Positions 1-64,000 of a stretch of 64,000 bases of DNA are shown here, in pieces. Numbering within the stretch: position 1 is the stretch's first letter; each line of letters opens with the position of its first letter. The DNA comes from a virus. The notes under the pieces are model-generated. The model was given only the letters and a program-made list of their open reading frames with translations. It searched no databases and was not told where the DNA came from. Where the stretch lies: positions 1-64,000 of the IMG/VR virus record IMGVR_UViG_3300043411_000704; one strand, given 5' to 3'. A program made the position numbers and the translations under genes.

Positions 1-162
1 AGCACCAACAACCACTATAGCACCAACAACCACTATAGCACCAACAACCACTATAGCACCAACAACCACTATAGCACCAACAACCACTATAGCACCAACA
101 ACCACTATAGCACCAACAACCACTATAGCACCAACAACCACTATAGCACCAACAACCACTAT
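1..162 (+). repeat. Nine perfect 18-bp tandem repeats (agcaccaacaaccactat)
   Basis: Unit repeats exactly 9 times from position 1; reads GCA CCA ACA ACC ACT ATA = APTTTI in frame 2. Confidence 0.97.
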
Positions 163-172
163 ACCACCATAA
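2..172 (+). CDS. 3' end of a protein with a Thr/Pro-rich (APTTTI)n mucin-like C-terminus (5'-truncated by window)
   Basis: Frame open from 2, ends ATA CCA CCA TAA (170-172), overlapping the next ATG (TAATG coupling). Confidence 0.8.
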   Translation, partial: APTTTIAPTTTIAPTTTIAPTTTIAPTTTIAPTTTIAPTTTIAPTTTIAPTTTIPP

Positions 173-996
173 TGAATTTGAGCATAGGAACATCAGTTTT
201 CGATGATTATAATGGAATATATTTCACCATCCAATCATTGAGAATGCATCATAACTTAACAGATGCCGAATTTATTGTGATCGACAATAATCCTGATAGT
301 AAACAGGGCACGGAAACTAAAAAGTTTGTAGAAAATGACGTAAAGGGCAAGTATATACCGTATTCGGATAAACAATCAACCTTTACAAAGTATGAGGCTC
401 TTAAATATGCATCCAGAAATTATTATCTGGGGTTAGACTGTCATGTGATGTTGATGCCCAATGCAATCAATGAATTAATGCATTATTTTGTGACCAATCC
501 TGAATGTAAAAATCTTGTTCAGGGACCCCTCATATACGATGATATAAAAAGTATATCTACACACTTCAAACCTGAATGGTCTGGTGGAATGTATGGAACA
601 TGGCAGACCGATGAACGATATAAACAAGATGACCCCTTTAGTATTCCGATGAATGGTATGGGTTTATTTGCATGTGAAACAAGATATTTTCCTCAAATAA
701 ACCAAAATTTCAAGGGCTTTGGTGGAGAAGAATGGTATTTTCACGAAAAAATCAGACGAAATGGCGGGCATTGTATTTGCCTTCCCCAACTACAATGGCT
801 TCACCGCTTTAACCGACCGGATGGTATTCCATATATAAACACATGGGAAGATCGTTTACGAAACTATTATATTGCATGGTGGGAGTTATATCCAGATGTG
901 AATCATCCTATGATATTAAGTATAGAAGAGCATTTCAAACAATACCTATCAATGGATAAGATAAATGAAATTTTTGAGGAAGTTATAAACTTATGA
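172..996 (+). CDS. GT2-like (GT-A fold) glycosyltransferase
   Basis: FIVIDNN, LDCH (DxH), GFGGEEW motifs typical of GT2. Confidence 0.8.
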   Translation: MNLSIGTSVFDDYNGIYFTIQSLRMHHNLTDAEFIVIDNNPDSKQGTETKKFVENDVKGKYIPYSDKQSTFTKYEALKYASRNYYLGLDCHVMLMPNAINELMHYFVTNPECKNLVQGPLIYDDIKSISTHFKPEWSGGMYGTWQTDERYKQDDPFSIPMNGMGLFACETRYFPQINQNFKGFGGEEWYFHEKIRRNGGHCICLPQLQWLHRFNRPDGIPYINTWEDRLRNYYIAWWELYPDVNHPMILSIEEHFKQYLSMDKINEIFEEVINL

Positions 997-1658
997 AAGT
1001 TCTTTATGTCGGAAGTGGAAAATCTGCATTAGAAGCATCAAATTCCAACTTTGATGATCATTTTATAGTATGTGTCAACAATGCATGGAAAATATTTCAG
1101 GGGAAAAGAAAAATAGATGTATGGCTGCATACGGGTGATTTTCCTAGAGAAAATTATGCATCACCAAATGAATTTAATTTAGAAATCTCATATAAAGATT
1201 ATCAAAAAACTTCCAAAGAAGCGGCTGACATTTTACAATGGAAAACTAAAAGTCCTGAACGTTATGCCGGATACACTGCATTCTTCCAAGGATTATATTG
1301 GATATTCTTTGCATTAAAACCTGAAAAAATTGGTCTATTGGGGTTTGACCATGATTATAATCCAGCAAAATCTGAAAAATGGATTTTATCAGGAAAACCT
1401 AATATACAAAATCAATTCAACAATAAATCCGAAAAAACTATAGCTGAATGGTCTGCTAATTTTTTCAAAGATTATGAACCAGATTTTTTTTATGGACACG
1501 GAACACCAGACCCTCTCAGGTTGGGTGATGATCATTTACTCGAAAAAATGAATTTGGCAATAATTTCCGCAAAAAAACTACAAATATCATTGGTAAATTA
1601 CTCAAACATATACTCTACACTAAATCCTATACAAAAAGATTCACTTATCTGGAGTTAA
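993..1658 (+). CDS. Putative glycosyltransferase, sialyltransferase/Maf-like fold
   Basis: VGSGKS...VCVNNA...LLGFDHDY pattern. Confidence 0.55.
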   Translation: MKVLYVGSGKSALEASNSNFDDHFIVCVNNAWKIFQGKRKIDVWLHTGDFPRENYASPNEFNLEISYKDYQKTSKEAADILQWKTKSPERYAGYTAFFQGLYWIFFALKPEKIGLLGFDHDYNPAKSEKWILSGKPNIQNQFNNKSEKTIAEWSANFFKDYEPDFFYGHGTPDPLRLGDDHLLEKMNLAIISAKKLQISLVNYSNIYSTLNPIQKDSLIWS

Positions 1659-2147
1659 TGGATCTACAGTATTGTTTTCTGTTGAACCAAAAAAGGCTTC
1701 TTGTTTAGAATTGAATTTAAAATACCACATTTTGATAGGCCCATTGACTGCCATTCGACTAGAAACTTCCACTAAACCATTACTGAGTATTCGCCACGAT
1801 AGCGGTATTTTAGCCCTGGTTCCCGTTCCATCCTTCTCAAAGTGATATTCTACTTTTGCAATACTATACCATGATTTATTAACAAATAAACGTTCCAATT
1901 CTTTATTAGTCGTAAATTCAACTTCACTAACAACTATTAATCCCAGTTCATCTCTAATAGCCATTTGTAGCTGTTGATCAGCTTTCACCATCGGATCGTT
2001 CAACAACTTTTCCAATTCAACCTTGTATGTATCTTCAATACGTTTGATCGCAGCTTCTTTTTTTGCCTTCAAGTCATCTAATTTAGAAGGAAGTTGTGCA
2101 ACTATTGTAGAGGTGATTGACAGAAGAATAATAATTAGTGTTTTCAT
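1641..2147 (-). CDS. Secreted/periplasmic hypothetical protein with signal peptide
   Basis: MKTLIIILLSITSTIVA-Q signal-like N-terminus; own sigma70-like promoter. Confidence 0.7.
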   Translation of the reverse strand: MKTLIIILLSITSTIVAQLPSKLDDLKAKKEAAIKRIEDTYKVELEKLLNDPMVKADQQLQMAIRDELGLIVVSEVEFTTNKELERLFVNKSWYSIAKVEYHFEKDGTGTRAKIPLSWRILSNGLVEVSSRMAVNGPIKMWYFKFNSKQEAFFGSTENNTVDPLTPDK

Positions 2148-2154
2148 ATACAAC

Positions 2155-2183
2155 ATATTACACTACTTATTTTAAGTTGTCAA
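2155..2183 (-). promoter_or_regulatory. sigma70-like promoter (TTGACA-17-TAATAT)
   Basis: Minus strand ttgaca acttaaaataagtagtg taatat. Confidence 0.6.
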
Positions 2184-2194
2184 CCAAATTTTTG

Positions 2195-2200
2195 TAAATA
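2195..2200 (+). promoter_or_regulatory. T4-type late promoter TAAATA
   Basis: 6 nt before ATG 2207; motif recurs at the same spacing throughout the window. Confidence 0.65.
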
Positions 2201-2206
2201 GTTTTT

Positions 2207-2509
2207 ATGTTCCAATCAATCAAAACCGCATGGACAATTATTTCAAAAAAAGATAATATTCGTAATGTATTAGAAGCAATTTACAACGTGATAATCAAGG
2301 CACAGGTCGTTATTGATATTATTCCGGTTACTGCATCACCTTATGTGGTGATCATTAAAACTGCAATCGAGACTATTAAAAAAGTTATAGAAAAATATGG
2401 TCCTATTGTGGGATTTGAAACTGTTGTATATGCACAATCAGATGAAGATCCGTCTATTGCACTGATCAATGCGATTGAAGAACTAAAAGCCGCAGTTGAA
2501 TCAAAATAA
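2207..2509 (+). CDS. Hypothetical protein
   Basis: 100-aa ORF after TAAATA. Confidence 0.7.
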   Translation: MFQSIKTAWTIISKKDNIRNVLEAIYNVIIKAQVVIDIIPVTASPYVVIIKTAIETIKKVIEKYGPIVGFETVVYAQSDEDPSIALINAIEELKAAVESK

Positions 2510-2511
2510 TT

Positions 2512-2751
2512 ATGGACTCGCTTTTCAAATACATAAAAGAGGTTTTAGCACTAATAGGATTTATTTCGTTGGTGGTTCTGACGTTCACTAAGATAGTTCC
2601 ACCCGAAGCATTTCTAACTCTTGTTGGTATGATTATCCAATACTATTTCCATAGTTCAGAAGTCAAAAATCTTCAACATCGCATTGATGATAAAGACGGT
2701 CAAATACAAGCACTGTCAGTTGGAAAACCAGTGCCGGTCAAACTTGATTAA
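2512..2751 (+). CDS. Holin-like small membrane protein
   Basis: 79 aa, two hydrophobic segments followed by a charged tail. Confidence 0.45.
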   Translation: MDSLFKYIKEVLALIGFISLVVLTFTKIVPPEAFLTLVGMIIQYYFHSSEVKNLQHRIDDKDGQIQALSVGKPVPVKLD

Positions 2752-3218
2752 TGGCTAAAAAAACTGTTAGAGAATATAAACAAGGTATATTCAAGCCCAT
2801 ACACCGAGAAAAGTGTTTGAATAAAGAGTGTCCCGTTTATAGATCAGGTTTAGAATTATCTGTTATGCTGGTTCTGGACAAATCTTCGGTCGTAAAAAAA
2901 TGGGGAAGTGAGGTGACGGTGATTCCATATTTTAAAGAAGTTGAGAACCGATCAGCCCGTTATTATATGGATTTCACTATTGTTATTGATCTCAATGGAA
3001 AAACCGAAACATGGTTAGTTGAGGTTAAACCTGAACGGCAAACAGTAGAACCCACCAAACACGGAAATAAAAAATCTTCCACTATTTTATATGAAAATAT
3101 GATGTATATCACAAATAAAAATAAGTGGGAAGCCGCTGAAGGGTATGCAAAAAAACATAATTATAAATTTGTGTTGATGACAGAAAAAAATATAGATACT
3201 TTACTCAGGTCCTTATAA
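2751..3218 (+). CDS. Head completion nuclease (T4 gp4-like, TnsA-type PD-(D/E)xK)
   Basis: QGIFKP, YRSGLE, WGSE, RYYMDF, LVEVKP, NKNKWEAA, F..MTE motifs. Confidence 0.88.
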   Translation: MAKKTVREYKQGIFKPIHREKCLNKECPVYRSGLELSVMLVLDKSSVVKKWGSEVTVIPYFKEVENRSARYYMDFTIVIDLNGKTETWLVEVKPERQTVEPTKHGNKKSSTILYENMMYITNKNKWEAAEGYAKKHNYKFVLMTEKNIDTLLRSL

Positions 3219-3229
3219 ATACATTTCGA

Positions 3230-3994
3230 ATGGCGAAAAAACATTCTCAAAAAGCCGGTTCTAGACGACATAAAAACTCTTTAGAAGAATTAGAAGATGA
3301 GATAACTAACATAATACCAAAACCAACTATACGTTTAAATACTCCTTTCAAATGGACTACCAAACAAAAAGATGTGATAAACACTGTATTGGATGATAAA
3401 ACTAATTGTGTTTTTATTAACGGAGAGGCTGGAACTGGTAAAACCCATTTATCCTTGTATTCTGCATTAAAATTACTTCAAGAAGAAAAGATAGAAAATA
3501 TCATTTATGTCAGAAGTATAGTCGAGTCTACTTCTACACCACAAGGTTTTTTACCGGGCACGGCAAAAGAAAAGGAAGCACCTTATATGGAAATTATGGT
3601 GGACACTATTGGCCAGATATTGGACCCACAAGTAGCCAAACAATTACTGGATTCAAAAGTGATCAAAGGTATTTCCAATTCCTTTATTCGTGGAGTCACT
3701 ATGCGTAAAAGTATGGTGATCGTAGATGAAAGCCAGAACTATGATATGCACGGGCTCAAATCACTAATAAGTCGTATAGGAGAAGGTTCTAAAATAGTGT
3801 TTCTATTCGATCCCGGACAGTCTGATCTTCGAAACAAACATCATAGAAATGATATAACTAGATTCTCAGAAGTATTCAAAACACAGGATTCAACAGAATT
3901 CGGTATATTCTATAAAGAATTTACGGTCGATGATATTATGAGAAGTCCATTCTGTAAATTTGTGATGACTAAATTAAAAGCCGCAGGAATTTAA
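3230..3994 (+). CDS. phoH: PhoH-like ATPase
   Basis: GEAGTGKT Walker A, GFLPG, IRGVT, DESQN, SRIGEGSK, QSDL, DIMRS; TATAAATA at 3214-3221. Confidence 0.93.
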   Translation: MAKKHSQKAGSRRHKNSLEELEDEITNIIPKPTIRLNTPFKWTTKQKDVINTVLDDKTNCVFINGEAGTGKTHLSLYSALKLLQEEKIENIIYVRSIVESTSTPQGFLPGTAKEKEAPYMEIMVDTIGQILDPQVAKQLLDSKVIKGISNSFIRGVTMRKSMVIVDESQNYDMHGLKSLISRIGEGSKIVFLFDPGQSDLRNKHHRNDITRFSEVFKTQDSTEFGIFYKEFTVDDIMRSPFCKFVMTKLKAAGI

Positions 3995-4000
3995 TTAAAG

Positions 4001-4036
4001 AAAAACCGGTAGTAGATGCATCTACTACCGGTTTTT
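4001..4036. terminator. Bidirectional terminator, perfect 36-bp palindrome
   Basis: aaaaaccggtagtagatg|catctactaccggttttt between convergent gene blocks. Confidence 0.85.
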
Positions 4037-4067
4037 ACCATGAACCACACTAACCAAGAGTTGACGA

Positions 4068-4262
4068 TCAACTCAAATTCTTTTTACGTTTCTTAAATTC
4101 TTTAATAGCTTTGCCCATCATGAAAAACTCTTCATCTGTAAGTCTCACCTTGCCACCAAAATCATCAGTGATTTCATATCCTTCATTTTTTGGGTGAATT
4201 GTAGGACAGTTTGAATTTTTACGGCAGTTGCATAGAACAATAGTATCTTGATCAAATCTCAT
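4068..4262 (-). CDS. Hypothetical protein (Cys-rich N-terminus)
   Basis: 64-aa ORF in operon context. Confidence 0.65.
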   Translation of the reverse strand: MRFDQDTIVLCNCRKNSNCPTIHPKNEGYEITDDFGGKVRLTDEEFFMMGKAIKEFKKRKKNLS

Positions 4263-4271
4263 AAGTAAAAA

Positions 4272-4760
4272 CTATTTATTTGGTAAATCGTAGATTACAA
4301 CATTGATGTTATGTGCAGATAATTGTTTTTCTATCACTTCTTCAATAGGCTCCCATGATGGAAATCCACCAAGCCCAATCCCTATTCTAGGCATGTTTAC
4401 CGTTGCCGAATAGTTTTTTGCATATCCACACACTTCTTTTAAACATTCTTCAAAACTTTTGATATCAAATGCTGGTTTGTTCGGTTTTGAATATCCATTT
4501 TGGGCAATCATGTTAACCACTACTGTTTGTGAATCACACCAGACAAACTGGCACTTACCTAATGGTAATTCGGTTCCATTTTTCTGACATAATCTCGCCC
4601 AATCTCTATAATTTACTTCTGGTTTATTCCATTTTTTAGAAATCGCGACTACAAAACCTCTTCCCCAACCACCTTTATTATTACACACATGGCATACCAA
4701 ATTGATACCTGAATCAGTTGGGTTTGTTGCATCGCCAGTTCTATAAACGATGGGGATCAT
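4272..4760 (-). CDS. Macrodomain (Poa1p/Appr-1''-p processing-like)
   Basis: GDAT, HVCNNKGGWGRGF, NMIAQ, MPRIGIGLGG..W motifs. Confidence 0.9.
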   Translation of the reverse strand: MIPIVYRTGDATNPTDSGINLVCHVCNNKGGWGRGFVVAISKKWNKPEVNYRDWARLCQKNGTELPLGKCQFVWCDSQTVVVNMIAQNGYSKPNKPAFDIKSFEECLKEVCGYAKNYSATVNMPRIGIGLGGFPSWEPIEEVIEKQLSAHNINVVIYDLPNK

Positions 4761-5115
4761 TATTTTTTAGATTGTTAAGGTCTTCCATATTTTCGATTAA
4801 AATACCATTAACTCTGTGCCGATTATTGTGAGCAGGTAATTTCTCTCTAAGATAGAACGGTTCAATTTTATGTATATCAGTAAAATGATTATCAAAGCGA
4901 AATCCATCTATCACATAGTATCCTTCTTCCACATCTAGTTCAATATTAGGAAATAATGTTTTCCATTTTCGTAAAAATTTACGGAGATATGGAAGTCGTT
5001 CATTTCGCAATATTTCCTTGTCCCTGGTTATAGAAGCAAGTCCTTCTGGTGACTTATAAAAATCTTCTATTTCTTTTAAGACAGCTTTTGATTCCTCTGA
5101 TCCATTGTCATACAT
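4741..5115 (-). CDS. Hypothetical protein
   Basis: ORF in tightly packed operon. Confidence 0.65.
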   Translation of the reverse strand: MYDNGSEESKAVLKEIEDFYKSPEGLASITRDKEILRNERLPYLRKFLRKWKTLFPNIELDVEEGYYVIDGFRFDNHFTDIHKIEPFYLREKLPAHNNRHRVNGILIENMEDLNNLKNNDPHRL

Positions 5116-5118
5116 AAT

Positions 5119-5553
5119 TCATCGAGCAAGCAAGTTAACCAAATTTTTAATCTCAACATCAGTAAAACCATTTGGGACATCTACGGTAACAGTCCGTGTA
5201 GGAACCACTTTTGGCATGTTTTGATATTTTAACGATGCACCAAGAGTTTCCAGGTCCGAAGCCATAAGATGAGACCCTTTGACGTTATTGCAAATTATCC
5301 AGCTAGGCTCGTCGGATTTATCCCAGAAACTACAATATAATGACCATTCATACCCACACAATTTATAGCACGCATTTTCTTCATCTAGTTCAAGACTTTC
5401 AAAAATATTCTTAAATTTATTAAAATATTTTTTCAAGTCTGCTAATCTATGGAGCTTTGCTATTTCGCCGTCCAATTTTTCTTTTTCTTGTTTTCTCACC
5501 AAGTATGCCTCATGTGCATCTAGTGCCATCTGTTTTTGTTCTTCTTGTGTCAT
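5119..5553 (-). CDS. Hypothetical protein
   Basis: ORF in operon. Confidence 0.65.
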   Translation of the reverse strand: MTQEEQKQMALDAHEAYLVRKQEKEKLDGEIAKLHRLADLKKYFNKFKNIFESLELDEENACYKLCGYEWSLYCSFWDKSDEPSWIICNNVKGSHLMASDLETLGASLKYQNMPKVVPTRTVTVDVPNGFTDVEIKNLVNLLAR

Positions 5554-5564
5554 AATTATATCCT

Positions 5565-6287
5565 TTATTTTAATGTTTGTTCGAACTCTTTTAGTAACTG
5601 AAGTTTATCATATTCATCTTCTAATGATGCTAACACACTTTCTTCCTCAATCAGGTTTCCATCGGCCCCAATATAATTTGAAATCGTTGCTAATTTTTGC
5701 GCTACATCACCTTCCAGGGCAATTATTGCAGGTTGATCTGTTGGATCAAAGAAAATGGTGGTTCCGGTAGAACGATAACATTCAAAAATACTTTGAAAAA
5801 TATTATCAATCTCAATTCTAAATGTCGGATCAATATCACGATTTGGATTTGTCAAATCATCTAATGTAATTTGGTTATTAAGTGGCAACCAGAAAATAAT
5901 ATCATATTTCTTCATTGCATCCCTACACATTAAAATAGAATCATTTATATATTCGTCAGTAAATGTTGTATCATACTCGGTCTCAGATTTAGACATCTCA
6001 TCTAATTCTTTTTGATATAGATACATTGTATAAACAAGATTGTCTAGTATTGTTCGATCCTGGACCGAGAACTTATGGTTCGATTCATTATGTGCTTGCT
6101 CAAATAGTGCATCTCGAATTATTGTTTGTGATTCGACCGTTCCTTGCCGGTTGATCACCAAGCTCTTTTCTTTTATCAGTTCTCTATATGTTTTTTCTGG
6201 CGAAACATACATTGGCCATTTTTCTTTGACCGCATTTACTAAAATGGTTTTGCCGTTACATTGGGTGGAGCAGATTGCTATTCTCAT
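5565..6287 (-). CDS. P-loop kinase, AAA_28/NadR-like (nucleotide kinase-like)
   Basis: RIAICSTQCNGKT P-loop variant, DRTILDNLVY, YDIIFWLP. Confidence 0.7.
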   Translation of the reverse strand: MRIAICSTQCNGKTILVNAVKEKWPMYVSPEKTYRELIKEKSLVINRQGTVESQTIIRDALFEQAHNESNHKFSVQDRTILDNLVYTMYLYQKELDEMSKSETEYDTTFTDEYINDSILMCRDAMKKYDIIFWLPLNNQITLDDLTNPNRDIDPTFRIEIDNIFQSIFECYRSTGTTIFFDPTDQPAIIALEGDVAQKLATISNYIGADGNLIEEESVLASLEDEYDKLQLLKEFEQTLK

Positions 6288-6306
6288 CTGGTAAATGATA
6301 CGACAA

Positions 6307-6621
6307 CTAATATGTTATGTCAACAAATTTCTTTAATTTTTCTGTAAGTGTCAGAAAGTCAGTATAATTATCGTCGTCAGAATTAACTTCTGCACCAAAG
6401 AAATCTACCGTTTCTTGTAAAAGAACACGCAATTTATCATTCTCGTCTAATAGAAATTGATAATCTTCTAAATTCTGTTCTTTATACATACACTGCATAA
6501 ACTTACACGAATCAGGTGAGCAACAACCTGAACATCCACATGAACCACATAGCGAACAATATTCAAAATTGTCTTGATTTTCCAAATCTTGTAAATGATA
6601 TTCAAATGCTTCAGCAATCAT
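6307..6621 (-). CDS. Cys-rich hypothetical protein
   Basis: CSLCGSCGCSGCC...C...C cluster. Confidence 0.65.
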   Translation of the reverse strand: MIAEAFEYHLQDLENQDNFEYCSLCGSCGCSGCCSPDSCKFMQCMYKEQNLEDYQFLLDENDKLRVLLQETVDFFGAEVNSDDDNYTDFLTLTEKLKKFVDITY

Positions 6622-6625
6622 ACTA

Positions 6626-6937
6626 TTATCGTTTTTGTGGTTCTAGATATTCATCAGTATATACTATTTCAAATTCATCAAATGGACACCATTCACCGTC
6701 AATACGTTCTTCACCAGGAGAACAAAATGCATTCTCATTTGGATTATCTGTGCAAACACGAGTTCCTACAAATACTGCGCCCAAACAACCTGATGGATCA
6801 GTCAATTCATTTTCATATTCGCCGACAGTCATTCGTCGAACCCTATATTCATTATCTTCATAGAGTGCTTCTGTTCCTTCCTTGAACCATTGATCAGGTT
6901 TCGAAATAAATTTCACATATTTTAGTATATCAACCAT
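6626..6937 (-). CDS. Hypothetical protein
   Basis: ORF; ATG at 6937 preferred. Confidence 0.6.
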   Translation of the reverse strand: MVDILKYVKFISKPDQWFKEGTEALYEDNEYRVRRMTVGEYENELTDPSGCLGAVFVGTRVCTDNPNENAFCSPGEERIDGEWCPFDEFEIVYTDEYLEPQKR

Positions 6938-6938
6938 A

Positions 6939-7073
6939 TTATTTAAAATTTCCAAATCCTACCATTCCCGATGGCCTATGTGGTGATTGTTGCGCATTGG
7001 TTAATAATGCATTTAACAACTTTGCTTGTTGAATTTGTATCCGTAATTGACGTATTTTATTTTTGGTGTTCAT
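6939..7073 (-). CDS. Small hypothetical protein
   Basis: ATG overlapping the upstream stop. Confidence 0.4.
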   Translation of the reverse strand: MNTKNKIRQLRIQIQQAKLLNALLTNAQQSPHRPSGMVGFGNFK

Positions 7074-7294
7074 TTCTTGGGCTCTTCTTTTGGTTTTGTA
7101 TAAATTCCGTCTAGTGCATTTTGCATCCATTTCAGATTGTCTTCTGAATATGGACTGACTATAAAATCGCTTTTTTTATCCTTTAATGTCAGTGACATCT
7201 TATGTTTCTTATACATTCGAATAATGTCTGTAAGAAATAAATCAATTTTCCTGTTTGATTTCTTGATTACCGGATTTAAGGTTTTTCTGAGCAT
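7070..7294 (-). CDS. Hypothetical protein
   Basis: ORF in operon; start uncertain. Confidence 0.45.
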   Translation of the reverse strand: MLRKTLNPVIKKSNRKIDLFLTDIIRMYKKHKMSLTLKDKKSDFIVSPYSEDNLKWMQNALDGIYTKPKEEPKK

Positions 7295-7452
7295 CCGCAC
7301 CTCCCACAACACTTTTTATATTCTGAATAAGAAATATCGGTCGGCACACAACATTTTTCTACAACTTTTGGTTTACGAAAAATCTGATCATAATTCTCTT
7401 CAAATTTCTTCCTATCAAATGGTCTTAGTTTGTCTCCTTTTCCTGCACTCAT
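7276..7452 (-). CDS. Small protein MSAGKGDKLRP... (58 aa, not in ORF track)
   Basis: Translated by hand; ATGA overlap with upstream gene; Cys-rich C-terminus. Confidence 0.65.
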   Translation of the reverse strand: MSAGKGDKLRPFDRKKFEENYDQIFRKPKVVEKCCVPTDISYSEYKKCCGRCGCSEKP

Positions 7453-7889
7453 GTTTCAAATGTTTGTTTCTCCCGGTTAATCTGTTGTTCTGTTGTTTCG
7501 TATATATGATGCTCCGAATTTTTGTAAAAGTCAATTACAGATTGCCTTTTTTCTTTAATTTTTTTTCTAAAAAGTCTTATTTCTTCCAATGTCTGATCAT
7601 CGTCTAATAGAGCAAACAAAATCTGCTCTAAATTATATCTTCTGTAGAACAATTCTCTATAAGTTTGATCAACTTCTTGTTCGGTCACAACCGCTTTTTT
7701 ATTCTCAAATAAGTCAATTAATTGACAATCGTCATAATCACCAACCAATTTATATCGTTCAAGATTATTATCTATTACCACAAAATCTTTACTATAAAAG
7801 GCTTCAACTGGGAAATTTTCCTTCTGGTCTTCTGACAAGAATGCAACCAATTTTTTATTCTTTTTATTAAAAATAGCTGTGATCTTCAT
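7449..7889 (-). CDS. Hypothetical protein
   Basis: 146-aa ORF with ATGA coupling. Confidence 0.7.
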   Translation of the reverse strand: MKITAIFNKKNKKLVAFLSEDQKENFPVEAFYSKDFVVIDNNLERYKLVGDYDDCQLIDLFENKKAVVTEQEVDQTYRELFYRRYNLEQILFALLDDDQTLEEIRLFRKKIKEKRQSVIDFYKNSEHHIYETTEQQINREKQTFET

Positions 7890-8098
7890 TGTCCGATAAG
7901 CAATATATGTGTTAATGCCGATATTAATCTGGCTCGGTCTATTTCTGGATTATCTGATACCTGTTGAATCAGTTCAGCAAGTTTCTGATTTTTAAGTTGT
8001 AAAGGTGATGTCAATGGTTTAGGAAAACCTGATGTTTCTCTTATAAAGTGGGTAGTCTCGTCTTTCCACTTATCAAAATTTGTAAAATCGGTGCTCAT
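7886..8098 (-). CDS. Hypothetical protein
   Basis: 70-aa ORF; TAAGTA variant 6 nt upstream. Confidence 0.6.
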   Translation of the reverse strand: MSTDFTNFDKWKDETTHFIRETSGFPKPLTSPLQLKNQKLAELIQQVSDNPEIDRARLISALTHILLIGQ

Positions 8099-8120
8099 TT
8101 GTTTTACTTATTGATGTAAT

Positions 8121-8351
8121 CTAGCACAACCCTTTTGCATTAATTCCTGTATGACTAGCACACAGTTTCATATAACTTGTATCATCTGGAACATAATCAA
8201 ATATTTCACTGTTACGATCTGGTGTGACTTTGGTGAAAACCAAATTCAAATGATCTTTAATAATCTGGACTTGTTGGGGACTCAACGTATTTGAATCACT
8301 CAATTCAAAATAACCTTTCAACCAATAACAAAATTCGTGCTCTTTAAACAT
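8121..8351 (-). CDS. Conserved-type small phage protein (FCYWLKGYFE...IIKDHLNLVF)
   Basis: Motif pattern typical of small phage proteins. Confidence 0.65.
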   Translation of the reverse strand: MFKEHEFCYWLKGYFELSDSNTLSPQQVQIIKDHLNLVFTKVTPDRNSEIFDYVPDDTSYMKLCASHTGINAKGLC

Positions 8352-10368
8352 ATTCTTTTTCAATTTTAGTTTTGATTACCAAATCATCATAAATCACTTC
8401 ATCGGCTTTGTCAATCCCAGTAAACCAACTATTGGTAGAAATGATGTAGAACTTTTGATTCGCAACTTCTTGAGACAGAATTTTTACAGTCTGTGTCAAT
8501 CCTTCTAGTTCAGTCTGGAGTGCTTTGATAAACAGTTGTTTACCCAATTCATTCTTCATCGCATCATATTTTTTAAACAATACCCACATGATTTCGTCAA
8601 GTGCATTTGGTTTTTTCTTATCCACCATTTTCTGATACGAGTCTTTTGCAGAAATCTTAGAACATCCTTTGATGAATGCATCAATGGAAATCATTGGAAT
8701 ATAATCTGCATTCTCATCTCGCTCAACTTTCTCCTTTTCTGGACTATAACGAAGTTTATAATCAAGTCCCATTTCTTCTAATAGTGCTGCACCCTCAATT
8801 CCCCATTTAAGACGAAGATCATCCCGATGTTTTGCTTCCGCATTATTCTTGATATACCAATTAAGAACCGACACATGTGCCTTTGTCTTGATCAGATTTT
8901 TATTCAGATTAGTAAAATCCTTAATATCAATATTTTTGATATTCGAATCAAATAACGATAGTTCTTGACGAGGGTCAATCACAATCTTTTTACCGTTTTC
9001 GTCCAATACCAGTGCATCAAAATTAAAATCTCCGTTTGATACCAATGTATAGTTTTTAAACGACTCACATTCTATTGGCAAATTAATAGGTGTATCAGTG
9101 TTTTGGTTAAAATTATACAGCTTATTACCCAGGTCTTTATCAAGAATCTCCGTGATTTTACCCTTTCGGACAGTCAGTAAATTGATGTTTGGACGATTTT
9201 CATTACCCTTGATCTCAACAATCTTTGCGACTCCATCAGACTTTACAAACTTCACTTTTGACACATCACCTTTCTTTCGTGTCACATTATTATATTCACT
9301 CAATTTGGTATCAATTGCAACCTGTCCTTTCTGGATTTTTACCTCCAATTCTTTCAACCATTGGTCAAGCATCTGACCTTCCGCAACCGTAGTTTTATTA
9401 ATCAGTTGAACAGTCAGGGCAGACCTTTGAAGTTCATTTTCAGCCCGTCCTTTCTGACTGACAGTAAAGGCTTTTTGTAGCATTCGGGCAGATGTGGTGT
9501 CACCAGCGGCAACAAGTATACTGACGCCTAGATTAGCCTTATTTGCCTTAGAAAGCACGGTTGCCAGAGAATAGACAAACTTTGGATCATTTAGTAACGG
9601 ACTTGGTGATGCCCGTGAATCTCTAATCAGATTCTCAACTTCAAAATCTTGAAGCCCAAACAATTGGCTTTCGTCCTTGGTGTTTAGCACATCGACCGAT
9701 AGATCATCATTTTGTTGGTAAACAAATATATCTGTATCAGATACTTGCCATAGATAATCAAATTTCTGATCGAGTGTTACGTTTTTAATCTGTTTTTTGT
9801 TTGTCATGTGCTGTGTATATTCTTGTTCTAATTCAATATGGTCCGAAATATGACTGAATTGACCTTTAAATGCCTTGGCCATATCAAGCAGCAATTCTCG
9901 ATTATAATAATTGGAATACCCAATGACCCGAGCTTCTAGTGGAAGTTGTTGAATGTCTTGACAAATCTGAATAATACGTGCATGTCCGGCCCCCATATTA
10001 GAATGGCCATCACTCAAGAAAATGAGTGAGCTATTTTTGACACCAGTAGACAAACTTACATCGACTATCACATTACTCAATGAACTTAGAACATCAGAAT
10101 AATTGGTTAATCCCCTACTATAGATATTTCGATCAATTAGTTGATCAAAAGTATCGGTGTTGATTGTTGCACCTTTTACAATCCAGTCAAAGTCATCAGA
10201 GAACCATGCAATCGAAATCGTATCTTTTGGTCCAAGAAGGTTTTTCATTGATTGAACCGTCTTTTTCAAGACATCAATGGATGAATACATTGAACCGCTT
10301 GTATCAGTAACTACATAGTAATTACGTGGTTCGGTTTGGGTTTCGCTTTTTTCTATTTTAATGTTCAT
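8344..10368 (-). CDS. von Willebrand factor A domain protein
   Basis: DTSGSM MIDAS, GLTNY, FLSDG motifs. Confidence 0.85.
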   Translation of the reverse strand: MNIKIEKSETQTEPRNYYVVTDTSGSMYSSIDVLKKTVQSMKNLLGPKDTISIAWFSDDFDWIVKGATINTDTFDQLIDRNIYSRGLTNYSDVLSSLSNVIVDVSLSTGVKNSSLIFLSDGHSNMGAGHARIIQICQDIQQLPLEARVIGYSNYYNRELLLDMAKAFKGQFSHISDHIELEQEYTQHMTNKKQIKNVTLDQKFDYLWQVSDTDIFVYQQNDDLSVDVLNTKDESQLFGLQDFEVENLIRDSRASPSPLLNDPKFVYSLATVLSKANKANLGVSILVAAGDTTSARMLQKAFTVSQKGRAENELQRSALTVQLINKTTVAEGQMLDQWLKELEVKIQKGQVAIDTKLSEYNNVTRKKGDVSKVKFVKSDGVAKIVEIKGNENRPNINLLTVRKGKITEILDKDLGNKLYNFNQNTDTPINLPIECESFKNYTLVSNGDFNFDALVLDENGKKIVIDPRQELSLFDSNIKNIDIKDFTNLNKNLIKTKAHVSVLNWYIKNNAEAKHRDDLRLKWGIEGAALLEEMGLDYKLRYSPEKEKVERDENADYIPMISIDAFIKGCSKISAKDSYQKMVDKKKPNALDEIMWVLFKKYDAMKNELGKQLFIKALQTELEGLTQTVKILSQEVANQKFYIISTNSWFTGIDKADEVIYDDLVIKTKIEKEYV

Positions 10369-10684
10369 ATTTTATTATTTGTTGGGCTTTTTCTTTAACT
10401 TTTTCAAACTCAAGATTTTCGTTCTCAAATCTTCCGTCCATTTCACGCAAAATATACAAATCGGTTTTCAGTTCAGATGCAATTAGTTTCAACCTATTTT
10501 CATCCAAGGTAAAGTCAATGTCACCATACCAAATTTTACCTTGTCCTTCTACAAATATATTTGCATTGAAATAAACAATGTTATTCGGAAATGTCTTCAC
10601 ATACATGGATTTTGAATACCCAATCATTCGTGATTTATGATATCTATATTTTCTAAATATTAGATCAATCTCGTAGTCGTTCAT
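10358..10684 (-). CDS. Hypothetical protein
   Basis: ORF in operon. Confidence 0.7.
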   Translation of the reverse strand: MNDYEIDLIFRKYRYHKSRMIGYSKSMYVKTFPNNIVYFNANIFVEGQGKIWYGDIDFTLDENRLKLIASELKTDLYILREMDGRFENENLEFEKVKEKAQQIIKYEH

Positions 10685-10866
10685 TTGATTATTTTATAGT
10701 CTTGTTTAAATTTTTCTTTAGGAAGGTAAAGTTCTTTTTTGGTATCCTCATGATAAATTGTCATGTTTGGATCATCTGGATAGATGAACAGACTATACTT
10801 TCCACTTCGACTGTTGTCAAGTAAACATTGTAAGTTTTTAACAAAATATGTGTATTCTAGGTCCAT
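10681..10866 (-). CDS. Hypothetical protein
   Basis: ORF in operon. Confidence 0.55.
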   Translation of the reverse strand: MDLEYTYFVKNLQCLLDNSRSGKYSLFIYPDDPNMTIYHEDTKKELYLPKEKFKQDYKIIK

Positions 10867-10868
10867 AA

Positions 10869-11837
10869 TTAAAAATTTCCTTCTTCACACTGAAATACCT
10901 GTAATCCTATTTTACGTTCCATGTCAACTACTTTTTGCCGATCATCAAATACCGCAATTGGAAAATAGTGCGGAGCAATATCATTTTTCAAAATCTCATA
11001 TTTGATAATATCATCGGGGCGCATATCGTTCTGTGGACGCATAAACAATTCAAATGCCACTCCAAAATATTTTTTTAACCACAAGGTCGTCTCTTCTCTA
11101 CAGATAGCATCTCGGCCAGACATAAACACTAATTCTGCCTTGTCATTGCGAAATCCGATGGAACCTGATGGAACGATATGTGATCTACATCTATTAACGA
11201 TATCTATAACCTGTTGCTTGGGTTCATCTTCACCCACTCGTTTCCAGTCAAACGGACCACGACCAACCATTTTAGCGACGGTATTGTCAATATCAACAAT
11301 CAGACACTTAGGTTTAGTCTGATCAAAAATCAGTGGCTCAAATTTATAAGGAACATAATCAACCCATTGATTACACTTTTCATACTTAAATTTCTTGAAC
11401 TGCTCTACCTGATGACGAATCACTTGTTCGCCAACCGCATCTTCTCGGTTTTTATCACGATCAATACAGGTATCTACAGAGACATCAAATCGTTTAACCA
11501 GATATTCAAATCCATCGGGTCCACAATTAGCTTTACACACTTTCAAAATATCTGAAATATATCGTGCTTGTAGATGTGTATTATCTATCACAATATTATG
11601 ACTGGCCTTCATTGAGGCGGATAATGATGCATTCGACATCTCAGTCACCAAATTCTCTATGATATCACGGTATTCTTTAGGTCCAGTCCAATACTCTTTT
11701 AAAGACATATTGATCAAACTCTTGCGGAAATCATCCCGATTGAGACGGATATATCCTTGTGTATCAACCAATGATTTTGCATAGGTCGATTTTCCGCTGG
11801 CTGAAGGGCCGCACAACACTTGTATTTTAGATTTCAT
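10869..11837 (-). CDS. pseT: Polynucleotide 5'-kinase/3'-phosphatase
   Basis: GPSASGKST, NRDDFR, DNTH kinase; DIDNT, SGR, FDDR HAD phosphatase. Confidence 0.93.
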   Translation of the reverse strand: MKSKIQVLCGPSASGKSTYAKSLVDTQGYIRLNRDDFRKSLINMSLKEYWTGPKEYRDIIENLVTEMSNASLSASMKASHNIVIDNTHLQARYISDILKVCKANCGPDGFEYLVKRFDVSVDTCIDRDKNREDAVGEQVIRHQVEQFKKFKYEKCNQWVDYVPYKFEPLIFDQTKPKCLIVDIDNTVAKMVGRGPFDWKRVGEDEPKQQVIDIVNRCRSHIVPSGSIGFRNDKAELVFMSGRDAICREETTLWLKKYFGVAFELFMRPQNDMRPDDIIKYEILKNDIAPHYFPIAVFDDRQKVVDMERKIGLQVFQCEEGNF

Positions 11838-11858
11838 GATAAATATTTGATCTGATAA

Positions 11859-11886
11859 AGTATAGTAGAGTATGTCCGAATGTCAA
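11859..11886 (-). promoter_or_regulatory. sigma70-like promoter (TTGACA-16-TATACT)
   Basis: Upstream of pseT on the minus strand. Confidence 0.6.
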
Positions 11887-13616
11887 TTTAAAAGTTTTGA
11901 TATTCCGTTCTCTTTCTCCAATTTTATTATATTTGCATCCAGTGGGATCGCATCAGGTCGATGTGTAATAATATAAAAGCATTCGGAACTTTCTTCTGCA
12001 ATATTTTTTAGCAATTCTTGAATCTCTTCCTGTCCCCTAATATCCAGCCCTGAGTCTAACAATTCGTCTAGCACCGTCAAATTGACCTCTACATTACTTT
12101 GTAATCGTCTGATATCTCGGAATGCAAACAACAGTGCAAAATCAATTCTTTTGGCTTCTCCACCGCTTGCATTACCGTAACATATTTCTTTACCATGTTT
12201 ATTCAATATCTGTTCTTCAAAAAATTCATTGAACTGACATGTGTGTGGACTACCTAATTTCTGTAGATAATATGCAAGCCTGTTATTCAGCGTATCTAAT
12301 ATTTTTTTCACAATAATAGATTTTACACCCTGATTAGAGGTCACAAACTTCGTGCCGCTCTTTATCCTCAACTGTTTTTCCAACCCCAAATGTGTGGCCT
12401 GTAATTCATCTAACTTTGTTTTCTGATCAAGTATTTTTGCTTCAAATGGGTTAACCTGATTAATAATCTCCTGTTTTTTATTTTCTAACTGTTCTATCAG
12501 AGTTCGGATACTAGAAAATAATTCTTGTTCTTTTTTAAAAACACCTATTTTCTGTTCTAGTTCTGTTCGTTCTTTCTTGTATGTCTGAACAGTATTTCGA
12601 ACCTTTGTCGTCAACACATTTAATTTCTGTAAAGTTGATTTCACAGTCTCTAATTGGCCAACAATTTTATTTTTTTCAACCAAAATTTCGTCCGGGTCAT
12701 GATCACCCATCGGTCTTTTACAGGTTGGGCAATTAAATTGTATTTGATCAAATTTTTTAATCTCTTTTTCCAGCCCAGAAATTTGGGATTCCAGTTGTGC
12801 TTTCTTCACATCCGATTTCTGTAATTTCTGATCTTGTTCCAAAATTTTGGAATCTATTTGTGTTATCTGTGTATCTATTTCCGCTATTTCGACCGATTTA
12901 TCAACCGGCTGAACCTCCTGATATTCATGTATTTTATTGTCTATTTCTGATATTTTTAATGCCCGTTTAGCATTAAATTCGGTATAATACTTTTCGTCAT
13001 TAACAATAGATTTCTTCAATTCTTCTAAAACGGTCTCTGACTTATCAACTACCTTCTGATGCTCATTAAATTCTTTTTTTGCCTGTTCGTGCATCTTGGA
13101 AAATACTTCTAGTGAAAGTATTCCTTCAATGAACTTTGTTTTCTGGTCTTTAGACTGCCCTAAAAATCTATTCTTCTGATCATTAGTCATGACCAATGTA
13201 TTGTTGAATATGGTTTTGGTTATACCCAGAATATTAATAATATCTTTGTTTGTTTCGGGTATTGTTCGGGTAATATCTATCCCGTTTTTATACAAGTATA
13301 GTTTGTTCGGTTTTAATGACCTAATAATTTTATACCGATCATCGTTCAGATCAAACCATAATTCCACTATACATTCATCTTTTTGATTCTCGTTGATTAT
13401 ACCAGATTGATTAATATCTCTATAAGTCTCTCCAAATAGAGCAAAACTGATAGACTCTACTAACAAAGTAGTTTTTCCAACGCCATTGAACGAATTTTGA
13501 TCTTTGTTGTAACCTGTTACAAACGATAATCCGTTTTTATATTCAAATTCAATGGGATCAGGGCCAAATGATAGAAAGTTTCGAACCTTTACTTTTTCAA
13601 ACTTAATTTTTTGCAT
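11883..13616 (-). CDS. Recombination endonuclease ATPase subunit (T4 gp46/SbcC-like)
   Basis: NFLSFG, NGVGKTT, CPTC zinc hook, SGGE signature, LDE Walker B, ITH. Confidence 0.95.
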   Translation of the reverse strand: MQKIKFEKVKVRNFLSFGPDPIEFEYKNGLSFVTGYNKDQNSFNGVGKTTLLVESISFALFGETYRDINQSGIINENQKDECIVELWFDLNDDRYKIIRSLKPNKLYLYKNGIDITRTIPETNKDIINILGITKTIFNNTLVMTNDQKNRFLGQSKDQKTKFIEGILSLEVFSKMHEQAKKEFNEHQKVVDKSETVLEELKKSIVNDEKYYTEFNAKRALKISEIDNKIHEYQEVQPVDKSVEIAEIDTQITQIDSKILEQDQKLQKSDVKKAQLESQISGLEKEIKKFDQIQFNCPTCKRPMGDHDPDEILVEKNKIVGQLETVKSTLQKLNVLTTKVRNTVQTYKKERTELEQKIGVFKKEQELFSSIRTLIEQLENKKQEIINQVNPFEAKILDQKTKLDELQATHLGLEKQLRIKSGTKFVTSNQGVKSIIVKKILDTLNNRLAYYLQKLGSPHTCQFNEFFEEQILNKHGKEICYGNASGGEAKRIDFALLFAFRDIRRLQSNVEVNLTVLDELLDSGLDIRGQEEIQELLKNIAEESSECFYIITHRPDAIPLDANIIKLEKENGISKLLN

Positions 13617-13634
13617 TACATACTATATCACATT

Positions 13635-13865
13635 TCACAAATTCTGCACTAATTTTTTAGCTATTTCAAATTTTTCTTCAGATGACAGATTTTCGTTGAC
13701 CGGATCTTTGGATACGATTTCTAAAAATTTTAGAATCAATGCAGTATCTAATTTATCCTCAACAACTGCATTAGTAGAAGCCTCATTTTTCGGTGTAGGC
13801 ACCTCAAATTGATTCTTTCCAGACGGAATATTATCAAAACCAAAGACTGAGCGATATGAATTCAT
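13635..13865 (-). CDS. Hypothetical protein
   Basis: ATG at 13865 preferred. Confidence 0.55.
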   Translation of the reverse strand: MNSYRSVFGFDNIPSGKNQFEVPTPKNEASTNAVVEDKLDTALILKFLEIVSKDPVNENLSSEEKFEIAKKLVQNL

Positions 13866-13872
13866 ATAACTG

Positions 13873-14442
13873 TTACTTATGCCCAAATTCTTTGGTTGCA
13901 ATAGTGTTGTAACCACTTTTTTCTAAATTGTAGCCATTATCTTCCAATCTTTTTACACACACCTTATATTTTTGACCACCCCAAGACAATGGACCATCTG
14001 AATGAATGTATTCAAACATTATGTAGGGTATATAGAATTCTTCTAAATTTATGGAATTGATTATATCTATGTCAAAACCCTCCGCATCAACATATAGTCT
14101 ATCAATATTGGTATAGGTCTTTAACAACGAATTTATAGAAATAGTTGAAACCGAAATTGAATGCTGTTGTGTATGCCCATGTTGTTTTATGTGCTCTGAA
14201 TTACATGAACTATGTTGACTCACCGAATCATTTAGAGGCATATACAATTCTACATATTGATCATCTACGGTAGACACCGCTTTTCCTATAATCTCAATAT
14301 TATACCCATCATAGCATTTTCTAAGTTCATCTATACAATTAGGATTAGGTTCTACTAAAACCAATAAGTCAGGTTTGTTAGCCCACGCATATTCGGTGAC
14401 ATGATCATTCCCCACATGGGCACCTATTTGTATAATGGTCCA
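13873..14442 (-). CDS. FkbM-family methyltransferase with anomalous 5' end
   Basis: IIQIGAHVG motif I lies upstream of the called GTG (14415); VEPNP, VDAEGFD, IMFE motifs. Confidence 0.8.
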   Translation of the reverse strand, partial: WTIIQIGAHVGNDHVTEYAWANKPDLLVLVEPNPNCIDELRKCYDGYNIEIIGKAVSTVDDQYVELYMPLNDSVSQHSSCNSEHIKQHGHTQQHSISVSTISINSLLKTYTNIDRLYVDAEGFDIDIINSINLEEFYIPYIMFEYIHSDGPLSWGGQKYKVCVKRLEDNGYNLEKSGYNTIATKEFGHK

Positions 14443-14952
14443 TTATTTCTGGGCATCTATTACTATGGTTTCGATATCATTTATTTTCACACCTATAACG
14501 TTTTGGTGATGTAGTGTGTTTTTCATGTCTTCTGGAACTTCTGCTAATACTTTAAAACCCATACAAGATACCACAGCATTCAAGCTATCGGGCTCCCACA
14601 TAGTTTGATGACCGTGGTTGAAAATAATGGATTTAACCGAGTCTTTTAATGTTGCTTCACCCCAACCATGTTTTTTAATAAAGTCAAAATATTCTTGATC
14701 TGCCAATCGAAAGATTCTACTTGCACAAGGAACTGCAAGTCTAATATATCCACCTTTTTTGATTATCCTATAACATTCTTCAACAAAATTCCATGCATCA
14801 TGAATCGAAATATGCTCCATCACATGTTCTGCCAATACACAATCAACCGAATCATTTTCAAAAGGTAATTTTTTAGAAATATCTATTTCATAATCATAGT
14901 TTTCCCATCCCTGTAATCTATTACCACCACATCCAAATTGAACTTTTCTCAT
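14443..14952 (-). CDS. Class I SAM methyltransferase (Methyltransf_11-like)
   Basis: FGCG, LPFENDSVD, EHVMEH, RIIKKGG..RLAVP. Confidence 0.88.
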   Translation of the reverse strand: MRKVQFGCGGNRLQGWENYDYEIDISKKLPFENDSVDCVLAEHVMEHISIHDAWNFVEECYRIIKKGGYIRLAVPCASRIFRLADQEYFDFIKKHGWGEATLKDSVKSIIFNHGHQTMWEPDSLNAVVSCMGFKVLAEVPEDMKNTLHHQNVIGVKINDIETIVIDAQK

Positions 14953-14960
14953 GATATTAT

Positions 14961-15584
14961 TTATTTTTGTTTTATGTATAATGCGTCACCCCAAGTTCCA
15001 CCAATCCAATTAGTATCAACTCTTCTAAATGATAATTTATTCAAAAAAGTATCCAAATCTTCAATTAAACAACAATTTTCATATAATTCTACATTATTAA
15101 CCTCTGTCATTATATAATCAACATGATTTAATGTATTTATAGCACCATTAAATACAGATAATTCAAATCCCTGAACATCAATTGCTATGAAATTAAAGGA
15201 GGGGTCCACTGATAAACTATCCAGAGTCTTTACTTCAACAGAAATTACATCGTTAAATATGATATGTGGATATTGTTTAGTATGTATTTTTGGCTTCAAT
15301 AATGAATTGCTTTGTCCATTATTATTGGTCTCTACATATAACTTCATATAACTCTGAGTATCACCCAATGCGTAATTATGATAAACTATATCAGAATATT
15401 GGATGCAGTTTTTTTTCAATATTTTAAAATTTTCTATACTAGGTTCAAAAACTTGAATTTTTACATTGGGCCAAATTTTTCTATATTCTCCTATTTCTTC
15501 ACCATAGTGGGCACCAATATGTAATATGCCAGTAACATTATTAATTTGATGTTTTTCTATCAACGTTTTGAGGTCAAATACCAT
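14961..15584 (-). CDS. FkbM-family methyltransferase
   Basis: LHIGAHYGEE, FEP, IDVQGFEL, TEVN, WGDALY. Confidence 0.92.
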   Translation of the reverse strand: MVFDLKTLIEKHQINNVTGILHIGAHYGEEIGEYRKIWPNVKIQVFEPSIENFKILKKNCIQYSDIVYHNYALGDTQSYMKLYVETNNNGQSNSLLKPKIHTKQYPHIIFNDVISVEVKTLDSLSVDPSFNFIAIDVQGFELSVFNGAINTLNHVDYIMTEVNNVELYENCCLIEDLDTFLNKLSFRRVDTNWIGGTWGDALYIKQK

Positions 15585-15588
15585 AAAT

Positions 15589-16332
15589 TTAATAATATAT
15601 TTTAATCATATCAGAGCGATACACATCATCCACTTGATAATCTTTGTTCCATTTATAAGGTGCGGTAGATAACTGCACATTCCCTAAATAACTACCCCAC
15701 CAACTAAAACTACTATTTGATAAAATACAGTATTGACTTTCTGCTAGATACCTCAATCCTTGCACGTCATCTGATACTAATCCATCCACATCATAACCAT
15801 TTAATATATTTTTGGCCATAGGTATATCATCACTAATCATTCTAAATTTGGTATTTGGGTTAACAGACCTGATGTGTTCTATAGAATTAATGTAATATTG
15901 TCTATTACATATATTAAACATATGATTACATGGAGATAAATAATCTGTCAATCTTATATGTATAGTGCATACATTTGGTATTTTAGTTATGTCTATGAAA
16001 CCAAATTTTTCAATTAATTGTTGTTTATATTTTGAAAAATATTTTTCGCTTTGGAAATAACCGTCAATCAATAAATTAGAACTATATGGTATCGGTTCAT
16101 AATTTACATATGATCTTCCATCGTAGACATTTATATTTTGTGTATCTGTTTCAATAAAATCTTTGAAAATATTTTTCTTATAATTCTTAATCCCATGTCC
16201 TATCTGTCCGATTTCTTTGTGATTATTAAAATTAATACAGTATGTGTCATTATTATCTAATGCTAGTGCGTATCCGGTTGCAACTTGAAACAGTTGATTC
16301 CCTAATCCTCCTCTATAGTTTCCTGTAATCAT
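15589..16332 (-). CDS. GT11 alpha-1,2-fucosyltransferase-like
   Basis: GGLGNQLFQ, GYFQSEKYF, HIRLTDY, NSSFSWW. Confidence 0.92.
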   Translation of the reverse strand: MITGNYRGGLGNQLFQVATGYALALDNNDTYCINFNNHKEIGQIGHGIKNYKKNIFKDFIETDTQNINVYDGRSYVNYEPIPYSSNLLIDGYFQSEKYFSKYKQQLIEKFGFIDITKIPNVCTIHIRLTDYLSPCNHMFNICNRQYYINSIEHIRSVNPNTKFRMISDDIPMAKNILNGYDVDGLVSDDVQGLRYLAESQYCILSNSSFSWWGSYLGNVQLSTAPYKWNKDYQVDDVYRSDMIKIYY

Positions 16333-16365
16333 AATATTTATTAATATGCATAACGCAATCTTTAG

Positions 16366-16935
16366 TTATTTACGAATATAAATTGATAATGTGGGCTTAA
16401 TCCACTTGGCGGTCGATATTTTTCTCAATTCTTTGGAATATTCGGCTTCCCATTTAAATCCAATAGAATCTAATTTTTCGTTCCAATAATTCTGATCCCT
16501 ACAATTTACATGGTGATAACCACCAGTTGACCATTGGGGTTCGGAATATGTCATAAAAATGAAATCGGCACAATTAAATGTTGCCAAAAAATTCTCCACA
16601 TATTTTTCTTCAACATGTTCAACGAACTCACATGTCCAAACCGCATCAAAATCTTGAGATGGAACATATGGTCCTGATGTATAATCGTGTCGAATAAGCA
16701 AATCTTTATTGGGACTTCCATCAATGACTAATTGAGATCCCTCAACTCCGACAGCATTCAATCCCTTTTCTTTGAAATATTTGATTGACCATCCTTCACC
16801 ACAACCCACATCAATGATTGATCTTACTCCGTATTTTTCGATCAAAATATCCCAAATATTAGTATCCCATGTATCGGAGTCGCCGCCTTTTACACAACCG
16901 CCTAGATGCCCGTCCCTAATTAATTCGTATGCCAT
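16366..16935 (-). CDS. Class I SAM methyltransferase
   Basis: IDVGCGEG, EFVEHV, GGYHHVN. Confidence 0.88.
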   Translation of the reverse strand: MAYELIRDGHLGGCVKGGDSDTWDTNIWDILIEKYGVRSIIDVGCGEGWSIKYFKEKGLNAVGVEGSQLVIDGSPNKDLLIRHDYTSGPYVPSQDFDAVWTCEFVEHVEEKYVENFLATFNCADFIFMTYSEPQWSTGGYHHVNCRDQNYWNEKLDSIGFKWEAEYSKELRKISTAKWIKPTLSIYIRK

Positions 16936-16937
16936 TT

Positions 16938-17606
16938 CTATATTAATCCTTCTGTTCTCAATAAATCAAGTTCTTCCACAGTCACTTGCTGTATATACCA
17001 ATGTTTATCGTTGATATTAAATGGTCGATCTCGATCATAACCAAAACTCAATTTAGAATGATTATGAAGTCTTGTAAATTTATATTCTGGTAAAACATCT
17101 TTATCATCATCTTGTGCAAGGCTCGCAATGATGGCAGGAATAGCATTTCTCTTAACCAAGAATAATGATTGTGCTACACCTATCAGCTTACATGATCCAA
17201 CAACAATATCACTATTTCCAATATCTTGATATAACTGATCGACGATACCTTCACCAAACCATAAGCAATCTTGTTCCTTGTAAAGAAAATCAACATTGTT
17301 GAGATATGCGTGCATCATACCAAAAACTACACCGGCTGTCCAGCCACACCATTTACCTTGACGAGAGCCATTTAAATAATCTCCTACATGACCTAAATTT
17401 GGGTAATCTGCTATCTGTCGAATCCATAGAAATCTATCATCTGATGGAATATCAGGACCAAATAGGTTGATTTGAGTGTTCTTTGAAAACTTTTGTGTGT
17501 TTGAATACCAAATATTTAGCCACTGATCAGAGCCTAATCCTCCGTATTGCGTATTTGATATATGGGGATTGGGATTTCTGTAAAATCCCGAGTATATATT
17601 ATACAT
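16938..17606 (-). CDS. Putative glycosyltransferase (GT-A-like)
   Basis: YKEQDCL (ExD) motif; located in glycan island. Confidence 0.45.
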   Translation of the reverse strand: MYNIYSGFYRNPNPHISNTQYGGLGSDQWLNIWYSNTQKFSKNTQINLFGPDIPSDDRFLWIRQIADYPNLGHVGDYLNGSRQGKWCGWTAGVVFGMMHAYLNNVDFLYKEQDCLWFGEGIVDQLYQDIGNSDIVVGSCKLIGVAQSLFLVKRNAIPAIIASLAQDDDKDVLPEYKFTRLHNHSKLSFGYDRDRPFNINDKHWYIQQVTVEELDLLRTEGLI

Positions 17607-18240
17607 ATTTTTTATTTATGAAAATAGCGAATCCGTTTCTAACGCTTTCATTTTCTCGAAGCAATTCCCAATCTTCATTATCTTTAAGTTCACGATATAT
17701 TTGATAACATTTGAATGCATGATGAACATCATCCAAAAAGAAAACCTTTGTTCTATCTTTCAATAAAAGATACTCGGAATAACCCACAAATTCTCCACCG
17801 TCTATCAATACACCATCATATAATGTAGCATCAGTTTCTAAAAATCCGGTAGTTTCTTGAAGGGCTTTGCAATCATAATCAAACCAAGTTTTTACTAGGT
17901 CTTTGTCATATTGGTTTCTCGTTTTATTGAAAGGTGAAGACCAAATCTTGTCAAAATCTTTATAAACTAAACTATTATATCCTATACTTGACTGGTTGAC
18001 GCATTTAATGTAAGGGATTTCCCTATATCGGTCTGACAATGTTTTAAATTTTTCTTCATTTATTTCTATACATGTCAACTTAACAGGAGTATCTATAGTA
18101 TTCATGGCCTTTACAAAACATGCAGTGGAACCTTCGCCGTCCCATGATCCAATTTCCAGATTGTTGGACAATTTATAAGTTACTATAGTATTATAGATGG
18201 CTTGGCCAAAGGGTTCGTTTAAATGTATTTCTGCGTTCAT
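17599..18240 (-). CDS. Putative SAM methyltransferase
   Basis: LEIGSWDGEGST, LIDGGEF, LDD. Confidence 0.7.
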   Translation of the reverse strand: MNAEIHLNEPFGQAIYNTIVTYKLSNNLEIGSWDGEGSTACFVKAMNTIDTPVKLTCIEINEEKFKTLSDRYREIPYIKCVNQSSIGYNSLVYKDFDKIWSSPFNKTRNQYDKDLVKTWFDYDCKALQETTGFLETDATLYDGVLIDGGEFVGYSEYLLLKDRTKVFFLDDVHHAFKCYQIYRELKDNEDWELLRENESVRNGFAIFINKKYV

Positions 18241-19016
18241 TTTATTTTTATTACTTGACTATGATCATTTACCCAAGGGAAATAATCTCTTAAATTTACT
18301 GGAAAATCCGTTTCATTCTGCAAGCGCTTCCAATTATTTACCGCTCCTATGTATCCATAATAGTTTTCTTTAAATTCCAATTGTTTTTCTAGTGCATATG
18401 CATAATGATCGAAAATCCATCCCTTTTCTTGTGTAAAATCATTCGATAAAAAATTATGCAACCCGTGGATTCTTGGTGGTTCATGTGTTCTCCAACTAGT
18501 TTTGTTCCTGACTTTCCATAATCTACACCATTCATCTGCTTTATTTCCATAGCAATTTTCACCCCGTGTAATTAGGTTTGGACCAACATAATAATTACAT
18601 TTGAAAAGCATCCCATCAAAGCCATCATTTGTTTCCGCATAATTCAAAACATCTGTCAATATTTCAGGCTTCCAGATTTCATCCACATCAAATTCCATTA
18701 GAATAGAATTCTCGACCCTATCCATGAATGAATTACACATCTCAGTCTTACCATTCCAAAATTCACCAGGATTTTTCCTAATAACTGTCACGTTATCGTC
18801 GCTCAACGAGTCTAAGAATTCTGTTGTTCCATCATTAGACCAACCGTTGTCTGTGAATTTAGTTATATCAATATTCTTACACCATGCTGTATCTTTAACT
18901 GGTAGAGAATATCCTTCGATAATATACCATTTATCAAAAATCTTGGGAATGATCTTTGCTTGTTGTTCGATATAAGGCTGTCCATTAAGGACTATTGTAA
19001 ATGCTACCTTTTTCAT
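18237..19016 (-). CDS. GT2-like glycosyltransferase
   Basis: FTIVLNG, SNDGT, FDVDEIW (DxD), FDHYAY. Confidence 0.75.
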   Translation of the reverse strand: MKKVAFTIVLNGQPYIEQQAKIIPKIFDKWYIIEGYSLPVKDTAWCKNIDITKFTDNGWSNDGTTEFLDSLSDDNVTVIRKNPGEFWNGKTEMCNSFMDRVENSILMEFDVDEIWKPEILTDVLNYAETNDGFDGMLFKCNYYVGPNLITRGENCYGNKADEWCRLWKVRNKTSWRTHEPPRIHGLHNFLSNDFTQEKGWIFDHYAYALEKQLEFKENYYGYIGAVNNWKRLQNETDFPVNLRDYFPWVNDHSQVIKIK

Positions 19017-19022
19017 TAGAAT

Positions 19023-19283
19023 TCAATAATTTCCATACCTCAATTCAATAAAATTTTTCATATTATTATATTCACAATAAGGTTTTGGTGTTTTTATCTT
19101 TTGATGAGAACATTCAAACCCATCAATTTTCAAATTTTCAACTAATTTTAAAAAACTCACCCAATCGGCCCGGTGTCGTATTACATTATGGTTTTGAACG
19201 TCTGAGATTTCAGCATCAGTTGTTAATTCAAAATAATCATCAGTATAACCTAATTGTGATTCTCTGCATATAAATGTGTTCAT
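19023..19283 (-). CDS. Hypothetical protein
   Basis: ORF with ATGA coupling. Confidence 0.5.
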   Translation of the reverse strand: MNTFICRESQLGYTDDYFELTTDAEISDVQNHNVIRHRADWVSFLKLVENLKIDGFECSHQKIKTPKPYCEYNNMKNFIELRYGNY

Positions 19284-20008
19284 ATTTGTTTCCAATCTAA
19301 TTTTAATCTAGGAATTCCTTTAAGGTGCCCATCTTTCAATGTATCACCATAATATCCGTGCTTCAATAACAAAATTTGTTCAGGAACTTTAATTTGCAAT
19401 TGATCTACTAAATTAGAGAAACAACTTTCAATCAAATAATGTCCTACCATATTTTCGAGTGTTGTAATCCAATCAAACACACTAAGAGAATCGGGCGTCA
19501 GAAATCTAGTATCATGACGGTTACAATAACCTTCCAATTTTTCAAATGATAGTTTAGTATCAGATGAGTGCATCTGTGCTATTTTCTTCAAATTATTATA
19601 TGCTAATATATTTTTTTCAACATCTAAATCTCTATTAGTAATCTGTAAATTCCACTTTTCTTCAAATGGAACTTCTGCGATCTCATACTTCATTTCATCA
19701 AATGAAAGACTATCATTGTGATTCAAATACCAGTCTGTATTATGACTATTTGCACCGGGGAGCGTGAATGCTAGATCAATAACTCGGTTACAACTATTTT
19801 GGAAACAAATCTGATGTGCTGCCATACAGTTAAAATCGTTTAGAGGAATAAATTGAACATAATCAACATATCCAATAAAGTTGTTTATAATGTCTTTGTG
19901 AACAGGCCAAATGACTGTCCATCCACGGTCAGCATACCATTTAGCAATGGGCAAACATATAATAATGTCTCCTATTTTTCCAGGTTGAATGATACCCAAT
20001 TTTTTCAT
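19280..20008 (-). CDS. GT9-like (GT-B) glycosyltransferase
   Basis: KIGDIIICLP and IESCFSNL motifs; start MKKLG at 20008. Confidence 0.65.
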   Translation of the reverse strand: MKKLGIIQPGKIGDIIICLPIAKWYADRGWTVIWPVHKDIINNFIGYVDYVQFIPLNDFNCMAAHQICFQNSCNRVIDLAFTLPGANSHNTDWYLNHNDSLSFDEMKYEIAEVPFEEKWNLQITNRDLDVEKNILAYNNLKKIAQMHSSDTKLSFEKLEGYCNRHDTRFLTPDSLSVFDWITTLENMVGHYLIESCFSNLVDQLQIKVPEQILLLKHGYYGDTLKDGHLKGIPRLKLDWKQI

Positions 20009-20009
20009 G

Positions 20010-20870
20010 TTATGCATTATAACGCAAATGATTTTCCGTTTCAAGAGAAAAGATGTTAAAAAACTCTTGTGAGAACTCTTTTTCACCCGGTTGCGGTTCC
20101 ATAAATGCACCAAATGGTTTACGATTTACCAAGTTTTTTTGTAAATGGTAGTGCATCATATTATAACACAAGTGGTCGAATGGTGTGGATTTCCGTAAAT
20201 TAGTATTCCATTGCAACTCTGGAGTATCGTCTTTCCATTGAATCTCATGTCTAATATGAAATAATATGGGAAAAGTTGGGGCATTAAATATCTGTCCACC
20301 AGTGACCGATATTATACCTGCAAAAATTTGATCAAATTGAGAAATCCCTAAAATATAATCTTGTAAAAGATGATTATATTTCTTCCACCACTCTTTGGTT
20401 ACAACCAAAAAATCATATCCAGCGATTTCTAGGCGTAAAACACCAACATTTCCACTAGCTAACTCATCAAATGAATTAACATCTTGTATATCCAGTCTAG
20501 ACACTGCAATTGCAGGTGGTTGTATTTTATTGTAAAGTTCATGTATAAGTGATGTGATAATACAATCCGAATTTACCCATCCTATATGAGTGACTGACTC
20601 ATCGTTTTCCACACTTTTATAAACTTCTTCTAGAATGTCCCGCACAATTGGAAGTTTTTTAGTTCCATGTGGAACTATATCTAATGATGATCTACTTAAT
20701 TTTGGCAAAACTTCTATACCATCATATTCTATAGTGGGTTCATCTTCAAATTGAACAGCCTTTATCTGAACAAAATCTGGATATTTTTTCATCAGATGTT
20801 TCCATGAATCAACCGCCACATCTTGTCGATGATATTTACCAAAAATATTTGATCCCAACACTATTTTCAT
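20010..20870 (-). CDS. Putative glycosyltransferase (paralog of 20867-21712)
   Basis: RQDVAV.SW, KKLP, NSDCII, SRLDI, GYDF. Confidence 0.6.
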   Translation of the reverse strand: MKIVLGSNIFGKYHRQDVAVDSWKHLMKKYPDFVQIKAVQFEDEPTIEYDGIEVLPKLSRSSLDIVPHGTKKLPIVRDILEEVYKSVENDESVTHIGWVNSDCIITSLIHELYNKIQPPAIAVSRLDIQDVNSFDELASGNVGVLRLEIAGYDFLVVTKEWWKKYNHLLQDYILGISQFDQIFAGIISVTGGQIFNAPTFPILFHIRHEIQWKDDTPELQWNTNLRKSTPFDHLCYNMMHYHLQKNLVNRKPFGAFMEPQPGEKEFSQEFFNIFSLETENHLRYNA

Positions 20871-21712
20871 ACTAAATTTCTATCCATTCGCATATAATCA
20901 AAGAAATCGCGTTCTTTCTCTTTTTCCTTATCTGCTAAATTTTGAAACGTATTTTTTGGCATCCGATTAATCAAATTTGTTTTGAAATTATAATCCATTA
21001 GATTAAACATCATTTTATTCAATGGTCTGCTGTCAGCAATTTCTAAGTTCCATTGACGCTCTGGACAGTCTTCTAATACACTATTTGATTCATGTTCAAT
21101 ATGAAAAATTGATGGTGGATAATCGTTACCAATCGGAAAATTTCCACCAAAAGCCTTTGCATAACCCGCAATCACAATATCCCATACGGCTTTACCTAAA
21201 ACAAATTTTTGGGCCAAATGTTGATGGTTTGCTAGTGCAAATAACCGGTTGAAACAAAACAAATCAAATCCTGCACAATAGAAGTCTAGAGGTTCTATTT
21301 GACGGTCAACAATACTCTGATATCCATTCACCGGTTGCCTTATATCAAATCGACTACAAACAAAGGCTTGTGGTTTCTTTTCTAGGATAGTATCGACACA
21401 TATTTTGTTAATTATCACATCGTTGTTTATCACAATAAAATGATCGCCATCTAATTGCAGACCATATTCATATAATTCGGAAAAGAAAGGTAGTTTTTTA
21501 CTCGCACCTTTAATCACCGCAGTTGAATCACTTAAAACAAAAACAGGTTCCAATGACGGATATGGATTTATGAAATCTGATTTTTCATCTTCAAATTGTA
21601 GATTATGAATACGAATCTTATCGGGGAATAATTTTTGCATGTGAAGCCATGACTGGACTGCCACATCCTGACGTGGATTTGATTTATATGTGTTTACTAT
21701 AATGTCAATCAT
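20867..21712 (-). CDS. Putative glycosyltransferase (paralog of 20010-20870)
   Basis: RQDVAV.SW, KKLP, NNDVII, SRFDI, GFDL. Confidence 0.6.
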   Translation of the reverse strand: MIDIIVNTYKSNPRQDVAVQSWLHMQKLFPDKIRIHNLQFEDEKSDFINPYPSLEPVFVLSDSTAVIKGASKKLPFFSELYEYGLQLDGDHFIVINNDVIINKICVDTILEKKPQAFVCSRFDIRQPVNGYQSIVDRQIEPLDFYCAGFDLFCFNRLFALANHQHLAQKFVLGKAVWDIVIAGYAKAFGGNFPIGNDYPPSIFHIEHESNSVLEDCPERQWNLEIADSRPLNKMMFNLMDYNFKTNLINRMPKNTFQNLADKEKEKERDFFDYMRMDRNLV

Positions 21713-22503
21713 TTTGCGTTTCGTATAGACTTCAATTTGTCAACCGTATTTTCTGTTCCTATATCAGGAATATGTGAAATAGGTATTCCATGTTTCTGCA
21801 TAAAATATAGATAATCAGGTTTAAGCCGTTCTAACCGTTTACCATCAGCATCCAATCTAGACGTTGCATCAGGATTATTCATGATCAGATCATCAGAATT
21901 AGATAGATCAGCAAAGTATCTAAAAGGGGCCACAAATTTGGTGTCAGTCGCTCTTTTAACCCATTCCACATCAAACCCATTGACCATTTTTTCATCATAC
22001 AATCCTACCAATTCATGGAGTTTACGGGTCCGGTAGGATGCTTCGTTACACATCTCACCATGAAAGGATACGACGGTGTTCGGGTCATAATGAACATCTA
22101 ATTTTGGTGTCCTGTTACCAGGATGTCCAGTGTTCCATGCATAACTCACAAAATGTAGATATTGTAAGCCCGTAATTTTACTGACCCTTATATATTCATC
22201 AAATATATCATCGTTTTTTACAATCAAATCATCTTCAAAAATAAAGATGTGGTCACATCCTTTACTATAAAGGTAATTTAGTGCATCATTACGCGACCGA
22301 GCAGACCCTAAATTAGTCTCATGTTGTATCCAGTGCATATTGCCATACATTCGTTTATACGTCGTTTCGTATGGGTTTCCACCATTGACAACCACCAGTT
22401 CATCATATCTATGATCTGGTAATGATTCAAATAGTTTTTTGAAATAGTTCTCGGAATTGAATGTGATAATTCCTAAACCTATTTTTTCATCATTGTATAT
22501 CAT
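21709..22503 (-). CDS. GT2 glycosyltransferase
   Basis: GIITFN, VVVNGG, SARSRN, FEDD, VGLYDE. Confidence 0.85.
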   Translation of the reverse strand: MIYNDEKIGLGIITFNSENYFKKLFESLPDHRYDELVVVNGGNPYETTYKRMYGNMHWIQHETNLGSARSRNDALNYLYSKGCDHIFIFEDDLIVKNDDIFDEYIRVSKITGLQYLHFVSYAWNTGHPGNRTPKLDVHYDPNTVVSFHGEMCNEASYRTRKLHELVGLYDEKMVNGFDVEWVKRATDTKFVAPFRYFADLSNSDDLIMNNPDATSRLDADGKRLERLKPDYLYFMQKHGIPISHIPDIGTENTVDKLKSIRNAK

Positions 22504-23315
22504 TTAATCGAATATTTCTGTTCAATTTCTTCCAACCGAGTCATCAAATATTCTCTTGTTGGGACAGGTAGTTCATGTGGAAACATCCCATACTTTGACT
22601 TAAATGTTTGCCAACCAGCTATAAAATTCTGTCTAAAGTTCGTATCATTACGAATAACACTTCGCTGATGATCTTTATCTTGATCCTTGATGTATAAATA
22701 CGACTGGCTAGCGTCAGGGAAATATCTCCACGGAACACCACCTTGTAAAAATGCACGATAATAGTGGTCTAGATGTTCTGCTGCATTTACATATGTTTCA
22801 TCCATATATCCTACGGTTGAAAAATGTTTACCACTATACAGTGTGAAGGCCGCAAAACTTTCTTGGTAAAAATCTACCTTTGTCGTTGAATATTCAACCG
22901 ACTCCTTCACTTTTGGATCACCGTATGCATCTACATTTCCGCCAGCTTCACCACCGTGGCAACCATAACTTAATTGCCATACAATACCTGAATCATTCAT
23001 AGTATCAATGTATTTCTCCCAAACAGTATTATCTATGATCTCCACATCGTCCTCTAACAAGAAATAATATCCTTCTGGATTATTTTTACGAACCTCTCTG
23101 AAAAATTTATTCTTTCCTAATCCCACAGGAGTCGGATTTCTGTTTGATTGTAAAACCTCATACCCATCATATACATCTGATAACGGAGCACCGTTATTGA
23201 TAATATATCTTCTGGTAAAACACTGGGGCTCAATGCTGTTCACCAACACCTTCAACATATCTTCTCGGTTACATGTTACGATGCCTAACACCGTATTATC
23301 TTTATATTTGTTCAT
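22500..23315 (-). CDS. GT2 glycosyltransferase
   Basis: GIVTCNR, LEDD, VGYMDE, AEHLD. Confidence 0.85.
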   Translation of the reverse strand: MNKYKDNTVLGIVTCNREDMLKVLVNSIEPQCFTRRYIINNGAPLSDVYDGYEVLQSNRNPTPVGLGKNKFFREVRKNNPEGYYFLLEDDVEIIDNTVWEKYIDTMNDSGIVWQLSYGCHGGEAGGNVDAYGDPKVKESVEYSTTKVDFYQESFAAFTLYSGKHFSTVGYMDETYVNAAEHLDHYYRAFLQGGVPWRYFPDASQSYLYIKDQDKDHQRSVIRNDTNFRQNFIAGWQTFKSKYGMFPHELPVPTREYLMTRLEEIEQKYSIK

Positions 23316-23351
23316 TATTAGAGTTTAATTTAATGTGAATCAGACCAAAAA

Positions 23352-24356
23352 TCAATAGGAATTGAATAAATTTGTGACTGATTTTGCAACTTCTTTTTGT
23401 TCAGCCATATCTAAATCAGGTAAGTTTAGGCAAAAAGATGATATTGCATCTGGTATGTCCACGACTTTGAATTCTTTTATTTCTTCTTGATGAACATTCA
23501 GAACTTTAAATTCATCAACTATCTCAATCCTTACGCTGAGCGGTTGACATATATTCACCTTATCAATCAATTCTTTATCAGTAGATATGACAGATATGAA
23601 ATTACCCTGAATATCTAACAAATCTTTTTCAGTTTGAACATATTTAAATTTAGGAGAAATCGTGTTTTCGATACGTTCAATTTCTCCAGTATTGGTGTCC
23701 AATATATGTAAATACTTAGGGGAATCCACATCATTAAAAGATAATGGATATGCAGACCCTGTGTAAATGAGAGGCTTGCCATCATATAATCTTTTTTGCC
23801 AAATATGGTAGTGCCCGGAAAAACTACCCTGGTAAACTCTCTTCATCAAGTCCACACCCTTGAAACCATGATTAGAGATCTTACCTTTTGTCAATTCATA
23901 ACCAACTATATCAAAGTGTCCAAATACAAATTCACTTGGAGGAATATCTTCTAATTTTGTTGCCCACGGACAAAAGGTTAGGTTCCCTCTTTTACAAACT
24001 TTTTCATGGATCGTAATATTTGGATGATTTTTGAAAGATGCAAGAGAATGAATTTCAGTCGAATCGTTGAAAAATACGTCGTGGTTGCCCAATATGGTAT
24101 CAACATTAAAGGTTTCAAATAAATTAAAAAATTCAGTAGCATAATGTAATGATTCTAATGTGATGGCAGTTCGTGAATCAAATATATCTCCAAGGAAAAT
24201 TAAATCCTTGATCATATGTTCGTCACAAATATTTTTTAACCATTTTCCATAATCCAACAAGGTCTTATGGAAAATTTGATTTACCATATGTTTTTCAATA
24301 CCTAAACTGCTGCTAGTCTGTCCGATATGGAGATCCCCTACAATTATATATTTCAT
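23352..24356 (-). CDS. Recombination endonuclease nuclease subunit (T4 gp47/SbcD-like)
   Basis: GDLH, GDIFD, GNHD, GHF, SGHYH metallophosphoesterase motifs. Confidence 0.95.
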   Translation of the reverse strand: MKYIIVGDLHIGQTSSSLGIEKHMVNQIFHKTLLDYGKWLKNICDEHMIKDLIFLGDIFDSRTAITLESLHYATEFFNLFETFNVDTILGNHDVFFNDSTEIHSLASFKNHPNITIHEKVCKRGNLTFCPWATKLEDIPPSEFVFGHFDIVGYELTKGKISNHGFKGVDLMKRVYQGSFSGHYHIWQKRLYDGKPLIYTGSAYPLSFNDVDSPKYLHILDTNTGEIERIENTISPKFKYVQTEKDLLDIQGNFISVISTDKELIDKVNICQPLSVRIEIVDEFKVLNVHQEEIKEFKVVDIPDAISSFCLNLPDLDMAEQKEVAKSVTNLFNSY

Positions 24357-25189
24357 AATGGGTAATTCTTCCTATACCAATACACTTGGTCAACAAACTT
24401 TTCAATCGCTTTGTCAGGATCAGATTCAGCAGATGTTTGACTGCGTAAACCGTCTTCTCCACAATTATAATCTGTCGTTCCTTTACCTGGATGTGGGACT
24501 TGACCACCATTGGCAACCTCAACATTAGTTCTGGTTATTATTAATGGTTTTAAAAATCTTTTCCAAGACCATTTAGATTCAAAAACTTTACATATTAAAT
24601 CATATTCTTGATCTGGATACTTATGGTCCCCTTTAACTGAGACCCGTCGATTAACGGTCGCTTTATCAGTCTCTTCATATTTTGTTTTTCCACATAAAAA
24701 TGTTTTGGGTGTGAAGCTAAAGGAATACCACCACGGATCTCTAGACGACCAATCATGTAATTTTCCACCAAAACTACACTTAAAACTTCCGCCATCCACT
24801 GAACCATATGCAGGTAGCCAACCAAATTCAAATTTGCGACTTCCAAATTTACTTCTTATTCTGCACAAATTTTTCCACCAATCAGTATATCCAAATGATG
24901 CATCCAGACTAAAATACCAAGAAAACAAAAAGGGAATTGCCATATGAAAGGCTACACAACCTTCCGAGTCATGCCTAAACGACAGTGCTATATCAAAATA
25001 TTTTTTAAACAAATAAAATTCGTTTCGTATAGTAATTCTTCCGTTATAACCAAAGGGCTCAAACCAACTTCGCCATCCATATTTTTCTTCTTTGTATATA
25101 CGGAATCGCATTTTTTTACCGTCAATCTGATCACGTAATATTTGATCTTTTGATTTTTCTTCGATGTATTGATCTGTTATCATACTCAT
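24353..25189 (-). CDS. Hypothetical protein (aromatic-rich)
   Basis: 278-aa ORF coupled to neighbours. Confidence 0.7.
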   Translation of the reverse strand: MSMITDQYIEEKSKDQILRDQIDGKKMRFRIYKEEKYGWRSWFEPFGYNGRITIRNEFYLFKKYFDIALSFRHDSEGCVAFHMAIPFLFSWYFSLDASFGYTDWWKNLCRIRSKFGSRKFEFGWLPAYGSVDGGSFKCSFGGKLHDWSSRDPWWYSFSFTPKTFLCGKTKYEETDKATVNRRVSVKGDHKYPDQEYDLICKVFESKWSWKRFLKPLIITRTNVEVANGGQVPHPGKGTTDYNCGEDGLRSQTSAESDPDKAIEKFVDQVYWYRKNYPL

Positions 25190-25743
25190 TTGCTAGCTAA
25201 TTTGTAAATGTATTTCATTTTAGTTTCGTCACCAAAATATTGTTCCAATTCTTCACCATTTTTGACCAAAATTTGTGTATTACTTGGATCAGTTTCGTCT
25301 AATACATATACTTGTAGTTTAGAATCATCTGCAAACGATTTCCATAACAAAAACCCTTTTGGGGTGTGAATACTATCAGATTTGACGTATTCAAAATTAT
25401 CCAACAAGAATTCAGTATATATCTTATACATTATAGAACCTATTTGTCCCGAATTCCAAATATACATTATAGTAACACCACCATCATCTTGGACCTCTAA
25501 TTCAATATATCCAATGACCAAGGAATTATCCTGAACTAGGTAAAATTCTATATAAGAATCAAACTGAAACATTTGCACATTAATGGTGTTACCATTAATG
25601 TGCAAATCCTCTACTGGCTGCAAATTGTCGTGATGTTTATGCCATTTATTCTGGAAGTCAGATGCATTAACTTTGATTGGTCGCGCCCTTGTTGACATCT
25701 CCATTAATATCTTTTTAATCAGTTTATCAAATTTTTCGGTCAT
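25186..25743 (-). CDS. Hypothetical protein, possible GNAT-like fold, with MTEKFDKLI...E N-terminal peptide
   Basis: SDSIHTPKGFLLWK motif; N-terminal motif shared with late genes. Confidence 0.6.
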   Translation of the reverse strand: MTEKFDKLIKKILMEMSTRARPIKVNASDFQNKWHKHHDNLQPVEDLHINGNTINVQMFQFDSYIEFYLVQDNSLVIGYIELEVQDDGGVTIMYIWNSGQIGSIMYKIYTEFLLDNFEYVKSDSIHTPKGFLLWKSFADDSKLQVYVLDETDPSNTQILVKNGEELEQYFGDETKMKYIYKLASK

Positions 25744-26753
25744 TATTCAGCCACTTCCTCCACAGTGTTTTCACCATCATCGTCATATACAATTCGTTGT
25801 CTACGAACGTTTCTCCATGCTTCAGACGAGTGCATATTTTCGTAAACATCCTCTTGATAGGCTTGTAAAGTCGCATGATCTTGTTTTTCTTTTTTGATTC
25901 GATTAATAAAACAGTGCCATACAATCTGAGAATAAAACCCGAACGGATTTGATTTATATGTTATGTATTTTCTAGGATTTGTATTACCAGACAGAATCAG
26001 TGCAAGTGCAACATGTGCATTATTCAACACTTTTTGATATAAATGAACCACCGTTCCTTCATGTAATTCCTTCAATTTCAGATTATTATCATCGTGCATT
26101 ATACGAGTATCTGAATTTACGACATAAACCGAATCTACACCATTAACATTCAATGTTATCAGATTTTTCTTTTTAGTGTCCACAATTATAGCCCGAACCG
26201 GTGATATGATTTCTACTTCATCAGAGTCTTCCATGTGCCTAGATGAAATGTCGGGTTTTTTCTTTTTAGTCGTCCAGAAAAATATAGACTTTCCTACGTT
26301 TCTAATAATATCATCTTTATCAATAATTATCTTTGACAATTCATCAATATCATCATACACTTCATTACATTTATAATGTTTGAATGCCCTATCTGCAACT
26401 GCCTTGAATACTTTAACCTTTGCATCACCAATCATGTCTACCATCCAATTTGAATGTTGAACATAGTTACTAAAATTAGGTCGATGCGACATATTAGTCA
26501 CAATATCATCTATCATTCGTGCAAGTTCTAGTGGAATACCCATCTGTGGGTTCGCATCAGATTTTTCATAGTAATCCTTCAGTGCAACCCACATTTTTTC
26601 TTTATTGACGTATTCTTCTAAAATACGTTCTTTCTTTTCCAGCTTCTTTAGTCTCCTACGTTCTTTTGCATCTAATTCCAATTCAGAAAAATCAGGAATT
26701 TCTTCCTCAACATTAATTATTTCATCCAATTCATCTTCTTCAAGGTTTATCAT
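25743..26753 (-). CDS. Late-transcription sigma factor (T4 gp55-like) with internal insertion
   Basis: YVN, HRPNFSNY, DMIGDA, NPFGFYSQI..HCFINRIKKEK; near gp47 as in T4-like phages. Confidence 0.88.
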   Translation of the reverse strand: MINLEEDELDEIINVEEEIPDFSELELDAKERRRLKKLEKKERILEEYVNKEKMWVALKDYYEKSDANPQMGIPLELARMIDDIVTNMSHRPNFSNYVQHSNWMVDMIGDAKVKVFKAVADRAFKHYKCNEVYDDIDELSKIIIDKDDIIRNVGKSIFFWTTKKKKPDISSRHMEDSDEVEIISPVRAIIVDTKKKNLITLNVNGVDSVYVVNSDTRIMHDDNNLKLKELHEGTVVHLYQKVLNNAHVALALILSGNTNPRKYITYKSNPFGFYSQIVWHCFINRIKKEKQDHATLQAYQEDVYENMHSSEAWRNVRRQRIVYDDDGENTVEEVAE

Positions 26754-26830
26754 TTTGTTGTTTTTTTGCTAAATTCAATATCGTCAGTCACATCGTCTAA
26801 CAATACTCTTAGGTTTTCCATACTATTGAT

Positions 26831-27301
26831 TCACTGCTTCCATTCATATTCAAAAAAGCTGAGCGCTAAACTCATTTCAGGAAATTCCTCTACTGTTACT
26901 GCACACCAACTACCAGCAGGTGATATTGTTTTGATGGTATATTCTTTTCCTACTTCTAAATTTTCTTCCGCATTTTTAATGATATTAGTGAACCAAAAAG
27001 TATGTGTTCCTTTATATCTAATTATAGTTCCTGGGAGTGGCCAAAAAATACCAGCCTCTCCGTAAAATTCTTCATATGGATTATCATAACCCAGTGGTTT
27101 AGGAATCTGGACATAATCATGCTGGTCTAAATTTAGAACCGTATAAATTTCATGTTCATTCTCGCCTTCCCATTTTATATTTTTTTCACCATCATTTTGA
27201 TCATAAATGACATGACCTAATAATCCAGTTGATTTACATCGAACCACGTTTGCCTCTATACGTCGTATGATTTGCCCGTCTTCTGTTTTAATAATCTTCA
27301 T
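26831..27301 (-). CDS. Hypothetical protein flanked by direct repeats
   Basis: ATG at 27301; see findings. Confidence 0.65.
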   Translation of the reverse strand: MKIIKTEDGQIIRRIEANVVRCKSTGLLGHVIYDQNDGEKNIKWEGENEHEIYTVLNLDQHDYVQIPKPLGYDNPYEEFYGEAGIFWPLPGTIIRYKGTHTFWFTNIIKNAEENLEVGKEYTIKTISPAGSWCAVTVEEFPEMSLALSFFEYEWKQ

Positions 27302-27302
27302 A

Positions 27303-28349
27303 CTATTGATTTGTGGCCTTCCATTCATATTGCGTCTCAGATTTAGGTCCGTTCATTTCAGTCAGTCCATAAGAACGAGACCACCTATATAACCTTACAT
27401 AATCCCAAATATTATATTTGTTTCCTGTCAGATCTTCTGGATAATAGTCGGTATATACTTCTCTCACATCTTTCTCTGAAGGTTCCCAATGAAAAACCTT
27501 CAATATATCACCACCACGAGTTTTTAAAATATAGATGTATTCTTTATCCCGTTTCCAACTTTGATGATCCCAACCACACATGATAGCATTGGCCATCCAG
27601 CTATGAACCCATTCATGGTCAATATCAGTCTTATACAGATGTTCGAATGTTTTACAAAATTCTGATGCCCATATAGATGCATCTGTTGTCTGGTGTAGAT
27701 CAATTTCTACTTTCTTACATGGAACTGCACGTAAATCATCTATCCAAATATTTGATTCATCATAAGATTTTTCTATCTTAGCACAATCTTTGAAATATTC
27801 AATCATTGGGTCAGACTTTTCTTCGGTCTCTTCAGGAAAAAGATCTCTAGGAAAGACCGCATATCCATCAGACCACATGTAATTGTTTTTCTCTCTCACT
27901 TTTTTCATCACATAATGAGAATATTTCGATTTTTCTGGTTTATAATGATCAGATACAGTGTCAATATCATCCAAAATTTTATACAGTCCATATGATATAT
28001 CTTTCCACATATTTTTTTGTTCTATAACCCATTTAACAGCATCTACAGTTTTACCTGCACACACCATTTCTGCATCATCTGCTATCAATATATCTATGTC
28101 TGTCATTTTTACTGGATCGTGTAATACGGTGCAATCAATCCCATGAGAACATTCTCCACTTGGATGTATTAAATTATGGTGCCATCCTTCTCTTGGATCA
28201 CCAAGTTTATTTTCTTTTACAAATCGGTTCACTAAATCAGCCATCCGTGCGCAATCAGTAGTATCTACACCGTTTGATTGTGATGATAACCATCCAGCAA
28301 ATCCGTATAGTGCTTCGCTTGCAATTAATTTATCAATATCGTTCGTCAT
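27303..28349 (-). CDS. Hypothetical, apparently multi-module protein
   Basis: 348-aa ORF. Confidence 0.7.
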   Translation of the reverse strand: MTNDIDKLIASEALYGFAGWLSSQSNGVDTTDCARMADLVNRFVKENKLGDPREGWHHNLIHPSGECSHGIDCTVLHDPVKMTDIDILIADDAEMVCAGKTVDAVKWVIEQKNMWKDISYGLYKILDDIDTVSDHYKPEKSKYSHYVMKKVREKNNYMWSDGYAVFPRDLFPEETEEKSDPMIEYFKDCAKIEKSYDESNIWIDDLRAVPCKKVEIDLHQTTDASIWASEFCKTFEHLYKTDIDHEWVHSWMANAIMCGWDHQSWKRDKEYIYILKTRGGDILKVFHWEPSEKDVREVYTDYYPEDLTGNKYNIWDYVRLYRWSRSYGLTEMNGPKSETQYEWKATNQ

Positions 28350-29884
28350 AATTTTTGTTTTATACTTTTATATTCAATCTTTTCCTTAACATATAGTTCG
28401 AGACGTTCTTTCAAATGTGCTTTTGCATAGGTAGTATCGTCCGCAATATCAAATACGGTTGCCAAATTCTTAGACTCGTGTAATCGCATAGAACGCCCAA
28501 TAGATTGCATAATTTTAATCCCACTCTTTCCAACCCCTGGGAGGACCAACCAATGAAGATTATTGATTGAAATACCGGTTGAAAAACATTTTGACATTGC
28601 AATACAAATAATTCCAGTCTGGTTTTCCATCTGGTCAATAATCTTTGCACGTTCTTCGCTCTTAACATCACTCCAAATAAAATAAACTATACGATCTGTC
28701 GTTTCAAGAATTTTTTTTAAAATCTCTCCTTGTTCTATATTATCTATCAGAATCATACCATTACCGGTCATTTTAGTGCAAATTTTTCTTATCAACCCGT
28801 TTCTTTTTTCACACCGATACAAGAATTTTCGTTCTTCATTATACTTTGCACTTGGCCTTTTATCTAAAACTTGTGAGATCGTCCCATCCTCATTCTGAAC
28901 CTCTATAAAGGGCTCTGGAACCTCATCTGTATGTTGACAGTAGATAACTTTAATCGCCACCTCTGTCACCGTTCCTTGCTGCCGCCCTTCATATGATGAC
29001 TTCATATACAAAACGGGTCCTATCTTACCCAGAATATTCCAACAGGCTTCTTTATTTTTTACAGGTAAAGTTGCGGTCAAGCCAAATTTATGTGGTGTAG
29101 GAATATTATGTAATATTTTACTGATCTGGTGCTGGTCCTTTGTTACAAATCTTTTTTTACCATCAGAATCTTCAACCAACACTCTTCTCTTCTTTTCCTT
29201 TTCTCCAACCAAATGACATTCATCAATTATCACATAGTCGTATTCTTTTAATACAGAAACCGTATAATTTATATCCTGCCACATTATATTATGACCAACT
29301 ACTAATACTGGTTTTGTGAATTCTGGTATATGACCGTCTCCCCACCGTTCAATTATTGGTAAATCAAACTTCTGATTAAAATCATTATATAATTGGTTTA
29401 GCAACCCTGTGGTTGGGACCATTACCACTATCTTAGCATCTGGTTTGACCGCTAATAAAGATCTGGTCATACCCGCAACACAAAGGGACTTACCACCACC
29501 GGTAAAGATTAGGCATATACCACGACCATTTTTAAAAAAATGTTGTATTGCTTCTATCTGATAATCATAATAGTTATATCCGTTAATGGATAGAATTGGA
29601 ACATTTTTTAGCGACGGTCTATATACTTTTTTAAACTGGTCAGAAAATGTGATATCAAATTGTTTGTTTAGTGTCAGTATAAACGAATTTATTTCGTGCC
29701 ATAACCCAACTTCAAATGCACCTGCTGGTGTAATCACATATTTTCTGATATTGAAATTACGTGTTTTATAATTTGGTGTTGGAACCGAAAAATGTTCGCG
29801 AATCAACCGAAAAGTCTGTGGATTACTACATTTGAGAATCCCACTTTTATTCAAATAATCTATTTCTATTTTTTCTCGGACCAC
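28346..29884 (-). CDS. uvsW: UvsW-like SF2 helicase
   Basis: YDYQ, TGGGKS, DECH, GLTAT, FSTGISI, QSIGRSMR, DIADD. Confidence 0.93.
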   Translation of the reverse strand: MVREKIEIDYLNKSGILKCSNPQTFRLIREHFSVPTPNYKTRNFNIRKYVITPAGAFEVGLWHEINSFILTLNKQFDITFSDQFKKVYRPSLKNVPILSINGYNYYDYQIEAIQHFFKNGRGICLIFTGGGKSLCVAGMTRSLLAVKPDAKIVVMVPTTGLLNQLYNDFNQKFDLPIIERWGDGHIPEFTKPVLVVGHNIMWQDINYTVSVLKEYDYVIIDECHLVGEKEKKRRVLVEDSDGKKRFVTKDQHQISKILHNIPTPHKFGLTATLPVKNKEACWNILGKIGPVLYMKSSYEGRQQGTVTEVAIKVIYCQHTDEVPEPFIEVQNEDGTISQVLDKRPSAKYNEERKFLYRCEKRNGLIRKICTKMTGNGMILIDNIEQGEILKKILETTDRIVYFIWSDVKSEERAKIIDQMENQTGIICIAMSKCFSTGISINNLHWLVLPGVGKSGIKIMQSIGRSMRLHESKNLATVFDIADDTTYAKAHLKERLELYVKEKIEYKSIKQKL

Positions 29885-30303
29885 TAATTTTTCATATTCA
29901 ATAACTCAGGATTTTCATTGATATTTCCTATAATTTCCACACCATATTCATCAACTGCATATCTTTCGTCTAATGCCAAGTCTGATATAGCTTCATTTGA
30001 CGATAAATACCAACCATAATGAGAATCCCGGCGCTCAAATCCCGTGAAGTATTGACCCATACAAACTGGTAGTTTTTGACCATCACAATATTCTACAATA
30101 TCACCCTCATAAATTTCTTGCCCATTTACGTCTTTTAATCCAGTAAATTGTTCGACCACATATTCATTCCCACCACTTCCATTCTGTAGATTATGAAATT
30201 TACCATCTAAGTCTAAAACATAATGATGTTTTGACAACGGTGTAATTTTGAGATAACGTTTTTCAAGTTTATCCCATACTCTAAATTTTAATTCTCTATT
30301 CAT
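29884..30303 (-). CDS. YopX-family protein
   Basis: RELKFRVWD, QFTGLKD.NG.EIYEGDIV, EIIGNINENPELL. Confidence 0.92.
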   Translation of the reverse strand: MNRELKFRVWDKLEKRYLKITPLSKHHYVLDLDGKFHNLQNGSGGNEYVVEQFTGLKDVNGQEIYEGDIVEYCDGQKLPVCMGQYFTGFERRDSHYGWYLSSNEAISDLALDERYAVDEYGVEIIGNINENPELLNMKN

Positions 30304-30695
30304 AGTGTTTCTAATTTTATCATCTCAACCAAATTTTTCATAATATATCCCATGTCTATTAGATTCTTATTATTTGATTCTAAATATGAGATCAAAGTAG
30401 TATAATCATGTAGTTCTTTCTCCAATTTCTTATAATTTGGATCGTTCTCAACTTTCTTAGTGATCTTAACCTTTGATAATTCGACTGGTGAACTACCTAT
30501 GTGTTGTTCAACAATCTCATTCTTTGCTTTTTCCAGTGCATGATAATTTTTCTCACACTGTCGTAACCTCATCAACCATTTATTTCTAATGTTTGGTAAC
30601 GAATACATTTTATCCGTCAAATTAGTTATATCTACATGTGTATCAACATCTAATTCTTTAGAATATTTCTCAAAAAGTTCGTCTGCGGTTTCCAT
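30300..30695 (-). CDS. uvsY: UvsY-like recombination mediator
   Basis: 131-aa helical protein, KW...GYIMKNLVEMIK C-terminus, next to uvsW. Confidence 0.7.
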   Translation of the reverse strand: METADELFEKYSKELDVDTHVDITNLTDKMYSLPNIRNKWLMRLRQCEKNYHALEKAKNEIVEQHIGSSPVELSKVKITKKVENDPNYKKLEKELHDYTTLISYLESNNKNLIDMGYIMKNLVEMIKLETL

Positions 30696-30743
30696 CAGAT
30701 TATTTTAAACTTTATGATCGTCTATTGCAAGTAAATAATGTAA

Positions 30744-30914
30744 GTGACTGAAAAATTCGATAAATTGATTGCCGACCTAATGAAAGAAAACATGATGGCG
30801 GTTAATGTTCTTGGGCAAGCGAGTTCAGAACCATATGATATATCTGATGTTAGAACGCCAAAGGTAATGGGAATGCGCCGACGTTTGAAAATTAGAAAGA
30901 AAAAATCTAAGTAG
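30744..30914 (+). CDS. Small late protein MTEKFDKLIADLMKEN... (56 aa, not in ORF track)
   Basis: GTG start 6 nt after TAAATA (30732-30737); basic C-terminus RRRLKIRKKKSK. Confidence 0.7.
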   Translation: MTEKFDKLIADLMKENMMAVNVLGQASSEPYDISDVRTPKVMGMRRRLKIRKKKSK

Positions 30915-30956
30915 AAATGGAATTGCAATACGACTAGACATGTAGTATAGTTTTGT

Positions 30957-31421
30957 GTGAACTACACATTTATATCATTCGATGATCTTCTAAAATCATG
31001 TGAGACAAAGATCATTAATTTCTTATACGATTACCAATTATTAGAAAAATATTCTCCAGATGTGAAAAAAGTTCTTTTATATTTTCTGATAAAAGAATTT
31101 AATGAGAAATTACATGATAGAAAATTACTAATTTATCATACACATACTATTTCTGGTGATCATGAATTATTAGAAATTTATCCAAAAGAAGAATTGGATA
31201 AATTTTTCAATAAACTCTGTTTGAAAATCAAGAAAATCACTAAAAGATTGTTTTTTATATCAAAAGACACTAAATTACCAGTAAAAGGTGAGATTCATCT
31301 ATTGGATGGTTCTATAATTGATGAGATCGTGTTGTTAAACAATGAACAACCAGATTTAAAACAACTTAAAACATTTTTGTCCAAACATAAATTAGGTGAA
31401 ATGTTCACTTCAATTCATTAG
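30957..31421 (+). CDS. Hypothetical protein
   Basis: 154-aa ORF. Confidence 0.65.
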   Translation: MNYTFISFDDLLKSCETKIINFLYDYQLLEKYSPDVKKVLLYFLIKEFNEKLHDRKLLIYHTHTISGDHELLEIYPKEELDKFFNKLCLKIKKITKRLFFISKDTKLPVKGEIHLLDGSIIDEIVLLNNEQPDLKQLKTFLSKHKLGEMFTSIH

Positions 31422-31423
31422 AT

Positions 31424-32011
31424 TCATTTATGAATATCAAATAATTCTAGTAATTTACTATAATCCTTGGTCAGACTTTTCTTTGTTAAATGATTGGCTG
31501 GTAAAATGTTTAATATATCTGGATGGGTATAATTTACGGGAAAATCTTTATAGTCTCGTTTTTTCCATACTTGTAGAAAAGTCATGACATATGCATTGCT
31601 AGCTTTAACATATTTTTCAATATCTATGTTCAGCTTATGTTTTTTGACCAATTTAACAACTCTACGATCAGCATCTAATTCTAGTGCCTGAATATTAATC
31701 AGATGATATTTTGGACAAGTTTTATATTTTTTAGCTAACCAATCATAGAAATAATTCAATGATTGTATACCTTTTTGCCACAGTTTAGTGTTGGTTTTCC
31801 ATTGTAAAAAATGACAATATTCGTGTAAAAATATCTCAAAATCCAATTCAGTATCAAAATAATTAATCATGAATGTAGGTTTAGTAGGTTTTTCTACTGA
31901 AAAATAATTTGCAGAATGTTTGCTATTATTTTTTCGTTTATTGAATAAAATAGTGACTTCGTGCTGGACCATATCTTTGATCGCCTGTCCTATGAAGTGT
32001 TCTTCCGTCAC
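31424..32011 (-). CDS. Putative HEXXH metallopeptidase-like protein
   Basis: FLHEYCHF plus downstream ELDAD; TAAATA 6 nt upstream. Confidence 0.6.
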   Translation of the reverse strand: MTEEHFIGQAIKDMVQHEVTILFNKRKNNSKHSANYFSVEKPTKPTFMINYFDTELDFEIFLHEYCHFLQWKTNTKLWQKGIQSLNYFYDWLAKKYKTCPKYHLINIQALELDADRRVVKLVKKHKLNIDIEKYVKASNAYVMTFLQVWKKRDYKDFPVNYTHPDILNILPANHLTKKSLTKDYSKLLELFDIHK

Positions 32012-32029
32012 GACACATATTTATCAAAT

Positions 32030-32058
32030 AAAAATGCCGGTGGATTAATCCACCGGCA
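32030..32058 (-). terminator. Rho-independent terminator after hsp20
   Basis: Perfect 24-bp palindrome tgccggtggatt|aatccaccggca plus T-tract on the minus strand. Confidence 0.85.
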
Positions 32059-32076
32059 CTACCTTATGTATAAAGG

Positions 32077-32529
32077 CTATTGAACTTCAATCTTTTTGAT
32101 CACTGGTTCAACCTTTTGTGTCTTGGGAATCGTAATTTTCAACATCCCATCCTCAAATTTAGAACTCAGACCATTTTCTTCACCTTTATCAATAATATCC
32201 CATTTCCATTTACGGGATTTATGTGAAATACTTTGCTTGAAATACTTCACATCGTCCCGTTTAGTTGTGCCATTGACTTCGACATTAAGATAACCGTCTT
32301 GAACAGTTACTACAATATCCTCTTTCTTATGACCTGCAAGGGGGATATCAATATAAAATTCTTTATCTGTTTCAGATAAAGAATAATCCATTGGATAATC
32401 CACCTTTACGTTCAAGAATCTATCCAGATAGGAATCTGAAAAGAAACTATCAAATACTTTATCTAATTCCCCAAAAACCCCAAAACCGGATGTCTTCGGC
32501 CAATATGTTGTGTTTATTAGTTTACTCAT
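32077..32529 (-). CDS. Small heat-shock protein Hsp20
   Basis: LAGHKKEDI.V, FEDGMLKITIPK, KKIEV. Confidence 0.92.
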   Translation of the reverse strand: MSKLINTTYWPKTSGFGVFGELDKVFDSFFSDSYLDRFLNVKVDYPMDYSLSETDKEFYIDIPLAGHKKEDIVVTVQDGYLNVEVNGTTKRDDVKYFKQSISHKSRKWKWDIIDKGEENGLSSKFEDGMLKITIPKTQKVEPVIKKIEVQ

Positions 32530-32596
32530 TTTGTGTGTCTGTTTATATCAAGTTCTGGCCATTTCTGCACCAGAACTTAAATCGTTTTATATTTAT

Positions 32597-32818
32597 TCAA
32601 AATCCGTCACATGCATCAGTCCAAAATATATCCTTCAACAAATCTTCTAAAACCATGAAATTTATAACCTGATCATTTGCAAACACCGGCCATCTAGTTT
32701 CTTTATATGCAACATCAGTATTTATAAAATATTTTTCTTTCAACAATTTGGTGATGTCTGCCAGTGCAGCTTTCGCTTCGTGGTGTGCAAATTCTTGTGA
32801 TGGTCCCATGCAAGCCAT
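32597..32818 (-). CDS. Hypothetical protein
   Basis: 73-aa ORF. Confidence 0.6.
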   Translation of the reverse strand: MACMGPSQEFAHHEAKAALADITKLLKEKYFINTDVAYKETRWPVFANDQVINFMVLEDLLKDIFWTDACDGF

Positions 32819-32819
32819 A

Positions 32820-33623
32820 TCAAATTTTTCCTAAATATTTTTTAATCAGTTTTTTATTGTTTGTTGTAAAATCCGGTGTCATATCAACATAATTTATCTT
32901 TTTATTATTTTTATGTAATAAAATGAAAGGACTATGACTGACCATGATCACCTGGAAGTATTTGGCAAGTTCGTCCAGAGTATCAAACAATTCAAGTTGT
33001 TTTTCAAGTGAAAGTGCTTTTTCTGGTTCATCCAATAGGACAGTCATAGGTCCAGTTCGTGGTAAACTATTGATATAATTAACTTCAAATTGGGCGATTG
33101 CTCGTTCTTCGGGCGATATAATATTTTCAGGCACGTTGGTCAAACTTGGGGGGTTTTGTAACATTTGCATGATCTTATTAATCTTAGTTATCCTATACTG
33201 TCCTGAACTAGGTTTGGACGCCATTACATCCATTTGTTCGGCTTCTGTAGAAATACCGTCTGATGATTGATCAGGGTTTATAAACCATGTCATATCATTC
33301 TTCCCCATTTGGTCTGAATCGTTGTAAAAAGTTGGTGTGCCGTCCCATTCAATGACCGCATGAGATTTACCCGGTGCATATACATGATAGCAAAACGGAT
33401 AGTGTGACTGATATTGGGACCCAATTTTTGACGGTTCAGAAATTCGGGAAAATCCACCTTTATCAATACCACAATATGCGGCCAGTGTTTTTAATAAAGA
33501 TGTTTTGTTTGTTCCATTCCCACCAACAATCACATTCAATCCTGGTTTGAACTCAAATATTCGATCTTTAATGTTGGGATTATTCATCATAAATCCCGAT
33601 TTAATCATTGCTCGTTTAATCAT
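32820..33623 (-). CDS. ABC/AAA-type ATPase
   Basis: GGNGTNKTS, SSGQ, LLDEPE, VSHS. Confidence 0.85.
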   Translation of the reverse strand: MIKRAMIKSGFMMNNPNIKDRIFEFKPGLNVIVGGNGTNKTSLLKTLAAYCGIDKGGFSRISEPSKIGSQYQSHYPFCYHVYAPGKSHAVIEWDGTPTFYNDSDQMGKNDMTWFINPDQSSDGISTEAEQMDVMASKPSSGQYRITKINKIMQMLQNPPSLTNVPENIISPEERAIAQFEVNYINSLPRTGPMTVLLDEPEKALSLEKQLELFDTLDELAKYFQVIMVSHSPFILLHKNNKKINYVDMTPDFTTNNKKLIKKYLGKI

Positions 33624-35058
33624 TTTTAGGTAGATCCTTACCAATTTTTCGCCAGTCAACGAATGCATTTTTATATAAATCGGACAATTTTACTTCTTTT
33701 TCGTCAAATTGGAAGTTGGTAATACTAAAATTTGGACGATTGTTCTTAATCGGGGTAGGATTATATAGTTTCAACAGACTTTGTGGATTCGCTATGAATT
33801 GAGATTTAATCGTTTCTGCTAATTCTTTATTATCTACAGTTCCTACAATTATAGTATCTGCTTTGCCAAAAAGCCTAGCACTAATAGTCCATTTACCATT
33901 CACTTCTTCAAGTTTAATATCAAACTTATATGCAAATGTTGGATCGACTTCAAGTAACTTTTTATAGTTACTTTTAAATGTCGATCTCAGTCTACCAATG
34001 TCTAAATAACGACTAAAATCAACTACATCAACTTCAGGTGTCGGACATTCGTCTAATATTTTGGTATTGGCATCAATGATATATGCACACTCCAATTCAA
34101 ATTCCCAATCAGCATGATCTCTATTAATTGCCAAAATCTTATCTGATCCTGGACAAGTTAGATATAACATTTTAGATTCGTCCATGATATTTTCTGCTAT
34201 AATAGTGGTCGTCAAATGTGACAACTTTCCGAACCGTGATCCAATAAAACTATATAATTGATCTACTGTTGTGAATTCCATGTCCGAACCTACGTGATAG
34301 GTTCCTGATAGATTTAACAAGTCAATCTCATATGCTGCATTGAATCGCAGATCTGTTAGATTTTTAAATATTTCCTTCAGTTGTTTGAAATCCAGAGCGA
34401 TAACATCTTTCTTGTTATCTGTTGGTTGAATAACGTAAAAACCCTGTTTCACATCGTAAAATTGTATAAACGGAACTACATATTTCTTCAAATATTCTTC
34501 TTTTTCCTGTGCAATCTTTTTAGTATTTTCCGCATCAAGTTCAGCCTTCTTTATAAGAAAGTGTTTTTCTTGCTCATATGCTTCTTGTTCTCTACGAGAA
34601 TATTCAGATAATGCATTTCCACATGCTTTGATTGAATCAGATAAAACCAACTTTTCAACCAAAAATTCACTCTGTGGTATAACTTTAATATTAATTGGTA
34701 TTACTGGATTAATTTTGTCATAACCTGATTTTTTTGATGGCATAATTCCACCTAATTGTAATGAAGATTGATTTCCTAGTCTAGTTCTAAAGTAATCATT
34801 TGTCGATTCAACTACTTCACTGATTTCTTTGTTAATTTCTTGGACTACTGTATTTCTAGTATCCAGCCAAGCACTATATTCAGTTTTTAATTCTTCACTC
34901 AATTTTGTTGGTTTATTGATGAATTCATGTAAAAATTCCTTATATGTTCGTTCTCTGACATCAACATATTCTACTGTCGGGGTCTTTGATGATGATTCAA
35001 AATGTGCTAATAATTTCGTAACACCATTACTATCGGTTAATTCTATTGTTTTTTCCAT
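33616..35058 (-). CDS. Hypothetical protein
   Basis: 480-aa ORF. Confidence 0.75.
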   Translation of the reverse strand: MEKTIELTDSNGVTKLLAHFESSSKTPTVEYVDVRERTYKEFLHEFINKPTKLSEELKTEYSAWLDTRNTVVQEINKEISEVVESTNDYFRTRLGNQSSLQLGGIMPSKKSGYDKINPVIPINIKVIPQSEFLVEKLVLSDSIKACGNALSEYSRREQEAYEQEKHFLIKKAELDAENTKKIAQEKEEYLKKYVVPFIQFYDVKQGFYVIQPTDNKKDVIALDFKQLKEIFKNLTDLRFNAAYEIDLLNLSGTYHVGSDMEFTTVDQLYSFIGSRFGKLSHLTTTIIAENIMDESKMLYLTCPGSDKILAINRDHADWEFELECAYIIDANTKILDECPTPEVDVVDFSRYLDIGRLRSTFKSNYKKLLEVDPTFAYKFDIKLEEVNGKWTISARLFGKADTIIVGTVDNKELAETIKSQFIANPQSLLKLYNPTPIKNNRPNFSITNFQFDEKEVKLSDLYKNAFVDWRKIGKDLPKND

Positions 35059-35084
35059 AAATTTTTATTTAGATGAATTATATT

Positions 35085-35690
35085 TTACATTAATTCTTTT
35101 GCTTGCTCAAACTCAGATTCATCAACTCCTTCCATACTGAAGTTTAATTTACTCATTACATCATCCATTTCAAAAATACCGGTTGATACAGGTCGGTCAA
35201 TTCGTGCCTGCCAATTATGCCATTGAAAATAACTAATTCGGTTATCAAATTCTGTCATGTCACCAACAGGTCGCTCTTTAATAAACGTAAAATTAGATTC
35301 AACTATTTTTACATATTCAGCCGCATTATCTTGATCCATATTAATCACAACCAAAAAATGTTGGTCGTCGTGACCAACATCAAATGTTCTAAAATTTAAT
35401 TGTGGTTTAGTATCTGGCACTTTTAACTGCGGAACTTCTTGATCCGCAATTTTATAACTTTGTCCAAACCCCGGTTCTGAGATTTCAGCATTGACCTGTG
35501 ATACTGAGTTCTTATATTCTTCCAGACCTTTAGATATATATTCTGCCGCATTTAATGCCATTTCGGTATCACCTTTTACTGGACTGTTCAACACTACGGT
35601 ATGTTTCCATAGTTCCATATCTGGGACATCAGACAATCCGATCTCCATTTTCAATTTCTGTTTAATAGTTTCTTCGTCAAACTTGATCAT
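35085..35690 (-). CDS. Hypothetical protein
   Basis: 201-aa ORF. Confidence 0.75.
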   Translation of the reverse strand: MIKFDEETIKQKLKMEIGLSDVPDMELWKHTVVLNSPVKGDTEMALNAAEYISKGLEEYKNSVSQVNAEISEPGFGQSYKIADQEVPQLKVPDTKPQLNFRTFDVGHDDQHFLVVINMDQDNAAEYVKIVESNFTFIKERPVGDMTEFDNRISYFQWHNWQARIDRPVSTGIFEMDDVMSKLNFSMEGVDESEFEQAKELM

Positions 35691-35707
35691 GTTCTATATT
35701 AAACCAT

Positions 35708-35744
35708 AAAAAAACCGATTTCAACTAATTAGTTGAAATCGGTT
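35708..35744 (-). terminator. Rho-independent terminator
   Basis: Perfect 32-bp palindrome 35713-35744 followed by T-tract on the minus strand. Confidence 0.85.
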
Positions 35745-35749
35745 CAAGT

Positions 35750-35990
35750 TTCCTATTCAAAGAGTTATGTAGACAAAATCTAAAACAAAATCAAAGACGC
35801 CATTTTTCTCAAAGACCTAATCAAAATCAAAGACTGGTAATCAATAAATTCCGAAAAATGGCCGATAGTTGTTAGTGGATTACCACCATTTTATTTCATT
35901 CCAAGAAAGCGCTCTATCCAGAGCAAGGTTTTGTATTTTTATGTTCTTTGAATAGGAATAAAGAAAAACTGGTTAGCCAAATTAACCAAC
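35750..35990 (-). ncRNA. Putative structured RNA downstream of the 318-aa gene
   Basis: 14-bp closing stem 35750-63/35945-58, 10-bp stem 35799-808/35853-62, small hairpins, GTCTTTGA x3 at 18-nt spacing. Confidence 0.65.
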
Positions 35991-36008
35991 CGAATTTTTC
36001 ACCTTAAA

Positions 36009-36965
36009 TTATTTACCTAGATTATCAATTTCCTGATAAATGTCTGCCAGTGCATTAGGAATCACAATTTTATATGCCGAGACTTCTCTAATCTTCTCCA
36101 GACGACGAGTTTGAAGAACTGAATTCAGGGATTCTAATTCATTCTGATATTTCTGGAATCGCATATTATATTCTCGCGAAATAGTATCAAACTCATTACT
36201 AGCTTTAACGGATGCTAGGGTAAATTCCCTTTGTAGTTCTGCATTCTTTTCAGTTACCCGATTCTGAATACGTGCCTTATATGAATTCAACTTAGATTCA
36301 TATTCCCGATGTTTGGCTTGAAGATCAAAATATTCCTTATTAATTCGATCTTGGTCGAAATTAGACTTTGCAAACATCGGAATCTCTGTTTGCTGTCCAT
36401 TTTGAAGAATCTTATGGAATCCCACGACTGGCCCACCAGCAAGATCATTCTTGATGTTAGACATCACACCACCCGTATGGATATACTTCCCTATATGGGA
36501 AGCCTGTGCCTCTAGCGCATAATATTCGGCTCTTTCTGCAATGGAAAGTTCACCAACCGCATCGGTTTCAGTCCATGCCTTGACACCAAGAGGTTTATTA
36601 AACACTGGTGCGGTCTCTGTGAATTCTGGAATCTTTTCCTCATCAGTAAGAAATTCAGATGCATCGCATGTTCGATAAAACTCTAGTAATGTTGTCTTTG
36701 CCTTAATTGCTTCTTTAAGCCATGCAGACAGTGCAAAATATCGTCCTTCCTTTGTCCAATCATCAACCTCAACTTGAGTCGAGGTCGTAACCCAATGGGG
36801 CTTGCCATCAAGGACCACATTATAGTTAAATGCTCTTGCACCAGAAAGGCGTTTACTAATGATCGTGTTTTGTTCCTTCAACAAATTACTAATATGATTA
36901 GCATGTGAAGATGAAATTCCTTCTTTTGCGAAGAAAACTAGATTGTGTTTTTGGTTTGTTTTCAT
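36009..36965 (-). CDS. Coiled-coil hypothetical protein (VFF..G.SS..ANHI.NL.KE type)
   Basis: 318-aa helical ORF with its own promoter and downstream structured RNA. Confidence 0.85.
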   Translation of the reverse strand: MKTNQKHNLVFFAKEGISSSHANHISNLLKEQNTIISKRLSGARAFNYNVVLDGKPHWVTTSTQVEVDDWTKEGRYFALSAWLKEAIKAKTTLLEFYRTCDASEFLTDEEKIPEFTETAPVFNKPLGVKAWTETDAVGELSIAERAEYYALEAQASHIGKYIHTGGVMSNIKNDLAGGPVVGFHKILQNGQQTEIPMFAKSNFDQDRINKEYFDLQAKHREYESKLNSYKARIQNRVTEKNAELQREFTLASVKASNEFDTISREYNMRFQKYQNELESLNSVLQTRRLEKIREVSAYKIVIPNALADIYQEIDNLGK

Positions 36966-36974
36966 AAGTTATTG

Positions 36975-37003
36975 ATTATAGTCTATGTGTTTTAGTGTGT
37001 CAA
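36975..37003 (-). promoter_or_regulatory. Consensus sigma70 promoter TTGACA-17-TATAAT
   Basis: ttgaca cactaaaacacatagac tataat, 9 nt before ATG 36965. Confidence 0.85.
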
Positions 37004-37010
37004 GTTAAAT

Positions 37011-37217
37011 TTAGATGAATATTGATCCTTCTTGTCCTGGTTCATTACTATTGGTGCAATTCAACGTGTGGTCCGATGCTTTTGGGCATCTTTTATTTCC
37101 GCATAAAGGACATATAACCATCCACCAAACATACTGGTCCCGTTCACCCACATTAGGATAATTTAATGCATTACACCTGTGGCAATCACACCAATGATAT
37201 TTTTGTTCGGTCTTCAT
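37011..37217 (-). CDS. Small Cys-rich phage protein (CPLCGNKRCPKA..H...C..SNEPGQ.GS)
   Basis: Zn-binding motif pattern. Confidence 0.75.
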   Translation of the reverse strand: MKTEQKYHWCDCHRCNALNYPNVGERDQYVWWMVICPLCGNKRCPKASDHTLNCTNSNEPGQEGSIFI

Positions 37218-37218
37218 T

Positions 37219-38553
37219 TCACATTATATATAGCATTTCTCGTGGTCTTGTGCAAGAGGTATAAAAAATACGTTTTTGTTCATCAATATTCTGATTTAAT
37301 CTGATGTCTGTATAGACAACAAAACAATTGGTGTAGGTGCTCCCTTGGGCTCGATGCCCAGTGATTGAATAATTGAATCCCACGTCTGAGAAATTATCTT
37401 GGAAGCCGAAATATTTACCCCATTTTTGACCTCTACGAACCGCTTCTTTTTCACTTTTTGCATCGTCCGCCAGTTTTTTCAATACCTGTTGGTATATTTT
37501 TTGAGACTTTTCATGTAAAATATGAATATTATGTGCCTCTTCTTCGGATTCAACTGCTGCATCATAATAATGAAACTGATGCCCGTATAATTCTTTCTGG
37601 CTAACGGTTAATCCTAATACTTCAAGGTCTTCATTTGTATTATATAATATTTCATCTGGTGAATCTCCTTTGATCGGTCGATTCACCACCAGTTTTTCAC
37701 CGATCACAATTTTGGGTGCATTCATACCGTATTTCATACCCCGTATAAGTTGGTTAAAATTATCAACCACCACATTTCTCCAACTAATGACCTTACAATG
37801 ATCTGCATTGTTATCAAATTCGGTTGAACAGAAATAATGTTTTAACAACGTGTTAATAACCTCTGGTTGATTTTTATTCAAAATCGCAACACCTTGGTGA
37901 TCAATCACATTTTTTTGTCCAATATTAAACTGAAATTCATTTTTTAAAATTTGTTGAGAAGTCTCAATAATAGGATTACCCTTTGCCTGTCTAACAATTT
38001 CAGTCAATTCATATTGTTTAATCCCATATTTTTCTCTCTGATCCTCCAACATAGGAATCGAATGTTCGTGATTAACCGGATTAATCTGATTTTTATCACC
38101 AATGAATATAATTTTCACACCCCGATAATTCTGATCTTCCATCTCATGGAACAATTCGTCTGCCAACATAGAAGACTCGTCTACAAAGATAATATCATAT
38201 AGTGCAAATTTTGATGGACTACTTTTATCTCTTTCATACACTTCTTTACCGTTGTTAGTGATCTTATGTTTTAGACCTAGTAATGAATGAACTGTTGTGA
38301 ACTTGACCCGTGCCTGATCTTCTGGAGAAAACATCTGTTTAATCACACGCAGGGCTTTATTTGTGGGGGAAATCACTGCAATATTATTATGAGCCGCCTC
38401 ATTGATAATTTTACTAACTAATTGAGTAGTTAGTAACGATTTACCGCTACCAGCAGGTCCATTTAATAGTGCCTTATGGTAGTCTTGATCACCCTGGACA
38501 AATTTCCAAAGGTTATCAAATATCGGTTGTTGATGTTCTGTTAGTTTTATCAT
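37219..38553 (-). CDS. dda: Dda-like SF1B helicase
   Basis: GPAGSGKS, PTNKA, TVHSLL, DESSM, GDKNQI, EIVRQ, HRAQGST, YTSCTR; start MIKL at 38553. Confidence 0.9.
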   Translation of the reverse strand: MIKLTEHQQPIFDNLWKFVQGDQDYHKALLNGPAGSGKSLLTTQLVSKIINEAAHNNIAVISPTNKALRVIKQMFSPEDQARVKFTTVHSLLGLKHKITNNGKEVYERDKSSPSKFALYDIIFVDESSMLADELFHEMEDQNYRGVKIIFIGDKNQINPVNHEHSIPMLEDQREKYGIKQYELTEIVRQAKGNPIIETSQQILKNEFQFNIGQKNVIDHQGVAILNKNQPEVINTLLKHYFCSTEFDNNADHCKVISWRNVVVDNFNQLIRGMKYGMNAPKIVIGEKLVVNRPIKGDSPDEILYNTNEDLEVLGLTVSQKELYGHQFHYYDAAVESEEEAHNIHILHEKSQKIYQQVLKKLADDAKSEKEAVRRGQKWGKYFGFQDNFSDVGFNYSITGHRAQGSTYTNCFVVYTDIRLNQNIDEQKRIFYTSCTRPREMLYIM

Positions 38554-38558
38554 GTCGT

Positions 38559-38855
38559 TCACCAAGAAATTGTGGTGTAAGTTAATCCGTTGATAGTATG
38601 TGTTGTTATATAACAAACTATTCTCAATTTAATATATTTTTTAATATAATTAAATTCATCTATTGAGAAATCACACTCGACCGCTTTCAGCTTTTCAAGA
38701 TACCATCTACCATCGGATAGGGCATCATATTCCATACTATTAGTAATCAGTTGAATACTGCATTCATTATTAATTGAAATTCTCTTTATCATTCGGATAA
38801 TAGTGTTTGCATAATCTTGCAATTCTATTATTTGATCAGCCTTTAAACGTTTCAT
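38559..38855 (-). CDS. Hypothetical protein
   Basis: 98-aa ORF. Confidence 0.5.
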   Translation of the reverse strand: MKRLKADQIIELQDYANTIIRMIKRISINNECSIQLITNSMEYDALSDGRWYLEKLKAVECDFSIDEFNYIKKYIKLRIVCYITTHTINGLTYTTISW

Positions 38856-38883
38856 ATAAATTTTGAAATTAATAGTAATCTAA

Positions 38884-39498
38884 CTATGATATGCACCCAT
38901 TCATATGTTTAGCTAACCATGTCATTGATGGTTCGTCAAGAAGATCTGCCGCCACTGATTCGGCTGATAAATCATCAACCACATCTAAATCCATTTTATT
39001 CTTGATCTTCGGTATATAATACTCCACCCTCTCACGACCATCAATGGCGGTCGTCTTTTTAGCTGCTTCAACGACATCATCAAAATATTGAACAGGTTGT
39101 CTGTGCCAGAAAAATTGACGAATTGGTTTATCCAAAACCATCACACAAATAGGAAGCCAGAACGGAACGACAATTCTATAGTGACGTTTAACACCTTCTA
39201 AACAATGAGCAGTCTCATTATTAATCCTCATATTATAATAAGTGTTCTTTCTATTGTTTAGAAACCTAGTTATTCTGTTCACAAAGTCTTCTGCTTTACT
39301 CTGATCATCAGTGAATAAATCTAAATCACCTGGAATTTTGATCGCTTTCTTTCTAGTGATTGCCATTGCAATACTTCCACCAAGTGCAACACCAGACTGT
39401 TGTGCAATTTTTAAAACCAAAGAATTCTTTATAATCCATTCATTTCCTACAGACCCATAAATTTCTTGTAATGCTGTTATTTTTTTAGGTATAGTCAT
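38884..39498 (-). CDS. Putative nucleotidyltransferase (Pol-beta superfamily)
   Basis: LGGSIA...PGDLDLF (GS + DxD). Confidence 0.6.
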   Translation of the reverse strand: MTIPKKITALQEIYGSVGNEWIIKNSLVLKIAQQSGVALGGSIAMAITRKKAIKIPGDLDLFTDDQSKAEDFVNRITRFLNNRKNTYYNMRINNETAHCLEGVKRHYRIVVPFWLPICVMVLDKPIRQFFWHRQPVQYFDDVVEAAKKTTAIDGRERVEYYIPKIKNKMDLDVVDDLSAESVAADLLDEPSMTWLAKHMNGCIS

Positions 39499-39501
39499 AT
39501 T

Positions 39502-39882
39502 TTAATGGTAATGTGATAGGATAAATAATTTATTGTGCCAAACTTTTTCATCTGACTTGATGAATCTGAGCAAACCCTTTTCGTTCAACCATTTACAAGT
39601 GTTTTCCATATATTGATCATCAATTTTATGCGGTGATAATTCTGTAAAGTCTAACATTTCGTCACCCCATTCAGACCCAACTGCAATACAATATCCGGCA
39701 ATACAATAATCATTATTCATTCCATCATATAAAATGCCCATCGTATTTTTTGCACCTTTTCCACACCATGGGAATTTTAGAGGCTCGATAAGATTATTAT
39801 AAATCTCGTCATCACAAGTTTCAATTTTATCCAAATCTAATTGGACACCGTAAATTATATATGTTTCTGCTAGTGTGCCCAT
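39502..39882 (-). CDS. Hypothetical protein
   Basis: 126-aa ORF. Confidence 0.7.
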   Translation of the reverse strand: MGTLAETYIIYGVQLDLDKIETCDDEIYNNLIEPLKFPWCGKGAKNTMGILYDGMNNDYCIAGYCIAVGSEWGDEMLDFTELSPHKIDDQYMENTCKWLNEKGLLRFIKSDEKVWHNKLFILSHYH

Positions 39883-39884
39883 AT

Positions 39885-40337
39885 TTATTCACTTTTAATT
39901 CTTTTTGTATCGTCCAAAAATTCGGTTAAAAATTTCTTATTTCGTTCTAATTCTCGTAATTGTGCAGCTTCTTGATAGGGAATATAAAATGCATTATAAA
40001 GTCTTTCCATATCCTTTTCTGAAAAAAAGGTATACCCATATTGAAACATATAAACTTCGTTATAAGAAATTTTCTGCAACGAATATGACAAACATTTATG
40101 TTCATATAAACTAAAGACAGATGAATTAACAACCCATTCAGATGGAGGAAATTTTTTTAGATCCTCGATAACAGTATCAACTATTTGTTTAGATAATTTA
40201 TCTTTCTCTGATAATTCGGGTATATTAATTTTTACTTCTGGTATATCGTTAGAATAATCAGATTCAGTTTGTGAACAACATTGTGGATTTCCAATTATCG
40301 AATCCCATACTAGTTTCAATTTTTGTTTTATACTCAT
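39885..40337 (-). CDS. Hypothetical protein
   Basis: 150-aa ORF. Confidence 0.7.
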   Translation of the reverse strand: MSIKQKLKLVWDSIIGNPQCCSQTESDYSNDIPEVKINIPELSEKDKLSKQIVDTVIEDLKKFPPSEWVVNSSVFSLYEHKCLSYSLQKISYNEVYMFQYGYTFFSEKDMERLYNAFYIPYQEAAQLRELERNKKFLTEFLDDTKRIKSE

Positions 40338-40341
40338 ATAA

Positions 40342-40968
40342 TTATGATTTGATCATGATTTTTTGACCACGAATGGGTTGGTTTTCCTCATATAGTTTCT
40401 TAAACTTATCTTTTCCGATTCGATAAAATTTCATTGCTTCTTTTTTAGAATTGAATTCCTTACAAATTCCTTTGGTATAAATCGAATATGTGCTAGATGG
40501 TAGAAGTTTGCCACTATCTAGATAGTGTCTGACGACATGGGACGGAACACTTAAATCAACCAATAAGTGCTGTCTCTTCCTATAAAATTTCTCTTCCCCT
40601 TTCTCTGAAACAACAACAAATTCTTTATCAGAAGATATAGAATTATATTGCACAGTTAGCAATGTTTCGGATGAAACATATTGATAATAATGTTTATACC
40701 ATCGTCTACCATCGTGCATACTATTATATAGTGCTCCGTTATAACTCACATATTTTTGTATAATGGTTTTTTTATTAGAAAACCCTTTTTTGATAAAAAA
40801 ATCTCGCACTGCTTGATTTCTATTTTTATAAACGGCAATTACATTGCCGTTATCGTCTAATTTAGCAACATGATACTGGTCCAAACAACCAGATTTTTCG
40901 GCCTCATGGTTAGCTTTAATCACTTTGTTTTTTATTTCGTTCATATAATTATGTTGGAATTCCTCCAA
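40342..40968 (-). CDS. NUMOD1-like DNA-binding repeat protein (homing-endonuclease-related); start uncertain
   Basis: V.KLDDNGNVIAVY..RNQAVR and KEFNSKKEAMKF modules; no nuclease motif seen. Confidence 0.55.
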   Translation of the reverse strand: MEEFQHNYMNEIKNKVIKANHEAEKSGCLDQYHVAKLDDNGNVIAVYKNRNQAVRDFFIKKGFSNKKTIIQKYVSYNGALYNSMHDGRRWYKHYYQYVSSETLLTVQYNSISSDKEFVVVSEKGEEKFYRKRQHLLVDLSVPSHVVRHYLDSGKLLPSSTYSIYTKGICKEFNSKKEAMKFYRIGKDKFKKLYEENQPIRGQKIMIKS

Positions 40969-41009
40969 TTTTATTCTTTTAGTTAAATCTTTTTCTGGAA
41001 TTCATATAT

Positions 41010-41441
41010 TTAACATAAATCAATGGGTATTTCACCGGTTTTAGTTGATTTTGATGCTAATTTATCACAATAATTATTCCAATGGTTGAGTGGATCATGA
41101 CCCTTCAACCAGCACAGTCTAATATTTTCATTAATCATCGGACATAATTCATCCCACATATCTATGTTCGCTCTTTTCTTCCAGCCTTCCATAATAGTAT
41201 TCACCACATATTTTGAATCACTGTAAATTGTTGTATCCCAATCATGTTCAATCTTTTTGATTGCCTCCATAACTGCCTTGATCTCCATTCGATTGTTAGT
41301 CGTATTCTTCATCCTACCATATCCATCAACTATCAGTTGATCATTATCATCAACAATAGCATATGCATACCCACCTATATTATGGGCTCCTCTGGTGTTG
41401 AAATCACATGCACCATCTGTATAAATTTTTACTTTCTTCAT
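41010..41441 (-). CDS. rnhA: Ribonuclease HI
   Basis: YTDGAC, TTNNRME, YSDSKYV, W.KGH, NNYCDKLA. Confidence 0.95.
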   Translation of the reverse strand: MKKVKIYTDGACDFNTRGAHNIGGYAYAIVDDNDQLIVDGYGRMKNTTNNRMEIKAVMEAIKKIEHDWDTTIYSDSKYVVNTIMEGWKKRANIDMWDELCPMINENIRLCWLKGHDPLNHWNNYCDKLASKSTKTGEIPIDLC

Positions 41442-41553
41442 TATCTAAATTTAACCCAATCTAAACAACAAATCAAGCAAAATCTTCAAATTCAGCATCA
41501 AAAACACGCTTTTTCAGCTTAATATTTAGTAAAAGATTGTAAATATATAATTG

Positions 41554-41814
41554 TTATCAGGTGGTTATGAGGAAGAGAGAATAGGAATTCCCTTCCTGGC
41601 GAAACTCTTTGAGTTTTTATAGACAAGAAGTTATCCTACTCTCTTCCAAATGTAACCTGATAAATCAGTATGGCCCCATCGGAATCCAGTCTAAGTTTTG
41701 ATGGGTAAATTTGGAAATCCCCTTGACCAGTCGAGCGGTTGATCCCCTTCCGTATCAACACTAAATTTATATGTAAACTAATGGTGATCCATTTTATTGG
41801 ACGAAGTATTAGTT
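41554..41814 (+). ncRNA. Putative structured RNA or origin element (four stem-loops)
   Basis: Stems 41554-62/41655-63, 41571-79/41639-47, 41675-83/41697-705, 41706-14/41761-69, 41776-82/41808-14; TAAATA at 41540-45. Confidence 0.55.
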
Positions 41815-41901
41815 AAGTTCTATTTAAACAGATTCGAAATACGATTGCAAGTTTTTTCTTCATCCATTGTAAACTTTTTTTCTCTGTATAAATAAATTTC
41901 G

Positions 41902-42348
41902 ATGACACCAAAATTTGACGAATTATATACCCAATTAATGGAAGACCTTTCACAACAAGGAAAAGGATTGTTGGCCAATCAGGGAGGTGGAGGATCACCA
42001 GCCAATAATTCGTCAAAGCCTATTACAGCGCCTTCTACTAGTTCCGCACCAGCAGTCAAGCCTGCAACCAATCTATCAGGTCAAAAGCCTTTAAACAGCA
42101 CACAGCAAGATTTTGGGGTATTGTTACAAGATCCGAACGATAATACAGCAGCAGATGCGGTATTGAATCATTTGACTACTAATAATATTGATTTTAACGA
42201 TCCTAAATTTGCAGAAACACCTGAAGGACAGGCAATAGGACAAAGAATTCAAAAAAATCCTAAATTTGCAGATGCACTAGATCAGGCACAACAGCGATTG
42301 ATTGCCGGTGCATCAGATGCAACTAAACAAGCATTTGCAACACAATAA
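41902..42348 (+). CDS. Putative internal virion protein (low complexity)
   Basis: TATAAATA at 41887-94; MTPKFDELYTQLME N-terminus. Confidence 0.7.
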   Translation: MTPKFDELYTQLMEDLSQQGKGLLANQGGGGSPANNSSKPITAPSTSSAPAVKPATNLSGQKPLNSTQQDFGVLLQDPNDNTAADAVLNHLTTNNIDFNDPKFAETPEGQAIGQRIQKNPKFADALDQAQQRLIAGASDATKQAFATQ

Positions 42349-42388
42349 TATCATACATAATCCACTATCATTTTGTTAAATAATGTGA

Positions 42389-43063
42389 ATGACCAAGAAT
42401 TTTGACGTATTATATAATAGAATAATTGCAGAAGCAGCAGATGATTCTGAATTACCGGATTTTGGTCAGCAACAAGATCAAGGTGGTGATACCCAAATGG
42501 ATCAAGGATTGGCCGATCTTTCGCCTGATGAATTAGGTATGGACGAATCCAAACCAGTTCCACCCGAAGAACTAGAATTGGCACATTTGGCAATCAGGGC
42601 AGTAAATTTTGACATTAAATCTAAAGATGTTCATCAATATGGATTTCAGGATAATACGGGCAATAGAATATCATTTGAACAGATTCCTTCATATTTCGAA
42701 GAAACCAAAGACTGGAGACGTGTATTAAAGTTTATTGAATGGTTGATCAATAAATTTGAAGGTGTTAATTCTCAATGGGCAGAAGAACAGGAATTAAAAG
42801 GGAAGAATATTTTACAAAAAATAAGTATTATTAATCGAAAGAATAAGGCAAATCCTGAACTACAGTTGGATAATTCTAAACGGCTGGTTTGGACTCGTAT
42901 TATTTTGAATGCACTCATTAATTCAGATTCTTCTATGAACATTATTGGTTCGGATATTGATGAAAAGAGTTTACCTGATATATTCAATCAACTTAAACAG
43001 AATTTTATGCACAGTTCAACCGGATTATTCGCCAATAAACCAGTTCACCCAATCAACAATTAA
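42389..43063 (+). CDS. Putative internal virion protein
   Basis: TAAATA at 42377-82; MTKNFDVLYNRIIAE N-terminus followed by an acidic linker. Confidence 0.7.
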   Translation: MTKNFDVLYNRIIAEAADDSELPDFGQQQDQGGDTQMDQGLADLSPDELGMDESKPVPPEELELAHLAIRAVNFDIKSKDVHQYGFQDNTGNRISFEQIPSYFEETKDWRRVLKFIEWLINKFEGVNSQWAEEQELKGKNILQKISIINRKNKANPELQLDNSKRLVWTRIILNALINSDSSMNIIGSDIDEKSLPDIFNQLKQNFMHSSTGLFANKPVHPINN

Positions 43064-43072
43064 AAAAAGTTC

Positions 43073-43101
43073 TTGACATACACGTCAATCACATTTAAAC
43101 T
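43073..43101 (+). promoter_or_regulatory. sigma70-like promoter (TTGACA-17-TAAACT)
   Basis: Upstream of 43111. Confidence 0.6.
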
Positions 43102-43110
43102 AATCTTGAT

Positions 43111-43398
43111 ATGAAGAAACAAACGTATACAATGATACAAGCGGATATTGATGGTGCAACAAAAGACTCTTTCGAGAATAATCCGATCACTAGAGCGATT
43201 AAAAGAAAAATTCATAGAAGTGCCAATTCATCCGCATATTTTAGAGATGTATATTACCAAACATCGGCTGGATACACCCGAAGTTTCTGGCTTCCAGAAA
43301 AAGCAATAGACCTGATTAACAAATTTGATGCGGGCAAAAAGGTTAAACCAATTACATTCACTATTGAAGAAAAGGCTGGCGATTCTATTTTGCGCTGA
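43111..43398 (+). CDS. Hypothetical protein
   Basis: 95-aa ORF. Confidence 0.7.
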   Translation: MKKQTYTMIQADIDGATKDSFENNPITRAIKRKIHRSANSSAYFRDVYYQTSAGYTRSFWLPEKAIDLINKFDAGKKVKPITFTIEEKAGDSILR

Positions 43399-43413
43399 TT
43401 GTAAATAACCTAC

Positions 43414-44715
43414 ATGTCCAACAATTCATTTGAAATGGGTAAAAAGTATACATATAATGCTTCATCTGGAAAAATAACATTTCTATCTGAAGAAAAGTTT
43501 GGAAAAAATTTGGTTTATGATCGAAGCACAGTTAAAAAAATACTAGAATTGTATTCTGATTTTGATGGTGTTCCGCACACCGTAACCGAAATAAGTCAAA
43601 AAACAGGGGTTCCAAAAGATAGGGTGTTGTTTGTTGTTAAAGCATTAGGAAAAACTCACAGTTGTTTACCTGTGATTCCAGAAGAACTTGATGTTCATCC
43701 GGTTGAACAAATTGTAGATGATTTAGTTGAATCTAAAGAACATGTGGTAAAAGCAAAATTTGAAAAAGTATGCTTACAAAAAACAAAAGAAGATGCAGCA
43801 AATTGGTTGGAATTAAAATCGGGCAAACTTTCGCTGGTTAAGGACTATCTGAAAAATTTGAAAATCAGTTCTCCCGTTATATACAAACCGATTTTCACAC
43901 CAGTAAAATCAGGTGATGTATACCTTGCATCAGTATCAGATATCCATTTTGGTATTCAGCATTATGCCGAGAATGCATTTAACGGCAAACCATATGAATT
44001 TGAAGATATTAAGGAAATAATTGAAAACTATATTCATGATATTATTCGAGATGTGAATAATCGTAAAACAGGGTTTGAAAAATGTGTGTTAGTCAATGCA
44101 GGTGATACCCTACATTCACTTTCAGGATTTACTTCAAAAGGGACTAAATTACAGGATGGAGTATGGGGACATAAACAGTTTGTGCTTGCATTCGAAACGC
44201 TTACATTTTTAATCCAAAGTCTGAACAATATATTTGGAACAGTAGAAGTTAAATCGGTCGGGGGGAACCATGCATTTATAGAAGATTACATTCTCTTTTA
44301 TTCACTAGAGAAATACTTTGACAAGAACAACAAAATACTGTTTGATATATCAACCGCTCGATGGATGGATTTTGTGATTAAAAACACGCTATTTGTGGTA
44401 GATCATGGTAGTAGTGCAACCATTAAATCAGTTCTTCCCGAAGGCAGTAAACAACGTGAAGCATTTATTCAAAATATTTTTATGAACGTCAACACATCTA
44501 AGTATGATACGATTGATCATCGGGTGTATATCTGTGGGGACAAACATAATATTCAGTATGGTGAATATGCAAACTTTGAATTCGTGCGGTTTAGCACACC
44601 AGTAAAAGGTGAAAGCTATTCAGATCAATTAGGTCTTAAAAATAGACCGAGGTTTAATGCATTGGTAATCAATGATGATGGTATAAAAGAAATTCTAAAT
44701 TATTACGTGAAGTGA
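43414..44715 (+). CDS. HTH plus calcineurin-like metallophosphoesterase
   Basis: SDIHFG, GDTLH, GNH, DHG, GDKH motifs; N-terminal HTH-like segment. Confidence 0.85.
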   Translation: MSNNSFEMGKKYTYNASSGKITFLSEEKFGKNLVYDRSTVKKILELYSDFDGVPHTVTEISQKTGVPKDRVLFVVKALGKTHSCLPVIPEELDVHPVEQIVDDLVESKEHVVKAKFEKVCLQKTKEDAANWLELKSGKLSLVKDYLKNLKISSPVIYKPIFTPVKSGDVYLASVSDIHFGIQHYAENAFNGKPYEFEDIKEIIENYIHDIIRDVNNRKTGFEKCVLVNAGDTLHSLSGFTSKGTKLQDGVWGHKQFVLAFETLTFLIQSLNNIFGTVEVKSVGGNHAFIEDYILFYSLEKYFDKNNKILFDISTARWMDFVIKNTLFVVDHGSSATIKSVLPEGSKQREAFIQNIFMNVNTSKYDTIDHRVYICGDKHNIQYGEYANFEFVRFSTPVKGESYSDQLGLKNRPRFNALVINDDGIKEILNYYVK

Positions 44716-45527
44716 AAATAAAATTCGTAGGACATAGTGGTGCTTTTGCACCGATAGAAAAAGGTAATAGTAATATGCTATTCATTTCTGATAGTGGAAA
44801 AATGTTGGCATTTGATATGGGGACCACATGGCCATATATCTATCGCGATGAATGGAAAGCAGATTTTAAAGATATAGATGCACTTTATATTTCGCATTTG
44901 CACTCAGATCATGCGGCGATTGAACAATTTGCATTCTCCCGATTTTTTATGCCTAAAAAGGATAATAATGGGACAATCATCAAACCTAAATTGTTTATGG
45001 TCAAGTCTCTAATGAAAGAGGCATGGGAGACCACATGGAAAGGAGGACTCGAATCTTTACAAGGCAAGATTATGAATCTGACAGATTATTTTGAGTGTTG
45101 TCCAGTGTCAGATAATAAGTCGTTTATATGGGAAGGGTATTCATTTACACCGATTCAAACAGTTCATGTTAGATCTGGTTATATAATCAAACATTCATAT
45201 GGATTGGGTATTAGGAAACTGCCGGAAAAAATTACGGGCGGAACAACCAGACTTGTGGATGAATCGACATATGATTGTTATGTGACATCCGACACTATGT
45301 TTGATCCACAATTAGCTGAATTTTATAAAAAATCTAAAATAATTTTTAGTGATTGTGAGGTGTCACCATTTAGATCACATGTGCATCCCAATTATGATGA
45401 TCTAAAAACACTTGTGCCCGAATATAAGAAAAAAATGTGGTTATATCATTATAATAATGAGGCACCTACATGGGTGGAAGATGGATTTGCAGGATTTGTC
45501 AAAAAAGGACAGGAATTCGTTTTCTAA
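44712..45527 (+). CDS. MBL-fold hydrolase, Apyc1 (anti-Pycsar)-like
   Basis: G..GAFA, SHLHSDH, KPKL, W..TWKGGL, LTDYF, SDTMFD, DCE, VH...DL.TL, LYHY. Confidence 0.8.
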   Translation: MKIKFVGHSGAFAPIEKGNSNMLFISDSGKMLAFDMGTTWPYIYRDEWKADFKDIDALYISHLHSDHAAIEQFAFSRFFMPKKDNNGTIIKPKLFMVKSLMKEAWETTWKGGLESLQGKIMNLTDYFECCPVSDNKSFIWEGYSFTPIQTVHVRSGYIIKHSYGLGIRKLPEKITGGTTRLVDESTYDCYVTSDTMFDPQLAEFYKKSKIIFSDCEVSPFRSHVHPNYDDLKTLVPEYKKKMWLYHYNNEAPTWVEDGFAGFVKKGQEFVF

Positions 45528-46030
45528 TGAAAAATAAATTTACAATTTTACTTAAAACCGTGGAGATTCCGTTGAAAACCATAGTAAAAAACGGAGTGAA
45601 TCCATGTGATCGAACTGGATTTCAAAAATTATATGCACATCACTTATGCAAACCATCAACACATGTGATTTTGGATAAGGTTTTAGAATTATCTAATTCA
45701 CAAGGTATAGAGTTTGCTACACATAATTGTCGATGGATAGACACTATTGGTGAACAGACTGAAACAAAGTTTAGATCAACAAATGGTGAGGACGCTATTG
45801 ATCTACCTATAAGTCATTATATCAACTATATTTTGAAGGCACGACAGAAATTAGAAATTGCTCACAATGAACGGAACAGTGTTAAGTGGTATCATTTTGA
45901 CAGAAAATCAGACATCCAGAAAAGAATATATGAAGCTGAGTTCATGATTGGATATTGTTCCAAATTTAGAGCCGCAGATATCACATTTCCATCGTTCAAA
46001 CGTCAGTGGTTTTTAGATCTTTATTATTAA
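45527..46030 (+). CDS. Hypothetical protein
   Basis: ATG at 45527, coupled at both ends. Confidence 0.65.
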   Translation: MKNKFTILLKTVEIPLKTIVKNGVNPCDRTGFQKLYAHHLCKPSTHVILDKVLELSNSQGIEFATHNCRWIDTIGEQTETKFRSTNGEDAIDLPISHYINYILKARQKLEIAHNERNSVKWYHFDRKSDIQKRIYEAEFMIGYCSKFRAADITFPSFKRQWFLDLYY

Positions 46031-46521
46031 TGAATGACAAAATTAAAATTCATCCACATTTCGTTCGCAATACCGATCAAATTGTTTCGTATGTAAAAAA
46101 ACATTTTGATACGAAGTTCAAACCTCGGATTGGAGACGACCGACATACAGGTATTATACCAAAAGTATATTCAGATTTCTGCACTTTAAAGGATGTGGAT
46201 ATGGATAAACAGTTGATAGATCTCATTTTTTCAGATAATGATTTTGATCCTGATTTGAAAGATTTTTATAATTTTATTCAAATTCAACGATACCTACCTG
46301 GACAATTCATATGTCCCCACTATGACCAGTATTCCATTCGTAAATTACATTTGATAACATTGACATCAAGTGATTATGACGGTTTATATATCGAAGATGG
46401 ATTTGGTGGCATTAAATTTGCACCAGATGTTGCAGGACAGTATATAGATTTTGATAATTCATTGATTCATTGGGTTGGACCAGTTAGAGAAGAGCGGTAT
46501 TCTATGGTTATAGGTGAATAA
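46030..46521 (+). CDS. 2OG-Fe(II) oxygenase
   Basis: QRYLPGQ..PHYD (HxD), distal HWV, RYS; ATG at 46030. Confidence 0.8.
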   Translation: MNDKIKIHPHFVRNTDQIVSYVKKHFDTKFKPRIGDDRHTGIIPKVYSDFCTLKDVDMDKQLIDLIFSDNDFDPDLKDFYNFIQIQRYLPGQFICPHYDQYSIRKLHLITLTSSDYDGLYIEDGFGGIKFAPDVAGQYIDFDNSLIHWVGPVREERYSMVIGE

Positions 46522-46560
46522 CACTTGAAATCCTATATTTGGTGTTATCAATATTAGATA

Positions 46561-47889
46561 ATGCCTAAATTTGTAAAACCTGAGATTGAAAAAAAGTTTG
46601 TCCCTAAATTTGAACCGCCCAAGTTTTTAATCGACCCCTTTTATAATCCGTGGAAGGACAATGTTTTTAAAAGAACAAACCTTTCCAGGATAATTCATAA
46701 TGCTAAATTAAAGTCTATTAAACTACCACCTCCTGGTGAAAATCTTCCACGAGTTTTACACTATTGTGCAGACCAAGGTGGATGTGCATTTTGGAGGCTT
46801 ATTTTTCCAGGTAATGAATTGCTGGCAAATAATAAAGCCGTGGTTCAGACAATGTATCAAATGCTGGCTGATCCTAGCGTATATAATGGGCTGTCTGCAA
46901 TCCGTTTACAACGGCAATGTAGTGATATTCAATTAGACTTCATTAAACATCTAAGGAATATCTCAGACTCGTTTAAACAACAGGGTAAAGAAGGATTCAA
47001 AATTATATATGAAGTTGATGACCTGATTTCCAATTCTGAAATAACCGACTTCAATCTGTGCAAAGCAGGATTCACTGATCCTAAGATTGTAGAAAATGTT
47101 AAAAACGTTATTCAGTATTGTCACGAAATGGTAGTCCCTTCACAATATATGGCGGATTATTATCGTAAACTACTTAATTACGATAAAATTTCGGTCATAC
47201 CAAATTATGTTCCAAAATATTGGTTTGATAAAGGTGTGACTGTCGAACATTCGGTAAACCGATATATTAAAAATAAAGAAAAACCTCGTATTCTATATGC
47301 AGGTAGTTCGACGCATTTTGATGTTGCAAACCTTAATGGTATGGTTGATGATTTTTATCATGTGAACGACGTAATCCTTCGGGATATTGAAATAGATAAA
47401 AAATATCAATGGATTTTTGTCGGTGGATATCCATATAGACTCAAAAAATATGTGGATGATAAAACTATTAAATATCATAATTGGACCTCCATGACCGAAT
47501 ACCCATCATTATTGAACAGCACTGATGCACAGATTATGCTAGCACCGCTGATGAATAATTCGTTCAATAAAGCAAAGGCGAATATTAAACTAACTGAAGG
47601 TGCTGCACTAGGGATTCCTACGGTTGCTCAGAATCTTGAGTGTTATAATTCAGATGGGTGGAAATATTTGTTTACTACTGGTGAGCAAATGATGGAACAA
47701 ATTACGGCTATATTAGCATCAGAAGACAGTTATAGAAGTGCGGTTACTAATGCTAAACAATATGTCGATAGATATTGGTTAGGAGATCACCTAGATGAAT
47801 GGACTAAGCTCTACACCACACCGTATGGAGACAGTTCAAGAAAAGAACTTACTGATTTTTATGAACGAAACAAAAAACAATTTGAATGA
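46561..47889 (+). CDS. GT-B glycosyltransferase
   Basis: GGCAFWR, QRQ, YEVDD, IPNYVP, GSSTH, APL.NNSFNKAKANIKLTE. Confidence 0.88.
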   Translation: MPKFVKPEIEKKFVPKFEPPKFLIDPFYNPWKDNVFKRTNLSRIIHNAKLKSIKLPPPGENLPRVLHYCADQGGCAFWRLIFPGNELLANNKAVVQTMYQMLADPSVYNGLSAIRLQRQCSDIQLDFIKHLRNISDSFKQQGKEGFKIIYEVDDLISNSEITDFNLCKAGFTDPKIVENVKNVIQYCHEMVVPSQYMADYYRKLLNYDKISVIPNYVPKYWFDKGVTVEHSVNRYIKNKEKPRILYAGSSTHFDVANLNGMVDDFYHVNDVILRDIEIDKKYQWIFVGGYPYRLKKYVDDKTIKYHNWTSMTEYPSLLNSTDAQIMLAPLMNNSFNKAKANIKLTEGAALGIPTVAQNLECYNSDGWKYLFTTGEQMMEQITAILASEDSYRSAVTNAKQYVDRYWLGDHLDEWTKLYTTPYGDSSRKELTDFYERNKKQFE

Positions 47890-47890
47890 T

Positions 47891-48130
47891 ATGAAAGCAA
47901 AACCACCTATATTTCCTCCGAATAGAGTATTCCAAAATCATTGGTTGAATGGTATGACTGAAACCCCTGAATCTATTTTGGCGACTAAAGAATGGAGCGA
48001 TGCAATGAATCACTGTGATACCAAAGCTGTAGAAGCACGTAAAAATCTGGTGTTGGGCTCGTTAATGCAATTGAAACCTGGGACACATGGTGCCAGAATA
48101 TATTCAGAATCTGACCAAAAAACAATTTGA
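47891..48130 (+). CDS. Hypothetical protein flanked by direct repeats
   Basis: ATG at 47891; see findings. Confidence 0.55.
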   Translation: MKAKPPIFPPNRVFQNHWLNGMTETPESILATKEWSDAMNHCDTKAVEARKNLVLGSLMQLKPGTHGARIYSESDQKTI

Positions 48131-48720
48131 CTGATAAATTTATGATAAAAGCACCTAGAATATATAAAAAAGAAGAACTAACTTTCGCCAATGTTGATGG
48201 TAAAGTAGAGGTTTCAGCCGCAGATAATAGTGCAATTCCTATTCTAACATCATTTCAATATGAGGATTTGCAGTTTCCTAAAGTTGATGACATGGTGGTC
48301 GATGAATTCAATATAAAATTTCACCAAGAACAATACCTTCCAAGTATTCTACATAAATTGGCTGACACAGCAGAAGAAATAGCATCACCATTGACATGGA
48401 AACGTGATTTTGATAATGTAGACGCCGATTACATGTCTGAATTGATAGGTGATGCAACCTTTGTGATTGCAACACCGAAAATATGCATAATGATACAACT
48501 CCGAAGAGATTTTGAGCCTCTTGTTATAAACTGCTATCGTCACATACATGAAGTTGGTATGTTATCAACTAAAACCCAAGTGTATAGGGATGTCTTGTAT
48601 CAAGAAATCATCTCCTTTGATAAATCAGATAGTCCGCCCGAATTTTTGATAACCGATACAAAAATGTATTGGATAAGAAAACCTTATAGTGTGTTTGAGA
48701 ATTTGATAAAACCTTTATAA
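48127..48720 (+). CDS. Protein with a gp23/gp24 capsid P-domain-like segment
   Basis: ATFVIATPKI...VGMLS...VYRD resembles gp23 NFII.SP.V...G.L....VY.D. Confidence 0.5.
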   Translation: MTDKFMIKAPRIYKKEELTFANVDGKVEVSAADNSAIPILTSFQYEDLQFPKVDDMVVDEFNIKFHQEQYLPSILHKLADTAEEIASPLTWKRDFDNVDADYMSELIGDATFVIATPKICIMIQLRRDFEPLVINCYRHIHEVGMLSTKTQVYRDVLYQEIISFDKSDSPPEFLITDTKMYWIRKPYSVFENLIKPL

Positions 48721-48864
48721 ATGATCATAAAAAAGACTGATTTGAATGATATTAAATCCTGGAAGACCCGAGATTTATTGAGTGGTAAAATTAAATTTAA
48801 AGATAATCCAGCGCTTTTGTTGAAGATCAAAAAGGAAATTAGAAGAAGAACTAGACAAGGGTGA
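48721..48864 (+). CDS. Small basic protein (47 aa, not in ORF track)
   Basis: ATG immediately after the upstream stop; fills the gap. Confidence 0.5.
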   Translation: MIIKKTDLNDIKSWKTRDLLSGKIKFKDNPALLLKIKKEIRRRTRQG

Positions 48865-48886
48865 TCAGATGTGGTAGATTGATCAA

Positions 48887-51439
48887 ATGAGTTACCGCAA
48901 TTGCTATTTTTGTAGAAAACATTCGACCATCCATCTTTGGAATTACCAATCCGATGGAACGCCTGTAAAAAACGAGTATTTCTTTAAGCCGTATATCTAT
49001 TTACCTGCTGGTAAACCTGATGAGGCACAAATGTGGGGTATTGATGGTGTTCCATTGGTAAAAAAAGAATTTAACTATGAATGGGAGAGACGTAAATTTG
49101 TTGAAGGATATAAAGGAACTGTATATTTTAATTTACCCCCAACACAACAATATTTGTTGGAAAATTATCACCACAAGGATATTAGTGAACTTACACAGTT
49201 TCCGCTAAGAACCTTCTTTTTTGATATCGAAGTTATTGCCGACGAATTTCCGACTGCAAGCGAATCTAAATTTCCATTGACTTCTGTTACAGTATATGAT
49301 TCACAGGCAAAAAAATATTATGTGTGGGGAATCAAACGCTATGATGAATATTCTTGTAAAGATCATTTAGAAGGCATTGAACCTGATGAAATTGTATACG
49401 AATATTGTGCGGATGAGAAATATCTGTTGGTTAAATTTCTAAAATTTTGGAGACGTAATTTTCCAGATTTGATAGTTGGATATAACTCCTCAAGTTTTGA
49501 TGTGCCATATATAGTAGGACGTATTGAAAAGGTTTTGGGTGAAGGAAAGAGTGCCAAACTGTCTCCTGTGGATAGCATATATGGCAAGGAACAGACGAAT
49601 AAATTTGGCCAGTCATATCAAGAATTTTCTATTGGGGGTATTTCTCACATAGACTATATGGTTCTATACAAAACCTTTACTCCAGGCGAACGGGAAAGTG
49701 ATGCACTAGATTATGTGTGTAATGAGGAATTAGGAATTGGTAAACTAGACTATACAGGTGAATCACTATCATCATTAATGCACCGGGATTGGAACAAGTT
49801 CATTAATTACAATATTTGGGATGTAAAACTAATGATTTTGTTGGATGATAAAAGAAAATATTTAGAAATTGCCAAGTTTTCTGCTTTTTCAGGGTTCTGT
49901 AATGTGGATAAAGCATTAGGAAAAGTCGCAATCATTACTGGAGTTCTGGCTAAGCAAGCATTATCAGATGGTAAAATAATCACCACCCAAGATGAAGGTG
50001 AACATGAAACTATTCCTGGTGGATTTGTGAAAATTCCTAAACCTGGAATGTATGAAAGTGTTACAAGTATAGATCTCAATAGTTTGTATCCAAATGTAAT
50101 CATTACACTTAACATTTCCCCTGAGACTAAGCGTGCTAAAGTTGTCAAAAAAGTGGGGGATGACCTAACAGTTTTTTTGTTCCTTGAAAAAAAATATATC
50201 AACTTAAAAATCAATGAATTAATCGTATTTGCTAAAAATAAGGGCTGGTCCATGTCTGCATCAGGAGTGTTATTTGACCAAAAAGTGCAGAGTGTGTGCT
50301 CTAAGTTCGTGGACGGATTATATCAGAAACGAAAAGCGGTCAAAGCTAAAATGCTCAGGCTTGAAGCAGAAAAAAATCAGGATAAAAAGCTGATTTCTCA
50401 ATTAGATACCGAACAATACTTGTATAAAATTCTTTTAAATTCTACATATGGAGTGTTGGCGAACCGTTTTTTTGCATTATATGATATTGATTGTGCCAAA
50501 TCAATCACCACCACAGGACAGGCACTTATCAAAGAATCGGAAAGGCTAACAAATAAAATAATAAATGAAAAATATGATCTAGACCATGATCATGTTTGCG
50601 CAGGTGATACGGATAGTTTATATTTAACACTTGTTAAAGTTCTGGAGAAGTTAGATATTAAAATTGCGGACAGTGAAGGCAATCTGACACCTGAATTTGA
50701 AGAAGTTGAGAATTATATTGTAGATTCCATTAATGACGGTGTTACCGAATGGGCAAAGACTAAATTGAATTCTACTGATCCTCGTTTTGAATTCAAACGA
50801 GAATCGGTATGCCCCAAAGCCATATGGGTTGGAAAAAAACACTATATTCTTCGTATCATCAATAAGGAAGGAGTGAAGATGGATAAGATCAAATACTCTG
50901 GTTTGTCTGTAGTTAAAGCCACATTTTCGGATCAAGTCAAAGCTGTGACTAAGGGCATTGTGAAACAGATAATGGCTGATAATACCAAATCGCAATGTGA
51001 TGCGCTTTTTATTAAAGAATATGAGAATTTTAACAGTTTGGATACCAAATATATTGCTACTAGATCATCTATGAAAGTTCTAGATAAATGGGGCTCACAG
51101 TGTGTTGGATTAAAATCAGTTAAAGGGTGTCCGCGTCATGCCAAGTGGTCGGTTTATCATAACCACCTCAGAAAAGAACTTGGTTTGGAACATAAATACC
51201 CTGAAATTGAAGATGGCAAGAAAATCAAATTGATATATGTAGAACCCAATAAATATAATATTGATGGAATTGCATACCTTGATGAATTTCCTACAGAATT
51301 CGGTTTAAATCCTGATAAAGATAAAATGTTTGAAATATGTGTAATCAAATGTTTACAACCAATTTATGAGGCTATTGGCTGGAAGATTCCCAACCCACAT
51401 ATTCAATATGACAATACGGAGGATGAAGTATTTGGCTAA
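48887..51439 (+). CDS. Family B DNA polymerase (T4 gp43-like)
   Basis: FDIE, GYNSSSFD, YNIWDV exonuclease; DLNSLYP, KILLNSTYG, GDTDS, KKHY polymerase motifs. Confidence 0.97.
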   Translation: MSYRNCYFCRKHSTIHLWNYQSDGTPVKNEYFFKPYIYLPAGKPDEAQMWGIDGVPLVKKEFNYEWERRKFVEGYKGTVYFNLPPTQQYLLENYHHKDISELTQFPLRTFFFDIEVIADEFPTASESKFPLTSVTVYDSQAKKYYVWGIKRYDEYSCKDHLEGIEPDEIVYEYCADEKYLLVKFLKFWRRNFPDLIVGYNSSSFDVPYIVGRIEKVLGEGKSAKLSPVDSIYGKEQTNKFGQSYQEFSIGGISHIDYMVLYKTFTPGERESDALDYVCNEELGIGKLDYTGESLSSLMHRDWNKFINYNIWDVKLMILLDDKRKYLEIAKFSAFSGFCNVDKALGKVAIITGVLAKQALSDGKIITTQDEGEHETIPGGFVKIPKPGMYESVTSIDLNSLYPNVIITLNISPETKRAKVVKKVGDDLTVFLFLEKKYINLKINELIVFAKNKGWSMSASGVLFDQKVQSVCSKFVDGLYQKRKAVKAKMLRLEAEKNQDKKLISQLDTEQYLYKILLNSTYGVLANRFFALYDIDCAKSITTTGQALIKESERLTNKIINEKYDLDHDHVCAGDTDSLYLTLVKVLEKLDIKIADSEGNLTPEFEEVENYIVDSINDGVTEWAKTKLNSTDPRFEFKRESVCPKAIWVGKKHYILRIINKEGVKMDKIKYSGLSVVKATFSDQVKAVTKGIVKQIMADNTKSQCDALFIKEYENFNSLDTKYIATRSSMKVLDKWGSQCVGLKSVKGCPRHAKWSVYHNHLRKELGLEHKYPEIEDGKKIKLIYVEPNKYNIDGIAYLDEFPTEFGLNPDKDKMFEICVIKCLQPIYEAIGWKIPNPHIQYDNTEDEVFG

Positions 51440-51449
51440 ATACCTAGTG

Positions 51450-51734
51450 ATGAAGAAAAAATGGGAAAATTATATATCTAAAATAAAAAGGATATATAAT
51501 ATCATCTTTGAGACCCGTGATTTGGAAGAAATTCGTGCAGATTATTATGCAGCAAAGTGGATTTCTAAAGAAGAATTACGAAGACTGATGAAATATGAGA
51601 TTGAACAACTTACAAATTTGTTAATTGCCGAAAAAGATAGTAGTAAAATATTGTTTGAGAATTTTAATCTGGCAACCATGAGAAATAGTTTTGATATAGA
51701 AGAAAAAACGATAAAAAGTGGAAGAAAATATTGA
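51450..51734 (+). CDS. Hypothetical protein
   Basis: TAAATA at 51437-42, ATG at 51450. Confidence 0.6.
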   Translation: MKKKWENYISKIKRIYNIIFETRDLEEIRADYYAAKWISKEELRRLMKYEIEQLTNLLIAEKDSSKILFENFNLATMRNSFDIEEKTIKSGRKY

Positions 51735-51901
51735 TGCAAAAGAGAAATATAAAATTGATTATGGATGATACCTGTTACGTGTTGAATGACCATGAACCAC
51801 CATTCAGTCTTCTACCAGAAGAAATAAAAGAATTATACCGATTATGTGTAAAATTTAAATACATGCTAGAACCCTGTGATTTTTTTGTGAAAATCACTTG
51901 A
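51734..51901 (+). CDS. Small hypothetical protein (55 aa, not in ORF track)
   Basis: TGATG coupling; open to TGA at 51899-901. Confidence 0.45.
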   Translation: MQKRNIKLIMDDTCYVLNDHEPPFSLLPEEIKELYRLCVKFKYMLEPCDFFVKIT

Positions 51902-51932
51902 AATCATGTTTTTCGTTGTTTAATAAAAGACA

Positions 51933-52292
51933 ATGAGCAAAATAATAGCAATTTATGAAGATGTGGCAAGATTAGTCGTTGGTGAAGTGGTTGAAGAAAC
52001 ACCAGAGTTTTATAAACTTAAAAATCCGGTGATCGCAATGGCAAAATCACCGCAACCCGGACAATTTCAAACTGAATTTATTCCGTATGAAATGGTGAGT
52101 GTTGAACCTCAACCTTTGCCTCTCAGGGCAATGTGTGAAGAATCATATAATGGTATTATGACCTTTCAGAAAAAGGGGTTACGAATGGATAATGTTCCAC
52201 TTAGAGCAGATCTATTGGATGGATATAAGCAAAAAATTGCGGGTCAACCTGTTCAAAAAGCACCTGAAAAGAATATAGTTAAATTATTTTAA
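51933..52292 (+). CDS. Hypothetical protein, possibly Sm-like fold
   Basis: VVGEV.EE....KLKNPV pattern. Confidence 0.65.
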   Translation: MSKIIAIYEDVARLVVGEVVEETPEFYKLKNPVIAMAKSPQPGQFQTEFIPYEMVSVEPQPLPLRAMCEESYNGIMTFQKKGLRMDNVPLRADLLDGYKQKIAGQPVQKAPEKNIVKLF

Positions 52293-52331
52293 TACACAAA
52301 ACCGCAAAAACAATACTAAATAGAAAATCTC

Positions 52332-52598
52332 ATGGCAGAAGAAACAGAAAATACAGAAAATACCGTCAGCGCCAATTCAGTGGTAGCTGAACTATATGCA
52401 GCATATACCGCAGATTATGCAAAGTTCACTGATAAAGGAACTGCACAAGCTGCTGCTCGTGCTCGAAAGGCTCTTTCAGCACTAGGAAAAGCAGTTAAAC
52501 CCGCTCGTAAAGAACTTCAACTTGCAAAGGTTGAGGCGGTCGCAAAGAAACGTGCGGCAAAGGCTGCTGCAAAAGCAGCTACACCGGTTGCAGAATAA
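52332..52598 (+). CDS. Histone H1-like (Hc1-type) protein
   Basis: KF.DKG..AAARARKALS.L.K..K..RKE plus Ala/Lys tail. Confidence 0.75.
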   Translation: MAEETENTENTVSANSVVAELYAAYTADYAKFTDKGTAQAAARARKALSALGKAVKPARKELQLAKVEAVAKKRAAKAAAKAATPVAE

Positions 52599-52622
52599 TA
52601 AGCATATACAAATAATAAAGTT

Positions 52623-52656
52623 AAAACGCAAAGAAGTCAAATTCTTTGCGTTTTTT
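52623..52656 (+). terminator. Rho-independent terminator
   Basis: aaaacgcaaagaa/ttctttgcgtttt plus T-tract. Confidence 0.8.
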
Positions 52657-52697
52657 CTTGAAACGGACTTGACGATTTGTTAAATTGTGCTCTATAT

Positions 52698-53777
52698 ATG
52701 GCAGTCAACAAAGCATTAATTGAAAAAATCAAGAAAAATTCATCAATCAAAGATGTAACGATACTTTCAAATTCCAAATTTTATAACGAAAAAACATTTG
52801 TAAATACAAAAATACCAGCACTCAATATTCTTTTGTCAGGTGACTTGGATAAAGGATGGGGATCAGGATTAACATTTTGGGCAGCAGACTCAAAACATTT
52901 TAAGACCGCATTTGTGCTAACACTGGTGAAAGCATACTTAGATGCAAACGAAGATTCGGTTATTGTGTTTTATGATTCTGAATTTGGTGCGCCTCCACCA
53001 TATTTTACTGCCTTTGGAATTGATACAGATCGTGTTATACACTGTCCCATAACTTGTATAGAGGATTTAAAGTTTGATTTAGTTAAACAACTAAAGGACT
53101 TCAGTAGGGATGATAAAGTTGCGATAATGATTGATTCGATTGGCAATTTGGCATCAACCAAAGAAGTGCAAAATGCAGAGGAACATAATCAGGCTAAAGA
53201 TATGACTCGTGCCCAAGAATTGAAGAGTCTGTGGAGAATGATTACGCCGCATCTAACGATTAAAGATGTGCCAATGGCAGCAATTAATCATGTATACGAG
53301 GAACAGAAGATGTATGGTAAATCAATCATGAGTGGCGGTAAAGGTGGGATCTTGTCATCAGACAATATTTTCTTTATCAGTAAATCACAAGAAAAAGATA
53401 AAACAACCAATGAATTATTGGGTAATAATTTCACCGTAACGGCAGAAAAGAGTAGGTTAATTAAAGAACGATCAAAAATCACCTTCAATGTAACCTTTGA
53501 AGGTGGTATCAACCGTTGGAGCGGTCTGCTAGATATTGCACTGGATTCTGGTCATGTAGTTAAACCTAAAATGGGGTGGTATGCAAGAGTCCTGAACGGT
53601 AAACAAGAGGAAACTCTATACAGAGAGAAAAATACCAATACGGAAGATTTTTGGAAACCAATTCTTGCAGATCCAACCTTTAAGGAATTTGTGAAGGAAA
53701 GTTTCTCATTAGGACAAGTTGAAATGATTCAGGATAAATCCGCAACCGAAATCGCAGAAGAATTGGGCGAAGAATAA
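52698..53777 (+). CDS. uvsX: UvsX RecA-like recombinase
   Basis: LNILLSG, SKHFKT, YDSEFG, IDSIGNLAS.KE, DMTRA, SGG.G. Confidence 0.95.
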   Translation: MAVNKALIEKIKKNSSIKDVTILSNSKFYNEKTFVNTKIPALNILLSGDLDKGWGSGLTFWAADSKHFKTAFVLTLVKAYLDANEDSVIVFYDSEFGAPPPYFTAFGIDTDRVIHCPITCIEDLKFDLVKQLKDFSRDDKVAIMIDSIGNLASTKEVQNAEEHNQAKDMTRAQELKSLWRMITPHLTIKDVPMAAINHVYEEQKMYGKSIMSGGKGGILSSDNIFFISKSQEKDKTTNELLGNNFTVTAEKSRLIKERSKITFNVTFEGGINRWSGLLDIALDSGHVVKPKMGWYARVLNGKQEETLYREKNTNTEDFWKPILADPTFKEFVKESFSLGQVEMIQDKSATEIAEELGEE

Positions 53778-53794
53778 GTAAAAAGAACATTAAT

Positions 53795-54097
53795 ATGATA
53801 AAAGCGACATTAAAATCAACAGGATGGCGGGCAGACGAACCAAAAACAAATGAATATCTGATCGAAGAAGATAAAGTAGCATTTGATAAATTAGAAAACA
53901 ACGGAACAAAAACACCCGTCACCTTTGGCGAACTGTATAATGTGTATAAAGATAGAAAATCTTATACTAAAGTGGATGCAGGATATGAAAAGACTGTTCT
54001 TAACGTTGAAATGTTTGAAAATTGGTTTTTTAAAACATATGTTCCTAAAGGATTATATGACAGAATGATCTCCGTAAAATTTGAAAAAGTAGGATGA
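53795..54097 (+). CDS. Hypothetical protein (paralog A)
   Basis: Aligns by eye with 54094-54399. Confidence 0.7.
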   Translation: MIKATLKSTGWRADEPKTNEYLIEEDKVAFDKLENNGTKTPVTFGELYNVYKDRKSYTKVDAGYEKTVLNVEMFENWFFKTYVPKGLYDRMISVKFEKVG

Positions 54098-54399
54098 TTA
54101 AATCTGTAATAACATTATCGTCAATGTTTGTTGATAAACCTAAAACAATAGAAATTCTGTTGAACGATAATGATGTGGCAATGGAACATCTGGATGAAGC
54201 AACGGGTTCAAAAGTAAAAACTACGGTTGGTCAACTGTTTGACCTTTACAAACGACGGAGTGTGTATTACAATGATGGCCGCGAAGTGGATTCACAGATA
54301 ACGCCTGATGTTTTTGAACAATGGTTTTATTTCAAACATATAAACGGAAAAGCATTTAGTCAAAGAATTTTAAAAATTGAACATCAACGAATAAAATGA
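54094..54399 (+). CDS. Hypothetical protein (paralog B)
   Basis: Shared MIK..., PKT.E.L, VA, T.G.L...YK.R, FE.WF. Confidence 0.7.
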   Translation: MIKSVITLSSMFVDKPKTIEILLNDNDVAMEHLDEATGSKVKTTVGQLFDLYKRRSVYYNDGREVDSQITPDVFEQWFYFKHINGKAFSQRILKIEHQRIK

Positions 54400-54809
54400 A
54401 AGCACAAAATAAATTACGTAGAGAAATAATGTTGTATGCAGCAACAGATGCCAATTACTTACCATATAAAGATGTATCAAATTATACGACTGATATAGAT
54501 GTTGAAAATACTTGGACGCATTTTATCGAAGAACACCATTCTTATGGCCCACAAGATGTGATAACTGATTTTAGATATCAGGGCGAAGATTCAAATTGTA
54601 ATTCCAAAGAATGGTCTCGACACTATGACCATGAAGAACGAGCAGTTCAGTGTTGCGATGGATCATGGGTAGGTTACACTTTTTGGTCAGGCGGCGGCAA
54701 TCATGGAACACCTGAAGAAATTGATTATATATCAGATGCATATGATATTGTGGTAGAAAAAGAATATAAAATTATTAAACGCGAATTTAAAAGAGTTGAT
54801 GAAAAATAA
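54396..54809 (+). CDS. Conserved-type phage hypothetical protein
   Basis: SRHY....A....DGSWVG.T.W.GGG.HG.PEEID. Confidence 0.75.
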   Translation: MKAQNKLRREIMLYAATDANYLPYKDVSNYTTDIDVENTWTHFIEEHHSYGPQDVITDFRYQGEDSNCNSKEWSRHYDHEERAVQCCDGSWVGYTFWSGGGNHGTPEEIDYISDAYDIVVEKEYKIIKREFKRVDEK

Positions 54810-54993
54810 ATATTTCTTTGACCAAGATGATGATTGTCATTGGTATTTGATTGACAACGATATGCGATTTGAATGGTTCCAATGGAAGGAATTAGCAAGT
54901 AACACAACAGAAAGTCTAAGCACCCCTTATTTTGCACAGGCACTAGGTTGTAATCCATCTAGATATGTGTTTGAAAACCCTGATAAGTTATGA
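54799..54993 (+). CDS. Hypothetical protein
   Basis: QDDDCHWY motif; coupled. Confidence 0.65.
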   Translation: MKNKYFFDQDDDCHWYLIDNDMRFEWFQWKELASNTTESLSTPYFAQALGCNPSRYVFENPDKL

Positions 54994-55187
54994 AAACCGA
55001 AACTGTAGAACAGAGCTTAGACCATGCTATATGGGATGCAAAATGTGATTTTGAGGAATCAATGATGTTGCGACGAGTTTATAAAAAACTTGGTAATACC
55101 ACAATATCTGACTTTTGCGAAAAAGGTGCAAGAAAATACTTACAAAGAATTAGAAATTTTAAAAAACTAAAACAATTAATAAAATGA
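54990..55187 (+). CDS. Hypothetical protein
   Basis: ATGA coupling. Confidence 0.55.
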   Translation: MKTETVEQSLDHAIWDAKCDFEESMMLRRVYKKLGNTTISDFCEKGARKYLQRIRNFKKLKQLIK

Positions 55188-55540
55188 ATAAATTCAAATG
55201 TGTAAATTGTGGATATATTGGTGAAACAGATAATAATTTCTTTATCTTATGTCCTAAATGTCTTGTCGTGACAGAAAAACAAGAGGCGGAGTTATCAACT
55301 ATGAATAATGGTGTGACAGGGCTAGTATATAAGTGTCCTGACTATGATCAACATCAATTGAATGATGAAGAAAAATCGTTGATAGATAATGGTCGAAAAA
55401 TTGATGCAATCAAATTACTACGAAATAGGTATTATAATGAAGGGCGTTCGTTGGGATTGGCCGAGGCTAAAGCCGTGTGTGATGCATATGATGGTCCATC
55501 ACTAAGTTACTCAACTAAATTCGGAGGTTTAAGCGGTTAG
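55184..55540 (+). CDS. Zn-ribbon plus ribosomal L7/L12 C-terminal-like domain protein
   Basis: CVNC..CPKC; KIDAIKLLR...LGLAEAKAVCD. Confidence 0.7.
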   Translation: MNKFKCVNCGYIGETDNNFFILCPKCLVVTEKQEAELSTMNNGVTGLVYKCPDYDQHQLNDEEKSLIDNGRKIDAIKLLRNRYYNEGRSLGLAEAKAVCDAYDGPSLSYSTKFGGLSG

Positions 55541-55541
55541 T

Positions 55542-55781
55542 ATGGAATGGACCCAAGAAGAAATATTGGATTGGTTGTCTAAAAAAGATCGACTGATACG
55601 CATTGGATGGGGTGTGCATCATTTTAATGGATCTGGTGATATTCTATATAATGTGGAACATACGGGTAATGTATATGAAATATGGTGTGTATATACGCCA
55701 TGGGAAACTCCTTCAGAATTTTGGCTTACACCTAAGTTAAAAAGTATTGGAATTCAACTGGAACTAAATTTTAATGTCTAA
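55542..55781 (+). CDS. Hypothetical protein
   Basis: 79-aa ORF. Confidence 0.6.
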   Translation: MEWTQEEILDWLSKKDRLIRIGWGVHHFNGSGDILYNVEHTGNVYEIWCVYTPWETPSEFWLTPKLKSIGIQLELNFNV

Positions 55782-55879
55782 AATAGACCTAGATTTTGTA
55801 AGCACTGGTTCTCACATGAACACCTAATAGTTTAATGCAAAGAATGCTCTCAGTAAAATATCAAAAAGTAAAATAATTT

Positions 55880-56239
55880 ATGTTCAAAATGTTTGACAAC
55901 CTGTTCTATTCTGTATTAGAAAAAACTAAACATTCACAAAAGGATCGGATACCATCGGCGAGGCTCCCCTCTACGCTAATACAACACCAATGCAAAAATT
56001 GTGGTGCAAGTCTAAATGATTTGAATACCAGTATAATTGTTTGCGAATATTGTAAATCTAGGTATGAAAATAATAAGATTACTGATAAATTTTACAGTGC
56101 TCATGTAGGAACAGATGCAGGAAGGTTATCAGGATTATGTCAAAAAGATTTAAGCGCAACAGAATTTGCACTAAGCGGGAATTACTATGATCCTAAACAA
56201 ATGTTAGAAAATTACTGGTTCCCAAAAAATAATGAGTAA
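55880..56239 (+). CDS. Zn-ribbon hypothetical protein
   Basis: CKNCGA...CEYC. Confidence 0.6.
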   Translation: MFKMFDNLFYSVLEKTKHSQKDRIPSARLPSTLIQHQCKNCGASLNDLNTSIIVCEYCKSRYENNKITDKFYSAHVGTDAGRLSGLCQKDLSATEFALSGNYYDPKQMLENYWFPKNNE

Positions 56240-57587
56240 AATAGACCTAGATTTTTTCGAAAAAATTCTATTTCAACAAATCTTAAAGAAGGATAATACG
56301 TTCCTTGCTGCATGTGTTGATCATCTGGATAAAGAGTTGTTTAAAAATAAAGATATTGGTGTAATAGTCGGTATCATCAAAGATTTTTATTTGGAACGCG
56401 ATGCGATTCCTACGCATACGGAATTAAAAGTTCGGATCAATGAGTCCAAGGTGAGAGACCACTTAGAAAAAGCGGTTAAAGAAATACGAGACCTTGATAA
56501 GGAATATGATGAAGATGAATTGATTGCTAATACCGAATACTTTCTAAAACAACGTAAAACCGAATTAGTTTTAACCAAGGCAGTTGAAGAAAAGGTTGCA
56601 AACAAAGCGGTTGATCTAGATGAATATCAGAAAGAAAATGAGAAAATTAGTAATATCTGTCTGATAGACAACCTGGGGTTGGACTACTTCGGAGACAATC
56701 ATCGTGTGGTTTCATATCTGGAAGAAGTTGACACTTTGATTTCTACAGGTTTTAAGGGATTAGACAATGCAATTGGTGGTGGATTGATGGCTGAAGGCAG
56801 GGCACTATATTGTATTTCAGGTGAAACAAATGCCGGTAAAAGTGTCGTGTTAGCTAATATTGCGGTAAACCTATTACTACAAAATAAAAATGTAGTGCTG
56901 TATACGCTTGAAATGAGTGAGAAAAGGTATGCTAAGCGTATTTCTGGCATATTGACTGGTATTGCCATAGCATCACTAAAAGATAATATCAATTCCTACA
57001 AAGAATATATACGTGATTTTGTAGAAAAATATAGATCGAAGTTAATAATTAAAGAGTTTCCGACCAAAAGCATAACCGCAAAAAACATTTATGCTTATAC
57101 AATGAAGTTGATGAGGCACAAAAAATGTAGATTTGATGTAATGCTATTTGATTATCATACATTGCTTAAACCAAGCCTTAAACAACCTAGCAAACACGAC
57201 GAATTACAATTTATTACACAAGAATGTCGGGGTCTCACATATACCCTTGAATGTCCGGGTATAACAGTTGCTCAGCTTAATAGAGGATCACATAAACAGC
57301 AAAAACCTGGATTAGACAATGCTGCCGGTTCATGGAACCAGATTTCGGATTTTGATGCATGGGTTACGTTAGCCCAAACAGACGAAGATAGAGAAGCAAA
57401 TATTTTACGATTCTATGGTGACAAATGTCGCGACGGAATGAAAGGAAATACTGGAATATTCAATGTTGATTATAATACTTTAAGATTGACTGATCCAGAC
57501 AATATGATTGTTGAATCCATACACACTATAAATGAAATAGACAGTGATACAATTTCCGAAATTGATTTACTGGATTACACGGACTGA
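56232..57587 (+). CDS. Replicative helicase (T4 gp41/DnaB-like)
   Basis: GLDYF, GETNAGKS, TLEMSE, IKEFPT, DY, AQLNR. Confidence 0.95.
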   Translation: MSKIDLDFFEKILFQQILKKDNTFLAACVDHLDKELFKNKDIGVIVGIIKDFYLERDAIPTHTELKVRINESKVRDHLEKAVKEIRDLDKEYDEDELIANTEYFLKQRKTELVLTKAVEEKVANKAVDLDEYQKENEKISNICLIDNLGLDYFGDNHRVVSYLEEVDTLISTGFKGLDNAIGGGLMAEGRALYCISGETNAGKSVVLANIAVNLLLQNKNVVLYTLEMSEKRYAKRISGILTGIAIASLKDNINSYKEYIRDFVEKYRSKLIIKEFPTKSITAKNIYAYTMKLMRHKKCRFDVMLFDYHTLLKPSLKQPSKHDELQFITQECRGLTYTLECPGITVAQLNRGSHKQQKPGLDNAAGSWNQISDFDAWVTLAQTDEDREANILRFYGDKCRDGMKGNTGIFNVDYNTLRLTDPDNMIVESIHTINEIDSDTISEIDLLDYTD

Positions 57588-57892
57588 ACAATTTAGATTC
57601 AAATATTGAACTTGGGACGAATAAACAGAATCAATTAGATATTCCAAGAGAAAAAAGAATGGAACTTTCGATGAAAATGCGAAATCGTAAACGTTCTCCA
57701 CAAGAAGAAGAAAATTATAGAAAAGCTGTTAGAGAAAAATTATGCAAATATAAAGAAGAACATGTATACGAAATGCGTCGATTATATGCAGAAGGGCTAT
57801 GTTATGAACATATATCAAGAAAAATGGGAATTCCTGGTGGGATAATACGAAATATAATTTTGCGTAAAACATACAATCACATTCCACTATAA
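57587..57892 (+). pseudogene. Truncated HNH endonuclease remnant with C-terminal HTH
   Basis: In frame upstream of ATG 57659: NNLDSNIELGTNKQNQLD; N-terminal half missing. Confidence 0.6.
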
Positions 57893-57934
57893 AATTCTAA
57901 TTGAATTGAGAACATCACATCGTAAATATTTCGA

Positions 57935-58228
57935 ATGATAGTCATCAATGATTCATATACTCATCCATCCGCAGCAGAAATCATAAACCAAGAAGAACTT
58001 GAAAAGACGGTCAATACATTTGGAAGTTTTTTTACTATGGTAACTAACAAACCAATTTCATGTGTGACTTTTTTTCTTCTACTGAACCAAAATCCTGAAA
58101 TTAGATCTTGCATAGAACGCATTGCTGATGTATCATGGTATGAACTGGTTAATTATCTGGCAAAACGCTATCCAGTTTTAAATAAATCCAAAAAAATCAA
58201 ATACGAGCATGATTTATCAGAATTTTAA
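57935..58228 (+). CDS. Hypothetical late protein
   Basis: TAAATA at 57923-28. Confidence 0.7.
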   Translation: MIVINDSYTHPSAAEIINQEELEKTVNTFGSFFTMVTNKPISCVTFFLLLNQNPEIRSCIERIADVSWYELVNYLAKRYPVLNKSKKIKYEHDLSEF

Positions 58229-58655
58229 CTTTGACCAGTGGTTGGCTGAATACTACCTAACATATTTGTTCTTTTCACATAAAGAACCTGATGTTGATCT
58301 GATGGAATCCGAGTTTTCTAATTTAGAGGAGATGAGAGAACTGTTCTATGCACAACATCACAATGAAAATGATGATATATGGTGTGGGTGTTGTCAATAT
58401 CTAAATATTTTGACAGGGTTTAATGAACTATGTGCTGTCATATCCCAAAAAGAATGGAAGACAGAGGATGTGGTTGCCCATTTTTTGAAAAAACGATATC
58501 CTTCACATAAAAGAAGTAAAAGCATTGCACATGCACTTACAAAAGGTATCAAATCTTATATTTCAGTTGATGAAAACGGAAACGAGTTCGAATTTCAAAA
58601 GTATATGGTGAAAAATATTGAAAAGTTTTTAACAGAATTGGGAGTAAAACAATGA
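58209..58655 (+). CDS. Hypothetical protein, partial paralog of 57935-58228
   Basis: FLKKRYPSHKRSKSI vs YLAKRYPVLNKSKKI. Confidence 0.65.
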   Translation: MIYQNFNFDQWLAEYYLTYLFFSHKEPDVDLMESEFSNLEEMRELFYAQHHNENDDIWCGCCQYLNILTGFNELCAVISQKEWKTEDVVAHFLKKRYPSHKRSKSIAHALTKGIKSYISVDENGNEFEFQKYMVKNIEKFLTELGVKQ

Positions 58656-58846
58656 AATTTATATACAAATGGATATCAGGACTAGAGTGGTTCACTACTG
58701 GAACAATATTAATTAGATGTGGGAACCATATAGCAAAAATGGATCAATATCCTGATCTAATGCACCACGCATCAAATCTAACCCAGGCAACAACACATGC
58801 AATTTGTGCATATCTATTGTGGTATGCAAGTGATAGAATAAAGTGA
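58652..58846 (+). CDS. Hypothetical protein
   Basis: Coupled ORF. Confidence 0.5.
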   Translation: MKFIYKWISGLEWFTTGTILIRCGNHIAKMDQYPDLMHHASNLTQATTHAICAYLLWYASDRIK

Positions 58847-59502
58847 TAACCGAAACACAACAACAGATATATAATTTTTATCTTCGTTCTCTAGCAGAAG
58901 GATCGGCTCGACCTTATAAAGTTCGAAAAAATTTCGATAATATCAAACCCGAATATGTGGTAGAATTAGAAAAATTAGAAACATTTTTCAACAAATACCC
59001 ACATTTATTACGATACGAATTTTTTGTTGCGCCCTACAAGTTATACACTGATGACAAGAAATTTTATTCTCTAAAATTTTATTCTAGTTATAAAGGTATG
59101 TCAACGTGTATTGCATACTTCAAATCATTAAAAGAATCCGCACCAGATGAGCAACTGGACTATCTCAAAGAATCACTTAAATTTATAACCAATTTTTGTG
59201 TTGAGAAACAGATTGAACTGGATGCATATCCTTCTTACCGATCCATAGCACAATATGATTTTATTATACATTTGAAACAACATAAAGTATCTTTCTATGC
59301 CATATTTGCACTTCCTAATACATATTATTGTTTGCTTAATTTACCTATTGATGAGTTTCAGTTGTATTTTGGCACTGATGTCAATCTGGATGATATGCAC
59401 AATCGTTATCATTCTAGTAGAGAAGCTAAAAAGTGGTTGGAAGAGAATGTGCAGAAAATTCGCAAATACATCACAAATAAGTTGAAATCAAAATCTGAAT
59501 AG
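58843..59502 (+). CDS. Hypothetical protein, possible gp59-like helicase loader
   Basis: 219 aa, helical, between gp41 and gp32; function from size and position only. Confidence 0.45.
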   Translation: MITETQQQIYNFYLRSLAEGSARPYKVRKNFDNIKPEYVVELEKLETFFNKYPHLLRYEFFVAPYKLYTDDKKFYSLKFYSSYKGMSTCIAYFKSLKESAPDEQLDYLKESLKFITNFCVEKQIELDAYPSYRSIAQYDFIIHLKQHKVSFYAIFALPNTYYCLLNLPIDEFQLYFGTDVNLDDMHNRYHSSREAKKWLEENVQKIRKYITNKLKSKSE

Positions 59503-59516
59503 ACGAATATGAACAT

Positions 59517-59911
59517 ATGCATAGAGAATTAAAATTTAGAGTTTGGTCTAAAAAATTGAATAGGTATGTAATGGAAGATTGTGATCTGTGTAATTGGGAC
59601 CATGAAATCGGTGATGCTCCTATTAATTCATATGGACCTGGATTATATGACGAATGTATTATTGAGCAATATACGGGTCTGAAGGATAGAAATGGGATAG
59701 AAATGGGAAAGAAATCTATGAAGGTGACATTCTTGAATATTCATGGTCATGTCCTATAATGACTTCAAACTCTGGAAAAGTAATTGGAGAAACCGTCTAT
59801 ATTGACGGACGATATTGTATCAATCAATCATATGTATTAGGGAATTATACAGATTCTACGTTTGAAGTGATTGGAAATGTCCATGAAAATCCTGAACTAC
59901 TAATTAAATGA
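59517..59911 (+). pseudogene. YopX-family gene frameshifted by an 11-bp tandem duplication
   Basis: ggatagaaatg duplicated at 59684-59705; removing one copy restores DRNGKEIYEGDIL...EVIGNVHENPELLIK*. Confidence 0.85.
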
Positions 59912-60099
59912 CGCACAAACTTAAAGAACAGATTAGACGTTGGTTGCACTGTAGCGGTAATTATGCACGTCCAAATCATTCGGACAGTATTATGACTTAT
60001 AATCATATTTGTAATCATAATGATGGTCATATGTGTCAATGTAGAGTTGAAAAATTGATTGAATCAATAGAAGAATTTGAGAATTCCTCAGATAAATAG
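59908..60099 (+). CDS. Hypothetical protein
   Basis: ATGA-coupled to the YopX stop. Confidence 0.55.
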   Translation: MTHKLKEQIRRWLHCSGNYARPNHSDSIMTYNHICNHNDGHMCQCRVEKLIESIEEFENSSDK

Positions 60100-60167
60100 A
60101 ATTTTGATATCAAATGAGTAGTTTGATATCATTTAAAAACAAACAAACAAACAAAAATAAAAAATAT

Positions 60168-61091
60168 ATGTTAAACCTAGATGATATCCTGAATAAAGTA
60201 AAAGAAGATAGAGAAAAAGATGTGGTAATGGCAACCTCATCGAATTATAAAGCACCCGAAGAATTGTTTAAACCAAAAGCAGGAAATACATATTATTTCC
60301 GATTTCTACCAGAACATCCAGAAACCGTGAAGGATTGGCGAGCACGTCGTTCTTATGCAGAACACAGTTTCAATTCAAGAACTACCGGGCAATTCATTTT
60401 TCTTGGTCGGTCATTGACAGATTCACTGTCTGATCAGACGGTTAAAAATGACCCAGTTAAAATTGCTCAGATTGAGACGTATACAAAAGCTAAGAAGGAA
60501 AAGGATCAGGAATTGCACGATGTGGCAAAAAACCTGTTTCCTCGTCGTAAAGAACTTATGAATATCTATGTTCACAAGGTTGATGGTCCAGACCAAGAAG
60601 TTGTTGGAAAGGTATTGGTTTGGAAGTATAATGCGACTCTTGGAAAAGAGGGTGAACCCAAGGGCGATATTTATCCTATCATTGTCGAGGCCCTGACCGG
60701 TAGTAAACAAAAGAACATTGGTTCTAAGGCATTTGACTTGTCTGAAAACGGTCGTTCATTTGCACTCAAGGTGTCGGTTGCAAAGCTCCCTAATGGGACA
60801 GAAATCCCTAATTTTAAGGGTTCTGCATTTGAAGATGCTGAAGATATTGGATTGAATAAGAAACAGATTGATGCGATTCAAAAACAATCATATGATTTGT
60901 CCAAATACATTCCAGAAGTCAAACCAACGGATGAAGTTAAGAAACTACTTGACGAACATTGGTTTGGTCTGGTTGCAAGTCCAGAAGATGAAATTGAGCC
61001 ACAGAATGTTAAGTCTGATTTGAAAGATGATGACGATGAGATTCCAATGGGTGACGATGATGCAGACCTAGATGCATTGTTAAATCAATAA
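60168..61091 (+). CDS. Single-stranded DNA-binding protein (T4 gp32-like)
   Basis: FRFLP, HSF, NIYV, GKV.VWKY, FDL..G..F.LKV, acidic tail DADLDALL. Confidence 0.9.
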   Translation: MLNLDDILNKVKEDREKDVVMATSSNYKAPEELFKPKAGNTYYFRFLPEHPETVKDWRARRSYAEHSFNSRTTGQFIFLGRSLTDSLSDQTVKNDPVKIAQIETYTKAKKEKDQELHDVAKNLFPRRKELMNIYVHKVDGPDQEVVGKVLVWKYNATLGKEGEPKGDIYPIIVEALTGSKQKNIGSKAFDLSENGRSFALKVSVAKLPNGTEIPNFKGSAFEDAEDIGLNKKQIDAIQKQSYDLSKYIPEVKPTDEVKKLLDEHWFGLVASPEDEIEPQNVKSDLKDDDDEIPMGDDDADLDALLNQ

Positions 61092-61129
61092 AAATTGAAA
61101 CTCCTGTGTTAGCCGCTAAATAAAAAACA

Positions 61130-61747
61130 ATGAATCCTGATGAATTTGAAGATTTGAAATTAGCGGCTAACATGGCCAACAATGCCAAGGGTTATTTCCG
61201 TGAAAGATTTGCTGGAAATGACCCTAGATATCTTGCCAATATTTTACCTGATCCTAAAATACAGGTGGACCCTAGAAAAATCATTGCACGAGATTGGAGG
61301 CAGTCGGTTGAACAAGTTCAACAACTACCTCAGTTTCAACCACAAGCACCCCAACAGGTCATTCCATACGGAATGAACATACCAGATCCTAATCAAATTG
61401 GATCAAAACCGTTGATTCAACGGATTCCCAAGGGAATGGACGAACATGGGAATACTATTTACGAAGAAGTTAGCCCGACCCAAATTTTAGGTATTCCTAA
61501 TCAACAACCGGTTTATCAACAACCACCAAATTTTCAATCTACGGGTTTTCAACTTCCACAATTTGGAACACCAAAACAAGTGGAAACTAAACCTACTATG
61601 GATATTGAAGAAAAATTTGACTGGCTGGTAAAAGAGATCAAATCACTTAGATCTTCGATAAATAAGTTGACACGGCAGTTATCACCTGTTAAATTAAAGG
61701 ACAAACCATCAACATCAGACTCTCTTGAGACTACAGATCAATCCTAA
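61130..61747 (+). CDS. Gln/Pro-rich hypothetical protein
   Basis: TAAATA at 61117-22; C-terminal coiled coil. Confidence 0.7.
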   Translation: MNPDEFEDLKLAANMANNAKGYFRERFAGNDPRYLANILPDPKIQVDPRKIIARDWRQSVEQVQQLPQFQPQAPQQVIPYGMNIPDPNQIGSKPLIQRIPKGMDEHGNTIYEEVSPTQILGIPNQQPVYQQPPNFQSTGFQLPQFGTPKQVETKPTMDIEEKFDWLVKEIKSLRSSINKLTRQLSPVKLKDKPSTSDSLETTDQS

Positions 61748-62447
61748 AACATTCCAAACAGACTTTATTAAACCTTTTCTGGAGGTTAATAAAAACGGAA
61801 GGTGTGCTATTCAAACCGAAGATGATTATGTCTTTTCTAATCAACGGACAGAAGATGGCCAGACTGGTATTCATGTTCGGTATCAAACAAAGTTTCTTGA
61901 GCCGTTACCAAGATTTAATATTGACCTAACTCAATTAGAAGCGGCTCTTAAATGTGTGGCAGATAAAGAACTAGTTGAATTAGAAATAACTAAACAATCT
62001 ATTTCATATGCAGATGAAAAGATTAAGTTCAAGATCAGAACTATAGAAGATGTGATGGTTCCGTTGTTCAAGTTTGATCATAAAAAACATGCGGATATTC
62101 CAGGGTTTTTAGTTTTTGATTTGCCCCCAAAAATAACGATTGACATTAAAAAAGCAATGGACTTTGCATCAACCAGTTTAAAGTTCTATCTTTATTCGGA
62201 TGATAAAAAATTGTTTATCCACTTTGGCGATAAAAAACAAAAACATTTGAATAATGTGGACATCCTTATTAAAGATAATTTGGACAAAGATGTGGAAGAA
62301 CGAATCTATAATGTGGCGTTCATGCGATTGATTTTATCACAGAAAAATCTGATGTCTCTAAAATTAGAAGAATCAGGTGTATTACAAGCATCATCCGTAG
62401 ACGGCCCTAATAAGGTAATTTACCGAACAGCAAAACTAAAAGACTAA
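61725..62447 (+). CDS. Sliding clamp (T4 gp45-like)
   Basis: 240 aa, two-domain alpha/beta periodicity, FNI.L..L..AL, in replication module. Confidence 0.6.
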   Translation: MRLQINPKTFQTDFIKPFLEVNKNGRCAIQTEDDYVFSNQRTEDGQTGIHVRYQTKFLEPLPRFNIDLTQLEAALKCVADKELVELEITKQSISYADEKIKFKIRTIEDVMVPLFKFDHKKHADIPGFLVFDLPPKITIDIKKAMDFASTSLKFYLYSDDKKLFIHFGDKKQKHLNNVDILIKDNLDKDVEERIYNVAFMRLILSQKNLMSLKLEESGVLQASSVDGPNKVIYRTAKLKD

Positions 62448-62746
62448 TGAGAATATATAATAATACCTTATCAATTGAAGATTTTAAGAAAAATCTTTCT
62501 AATGTGGATGTAAAAGTAGTAGAATCAGGGTTCTACTATAACCGAGCCGACAGCCGATGCTGGACACTCAGGTTGAATCCTGACACCGACAATATTTGGG
62601 TCACGTATCATGTGAATAAAGAATATCTGGGAGATCAATCAGTAGATATTCTATCATCTGAAAAAACAATGATCGGGATTGAACCTGAATATGTTTATGA
62701 CATTATTGACGAGATTATTACAAATACTGACACACAAGAAGACTAA
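62447..62746 (+). CDS. Hypothetical protein
   Basis: Probable paralog of the next gene (Y...D.R.W/F). Confidence 0.65.
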   Translation: MRIYNNTLSIEDFKKNLSNVDVKVVESGFYYNRADSRCWTLRLNPDTDNIWVTYHVNKEYLGDQSVDILSSEKTMIGIEPEYVYDIIDEIITNTDTQED

Positions 62747-62748
62747 TT

Positions 62749-63132
62749 ATGGAAAAAACTAATAAAATTACTACAAAGTCATATTTCATTCATCGCATGA
62801 AGGATGCGGGGTATAATGTGGATAAACTGGAGAATGTGAAATATTCGAAAGAAGATAAACGATCATTTTCTATTATGGTGGATAAAGGTGGAATGGCAAT
62901 TTTGATCACAGTTTATAAAGATGAGATTGTAAATGGTAATAGACGTAATGGTAAAATTCAATTCTACGATGGTGGTCATAATTATAATTCACATCTGCCG
63001 CTTAGAACCGACTCAATGGAGGTCATTTGGGAAACCATGCACTATGCAGGTTCCACCAATAAACATTGGGAATATAATGCTAGAAAACCAATTTATAATA
63101 CTGACGGAACTTACATTCAATTCGATAAATAA
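62749..63132 (+). CDS. Hypothetical protein
   Basis: NKITT.SYFI.R.KD.GY, D.R.FSI. Confidence 0.7.
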   Translation: MEKTNKITTKSYFIHRMKDAGYNVDKLENVKYSKEDKRSFSIMVDKGGMAILITVYKDEIVNGNRRNGKIQFYDGGHNYNSHLPLRTDSMEVIWETMHYAGSTNKHWEYNARKPIYNTDGTYIQFDK

Positions 63133-63474
63133 ATGATCATGGGAACAAAACGGAAAGATGCGATCTCCAAAAAAGAGATGAATCATATTGATGCTGAATT
63201 AGAAAAAGTTGGTAGCATCACTGTTCCTCGTCAAAAGGGAAAGGCTCTTAAACAAGAGGATAAGAATAAAAGGCTTTTGGCCGCAAAACAAATACTATCC
63301 GAATATATTGGTGCCTTTATTCTGATTGGTTATGATTTGGAAGAAGACCCTGTGGTTATGCTCAATGCTGAAACTGTTTATCAACAAAAAGCCGTATTGG
63401 GTTTAATGGCTGATGTGGCAGATGATATTCTTGGTGATGGTCCTAGTATGATAAATGGTAGCGGATTCGACTAA
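63133..63474 (+). CDS. Hypothetical protein
   Basis: LSEY...FILIGYD..E.PV pattern. Confidence 0.7.
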   Translation: MIMGTKRKDAISKKEMNHIDAELEKVGSITVPRQKGKALKQEDKNKRLLAAKQILSEYIGAFILIGYDLEEDPVVMLNAETVYQQKAVLGLMADVADDILGDGPSMINGSGFD

Positions 63475-63483
63475 ATAGTTTTG

Positions 63484-64000
63484 ATGGTCCTACCATTAGA
63501 AACTTGTAAAAAAATCTGGAGCATCGTCAACTGCATTGAGACTGGAACATCATTTTTTGATTATTCACAGATAACTATTTTACCTGATGGGCCAAATAAA
63601 ATCCGACAATTGACCCTCAGTGTGGGCTTTACGCAGTCGTCTACTAATTTAGAAAAAGTAATAAGATTATATCTTGATAAGAAAGGCAAGTATTCTAATA
63701 GATTTGCCCCATATTTAAAACGTATTTCCACTGATTTTAGTTTGGTTAATGATAAAAATTTTATTGATGCACTAGTCACATCATCAAAAAATGATCAGCT
63801 AATGCGTGATGCACAGGACGAAATATTTGATCAAGTGTATTTTGGTCCGGCACTAAAGTGGTGTGAAAAAGAAGGTATTAAAACTCCTTTGGGTATATTA
63901 GTGGTTTATGATTCGCTGCTCCACTCGGGACAGATATTCACATTTCTCCGTAATAAATTTTCAGAAAGAACGCCTACACATGGCGGTGATGAAAAAAAAT
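63484..64000 (+). CDS. GH46 chitosanase-like protein / putative lysin (3'-truncated, not in ORF track)
   Basis: Translation MVLPLETCKKIWSIVNCIETG...DYSQITILPDG...GFTQ...AQDEIFDQVYFGPA...LGILVVYDSLLHSG; TAAATA at 63472-77. Confidence 0.8.
   Translation, partial: MVLPLETCKKIWSIVNCIETGTSFFDYSQITILPDGPNKIRQLTLSVGFTQSSTNLEKVIRLYLDKKGKYSNRFAPYLKRISTDFSLVNDKNFIDALVTSSKNDQLMRDAQDEIFDQVYFGPALKWCEKEGIKTPLGILVVYDSLLHSGQIFTFLRNKFSERTPTHGGDEKK

Follow-up and report, generated by a model that had tools for sequence, protein, structure and literature searches.

What does a T4-like phage gain from keeping a structured stretch of non-coding nucleotides between a gene and its terminator, and does the resulting RNA work with the protein encoded in front of it? 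On the minus strand of this phage fragment, one consensus promoter is followed by a gene for a 318-aa protein, a hairpin, a non-coding element of ~210 nt and a strong terminator. Throughout, the window is the whole stretch of 64,000 nucleotides that was analysed. The unit has the following features, in the order of transcription:

36975-37003, minus strand: sigma-70-type consensus promoter, TTGACA-17-TATAAT, 12/12 match
36009-36965, minus strand: gene for the partner protein, 318 aa
35963-36000, minus strand: hairpin H0, immediately 3' of the stop codon; terminator-like here, and part of the conserved element
35945-35958, minus strand: 5' strand of the closing stem P1, in perfect 14-bp pairing with 35763-35750
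35911-35924, minus strand: candidate hairpin A, 5-bp stem with a GGAU loop, possibly like a shortened tRNA D arm
35875-35886, minus strand: candidate hairpin B, 4-bp stem with a UAAU loop
35853-35862, minus strand: 5' strand of the inner stem P4, 10 bp with 35808-35799; covaries across loci
35811-35834, minus strand: hexamer cluster A, four units in the 3' part of the P4 loop, sharing the register of cluster B
35799-35808, minus strand: 3' strand of P4
35769-35798, minus strand: hexamer cluster B, single-stranded, five units (GUCUUU GAUUUU GUUUUA GAUUUU GUCUAC)
35750-35763, minus strand: 3' strand of P1
35706-35744, minus strand: intrinsic terminator, a 16-bp stem (35744-35713) followed by a U run; closes the gene-plus-RNA unit

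An earlier note on this DNA had described the perfect promoter, the 318-aa gene, the perfect 14-bp closing stem, the 10-bp internal stem, two small hairpins (35924-35911 and 35886-35875), the strong terminator and a 6-nt periodic array. All of these lie where it placed them, and the hairpin directly after the stop codon (36000-35963) had escaped it. The promoter at 37003-36975 is the sole perfect match to TTGACA-17-TATAAT within the 64-kb window. Since the ATG of the 318-aa gene lies only 9 nt past the -10 box, the mRNA is nearly leaderless; locus L082 keeps the -35 box, the spacing and this 9-nt distance. Hairpin H0 abuts P1 and leaves no space for a separate promoter, and thus the RNA must be co-transcribed with the gene.

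A Dda-like helicase gene adjoins the 318-aa gene in the window, and in other phages the neighbours of the homologous gene are DNA polymerase A, an XPD-like helicase or a PHP-domain protein. The gene-plus-RNA pair frequently lies within tRNA clusters.

A conserved RNA fold behind the gene

Folding of the full 311-nt stretch in the window is far better than that of shuffled sequences (z = -6.6). P1 and P4 recur in the same positions behind homologous genes at ~70 diverse phage loci whose sequences are unrelated, and a non-coding gap of 350-700 nt lies 3' of the gene in every locus inspected. Two P1 pairs that are A-U in the window have become C-G and U-A in L082, both of them compensatory changes, and other loci carry stems of 10-21 bp at the P1 site with unrelated sequence.

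We aligned 45 crAss-like sequences by MAFFT independently of the proposed model and then applied RNAalifold, which recovers P1, P4 and further hairpins. Paired cells in this alignment amount to 97.9%, compared with 38-47% when the partners are slid, and both-sided changes are seen in 22 base pairs, compared with 4-8 when slid; 0/500 shuffles attain the observed values of pairing and covariation. The H0-equivalent hairpin of the crAss-like loci also shows compensatory changes (helices 1-2). P1 is rich in G-U pairs, one of which is GU in 36 of the 45 sequences. Because G-U pairs become A-C mismatches on the opposite strand, the fold can be assigned to the gene strand.

An anchored helix search, run in Python with the array as anchor and with shuffled controls, covered 71 representative loci. 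One helix ends directly 5' of the array and another begins directly 3' of it, again with unrelated sequences. The P1 score is 28 (shuffles, 18.2 ± 3.6) and the P4 score 20.4 (shuffles, 14.9 ± 3.1). Taken singly, 63% of the loci for P1 and 45% for P4 lie above the 95th percentile of the shuffled controls, a shortfall which implies that the fold differs in some lineages or that the anchoring fails. A covariance model built from the window and L082 only gave matches at E < 0.05 in 14 other loci, all of them just downstream of the homologous gene and on the same strand. When the four closest RNAs were aligned with MAFFT alone, RNAalifold returned no structure, because that alignment is not a structural one.

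Together, these comparisons demonstrate the fold of the RNA, its conservation and its linkage to the gene, and the element is a genuine structured RNA. The earlier note had named structure downstream of homologs, covariation and an Rfam search as checks on its reading of a stand-alone protein-plus-RNA unit; the first two are found, the Rfam search gave only chance-level matches in the window at E up to 10, and the unit is indeed kept as a pair in many unrelated phages. The linkage could be explained by co-transcription alone. Among the smaller elements, the covariance model aligns hairpin A with the true D arm of a tRNA-like module in locus L153, which hints at a likeness, and a GUAAUCC hairpin that may correspond to hairpin B is found in L083 and as an insert in some crAss-like loci.

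GTC is the trinucleotide recognised by T7 primase, and the repeats contain it. One could therefore read the locus at the DNA level, as origin iterons or as a structured single-strand priming signal, and the helicase, polymerase and PHP-domain neighbours would suit such a replication element. We consider this very unlikely. The 6-nt spacing does not match the helical repeat of DNA, the abundant G-U pairs are strand-specific, the D and T arms of tRNA type in some relatives make sense only as RNA, and a promoter and a terminator enclose the unit. Moreover, the cumulative GC skew of the window turns near 41-42 kb, away from the gene-plus-RNA locus.

The hexamer track and the tRNA-like modules of relatives

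Between P4 and P1 runs a track with the register GNNNUN, in which G1 and U5 are fixed. At 35798-35769 it is the top hexamer-array site on both strands of the window, scoring 24 versus at most 20 for any separate site, which agrees with the array described in the earlier note. That note had also seen GTCTTTGA recurring every 18 nt, and there are three copies on the gene strand at exactly this spacing; the count of the 8-mer GTCTTTGA by itself is unremarkable, with a window total of 4 versus 3.2 expected. Tandem Repeats Finder reported no array in the window, because the hexamer units are degenerate.

The periodicity extends well beyond the window. Over 71 loci, the G-G autocorrelation peaks at lags 6, 12 and 18 (1.40, 1.23 and 1.18; other lags, 0.84-1.10). 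The linker from P4 to P1 has a median length of 32 nt (IQR 30-38), and the 5' domain varies between 10 and 160 nt. None of the 45 crAss-like sequences departs from G1 or U5; variation within their track is low and mostly two-state (per-position entropy ≤0.41), and one unit of the five differs between the window and L082. The cluster B track is preserved in very divergent loci, and units comparable to cluster A occur 5' of the 3' strand of P4 in other loci. As judged from these sequences, the track is conserved, not hypervariable.

This conservation bears directly on the idea of a programmable guide, in which a protein filament on repeat RNA would expose variable unit positions to read a target nucleic acid. 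Such an arrangement is brought to mind by a phage protein gene next to a tandem-repeat RNA whose units each combine fixed with variable positions, and VIPR proteins are reported to make filaments along repeat RNAs (10.64898/2026.04.26.720927). Here, the period is 6 nt and not 5, there is no GGY motif, only five units are present, and the fold searches described below gave no RAMP-type match. We regard a guide of this kind as highly improbable and rejected it for the lack of hypervariability in the track.

Since the track is unique in the window, there are no obvious further targets in it, and the transcript itself is the sole visible one. The RNA might accordingly be a cis element on its own mRNA, either a 3' stabiliser or an operator for autoregulation by the protein, with no separate particle. 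This would be in keeping with H0 abutting P1, with the RNA having no promoter of its own, and with the single promoter and single terminator that bound the unit. A stabiliser, though, needs neither a hexamer track of fixed length nor a covarying multi-helix fold nor a tRNA-like module, and known 3' stabilisers are much simpler structures. It is difficult to see how translational feedback would work from a site past the stop codon, at a long distance from the start of the gene. For these reasons, a cis role seems to us quite improbable.

A canonical T arm is found together with a closed acceptor stem and a D arm in three relatives, L153, L002 and L057. A T-loop-like motif occurs in 7/78 genome loci, and the tRNA-like module is absent from the window and from most loci: the window RNA has no acceptor stem or T arm, and only the D-arm-like hairpin at 35924-35911. 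Two of these relatives reach sub-threshold scores for RF02553 (40.5 bits for L057 and 31.8 for L153, versus a gathering score of 69); positions 33000-40000 of the window gave no RF02553 match at E up to 10.

No PF05731 (TROVE/Ro60) gene was found in the 80-kb record that contains the window, which is 31% complete, so that a distant copy could be missed. The five records of related phages that were searched, of which three are 94-100% complete, also gave none; control genomes matched. Bacteroides thetaiotaomicron, the named control genome of this search, encodes a TROVE (Ro60-type) protein, and most cellular-genome matches fall in its phylum. GNCGAA(N)G near the 5' end of YrlA is the Rsr-binding site (PMC4201824). 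There is no CGAA anywhere in 36010-35700 of the window, and hence no GNCGAA motif.

On another view, the RNA would act without its neighbour protein, as a decoy or sponge for a widely conserved host factor; RNases, PNPase, ribosomal protein S1 and tRNA-handling enzymes are examples. The factor would prefer U-rich single strands or tRNA shapes, and the 3' untranslated position would serve strong expression only. The track is U-rich, the pair is often found in tRNA clusters, and tRNA-like modules such as those of L153, L002 and L057 are recognised in YrlA by host tRNA enzymes (PMC4201824); a Ro60-type TROVE protein is present in B. thetaiotaomicron and missing from the phage records searched. 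If the decoy stood alone, its separation from the gene would be expected, yet gene and RNA stay linked across T4-like phages, crAss-like phages and Bacteroidales bins, and neither the tRNA-like module nor the Rsr-binding motif is present in the window RNA. A decoy of this sort is, in our judgment, unlikely. The earlier note had suggested an RNA decoy or anti-defence role, for which we found no support: the protein matches no defence family and nothing points to a target.

The order of elements in L153 is closing-stem strand, T arm, acceptor 3' strand, loop, acceptor 5' strand, D arm, inner domain and closing-stem strand, which we take to be the topology of a two-piece (circularly permuted) tmRNA gene. 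A separate canonical tmRNA lies upstream at locus L005. The resemblance of L153 raises the thought of a tmRNA-like or small coding element, in whose track GNY and NUN codons would alternate to encode a short hydrophobic peptide. Translated in this way, the units give Val/Asp/Ala/Gly in turn with Phe/Leu/Ile, and the last is often Val-Tyr with would-be synonymous changes. The same register carries stop codons, on which ground we rejected this reading: the L063 group has GUCUAA three times, and the window has an in-register GAUUAG. In addition, a start codon is missing, the two repeat clusters are in many cases separated by a number of nucleotides not divisible by three, the third acceptor pair of L153 is U-G, where alanine charging needs G-U, and the window RNA has no tRNA-like domain and no tmRNA by ARAGORN or Rfam. 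Coding is thus barely credible.

The partner protein and a possible particle

In the 318-aa protein, an alpha/beta part on the N-terminal side is followed by a helix of 92 residues and by a conserved C-terminal motif in which P303 is invariant. Its predicted fold is helical with two beta hairpins, and the long segment is predicted as a single helix spanning residues 205-296; this helix is the one feature behind the earlier label of a coiled-coil gene. The family comprises 1127 clusters (50% identity), with lengths of about 290-330 aa throughout. At 25-30% protein identity, the gene-plus-RNA pair is shared by crAss-like and T4-like phages and by many genome bins of Bacteroidales.

The protein has no match in Pfam, PHROGs, NCBIfam or PADLOC, and DUF7873 does not stand among the first 25 families tabulated per member, either for 20 members (E up to 1) or for 39 diverse ones (E up to 0.1). 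A search of the ESM Atlas yielded nothing usable, and a profile search of PDB sequences gave coiled-coil noise only. A protein search of the phage collection returned two matches, both unannotated, and near and distant DNA searches of the same collection returned none. For the fold searches, we used models of the whole protein (pLDDT 90.5) and of its N-terminal 204 residues (pLDDT 72). With both, Foldseek (PDB, BFVD) and VIA-align wide yielded only coiled-coil or helical-hairpin matches (Z ≤8.3), together with one uncharacterised phage homologue, and no recognisable RNA-binding fold. No RAMP or Cas7 chain stood among the fold matches listed for either model, a search in which a distant relation could be missed. 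A likeness of the N-terminal model to ribosomal protein S7, seen in several Foldseek rows at E about 2-4, was taken as no evidence. The predicted complex of two copies scored 0.31 (mark, 0.42) and was given no weight for or against.

Protein and RNA are thus both missing from Pfam, PHROGs, NCBIfam, PADLOC and Rfam, in agreement with the earlier note, which could assign the unit to no named family, and literature searches returned no description of the pair. We see about an even chance, the highest of any reading here, that the unit encodes both parts of an undescribed ribonucleoprotein in which the protein reads the hexamer track, a binding step suggested by the anatomy. Oligomerisation of the protein on the hexamer array, as the earlier note had imagined, would fit the fixed length of the track and its fixed G1 and U5.

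We then propose a model for such a particle. From the strong early promoter, a single transcript would carry the 318-aa gene and then the ~210-nt RNA. The RNA would fold into the long P1, the variable 5' domain and the inner P4, and these helices would present the five-unit GNNNUN track between P4 and P1, with two to four further units in the P4 loop. One copy of the protein may then occupy each unit of the track through contacts at G1 and U5, so that the two flanking helices would set the number of copies. The variable 5' domain may dock a host factor, for which some relatives would offer a back-to-front look-alike of tRNA. Given that replication and tRNA genes surround the pair, the particle may act early in infection, in nucleic-acid or tRNA-related metabolism.

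It is tempting to go one step further and speculate that a non-RAMP protein polymerises in a strict 6-nt register along the five units delimited by helices and grips G1 and U5, so that the remaining bases form a short, non-contiguous reading head for a nucleic acid or a tRNA-handling host machine. We regard this as a rather long shot; if true, the particle would be an independent invention of the Cas7/Vipr principle in crAss-like and T4-like phages. crAss-like phages are the most abundant phages of the human gut, and the pair ranks among the more widespread unexplained modules of tailed phages. A track of fixed length and 6-nt period, with a helix on either side, suggests that protein and RNA assemble in a defined stoichiometry open to direct test, and such an assembly, if it exists, would account for the unannotated 350-700-nt 'empty' gap in the genomes that carry it.

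Comparison with known systems

Type III toxin-antitoxin systems of the ToxIN kind, to which the earlier note had likened the unit, combine tandem direct repeats of ~34-36 nt with a ToxN/AbiQ-type endoribonuclease. We found no support for this candidate: Tandem Repeats Finder gave no such tandem array, and the protein has no PADLOC, Pfam or PHROG match to a toxin or defence family. Two-piece tmRNA differs as well, in that the window RNA has no tRNA-like domain, a G3-U70 pair is missing, ARAGORN and Rfam identify no tmRNA at the window locus, and some tracks hold in-frame stops.

TRAP and HutP of Bacillus are oligomeric proteins that read short repeats 5-6 nt apart on single-stranded RNA. Their RNAs are leaders that control downstream genes through termination, whereas the RNA here lies between the gene and its terminator, and they are small beta-rich rings unrelated to the 318-aa protein.

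YrlA with Ro60/Rsr (RF02553; Chen et al. 2014, PMC4201824) shares more of the architecture. In both cases, the 5' and 3' ends of the RNA pair as a long closing stem around a pyrimidine-rich interior, the RNA is encoded beside a dedicated protein gene on one strand, often amid tRNA genes, and the order of T arm, closed acceptor stem and D arm recurs in the relatives L153, L002 and L057. Yet the partner protein is unrelated to Ro60, YrlA has no counterpart of the hexamer track or of P4, and the window RNA has no tRNA-like module, GNCGAA motif or RF02553 match. The pair may nonetheless connect to Y-RNA-like tRNA mimics, whose function in bacteria remains unclear.

VIPR is a minimal, mainly phage-encoded locus of a Vipr protein and a vrRNA (10.64898/2026.04.26.720920, 10.64898/2026.04.26.720927), whose units are 5 nt long (YNNGG), come in runs of 9-16 and have hypervariable NN positions (10.64898/2026.04.26.720920, 10.64898/2026.04.26.720927). 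An array is defined there by at least 4 tandem 5-nt units of YNNGG or a related consensus. Both systems occur mainly in phages and pair a protein gene with a flanking non-coding RNA whose core is a tandem series of short units mixing fixed and variable positions; the Vipr protomers polymerise along the repeats to form filaments (10.64898/2026.04.26.720927), and a similar assembly may be envisaged here. The differences lie in the units, which are 6 nt long (GNNNUN), five in number, conserved and without a GG or GGY motif, and in the protein, as Vipr is a RAMP with an RRM core, a G-loop and a thumb, and the 318-aa protein is predicted to be helical, with no RAMP among the fold matches listed. 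No accessory vap gene is evident at the locus.

The pair fits none of YrlA/Ro60, VIPR, tmRNA and type III toxin-antitoxin. In the Cas7 backbone of class 1 CRISPR effectors, the subunits hold single-stranded RNA in a 6-nt register, and thumb domains are reported to disrupt pairing at every sixth position. The track shares the 6-nt spacing; there is here no CRISPR array, there are no cas genes and no fold similarity was found, and the RNA has a fixed sequence rather than a spacer. If the proposed assembly exists, it would stand beside the CRISPR-type and VIPR-type complexes as a third type of phage repeat-RNA particle.

The transcription unit and its phage

The pair, a gene for a 318-aa protein and the non-coding RNA behind its stop codon, occupies the minus strand of the window.

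Elements of the pair in the window
37003-36975 (-): promoter TTGACA-17-TATAAT, the sole perfect match within the 64-kb window
36965-36009 (-): open reading frame of the 318-aa protein
36000-35963 (-): H0, a 38-nt hairpin directly after the stop codon, abutting P1
35958-35945 with 35763-35750 (-): P1, the closing stem, perfect 14 bp
35862-35853 with 35808-35799 (-): P4, the inner stem, 10 bp
within the RNA (-): two small hairpins
35798-35769 (-): hexamer track, five units, the best hexamer-array site of either strand in the whole window
35744-35706 (-): terminator, 16-bp stem and U run

The promoter, gene, both stems, small hairpins and terminator listed in the earlier note are all seen in the sequence. 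Its hexamer array is seen too, the five-unit track being the window's single best such site. The count of the recurring 8-mer alone is not significant, and Tandem Repeats Finder reports no tandem array in the window. The ATG lies 9 nt past the -10 box (region 36963-37003, -) with no Shine-Dalgarno sequence, so the mRNA would be nearly leaderless, and the same promoter-to-start geometry is found in the 77%-identical relative L082 (1162-1202). The RNA stretch folds far better than shuffled sequences (z = -6.6). Since H0 abuts P1, the RNA has no room for a promoter of its own and must be co-transcribed with the gene; a purely cis-acting 3' element is one rival reading of such an arrangement.

The source of the window is a T4-like phage. 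Among the genes of the window, which is part of a virus record of 80,256 bp (judged 31% complete, ~34% G+C), are those for a family B DNA polymerase, a DnaB-like helicase and RNase H, together with a late sigma factor, a polynucleotide kinase and an SbcC-like nuclease subunit. The kinase is of the T4 Pnkp type (10869-11837, -; phrog_505, E 1.4e-83), so a capacity for RNA/tRNA repair is encoded on the stretch that also holds the RNA. Upstream of the pair lie a Dda-like SF1 helicase (37219-38616) and, between it and the promoter, a 68-aa Cys-rich ORF with CxxC-type spacing and no family match (37011-37217, -). Downstream are genes of 201 aa and 480 aa, both without a family match, and then a 282-aa ABC-type ATPase (32820-33668, -), whose start overlaps the 480-aa ORF (33616-35058, -) and in which only the two ends, the Walker A region and the C-terminal motif, match the defence ATPases AriA, PtuA and GajA.

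The protein family and the RNA behind it

Searches of Pfam, PHROGs, NCBIfam and PADLOC gave no match to the 318-aa protein, and we found no description of the pair in the literature, in agreement with the earlier note, which had assigned it to no named family. A word search gave 23 clusters of relatives and a profile search 1127 clusters at 50% identity, in which nearly all members are 290-330 aa long; among the families listed for 39 diverse members, neither Pfam DUF7873 nor another informative family appears. In the confident AlphaFold2 model (pLDDT 90.5), a helix/beta-hairpin/helix unit is predicted twice, along with one helix of 92 residues (205-296) and a short, conserved motif at the C-terminus, and fold searches with the whole model or its N-terminal part returned nothing beyond coiled-coil resemblance.

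Relatives occur on ~95-100 kb contigs from human gut samples, which we took to be crAss-like phages from their size, source and one BFVD match, and on larger phage contigs. Those in cellular genome bins are mostly from Bacteroidales, the closest being from a Flavobacteriales bin (37% identity). Neighbouring genes differ among phages and are often replication genes (DNA polymerase A, XPD-like helicase, PHP-domain protein) or tRNA clusters. On the crAss-like contig L005, a canonical tmRNA (2180-2564; RF00023, 59 bits, ARAGORN tag DNTYRVAA), with two tRNA-Arg genes next to it, precedes the gene of the homologous protein by ~450 nt.

Collecting homologues and modelling the DNA downstream, the check suggested in the earlier note, showed that the structure recurs. 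A covariance model built on the window and L082 alone matched 14 further loci at E below 0.05, each just downstream of a homologous gene on the same strand; all matches with E below about 0.8 occupy this position, apart from the reverse strand of L081/L082, where the sequence from which the model was built lies. At 77% protein identity, L081 and L082 retain the element in full, with two compensatory changes in P1. In L083 (40% identity) and L084 (34%) the layout is the same and the stem sequences differ: P1 is 14-15 bp and 10-11 bp, respectively, P4 covaries, and GUCUUUG-type units flank the P4 3' strand on both sides.

For 45 crAss-like sequences, MAFFT alignment and RNAalifold, given no input of our own model, recovered H0, P1 (18 bp), a hairpin of 9 bp and P4, as well as smaller helices. 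Paired cells amount to 97.9%, against 38-47% with slid partners, and both-sided pair changes to 22, against 4-8; the observed values were reached by 0/500 shuffles. The G-U pairs in which P1 is rich would be mismatches on the opposite strand, and thus the fold belongs to the gene-strand transcript, a point that speaks against the rival of a replication element at the DNA level. Across 71 representative loci, we located the best hexamer array and then the helices ending just before and starting just after it; P1 scored 28 (18.2 +/- 3.6 in shuffles) and P4 20.4 (14.9 +/- 3.1), with stem sequences unrelated from locus to locus. Both helices are strong in 35 loci; there, the median length is 16 bp for P1, 32 nt (IQR 30-38) for the single-stranded linker from P4 to P1 and 222 nt for the whole element, and the 5' domain spans 10 to 160 nt.

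The hexamer track is conserved, not hypervariable. In a model-guided alignment, five consecutive hexamers directly follow P4 in very distant loci, and likewise in almost all representatives; in the crAss-like alignment, G at position 1 and U at position 5 never change and the remaining positions vary a little (entropy 0.34-0.41), and a single unit distinguishes the track of the window from that of L082. In the region 100-350 nt past the stop codon, G-G autocorrelation computed without anchoring has its peaks at lags 6 (1.40), 12 (1.23) and 18 (1.18), all other lags giving 0.84-1.10. Together, these results show that the gene strand carries a structured RNA with a common architecture and a fixed hexamer track, and that this RNA is tightly linked, in very distant phages, to members of a single protein family. 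The linkage speaks against the rival of a decoy RNA that acts on a host factor independently of the neighbouring protein.

The clearest pure repeat is found in L063, L066 and relatives, where the track, ~170-200 nt past the stop codon, consists of three exact GUCUAA copies. These in-register copies rule out a coding reading, as does GAUUAG, likewise in register, in the window; moreover, the two clusters of repeats often do not share a triplet phase. In the window, UCAAAGA (35945-35951), at the inner end of the 5' strand of P1, is complementary to its own partner and to all three GUCUUUGA copies (35791-35834), so alternative pairings are possible in this lineage; two of them are weakened in L082.

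tRNA-like modules

A tRNA-like module is an optional part of the element. In L153, the segment from P1 to P4 is a whole tRNA body whose parts are permuted: the 3' strand of the anticodon stem comes first, then the variable loop, the T arm, the 3' acceptor strand, a loop of 11 nt, the 5' acceptor strand, a canonical D arm and the 5' strand of the anticodon stem. L002 and L057 have a similar module, and the window RNA has at most a D-arm-like hairpin; a T-loop motif occurs in few genome loci. YrlA-type Y RNAs share the permuted arrangement of L153 (PMC4201824), and the Rfam YrlA model matches L057 and L153, both below threshold. No TROVE/Ro60 gene was found in the window's record, which is 31% complete, or in five related phage records.

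CrAss-like loci have, in place of this module, an aberrant tRNA-like gene directly after P1, as in L005 (4162-4231; ARAGORN call tRNA-???, two-base anticodon) and at the corresponding site of about 35 crAss-like loci (alignment columns 292-380). In a subset, the anticodon region of this gene contains a ~17-nt insert whose GGAGUAAUCC hairpin is similar to hairpin B, one of the two small hairpins in the window RNA.

A possible particle and known systems

We consider the chances about even that protein and RNA form a particle of the following kind: protomers would read the hexamer units along the single-stranded track, the flanking helices would set the number of protomer copies, and the 5' domain would serve as an adaptor.

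Of the rivals to the particle, the protein-independent decoy ranks first, followed by the cis-acting 3' element, the DNA-level replication element, a VIPR-like guide and, last, a tmRNA-like element. The pair lacks the defining features of tmRNA, and also those of type III toxin-antitoxin systems, an option raised in the earlier note. It is like VIPR in principle but does not have the 5-nt units and hypervariable positions of that system, and no RAMP was among the fold matches listed. In layout the pair is similar to Ro60/Y RNA, whose defining features it lacks.

Follow-up and report, generated by a model that had tools for sequence, protein, structure and literature searches.

A candidate structured non-coding RNA in the gene-free spacer at the major strand switch of an uncultured T4-like phage

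Results

Gene layout around the spacer

The window analysed here, meaning the whole stretch of 64,000 nucleotides, comprised the first 64 kb of an 80,256-nt IMG/VR record with a completeness of 31% (CheckV) and a genomic G+C content of 34%. Judging from its genes, the source is a deep-branching uncultured T4-like phage, which encodes a gp43-type polymerase with ~31% identity to the polymerases of cyanomyophages and Melnitz, together with UvsX, a gp41-like helicase, Dda, SbcC/D-like nucleases and a gp55-like late sigma factor (phrog_234, 2.4e-18). Genes were on the minus strand between ~4 and 41.4 kb and on the plus strand between 41.9 and 64 kb. Between both sets, a spacer of 460 nt was found at 41442-41901, which was the largest true gene-free gap in the 80 kb of the record and marked the point where a minus block of 37 kb gives way to a plus block of 22 kb, with replication-gene blocks flanking it on both sides. 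A previous reading of this DNA, made from the sequence only, had pointed to a 460-nt intergenic region beside an RNase H gene where gene orientation diverges, and this layout was confirmed, with rnhA to the left and ORF148 to the right. The features of the locus were the following:

41010-41441, minus strand: rnhA, encoding an RNase HI of 143 aa (Pfam RNase_H PF00075, 1.4e-23), left neighbour of the spacer
41416-41426, plus strand: copy of TCTGTWTAAAT inside the rnhA coding region
41448-41476, minus strand: sigma70-like promoter candidate TTGATT-N17-TAAATT from a pattern scan, 6 nt before the rnhA ATG
41523-41528, minus strand: orphan TAAATA box facing rnhA, a hexamer only, which may be due to chance and whose leader would be ~74 nt long
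41540-41551, plus strand: overlapping TAAATA (41540-41545) and TATAAT (41546-41551) just 5' of the rod, candidate promoter of the putative RNA
41554-41664, plus strand: bulged rod of 111 nt with helices of 9, 3, 9, 5, 4(+3) and 7 bp, taken as the 5' domain of the putative RNA
41587-41595, plus strand: AUUCCCUUC, carried by the inner 5' arm of the rod and with its CUUC paired to GAAG at 41627-41630
41675-41705, plus strand: hairpin 2 (CCCAUC/GAUGGG), with a G-U extension on the plus strand only
41717-41724, plus strand: first copy of AUCCCCUU, predicted to be unpaired
41738-41759, plus strand: hairpin 3 (GUUGAU/AUCAAC), whose loop holds the second AUCCCCUU (41742-41749), positional counterpart of the terminator hairpin of the relative L009
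41760-41775, plus strand: tail ACUAAAUUUAUAUGUA, rich in A/U and proposed as a weak 3' end for the RNA, resembling by eye the L009 tail CGUUUUUGUAUGUGUA
41776-41814, strand unassigned: hairpin 4, outside the unit common to the relatives
41821-41832, minus strand: TCTGTTTAAATA, box facing inward (leftward)
41822-41832, minus strand: copy of TCTGTWTAAAT
41883-41894, plus strand: TCTGTATAAATA, phage-type promoter, 7 nt ahead of the start of ORF148
41883-41893, plus strand: copy of TCTGTWTAAAT
41902-42348, plus strand: ORF148, right neighbour of the spacer, with no family match

The search for tRNA and tmRNA genes found none. Likewise, the spacer had no convincing ORFs, and none of its ORFs appeared on the record as a called gene. 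A 23-aa ORF with a TTG start at 41551-41622 on the plus strand (MLSGGYEEERIGIPFLAKLFEFL), which begins 5 nt past the TAAATA box and runs across the rod's 5' arm, is probably spurious. This ORF was also the sole candidate in a check for type I toxin-antitoxin systems, and it had no hydrophobic stretch of transmembrane length. Moreover, no intrinsic terminator (a GC-rich stem followed by a U-run) was called within 41300-42000, and such an identity was thus rejected for the element. Canonical GC-rich intrinsic terminators with U-runs were observed at 4001-4036, 32035-32058 and 52618-52650; the phage therefore uses ordinary terminators elsewhere, which makes their absence from the spacer notable.

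Folding of the rod and of the 3' hairpins

The sequence-only reading had described a bulged rod of ~110 nt, and each of its four stem pairs was recovered where that reading had located it. The rod had a folding energy of -40 kcal/mol and was far more stable than shuffled controls, both strands behaving alike (z-scores of -5.55 on the plus strand and -5.63 on the minus strand, about -5.5 in either case). It also folded as single-stranded DNA (z-score of -4.9) and, when the record was scanned in windows of 110 nt, placed among the first three on each strand. Structure of similar strength (z-scores below -5) was present in about nine further windows, mostly corresponding to terminators and to perfect hairpins inside genes. 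Within coding regions, very stable hairpins with z-scores from -5.7 to -6.4 were observed at 25511-25620 and 32211-32320 (minus strand), at 38411-38520 (plus strand) and at positions 64691-64800 of the record (plus strand), two of them having perfect stems of 13-17 bp. In the rod, perfectly paired blocks alternated with unpaired blocks, and it presented no U-tract. Furthermore, no paralog of the rod was found in the 80-kb record, where it was present as a single copy.

With regard to the strand, it had been proposed that G-U pairs favour the plus strand as the RNA. This held in the counts, with three G-U pairs in the rod on the plus strand versus one on the minus strand at equal energy, and in the whole 265-nt core, with folding energies of -75.1 on the plus strand (z-score of -3.95) versus -70.1 on the minus strand; however, the signal was weak, the stability of the rod being equal for the two strands.

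The three further hairpins noticed downstream of the rod were present in the minimum free energy fold, but none of them exceeded chance individually (z-scores of -1.2, -0.96 and -2.5 for hairpins 2, 3 and 4, respectively). Considered jointly, they folded at -34.9 (z-score of -1.4) on the plus strand and at -27.5 (z-score of +0.6) on the minus strand. The repeated word ATCCCCTT was found at 41717-41724 and 41742-41749, as had been reported, and three out of the four ATYCCCTTS words of the window appeared inside the core. In addition, the densest cluster of C4 runs of the record was located in the core, which constituted a GC-rich island (47% of G+C at 41665-41764, within the top 0.5% of all 100-nt windows).

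Promoter boxes and start sites

A total of 83 copies of TAAATA were found in 80 kb, of which 27 were located within 20 nt upstream of called starts, mostly 6-7 nt before them. At 22 called start codons, some of them GTG, this hexamer preceded the start by 4-10 nt (mode 6-7), as at 2195, 42377, 43402, 57923 and 61117 on the plus strand and at 32023 and 35071 on the minus strand. Messages from these phage-type promoters would be almost leaderless, to judge from this spacing. Shine-Dalgarno use gave no signal, GGAG appearing in 1 out of 88 upstream regions. Promoters of the TTGACA-N17-TATAAT type were observed to end 7-9 nt before the starts at 37003, 6323 and 2183 (minus strand) and 43073 (plus strand); as these sigma70-type promoters abut start codons, early messages look near-leaderless too. 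The sigma70-like candidate upstream of rnhA followed the spacing rule seen at the other promoter-proximal genes.

In the spacer, four TAAATA boxes formed two back-to-back pairs, one comprising 41528 (minus) and 41540 (plus) and the other 41826 (minus) and 41889 (plus). The inward-facing boxes announced by the sequence-only reading were indeed found at 41540-41545 on the plus strand and at 41821-41826 on the minus strand, as bare hexamers facing each other over 263 nt with the core between them. Start sites would fall 1-3 nt before the rod on the plus strand and before the complement of hairpin 4 on the minus strand, and the +1 of the candidate RNA would lie at 41551-41558. Three of the four boxes were orphans, compared to 0.43 expected from the rest of the intergenic DNA, which is suggestive, it being kept in mind that the composition of the AT-rich flanks alone predicts ~1-2 copies by our estimate. 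The promoter weight matrix carried no information outside the hexamer, and the orphan boxes can therefore not be ranked. Finally, exact copies of TCTGTWTAAAT appeared only three times in 64 kb, all of them within 480 nt at this locus, and this motif could represent an extended promoter or a protein-binding box.

Recurrence of the spacer in two distant relatives

Close relatives, searched by DNA or protein, were found neither among INPHARED phages nor in IMG/VR, the JGI metagenomes or the GTDB genomes. In the protein collection, close matches reached identities of 82%, 74% and 61% for rnhA, at least 90% for ORF148 and ORF224, and 91% for the exonuclease. Several of these proteins co-occurred on contigs of 12-243 kb, and in particular the relatives of ORF148 with at least 90% identity shared contigs with the relatives of rnhA. 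Pattern scans of IMG/VR with the rod stems and the pair of CCCCTT words returned chance matches only. The spacer was compared among three genomes, namely the window, the relative L335, which was reached in IMG/VR through an alignment of exonuclease homologs (A2), and the relative L009, which was first obtained for a partial RNase H and then shown to encode the same exonuclease. The identities of L335 to the window were 48% for Dda, 47.5% for ORF224, 44% for the exonuclease and 56% for the oxygenase, and those of L009 were 41% for ORF224, 32% for the exonuclease, 51% for the oxygenase and 52% for the rnhA fragment. On the basis of these values, L335 and L009 are classed as family-level relatives, with 30-56% protein identity in syntenic genes.

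Both relatives presented ORF-free spacers at the same divergence point (524 nt in L335 and 523 nt in L009), and in all three genomes the spacer had AT-rich flanks and a phage-type box located 5-7 nt before the first right-hand gene. The left neighbour differed, being a sugar-epimerase-like gene in L335. The adjacency to rnhA was not kept, as L335 had no rnhA within the 20 kb around its spacer and in L009 an additional ORF separated the spacer from rnhA. Thus, the functional coupling to the adjacent rnhA that had been suggested for the element found no support, and the location of the spacer beside RNase HI turns out, from this comparison, to be lineage-specific. As for the enzyme itself, the columns D9, E53, D75, H115 and D126 of RNase HI were invariant in the alignment A1, its closest cellular kin were enzymes of Chloroflexota and Phycisphaerae (35-42% identity), and the distant RNase HI loci inspected showed no synteny. 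ORF208 (40342-40968, minus strand), which lies next to rnhA in the left block, had a homolog with 43% identity at L009:733-1341, in the opposite block. Going by the loci compared, gene order near the switch is fluid, yet the spacer persists.

A long rod occupied the centre of each spacer, being 111 nt long in the window, 89 nt in L335 (z-score of -3.4) and 109 nt in L009 (z-score of -8.3, and -10.0 for the other strand). Moreover, on the exonuclease-sense strand each of the three spacers contained three C4 runs and no G4 runs, and CCCCTT appeared two, one and two times in the window, L335 and L009, respectively, versus 0.03-0.09 expected and none in antisense. The P-values of this excess in the two relatives were 0.04 and 0.004, while the conservation of the strand in three out of three genomes had by itself a P-value of 0.25. 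The octamer CCCCTTCC had a single copy in the 80-kb record and a single copy in the 20-kb locus of L335, in both cases inside the spacer. All three spacers carried a C-rich word close to the apex of the rod, within its inner 5' arm, where CUUC or CUUAC is predicted to pair with GAAG or GUAAG, the counterparts of the window motif being CCCCUUCCCC with GGAGAAG in L335 and CCCCUUACCCC with GGAGUAAG in L009. A second C-rich word appeared in the loop of a short hairpin located 75-100 nt downstream. In L009, this 3' CCCCUU hairpin was called as an intrinsic terminator in the exonuclease sense (CTGCGGTGCCCCTTAGTGTGCCGCAG followed by a T-run), and the 3' domain folded at -38.3 in that sense versus -24.4 on the opposite strand. 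The combination AAAAGATT...TATAAT...TTAT(C/G)AGG was found upstream of the L009 rod as well. In L335, a direct repeat, CAGTTTTGAACCT, was observed at L335:6790-6803 and 6908-6921, flanking the rod, with a weaker third copy near 6972.

At the level of alignments, the match between the window and L009 spanned the left flank and the rod with a z-score of 3.1 against shuffles and is considered marginal. The outer helices in this comparison (UUAUCAGGU/ACCUGAUAA and UUAUGAGGU/ACUUCAUAA, window vs. L009) showed one compensatory change from C-G to G-C and one change from G-C to G-U. The alignments of the window with L335, and of L335 with L009 in the same sense, were at noise level; the best alignment between the latter two ran in opposite orientation, which can happen with quasi-palindromic rods. 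The alignment of the three rods with MAFFT and RNAalifold was uninformative at such divergence, the MAFFT alignment being non-structural and the consensus fold hence meaningless. Covariance models built from single sequences gave no significant match: the rod model R1 ranked the L009 rod first and on the right strand with 11.5 bits and an E-value of 0.5, both R1 and R2 missed the L335 rod, and the model of the 3' domain (R3) missed L335 and L009. Consequently, the models built from the window alone having no significant matches, the case for homology is built on synteny, shared architecture, the statistics of the motifs, a single marginal alignment and a single compensatory pair. In the comparison with syntenic regions of related phages that the sequence-only reading had proposed, the spacer, the rod, the bias in C runs and the CCCCTT words thus recurred in L335 and L009, but the covariance models were non-significant.

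Compositional skew and stability of the flanks

A check of the GC skew had also been proposed. The skew changed sign at the spacer, and it also tracked gene orientation at the other two strand switches. In a regression of GC skew per gene, orientation contributed a term of 0.097, the residual side term amounted to 0.056 (CI 0.035-0.081) and the best split was at 42 kb. Although both the sign change and the split thus fell at the spacer, they were confounded with gene orientation and gene class. In particular, the residual term rests on two small blocks of the other gene class in a record that is 31% complete, so that gene class explains it equally well; the late-gene blocks were the only discordant skew data. 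Hence, the pattern fits an origin near the spacer and a weaker skew in the late-gene blocks equally well. The flanks had 24-26% of G+C and ranked only within the top 2-6% of least stable windows by duplex stability, with many sites being less stable. They were unexceptional as unwinding elements, and the inward boxes faced the GC-rich core. Furthermore, no iterons were found beyond the three TCTGTWTAAAT boxes.

Discussion

A non-coding RNA as the preferred reading

The reading that we prefer, with a probability of roughly 50%, is that the spacer encodes a non-coding RNA of ~220 nt on the plus strand (~41552-41775), as part of a small and so far uncatalogued family that this lineage maintains at its major strand switch. 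Transcription would proceed from the TAAATA/TATAAT boxes at 41540-41551. The RNA would open with the 111-nt bulged rod, whose inner 5' arm would present the CCCUUCC motif paired to GAAG, and would continue with a variable middle hairpin and the unpaired AUCCCCUU, ending in a short hairpin that would expose the second AUCCCCUU in its loop, followed by the A/U-rich tail. The exposed C-rich loops may pair with G-rich sites in other RNAs or bind a protein. Among the elements of this reading, the stability of the rod, the lack of coding potential and the recurrence of the spacer, the rod, the C-run bias and the CCCCUU words in two relatives, one of them with a terminator, are observations, and we infer from them the transcription of the RNA, its ends, its strand and the action of its C-rich loops. 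The position of the 3' end in the window, where no terminator was called, is likewise only inferred. The terminator of L009 and the sense-specific folding of the 3' domain suggest a short discrete RNA. On the other side, the strand symmetry of the rod, the lack of a called terminator in the window, a promoter reduced to a hexamer and the non-significant models count against the RNA. The idea of an undescribed phage non-coding RNA put forward by the sequence-only reading has thus survived, and gained strength, as a structured non-coding element with no Rfam family that recurs in two relatives, but not in the 6S-like or anti-Shine-Dalgarno versions considered below.

Weighing of the alternatives

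An origin element of the T4 type would also account for several of these observations. In this case, a promoter in the spacer would give rise to an R-loop that primes the leading strand, the rod on the displaced strand would act as a loading or priming structure, and RNase H, from whatever locus encodes it, would trim the primer. The spacer is situated at the major divergence point between two replication-gene blocks, just as T4 oriE, oriF and oriG occupy divergence points with compositional shifts (PMC3016281), and it stays at the switch in the relatives although the neighbouring genes change. The rod folds as single-stranded DNA, a leftward transcript would be rich in G4 runs, and both the residual skew term with its split at 42 kb and the AT-rich flanks are in line with an origin. 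However, gene class accounts for the skew term equally well, the flanks are far from being the least stable sites, and downstream of the inward boxes lies the GC-rich core instead of an unwinding element. Together with the scarcity of iterons and with the features of L009 that suggest a short discrete RNA, this makes an origin element unlikely in our view. Both readings could also be combined, the conserved rod RNA, structured and driven by a promoter at the divergence point, being the origin transcript: it would seed an R-loop, RNase HI would cut it back to a replication primer, and an antisense RNA from the inward box would perhaps check it, following a ColE1-like logic within a T4-like phage; we regard this combination as rather improbable.

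The region could instead be purely cis-acting, with the two back-to-back promoter pairs serving rnhA and ORF148 and the rod acting within long leaders or antisense transcripts, not as a stand-alone RNA, but as an insulator, an RNase III site or a stem that stabilises the 5' end. The four TAAATA boxes, with their orphan excess, and the clustering of every exact TCTGTWTAAAT copy of the window would agree with such an arrangement, as would the strand symmetry of the rod. Moreover, with no terminator called in the window spacer, plus-strand transcripts would run into ORF148 and minus-strand transcripts into rnhA. Nevertheless, nearly all other genes start 4-10 nt after the promoter box and are leaderless, so that a leader of 350 nt would be exceptional. 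As the rod and the motifs remain in the relatives with different neighbours, and a terminator follows the unit in L009, a purely cis-acting role appears quite improbable. A lack of any function, with the imperfect palindrome and the C-rich words deriving from a duplication or a mobile element and the gap being gene-free merely through its divergent promoters, is in our opinion very unlikely. It would agree with the ~9 other windows having z-scores below -5, several of them in genes, with a rod that has no paralog or database homolog and with the non-significant covariance models. Against it, the alternation of perfect and unpaired blocks differs from what a palindrome decaying at scattered positions would show, the core forms a GC-rich island, and the rod, the C-run bias and CCCCTT recur in relatives at 30-56% protein identity.

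Implications

The novelty of this analysis, as far as the three genomes compared here indicate, is the presence of ORF-free spacers with a rod and C-rich motifs at the same switch in two distant relatives. If the non-coding RNA is real, it would represent one more uncatalogued family of structured phage RNAs, in a deep-branching T4-like lineage; gene expression in this phage appears to dispense with Shine-Dalgarno sites and almost entirely with leaders. Its fixed place between replication-gene blocks, while the neighbours shuffle, ties the element to the genome architecture; given this position at the divergence point, direct tests can decide between a trans-acting RNA and an origin transcript. 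In addition, the conserved CCCCUU words offer a handle for target searches once the host is known.

Comparison with known systems

The comparison with catalogued RNAs gave no candidates. No Rfam family matched the spacer in a cmscan of 41000-42400 at E<=10, none reached its gathering score over the whole window, and RF01718 (Polynucleobacter-1) had no candidate in the 80-kb record at E<=10. Retrons were rejected as there was no reverse transcriptase. The PeSLs of T4-type phages are multi-copy cassettes that combine a strong sigma70 promoter with a terminator stem-loop (Arbiol et al. 2010, PMC2839356). They resemble the present element in having a promoter box followed by a stem-loop in the intergenic DNA of a T4-type phage; however, a PeSL cassette was discarded, as the element was present in a single copy in 80 kb, no terminator was called and the rod had no U-tract.

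Regarding replication origins, the T4 sites oriE, oriF and oriG are found where transcription diverges and base composition shifts (Kreuzer and Brister 2010, PMC3016281). T4 origins consist of a promoter and a downstream A+T-rich element, with an R-loop that is probably processed by the phage RNase H, and in oriF(uvsY) and oriG(34) the ~100 bp comprise a middle promoter and an A+T-rich unwinding element with no conserved structure (PMC3016281). The spacer shares with oriF and oriG the divergence point with a compositional switch, the promoter boxes pointing into the element and the vicinity of replication genes and of an RNase H gene. In contrast, its centre is GC-rich and structured, and its boxes are of the phage late type. 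The ColE1 RNA II/RNA I system is similar in its convergent promoters around a multi-hairpin region, predicted in the present case, and in the RNase H theme. It differs in that no Rfam match was obtained at E<=10, plasmid antisense RNAs included, the convergent promoters are bare hexamers here and the adjacency to RNase H is not conserved.

The 6S RNA, which forms a rod of ~180-200 nt with a large central bubble mimicking an open promoter, has its rod-like fold in common with the element. The 6S-like polymerase decoy suggested by the sequence-only reading was nevertheless dismissed, as no 6S model matched at E<=10 and the rod of 111 nt has small internal loops only, with no large central bubble. 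Its other suggestion, an sRNA directed against Shine-Dalgarno sites, fared no better for the genes of the phage itself: in addition to the single GGAG among 88 upstream regions, no AAGGGG was found near any start, and the C-rich words had no phage targets near start codons. Finally, RsaE/RoxS-type sRNAs differ in that there was no sequence or model match here, and in that the element is phage-encoded and has no G-rich targets near phage starts; these RNAs are also not known to carry a 111-nt rod. They have in common with the candidate RNA the repeated unpaired C-rich words, which here correspond to AUCCCCUU in a loop and in a single-stranded segment, one copy being likewise placed in the 3' hairpin. 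Such unpaired C-rich loop words are present in the element by prediction, and copies of them are kept in both relatives.
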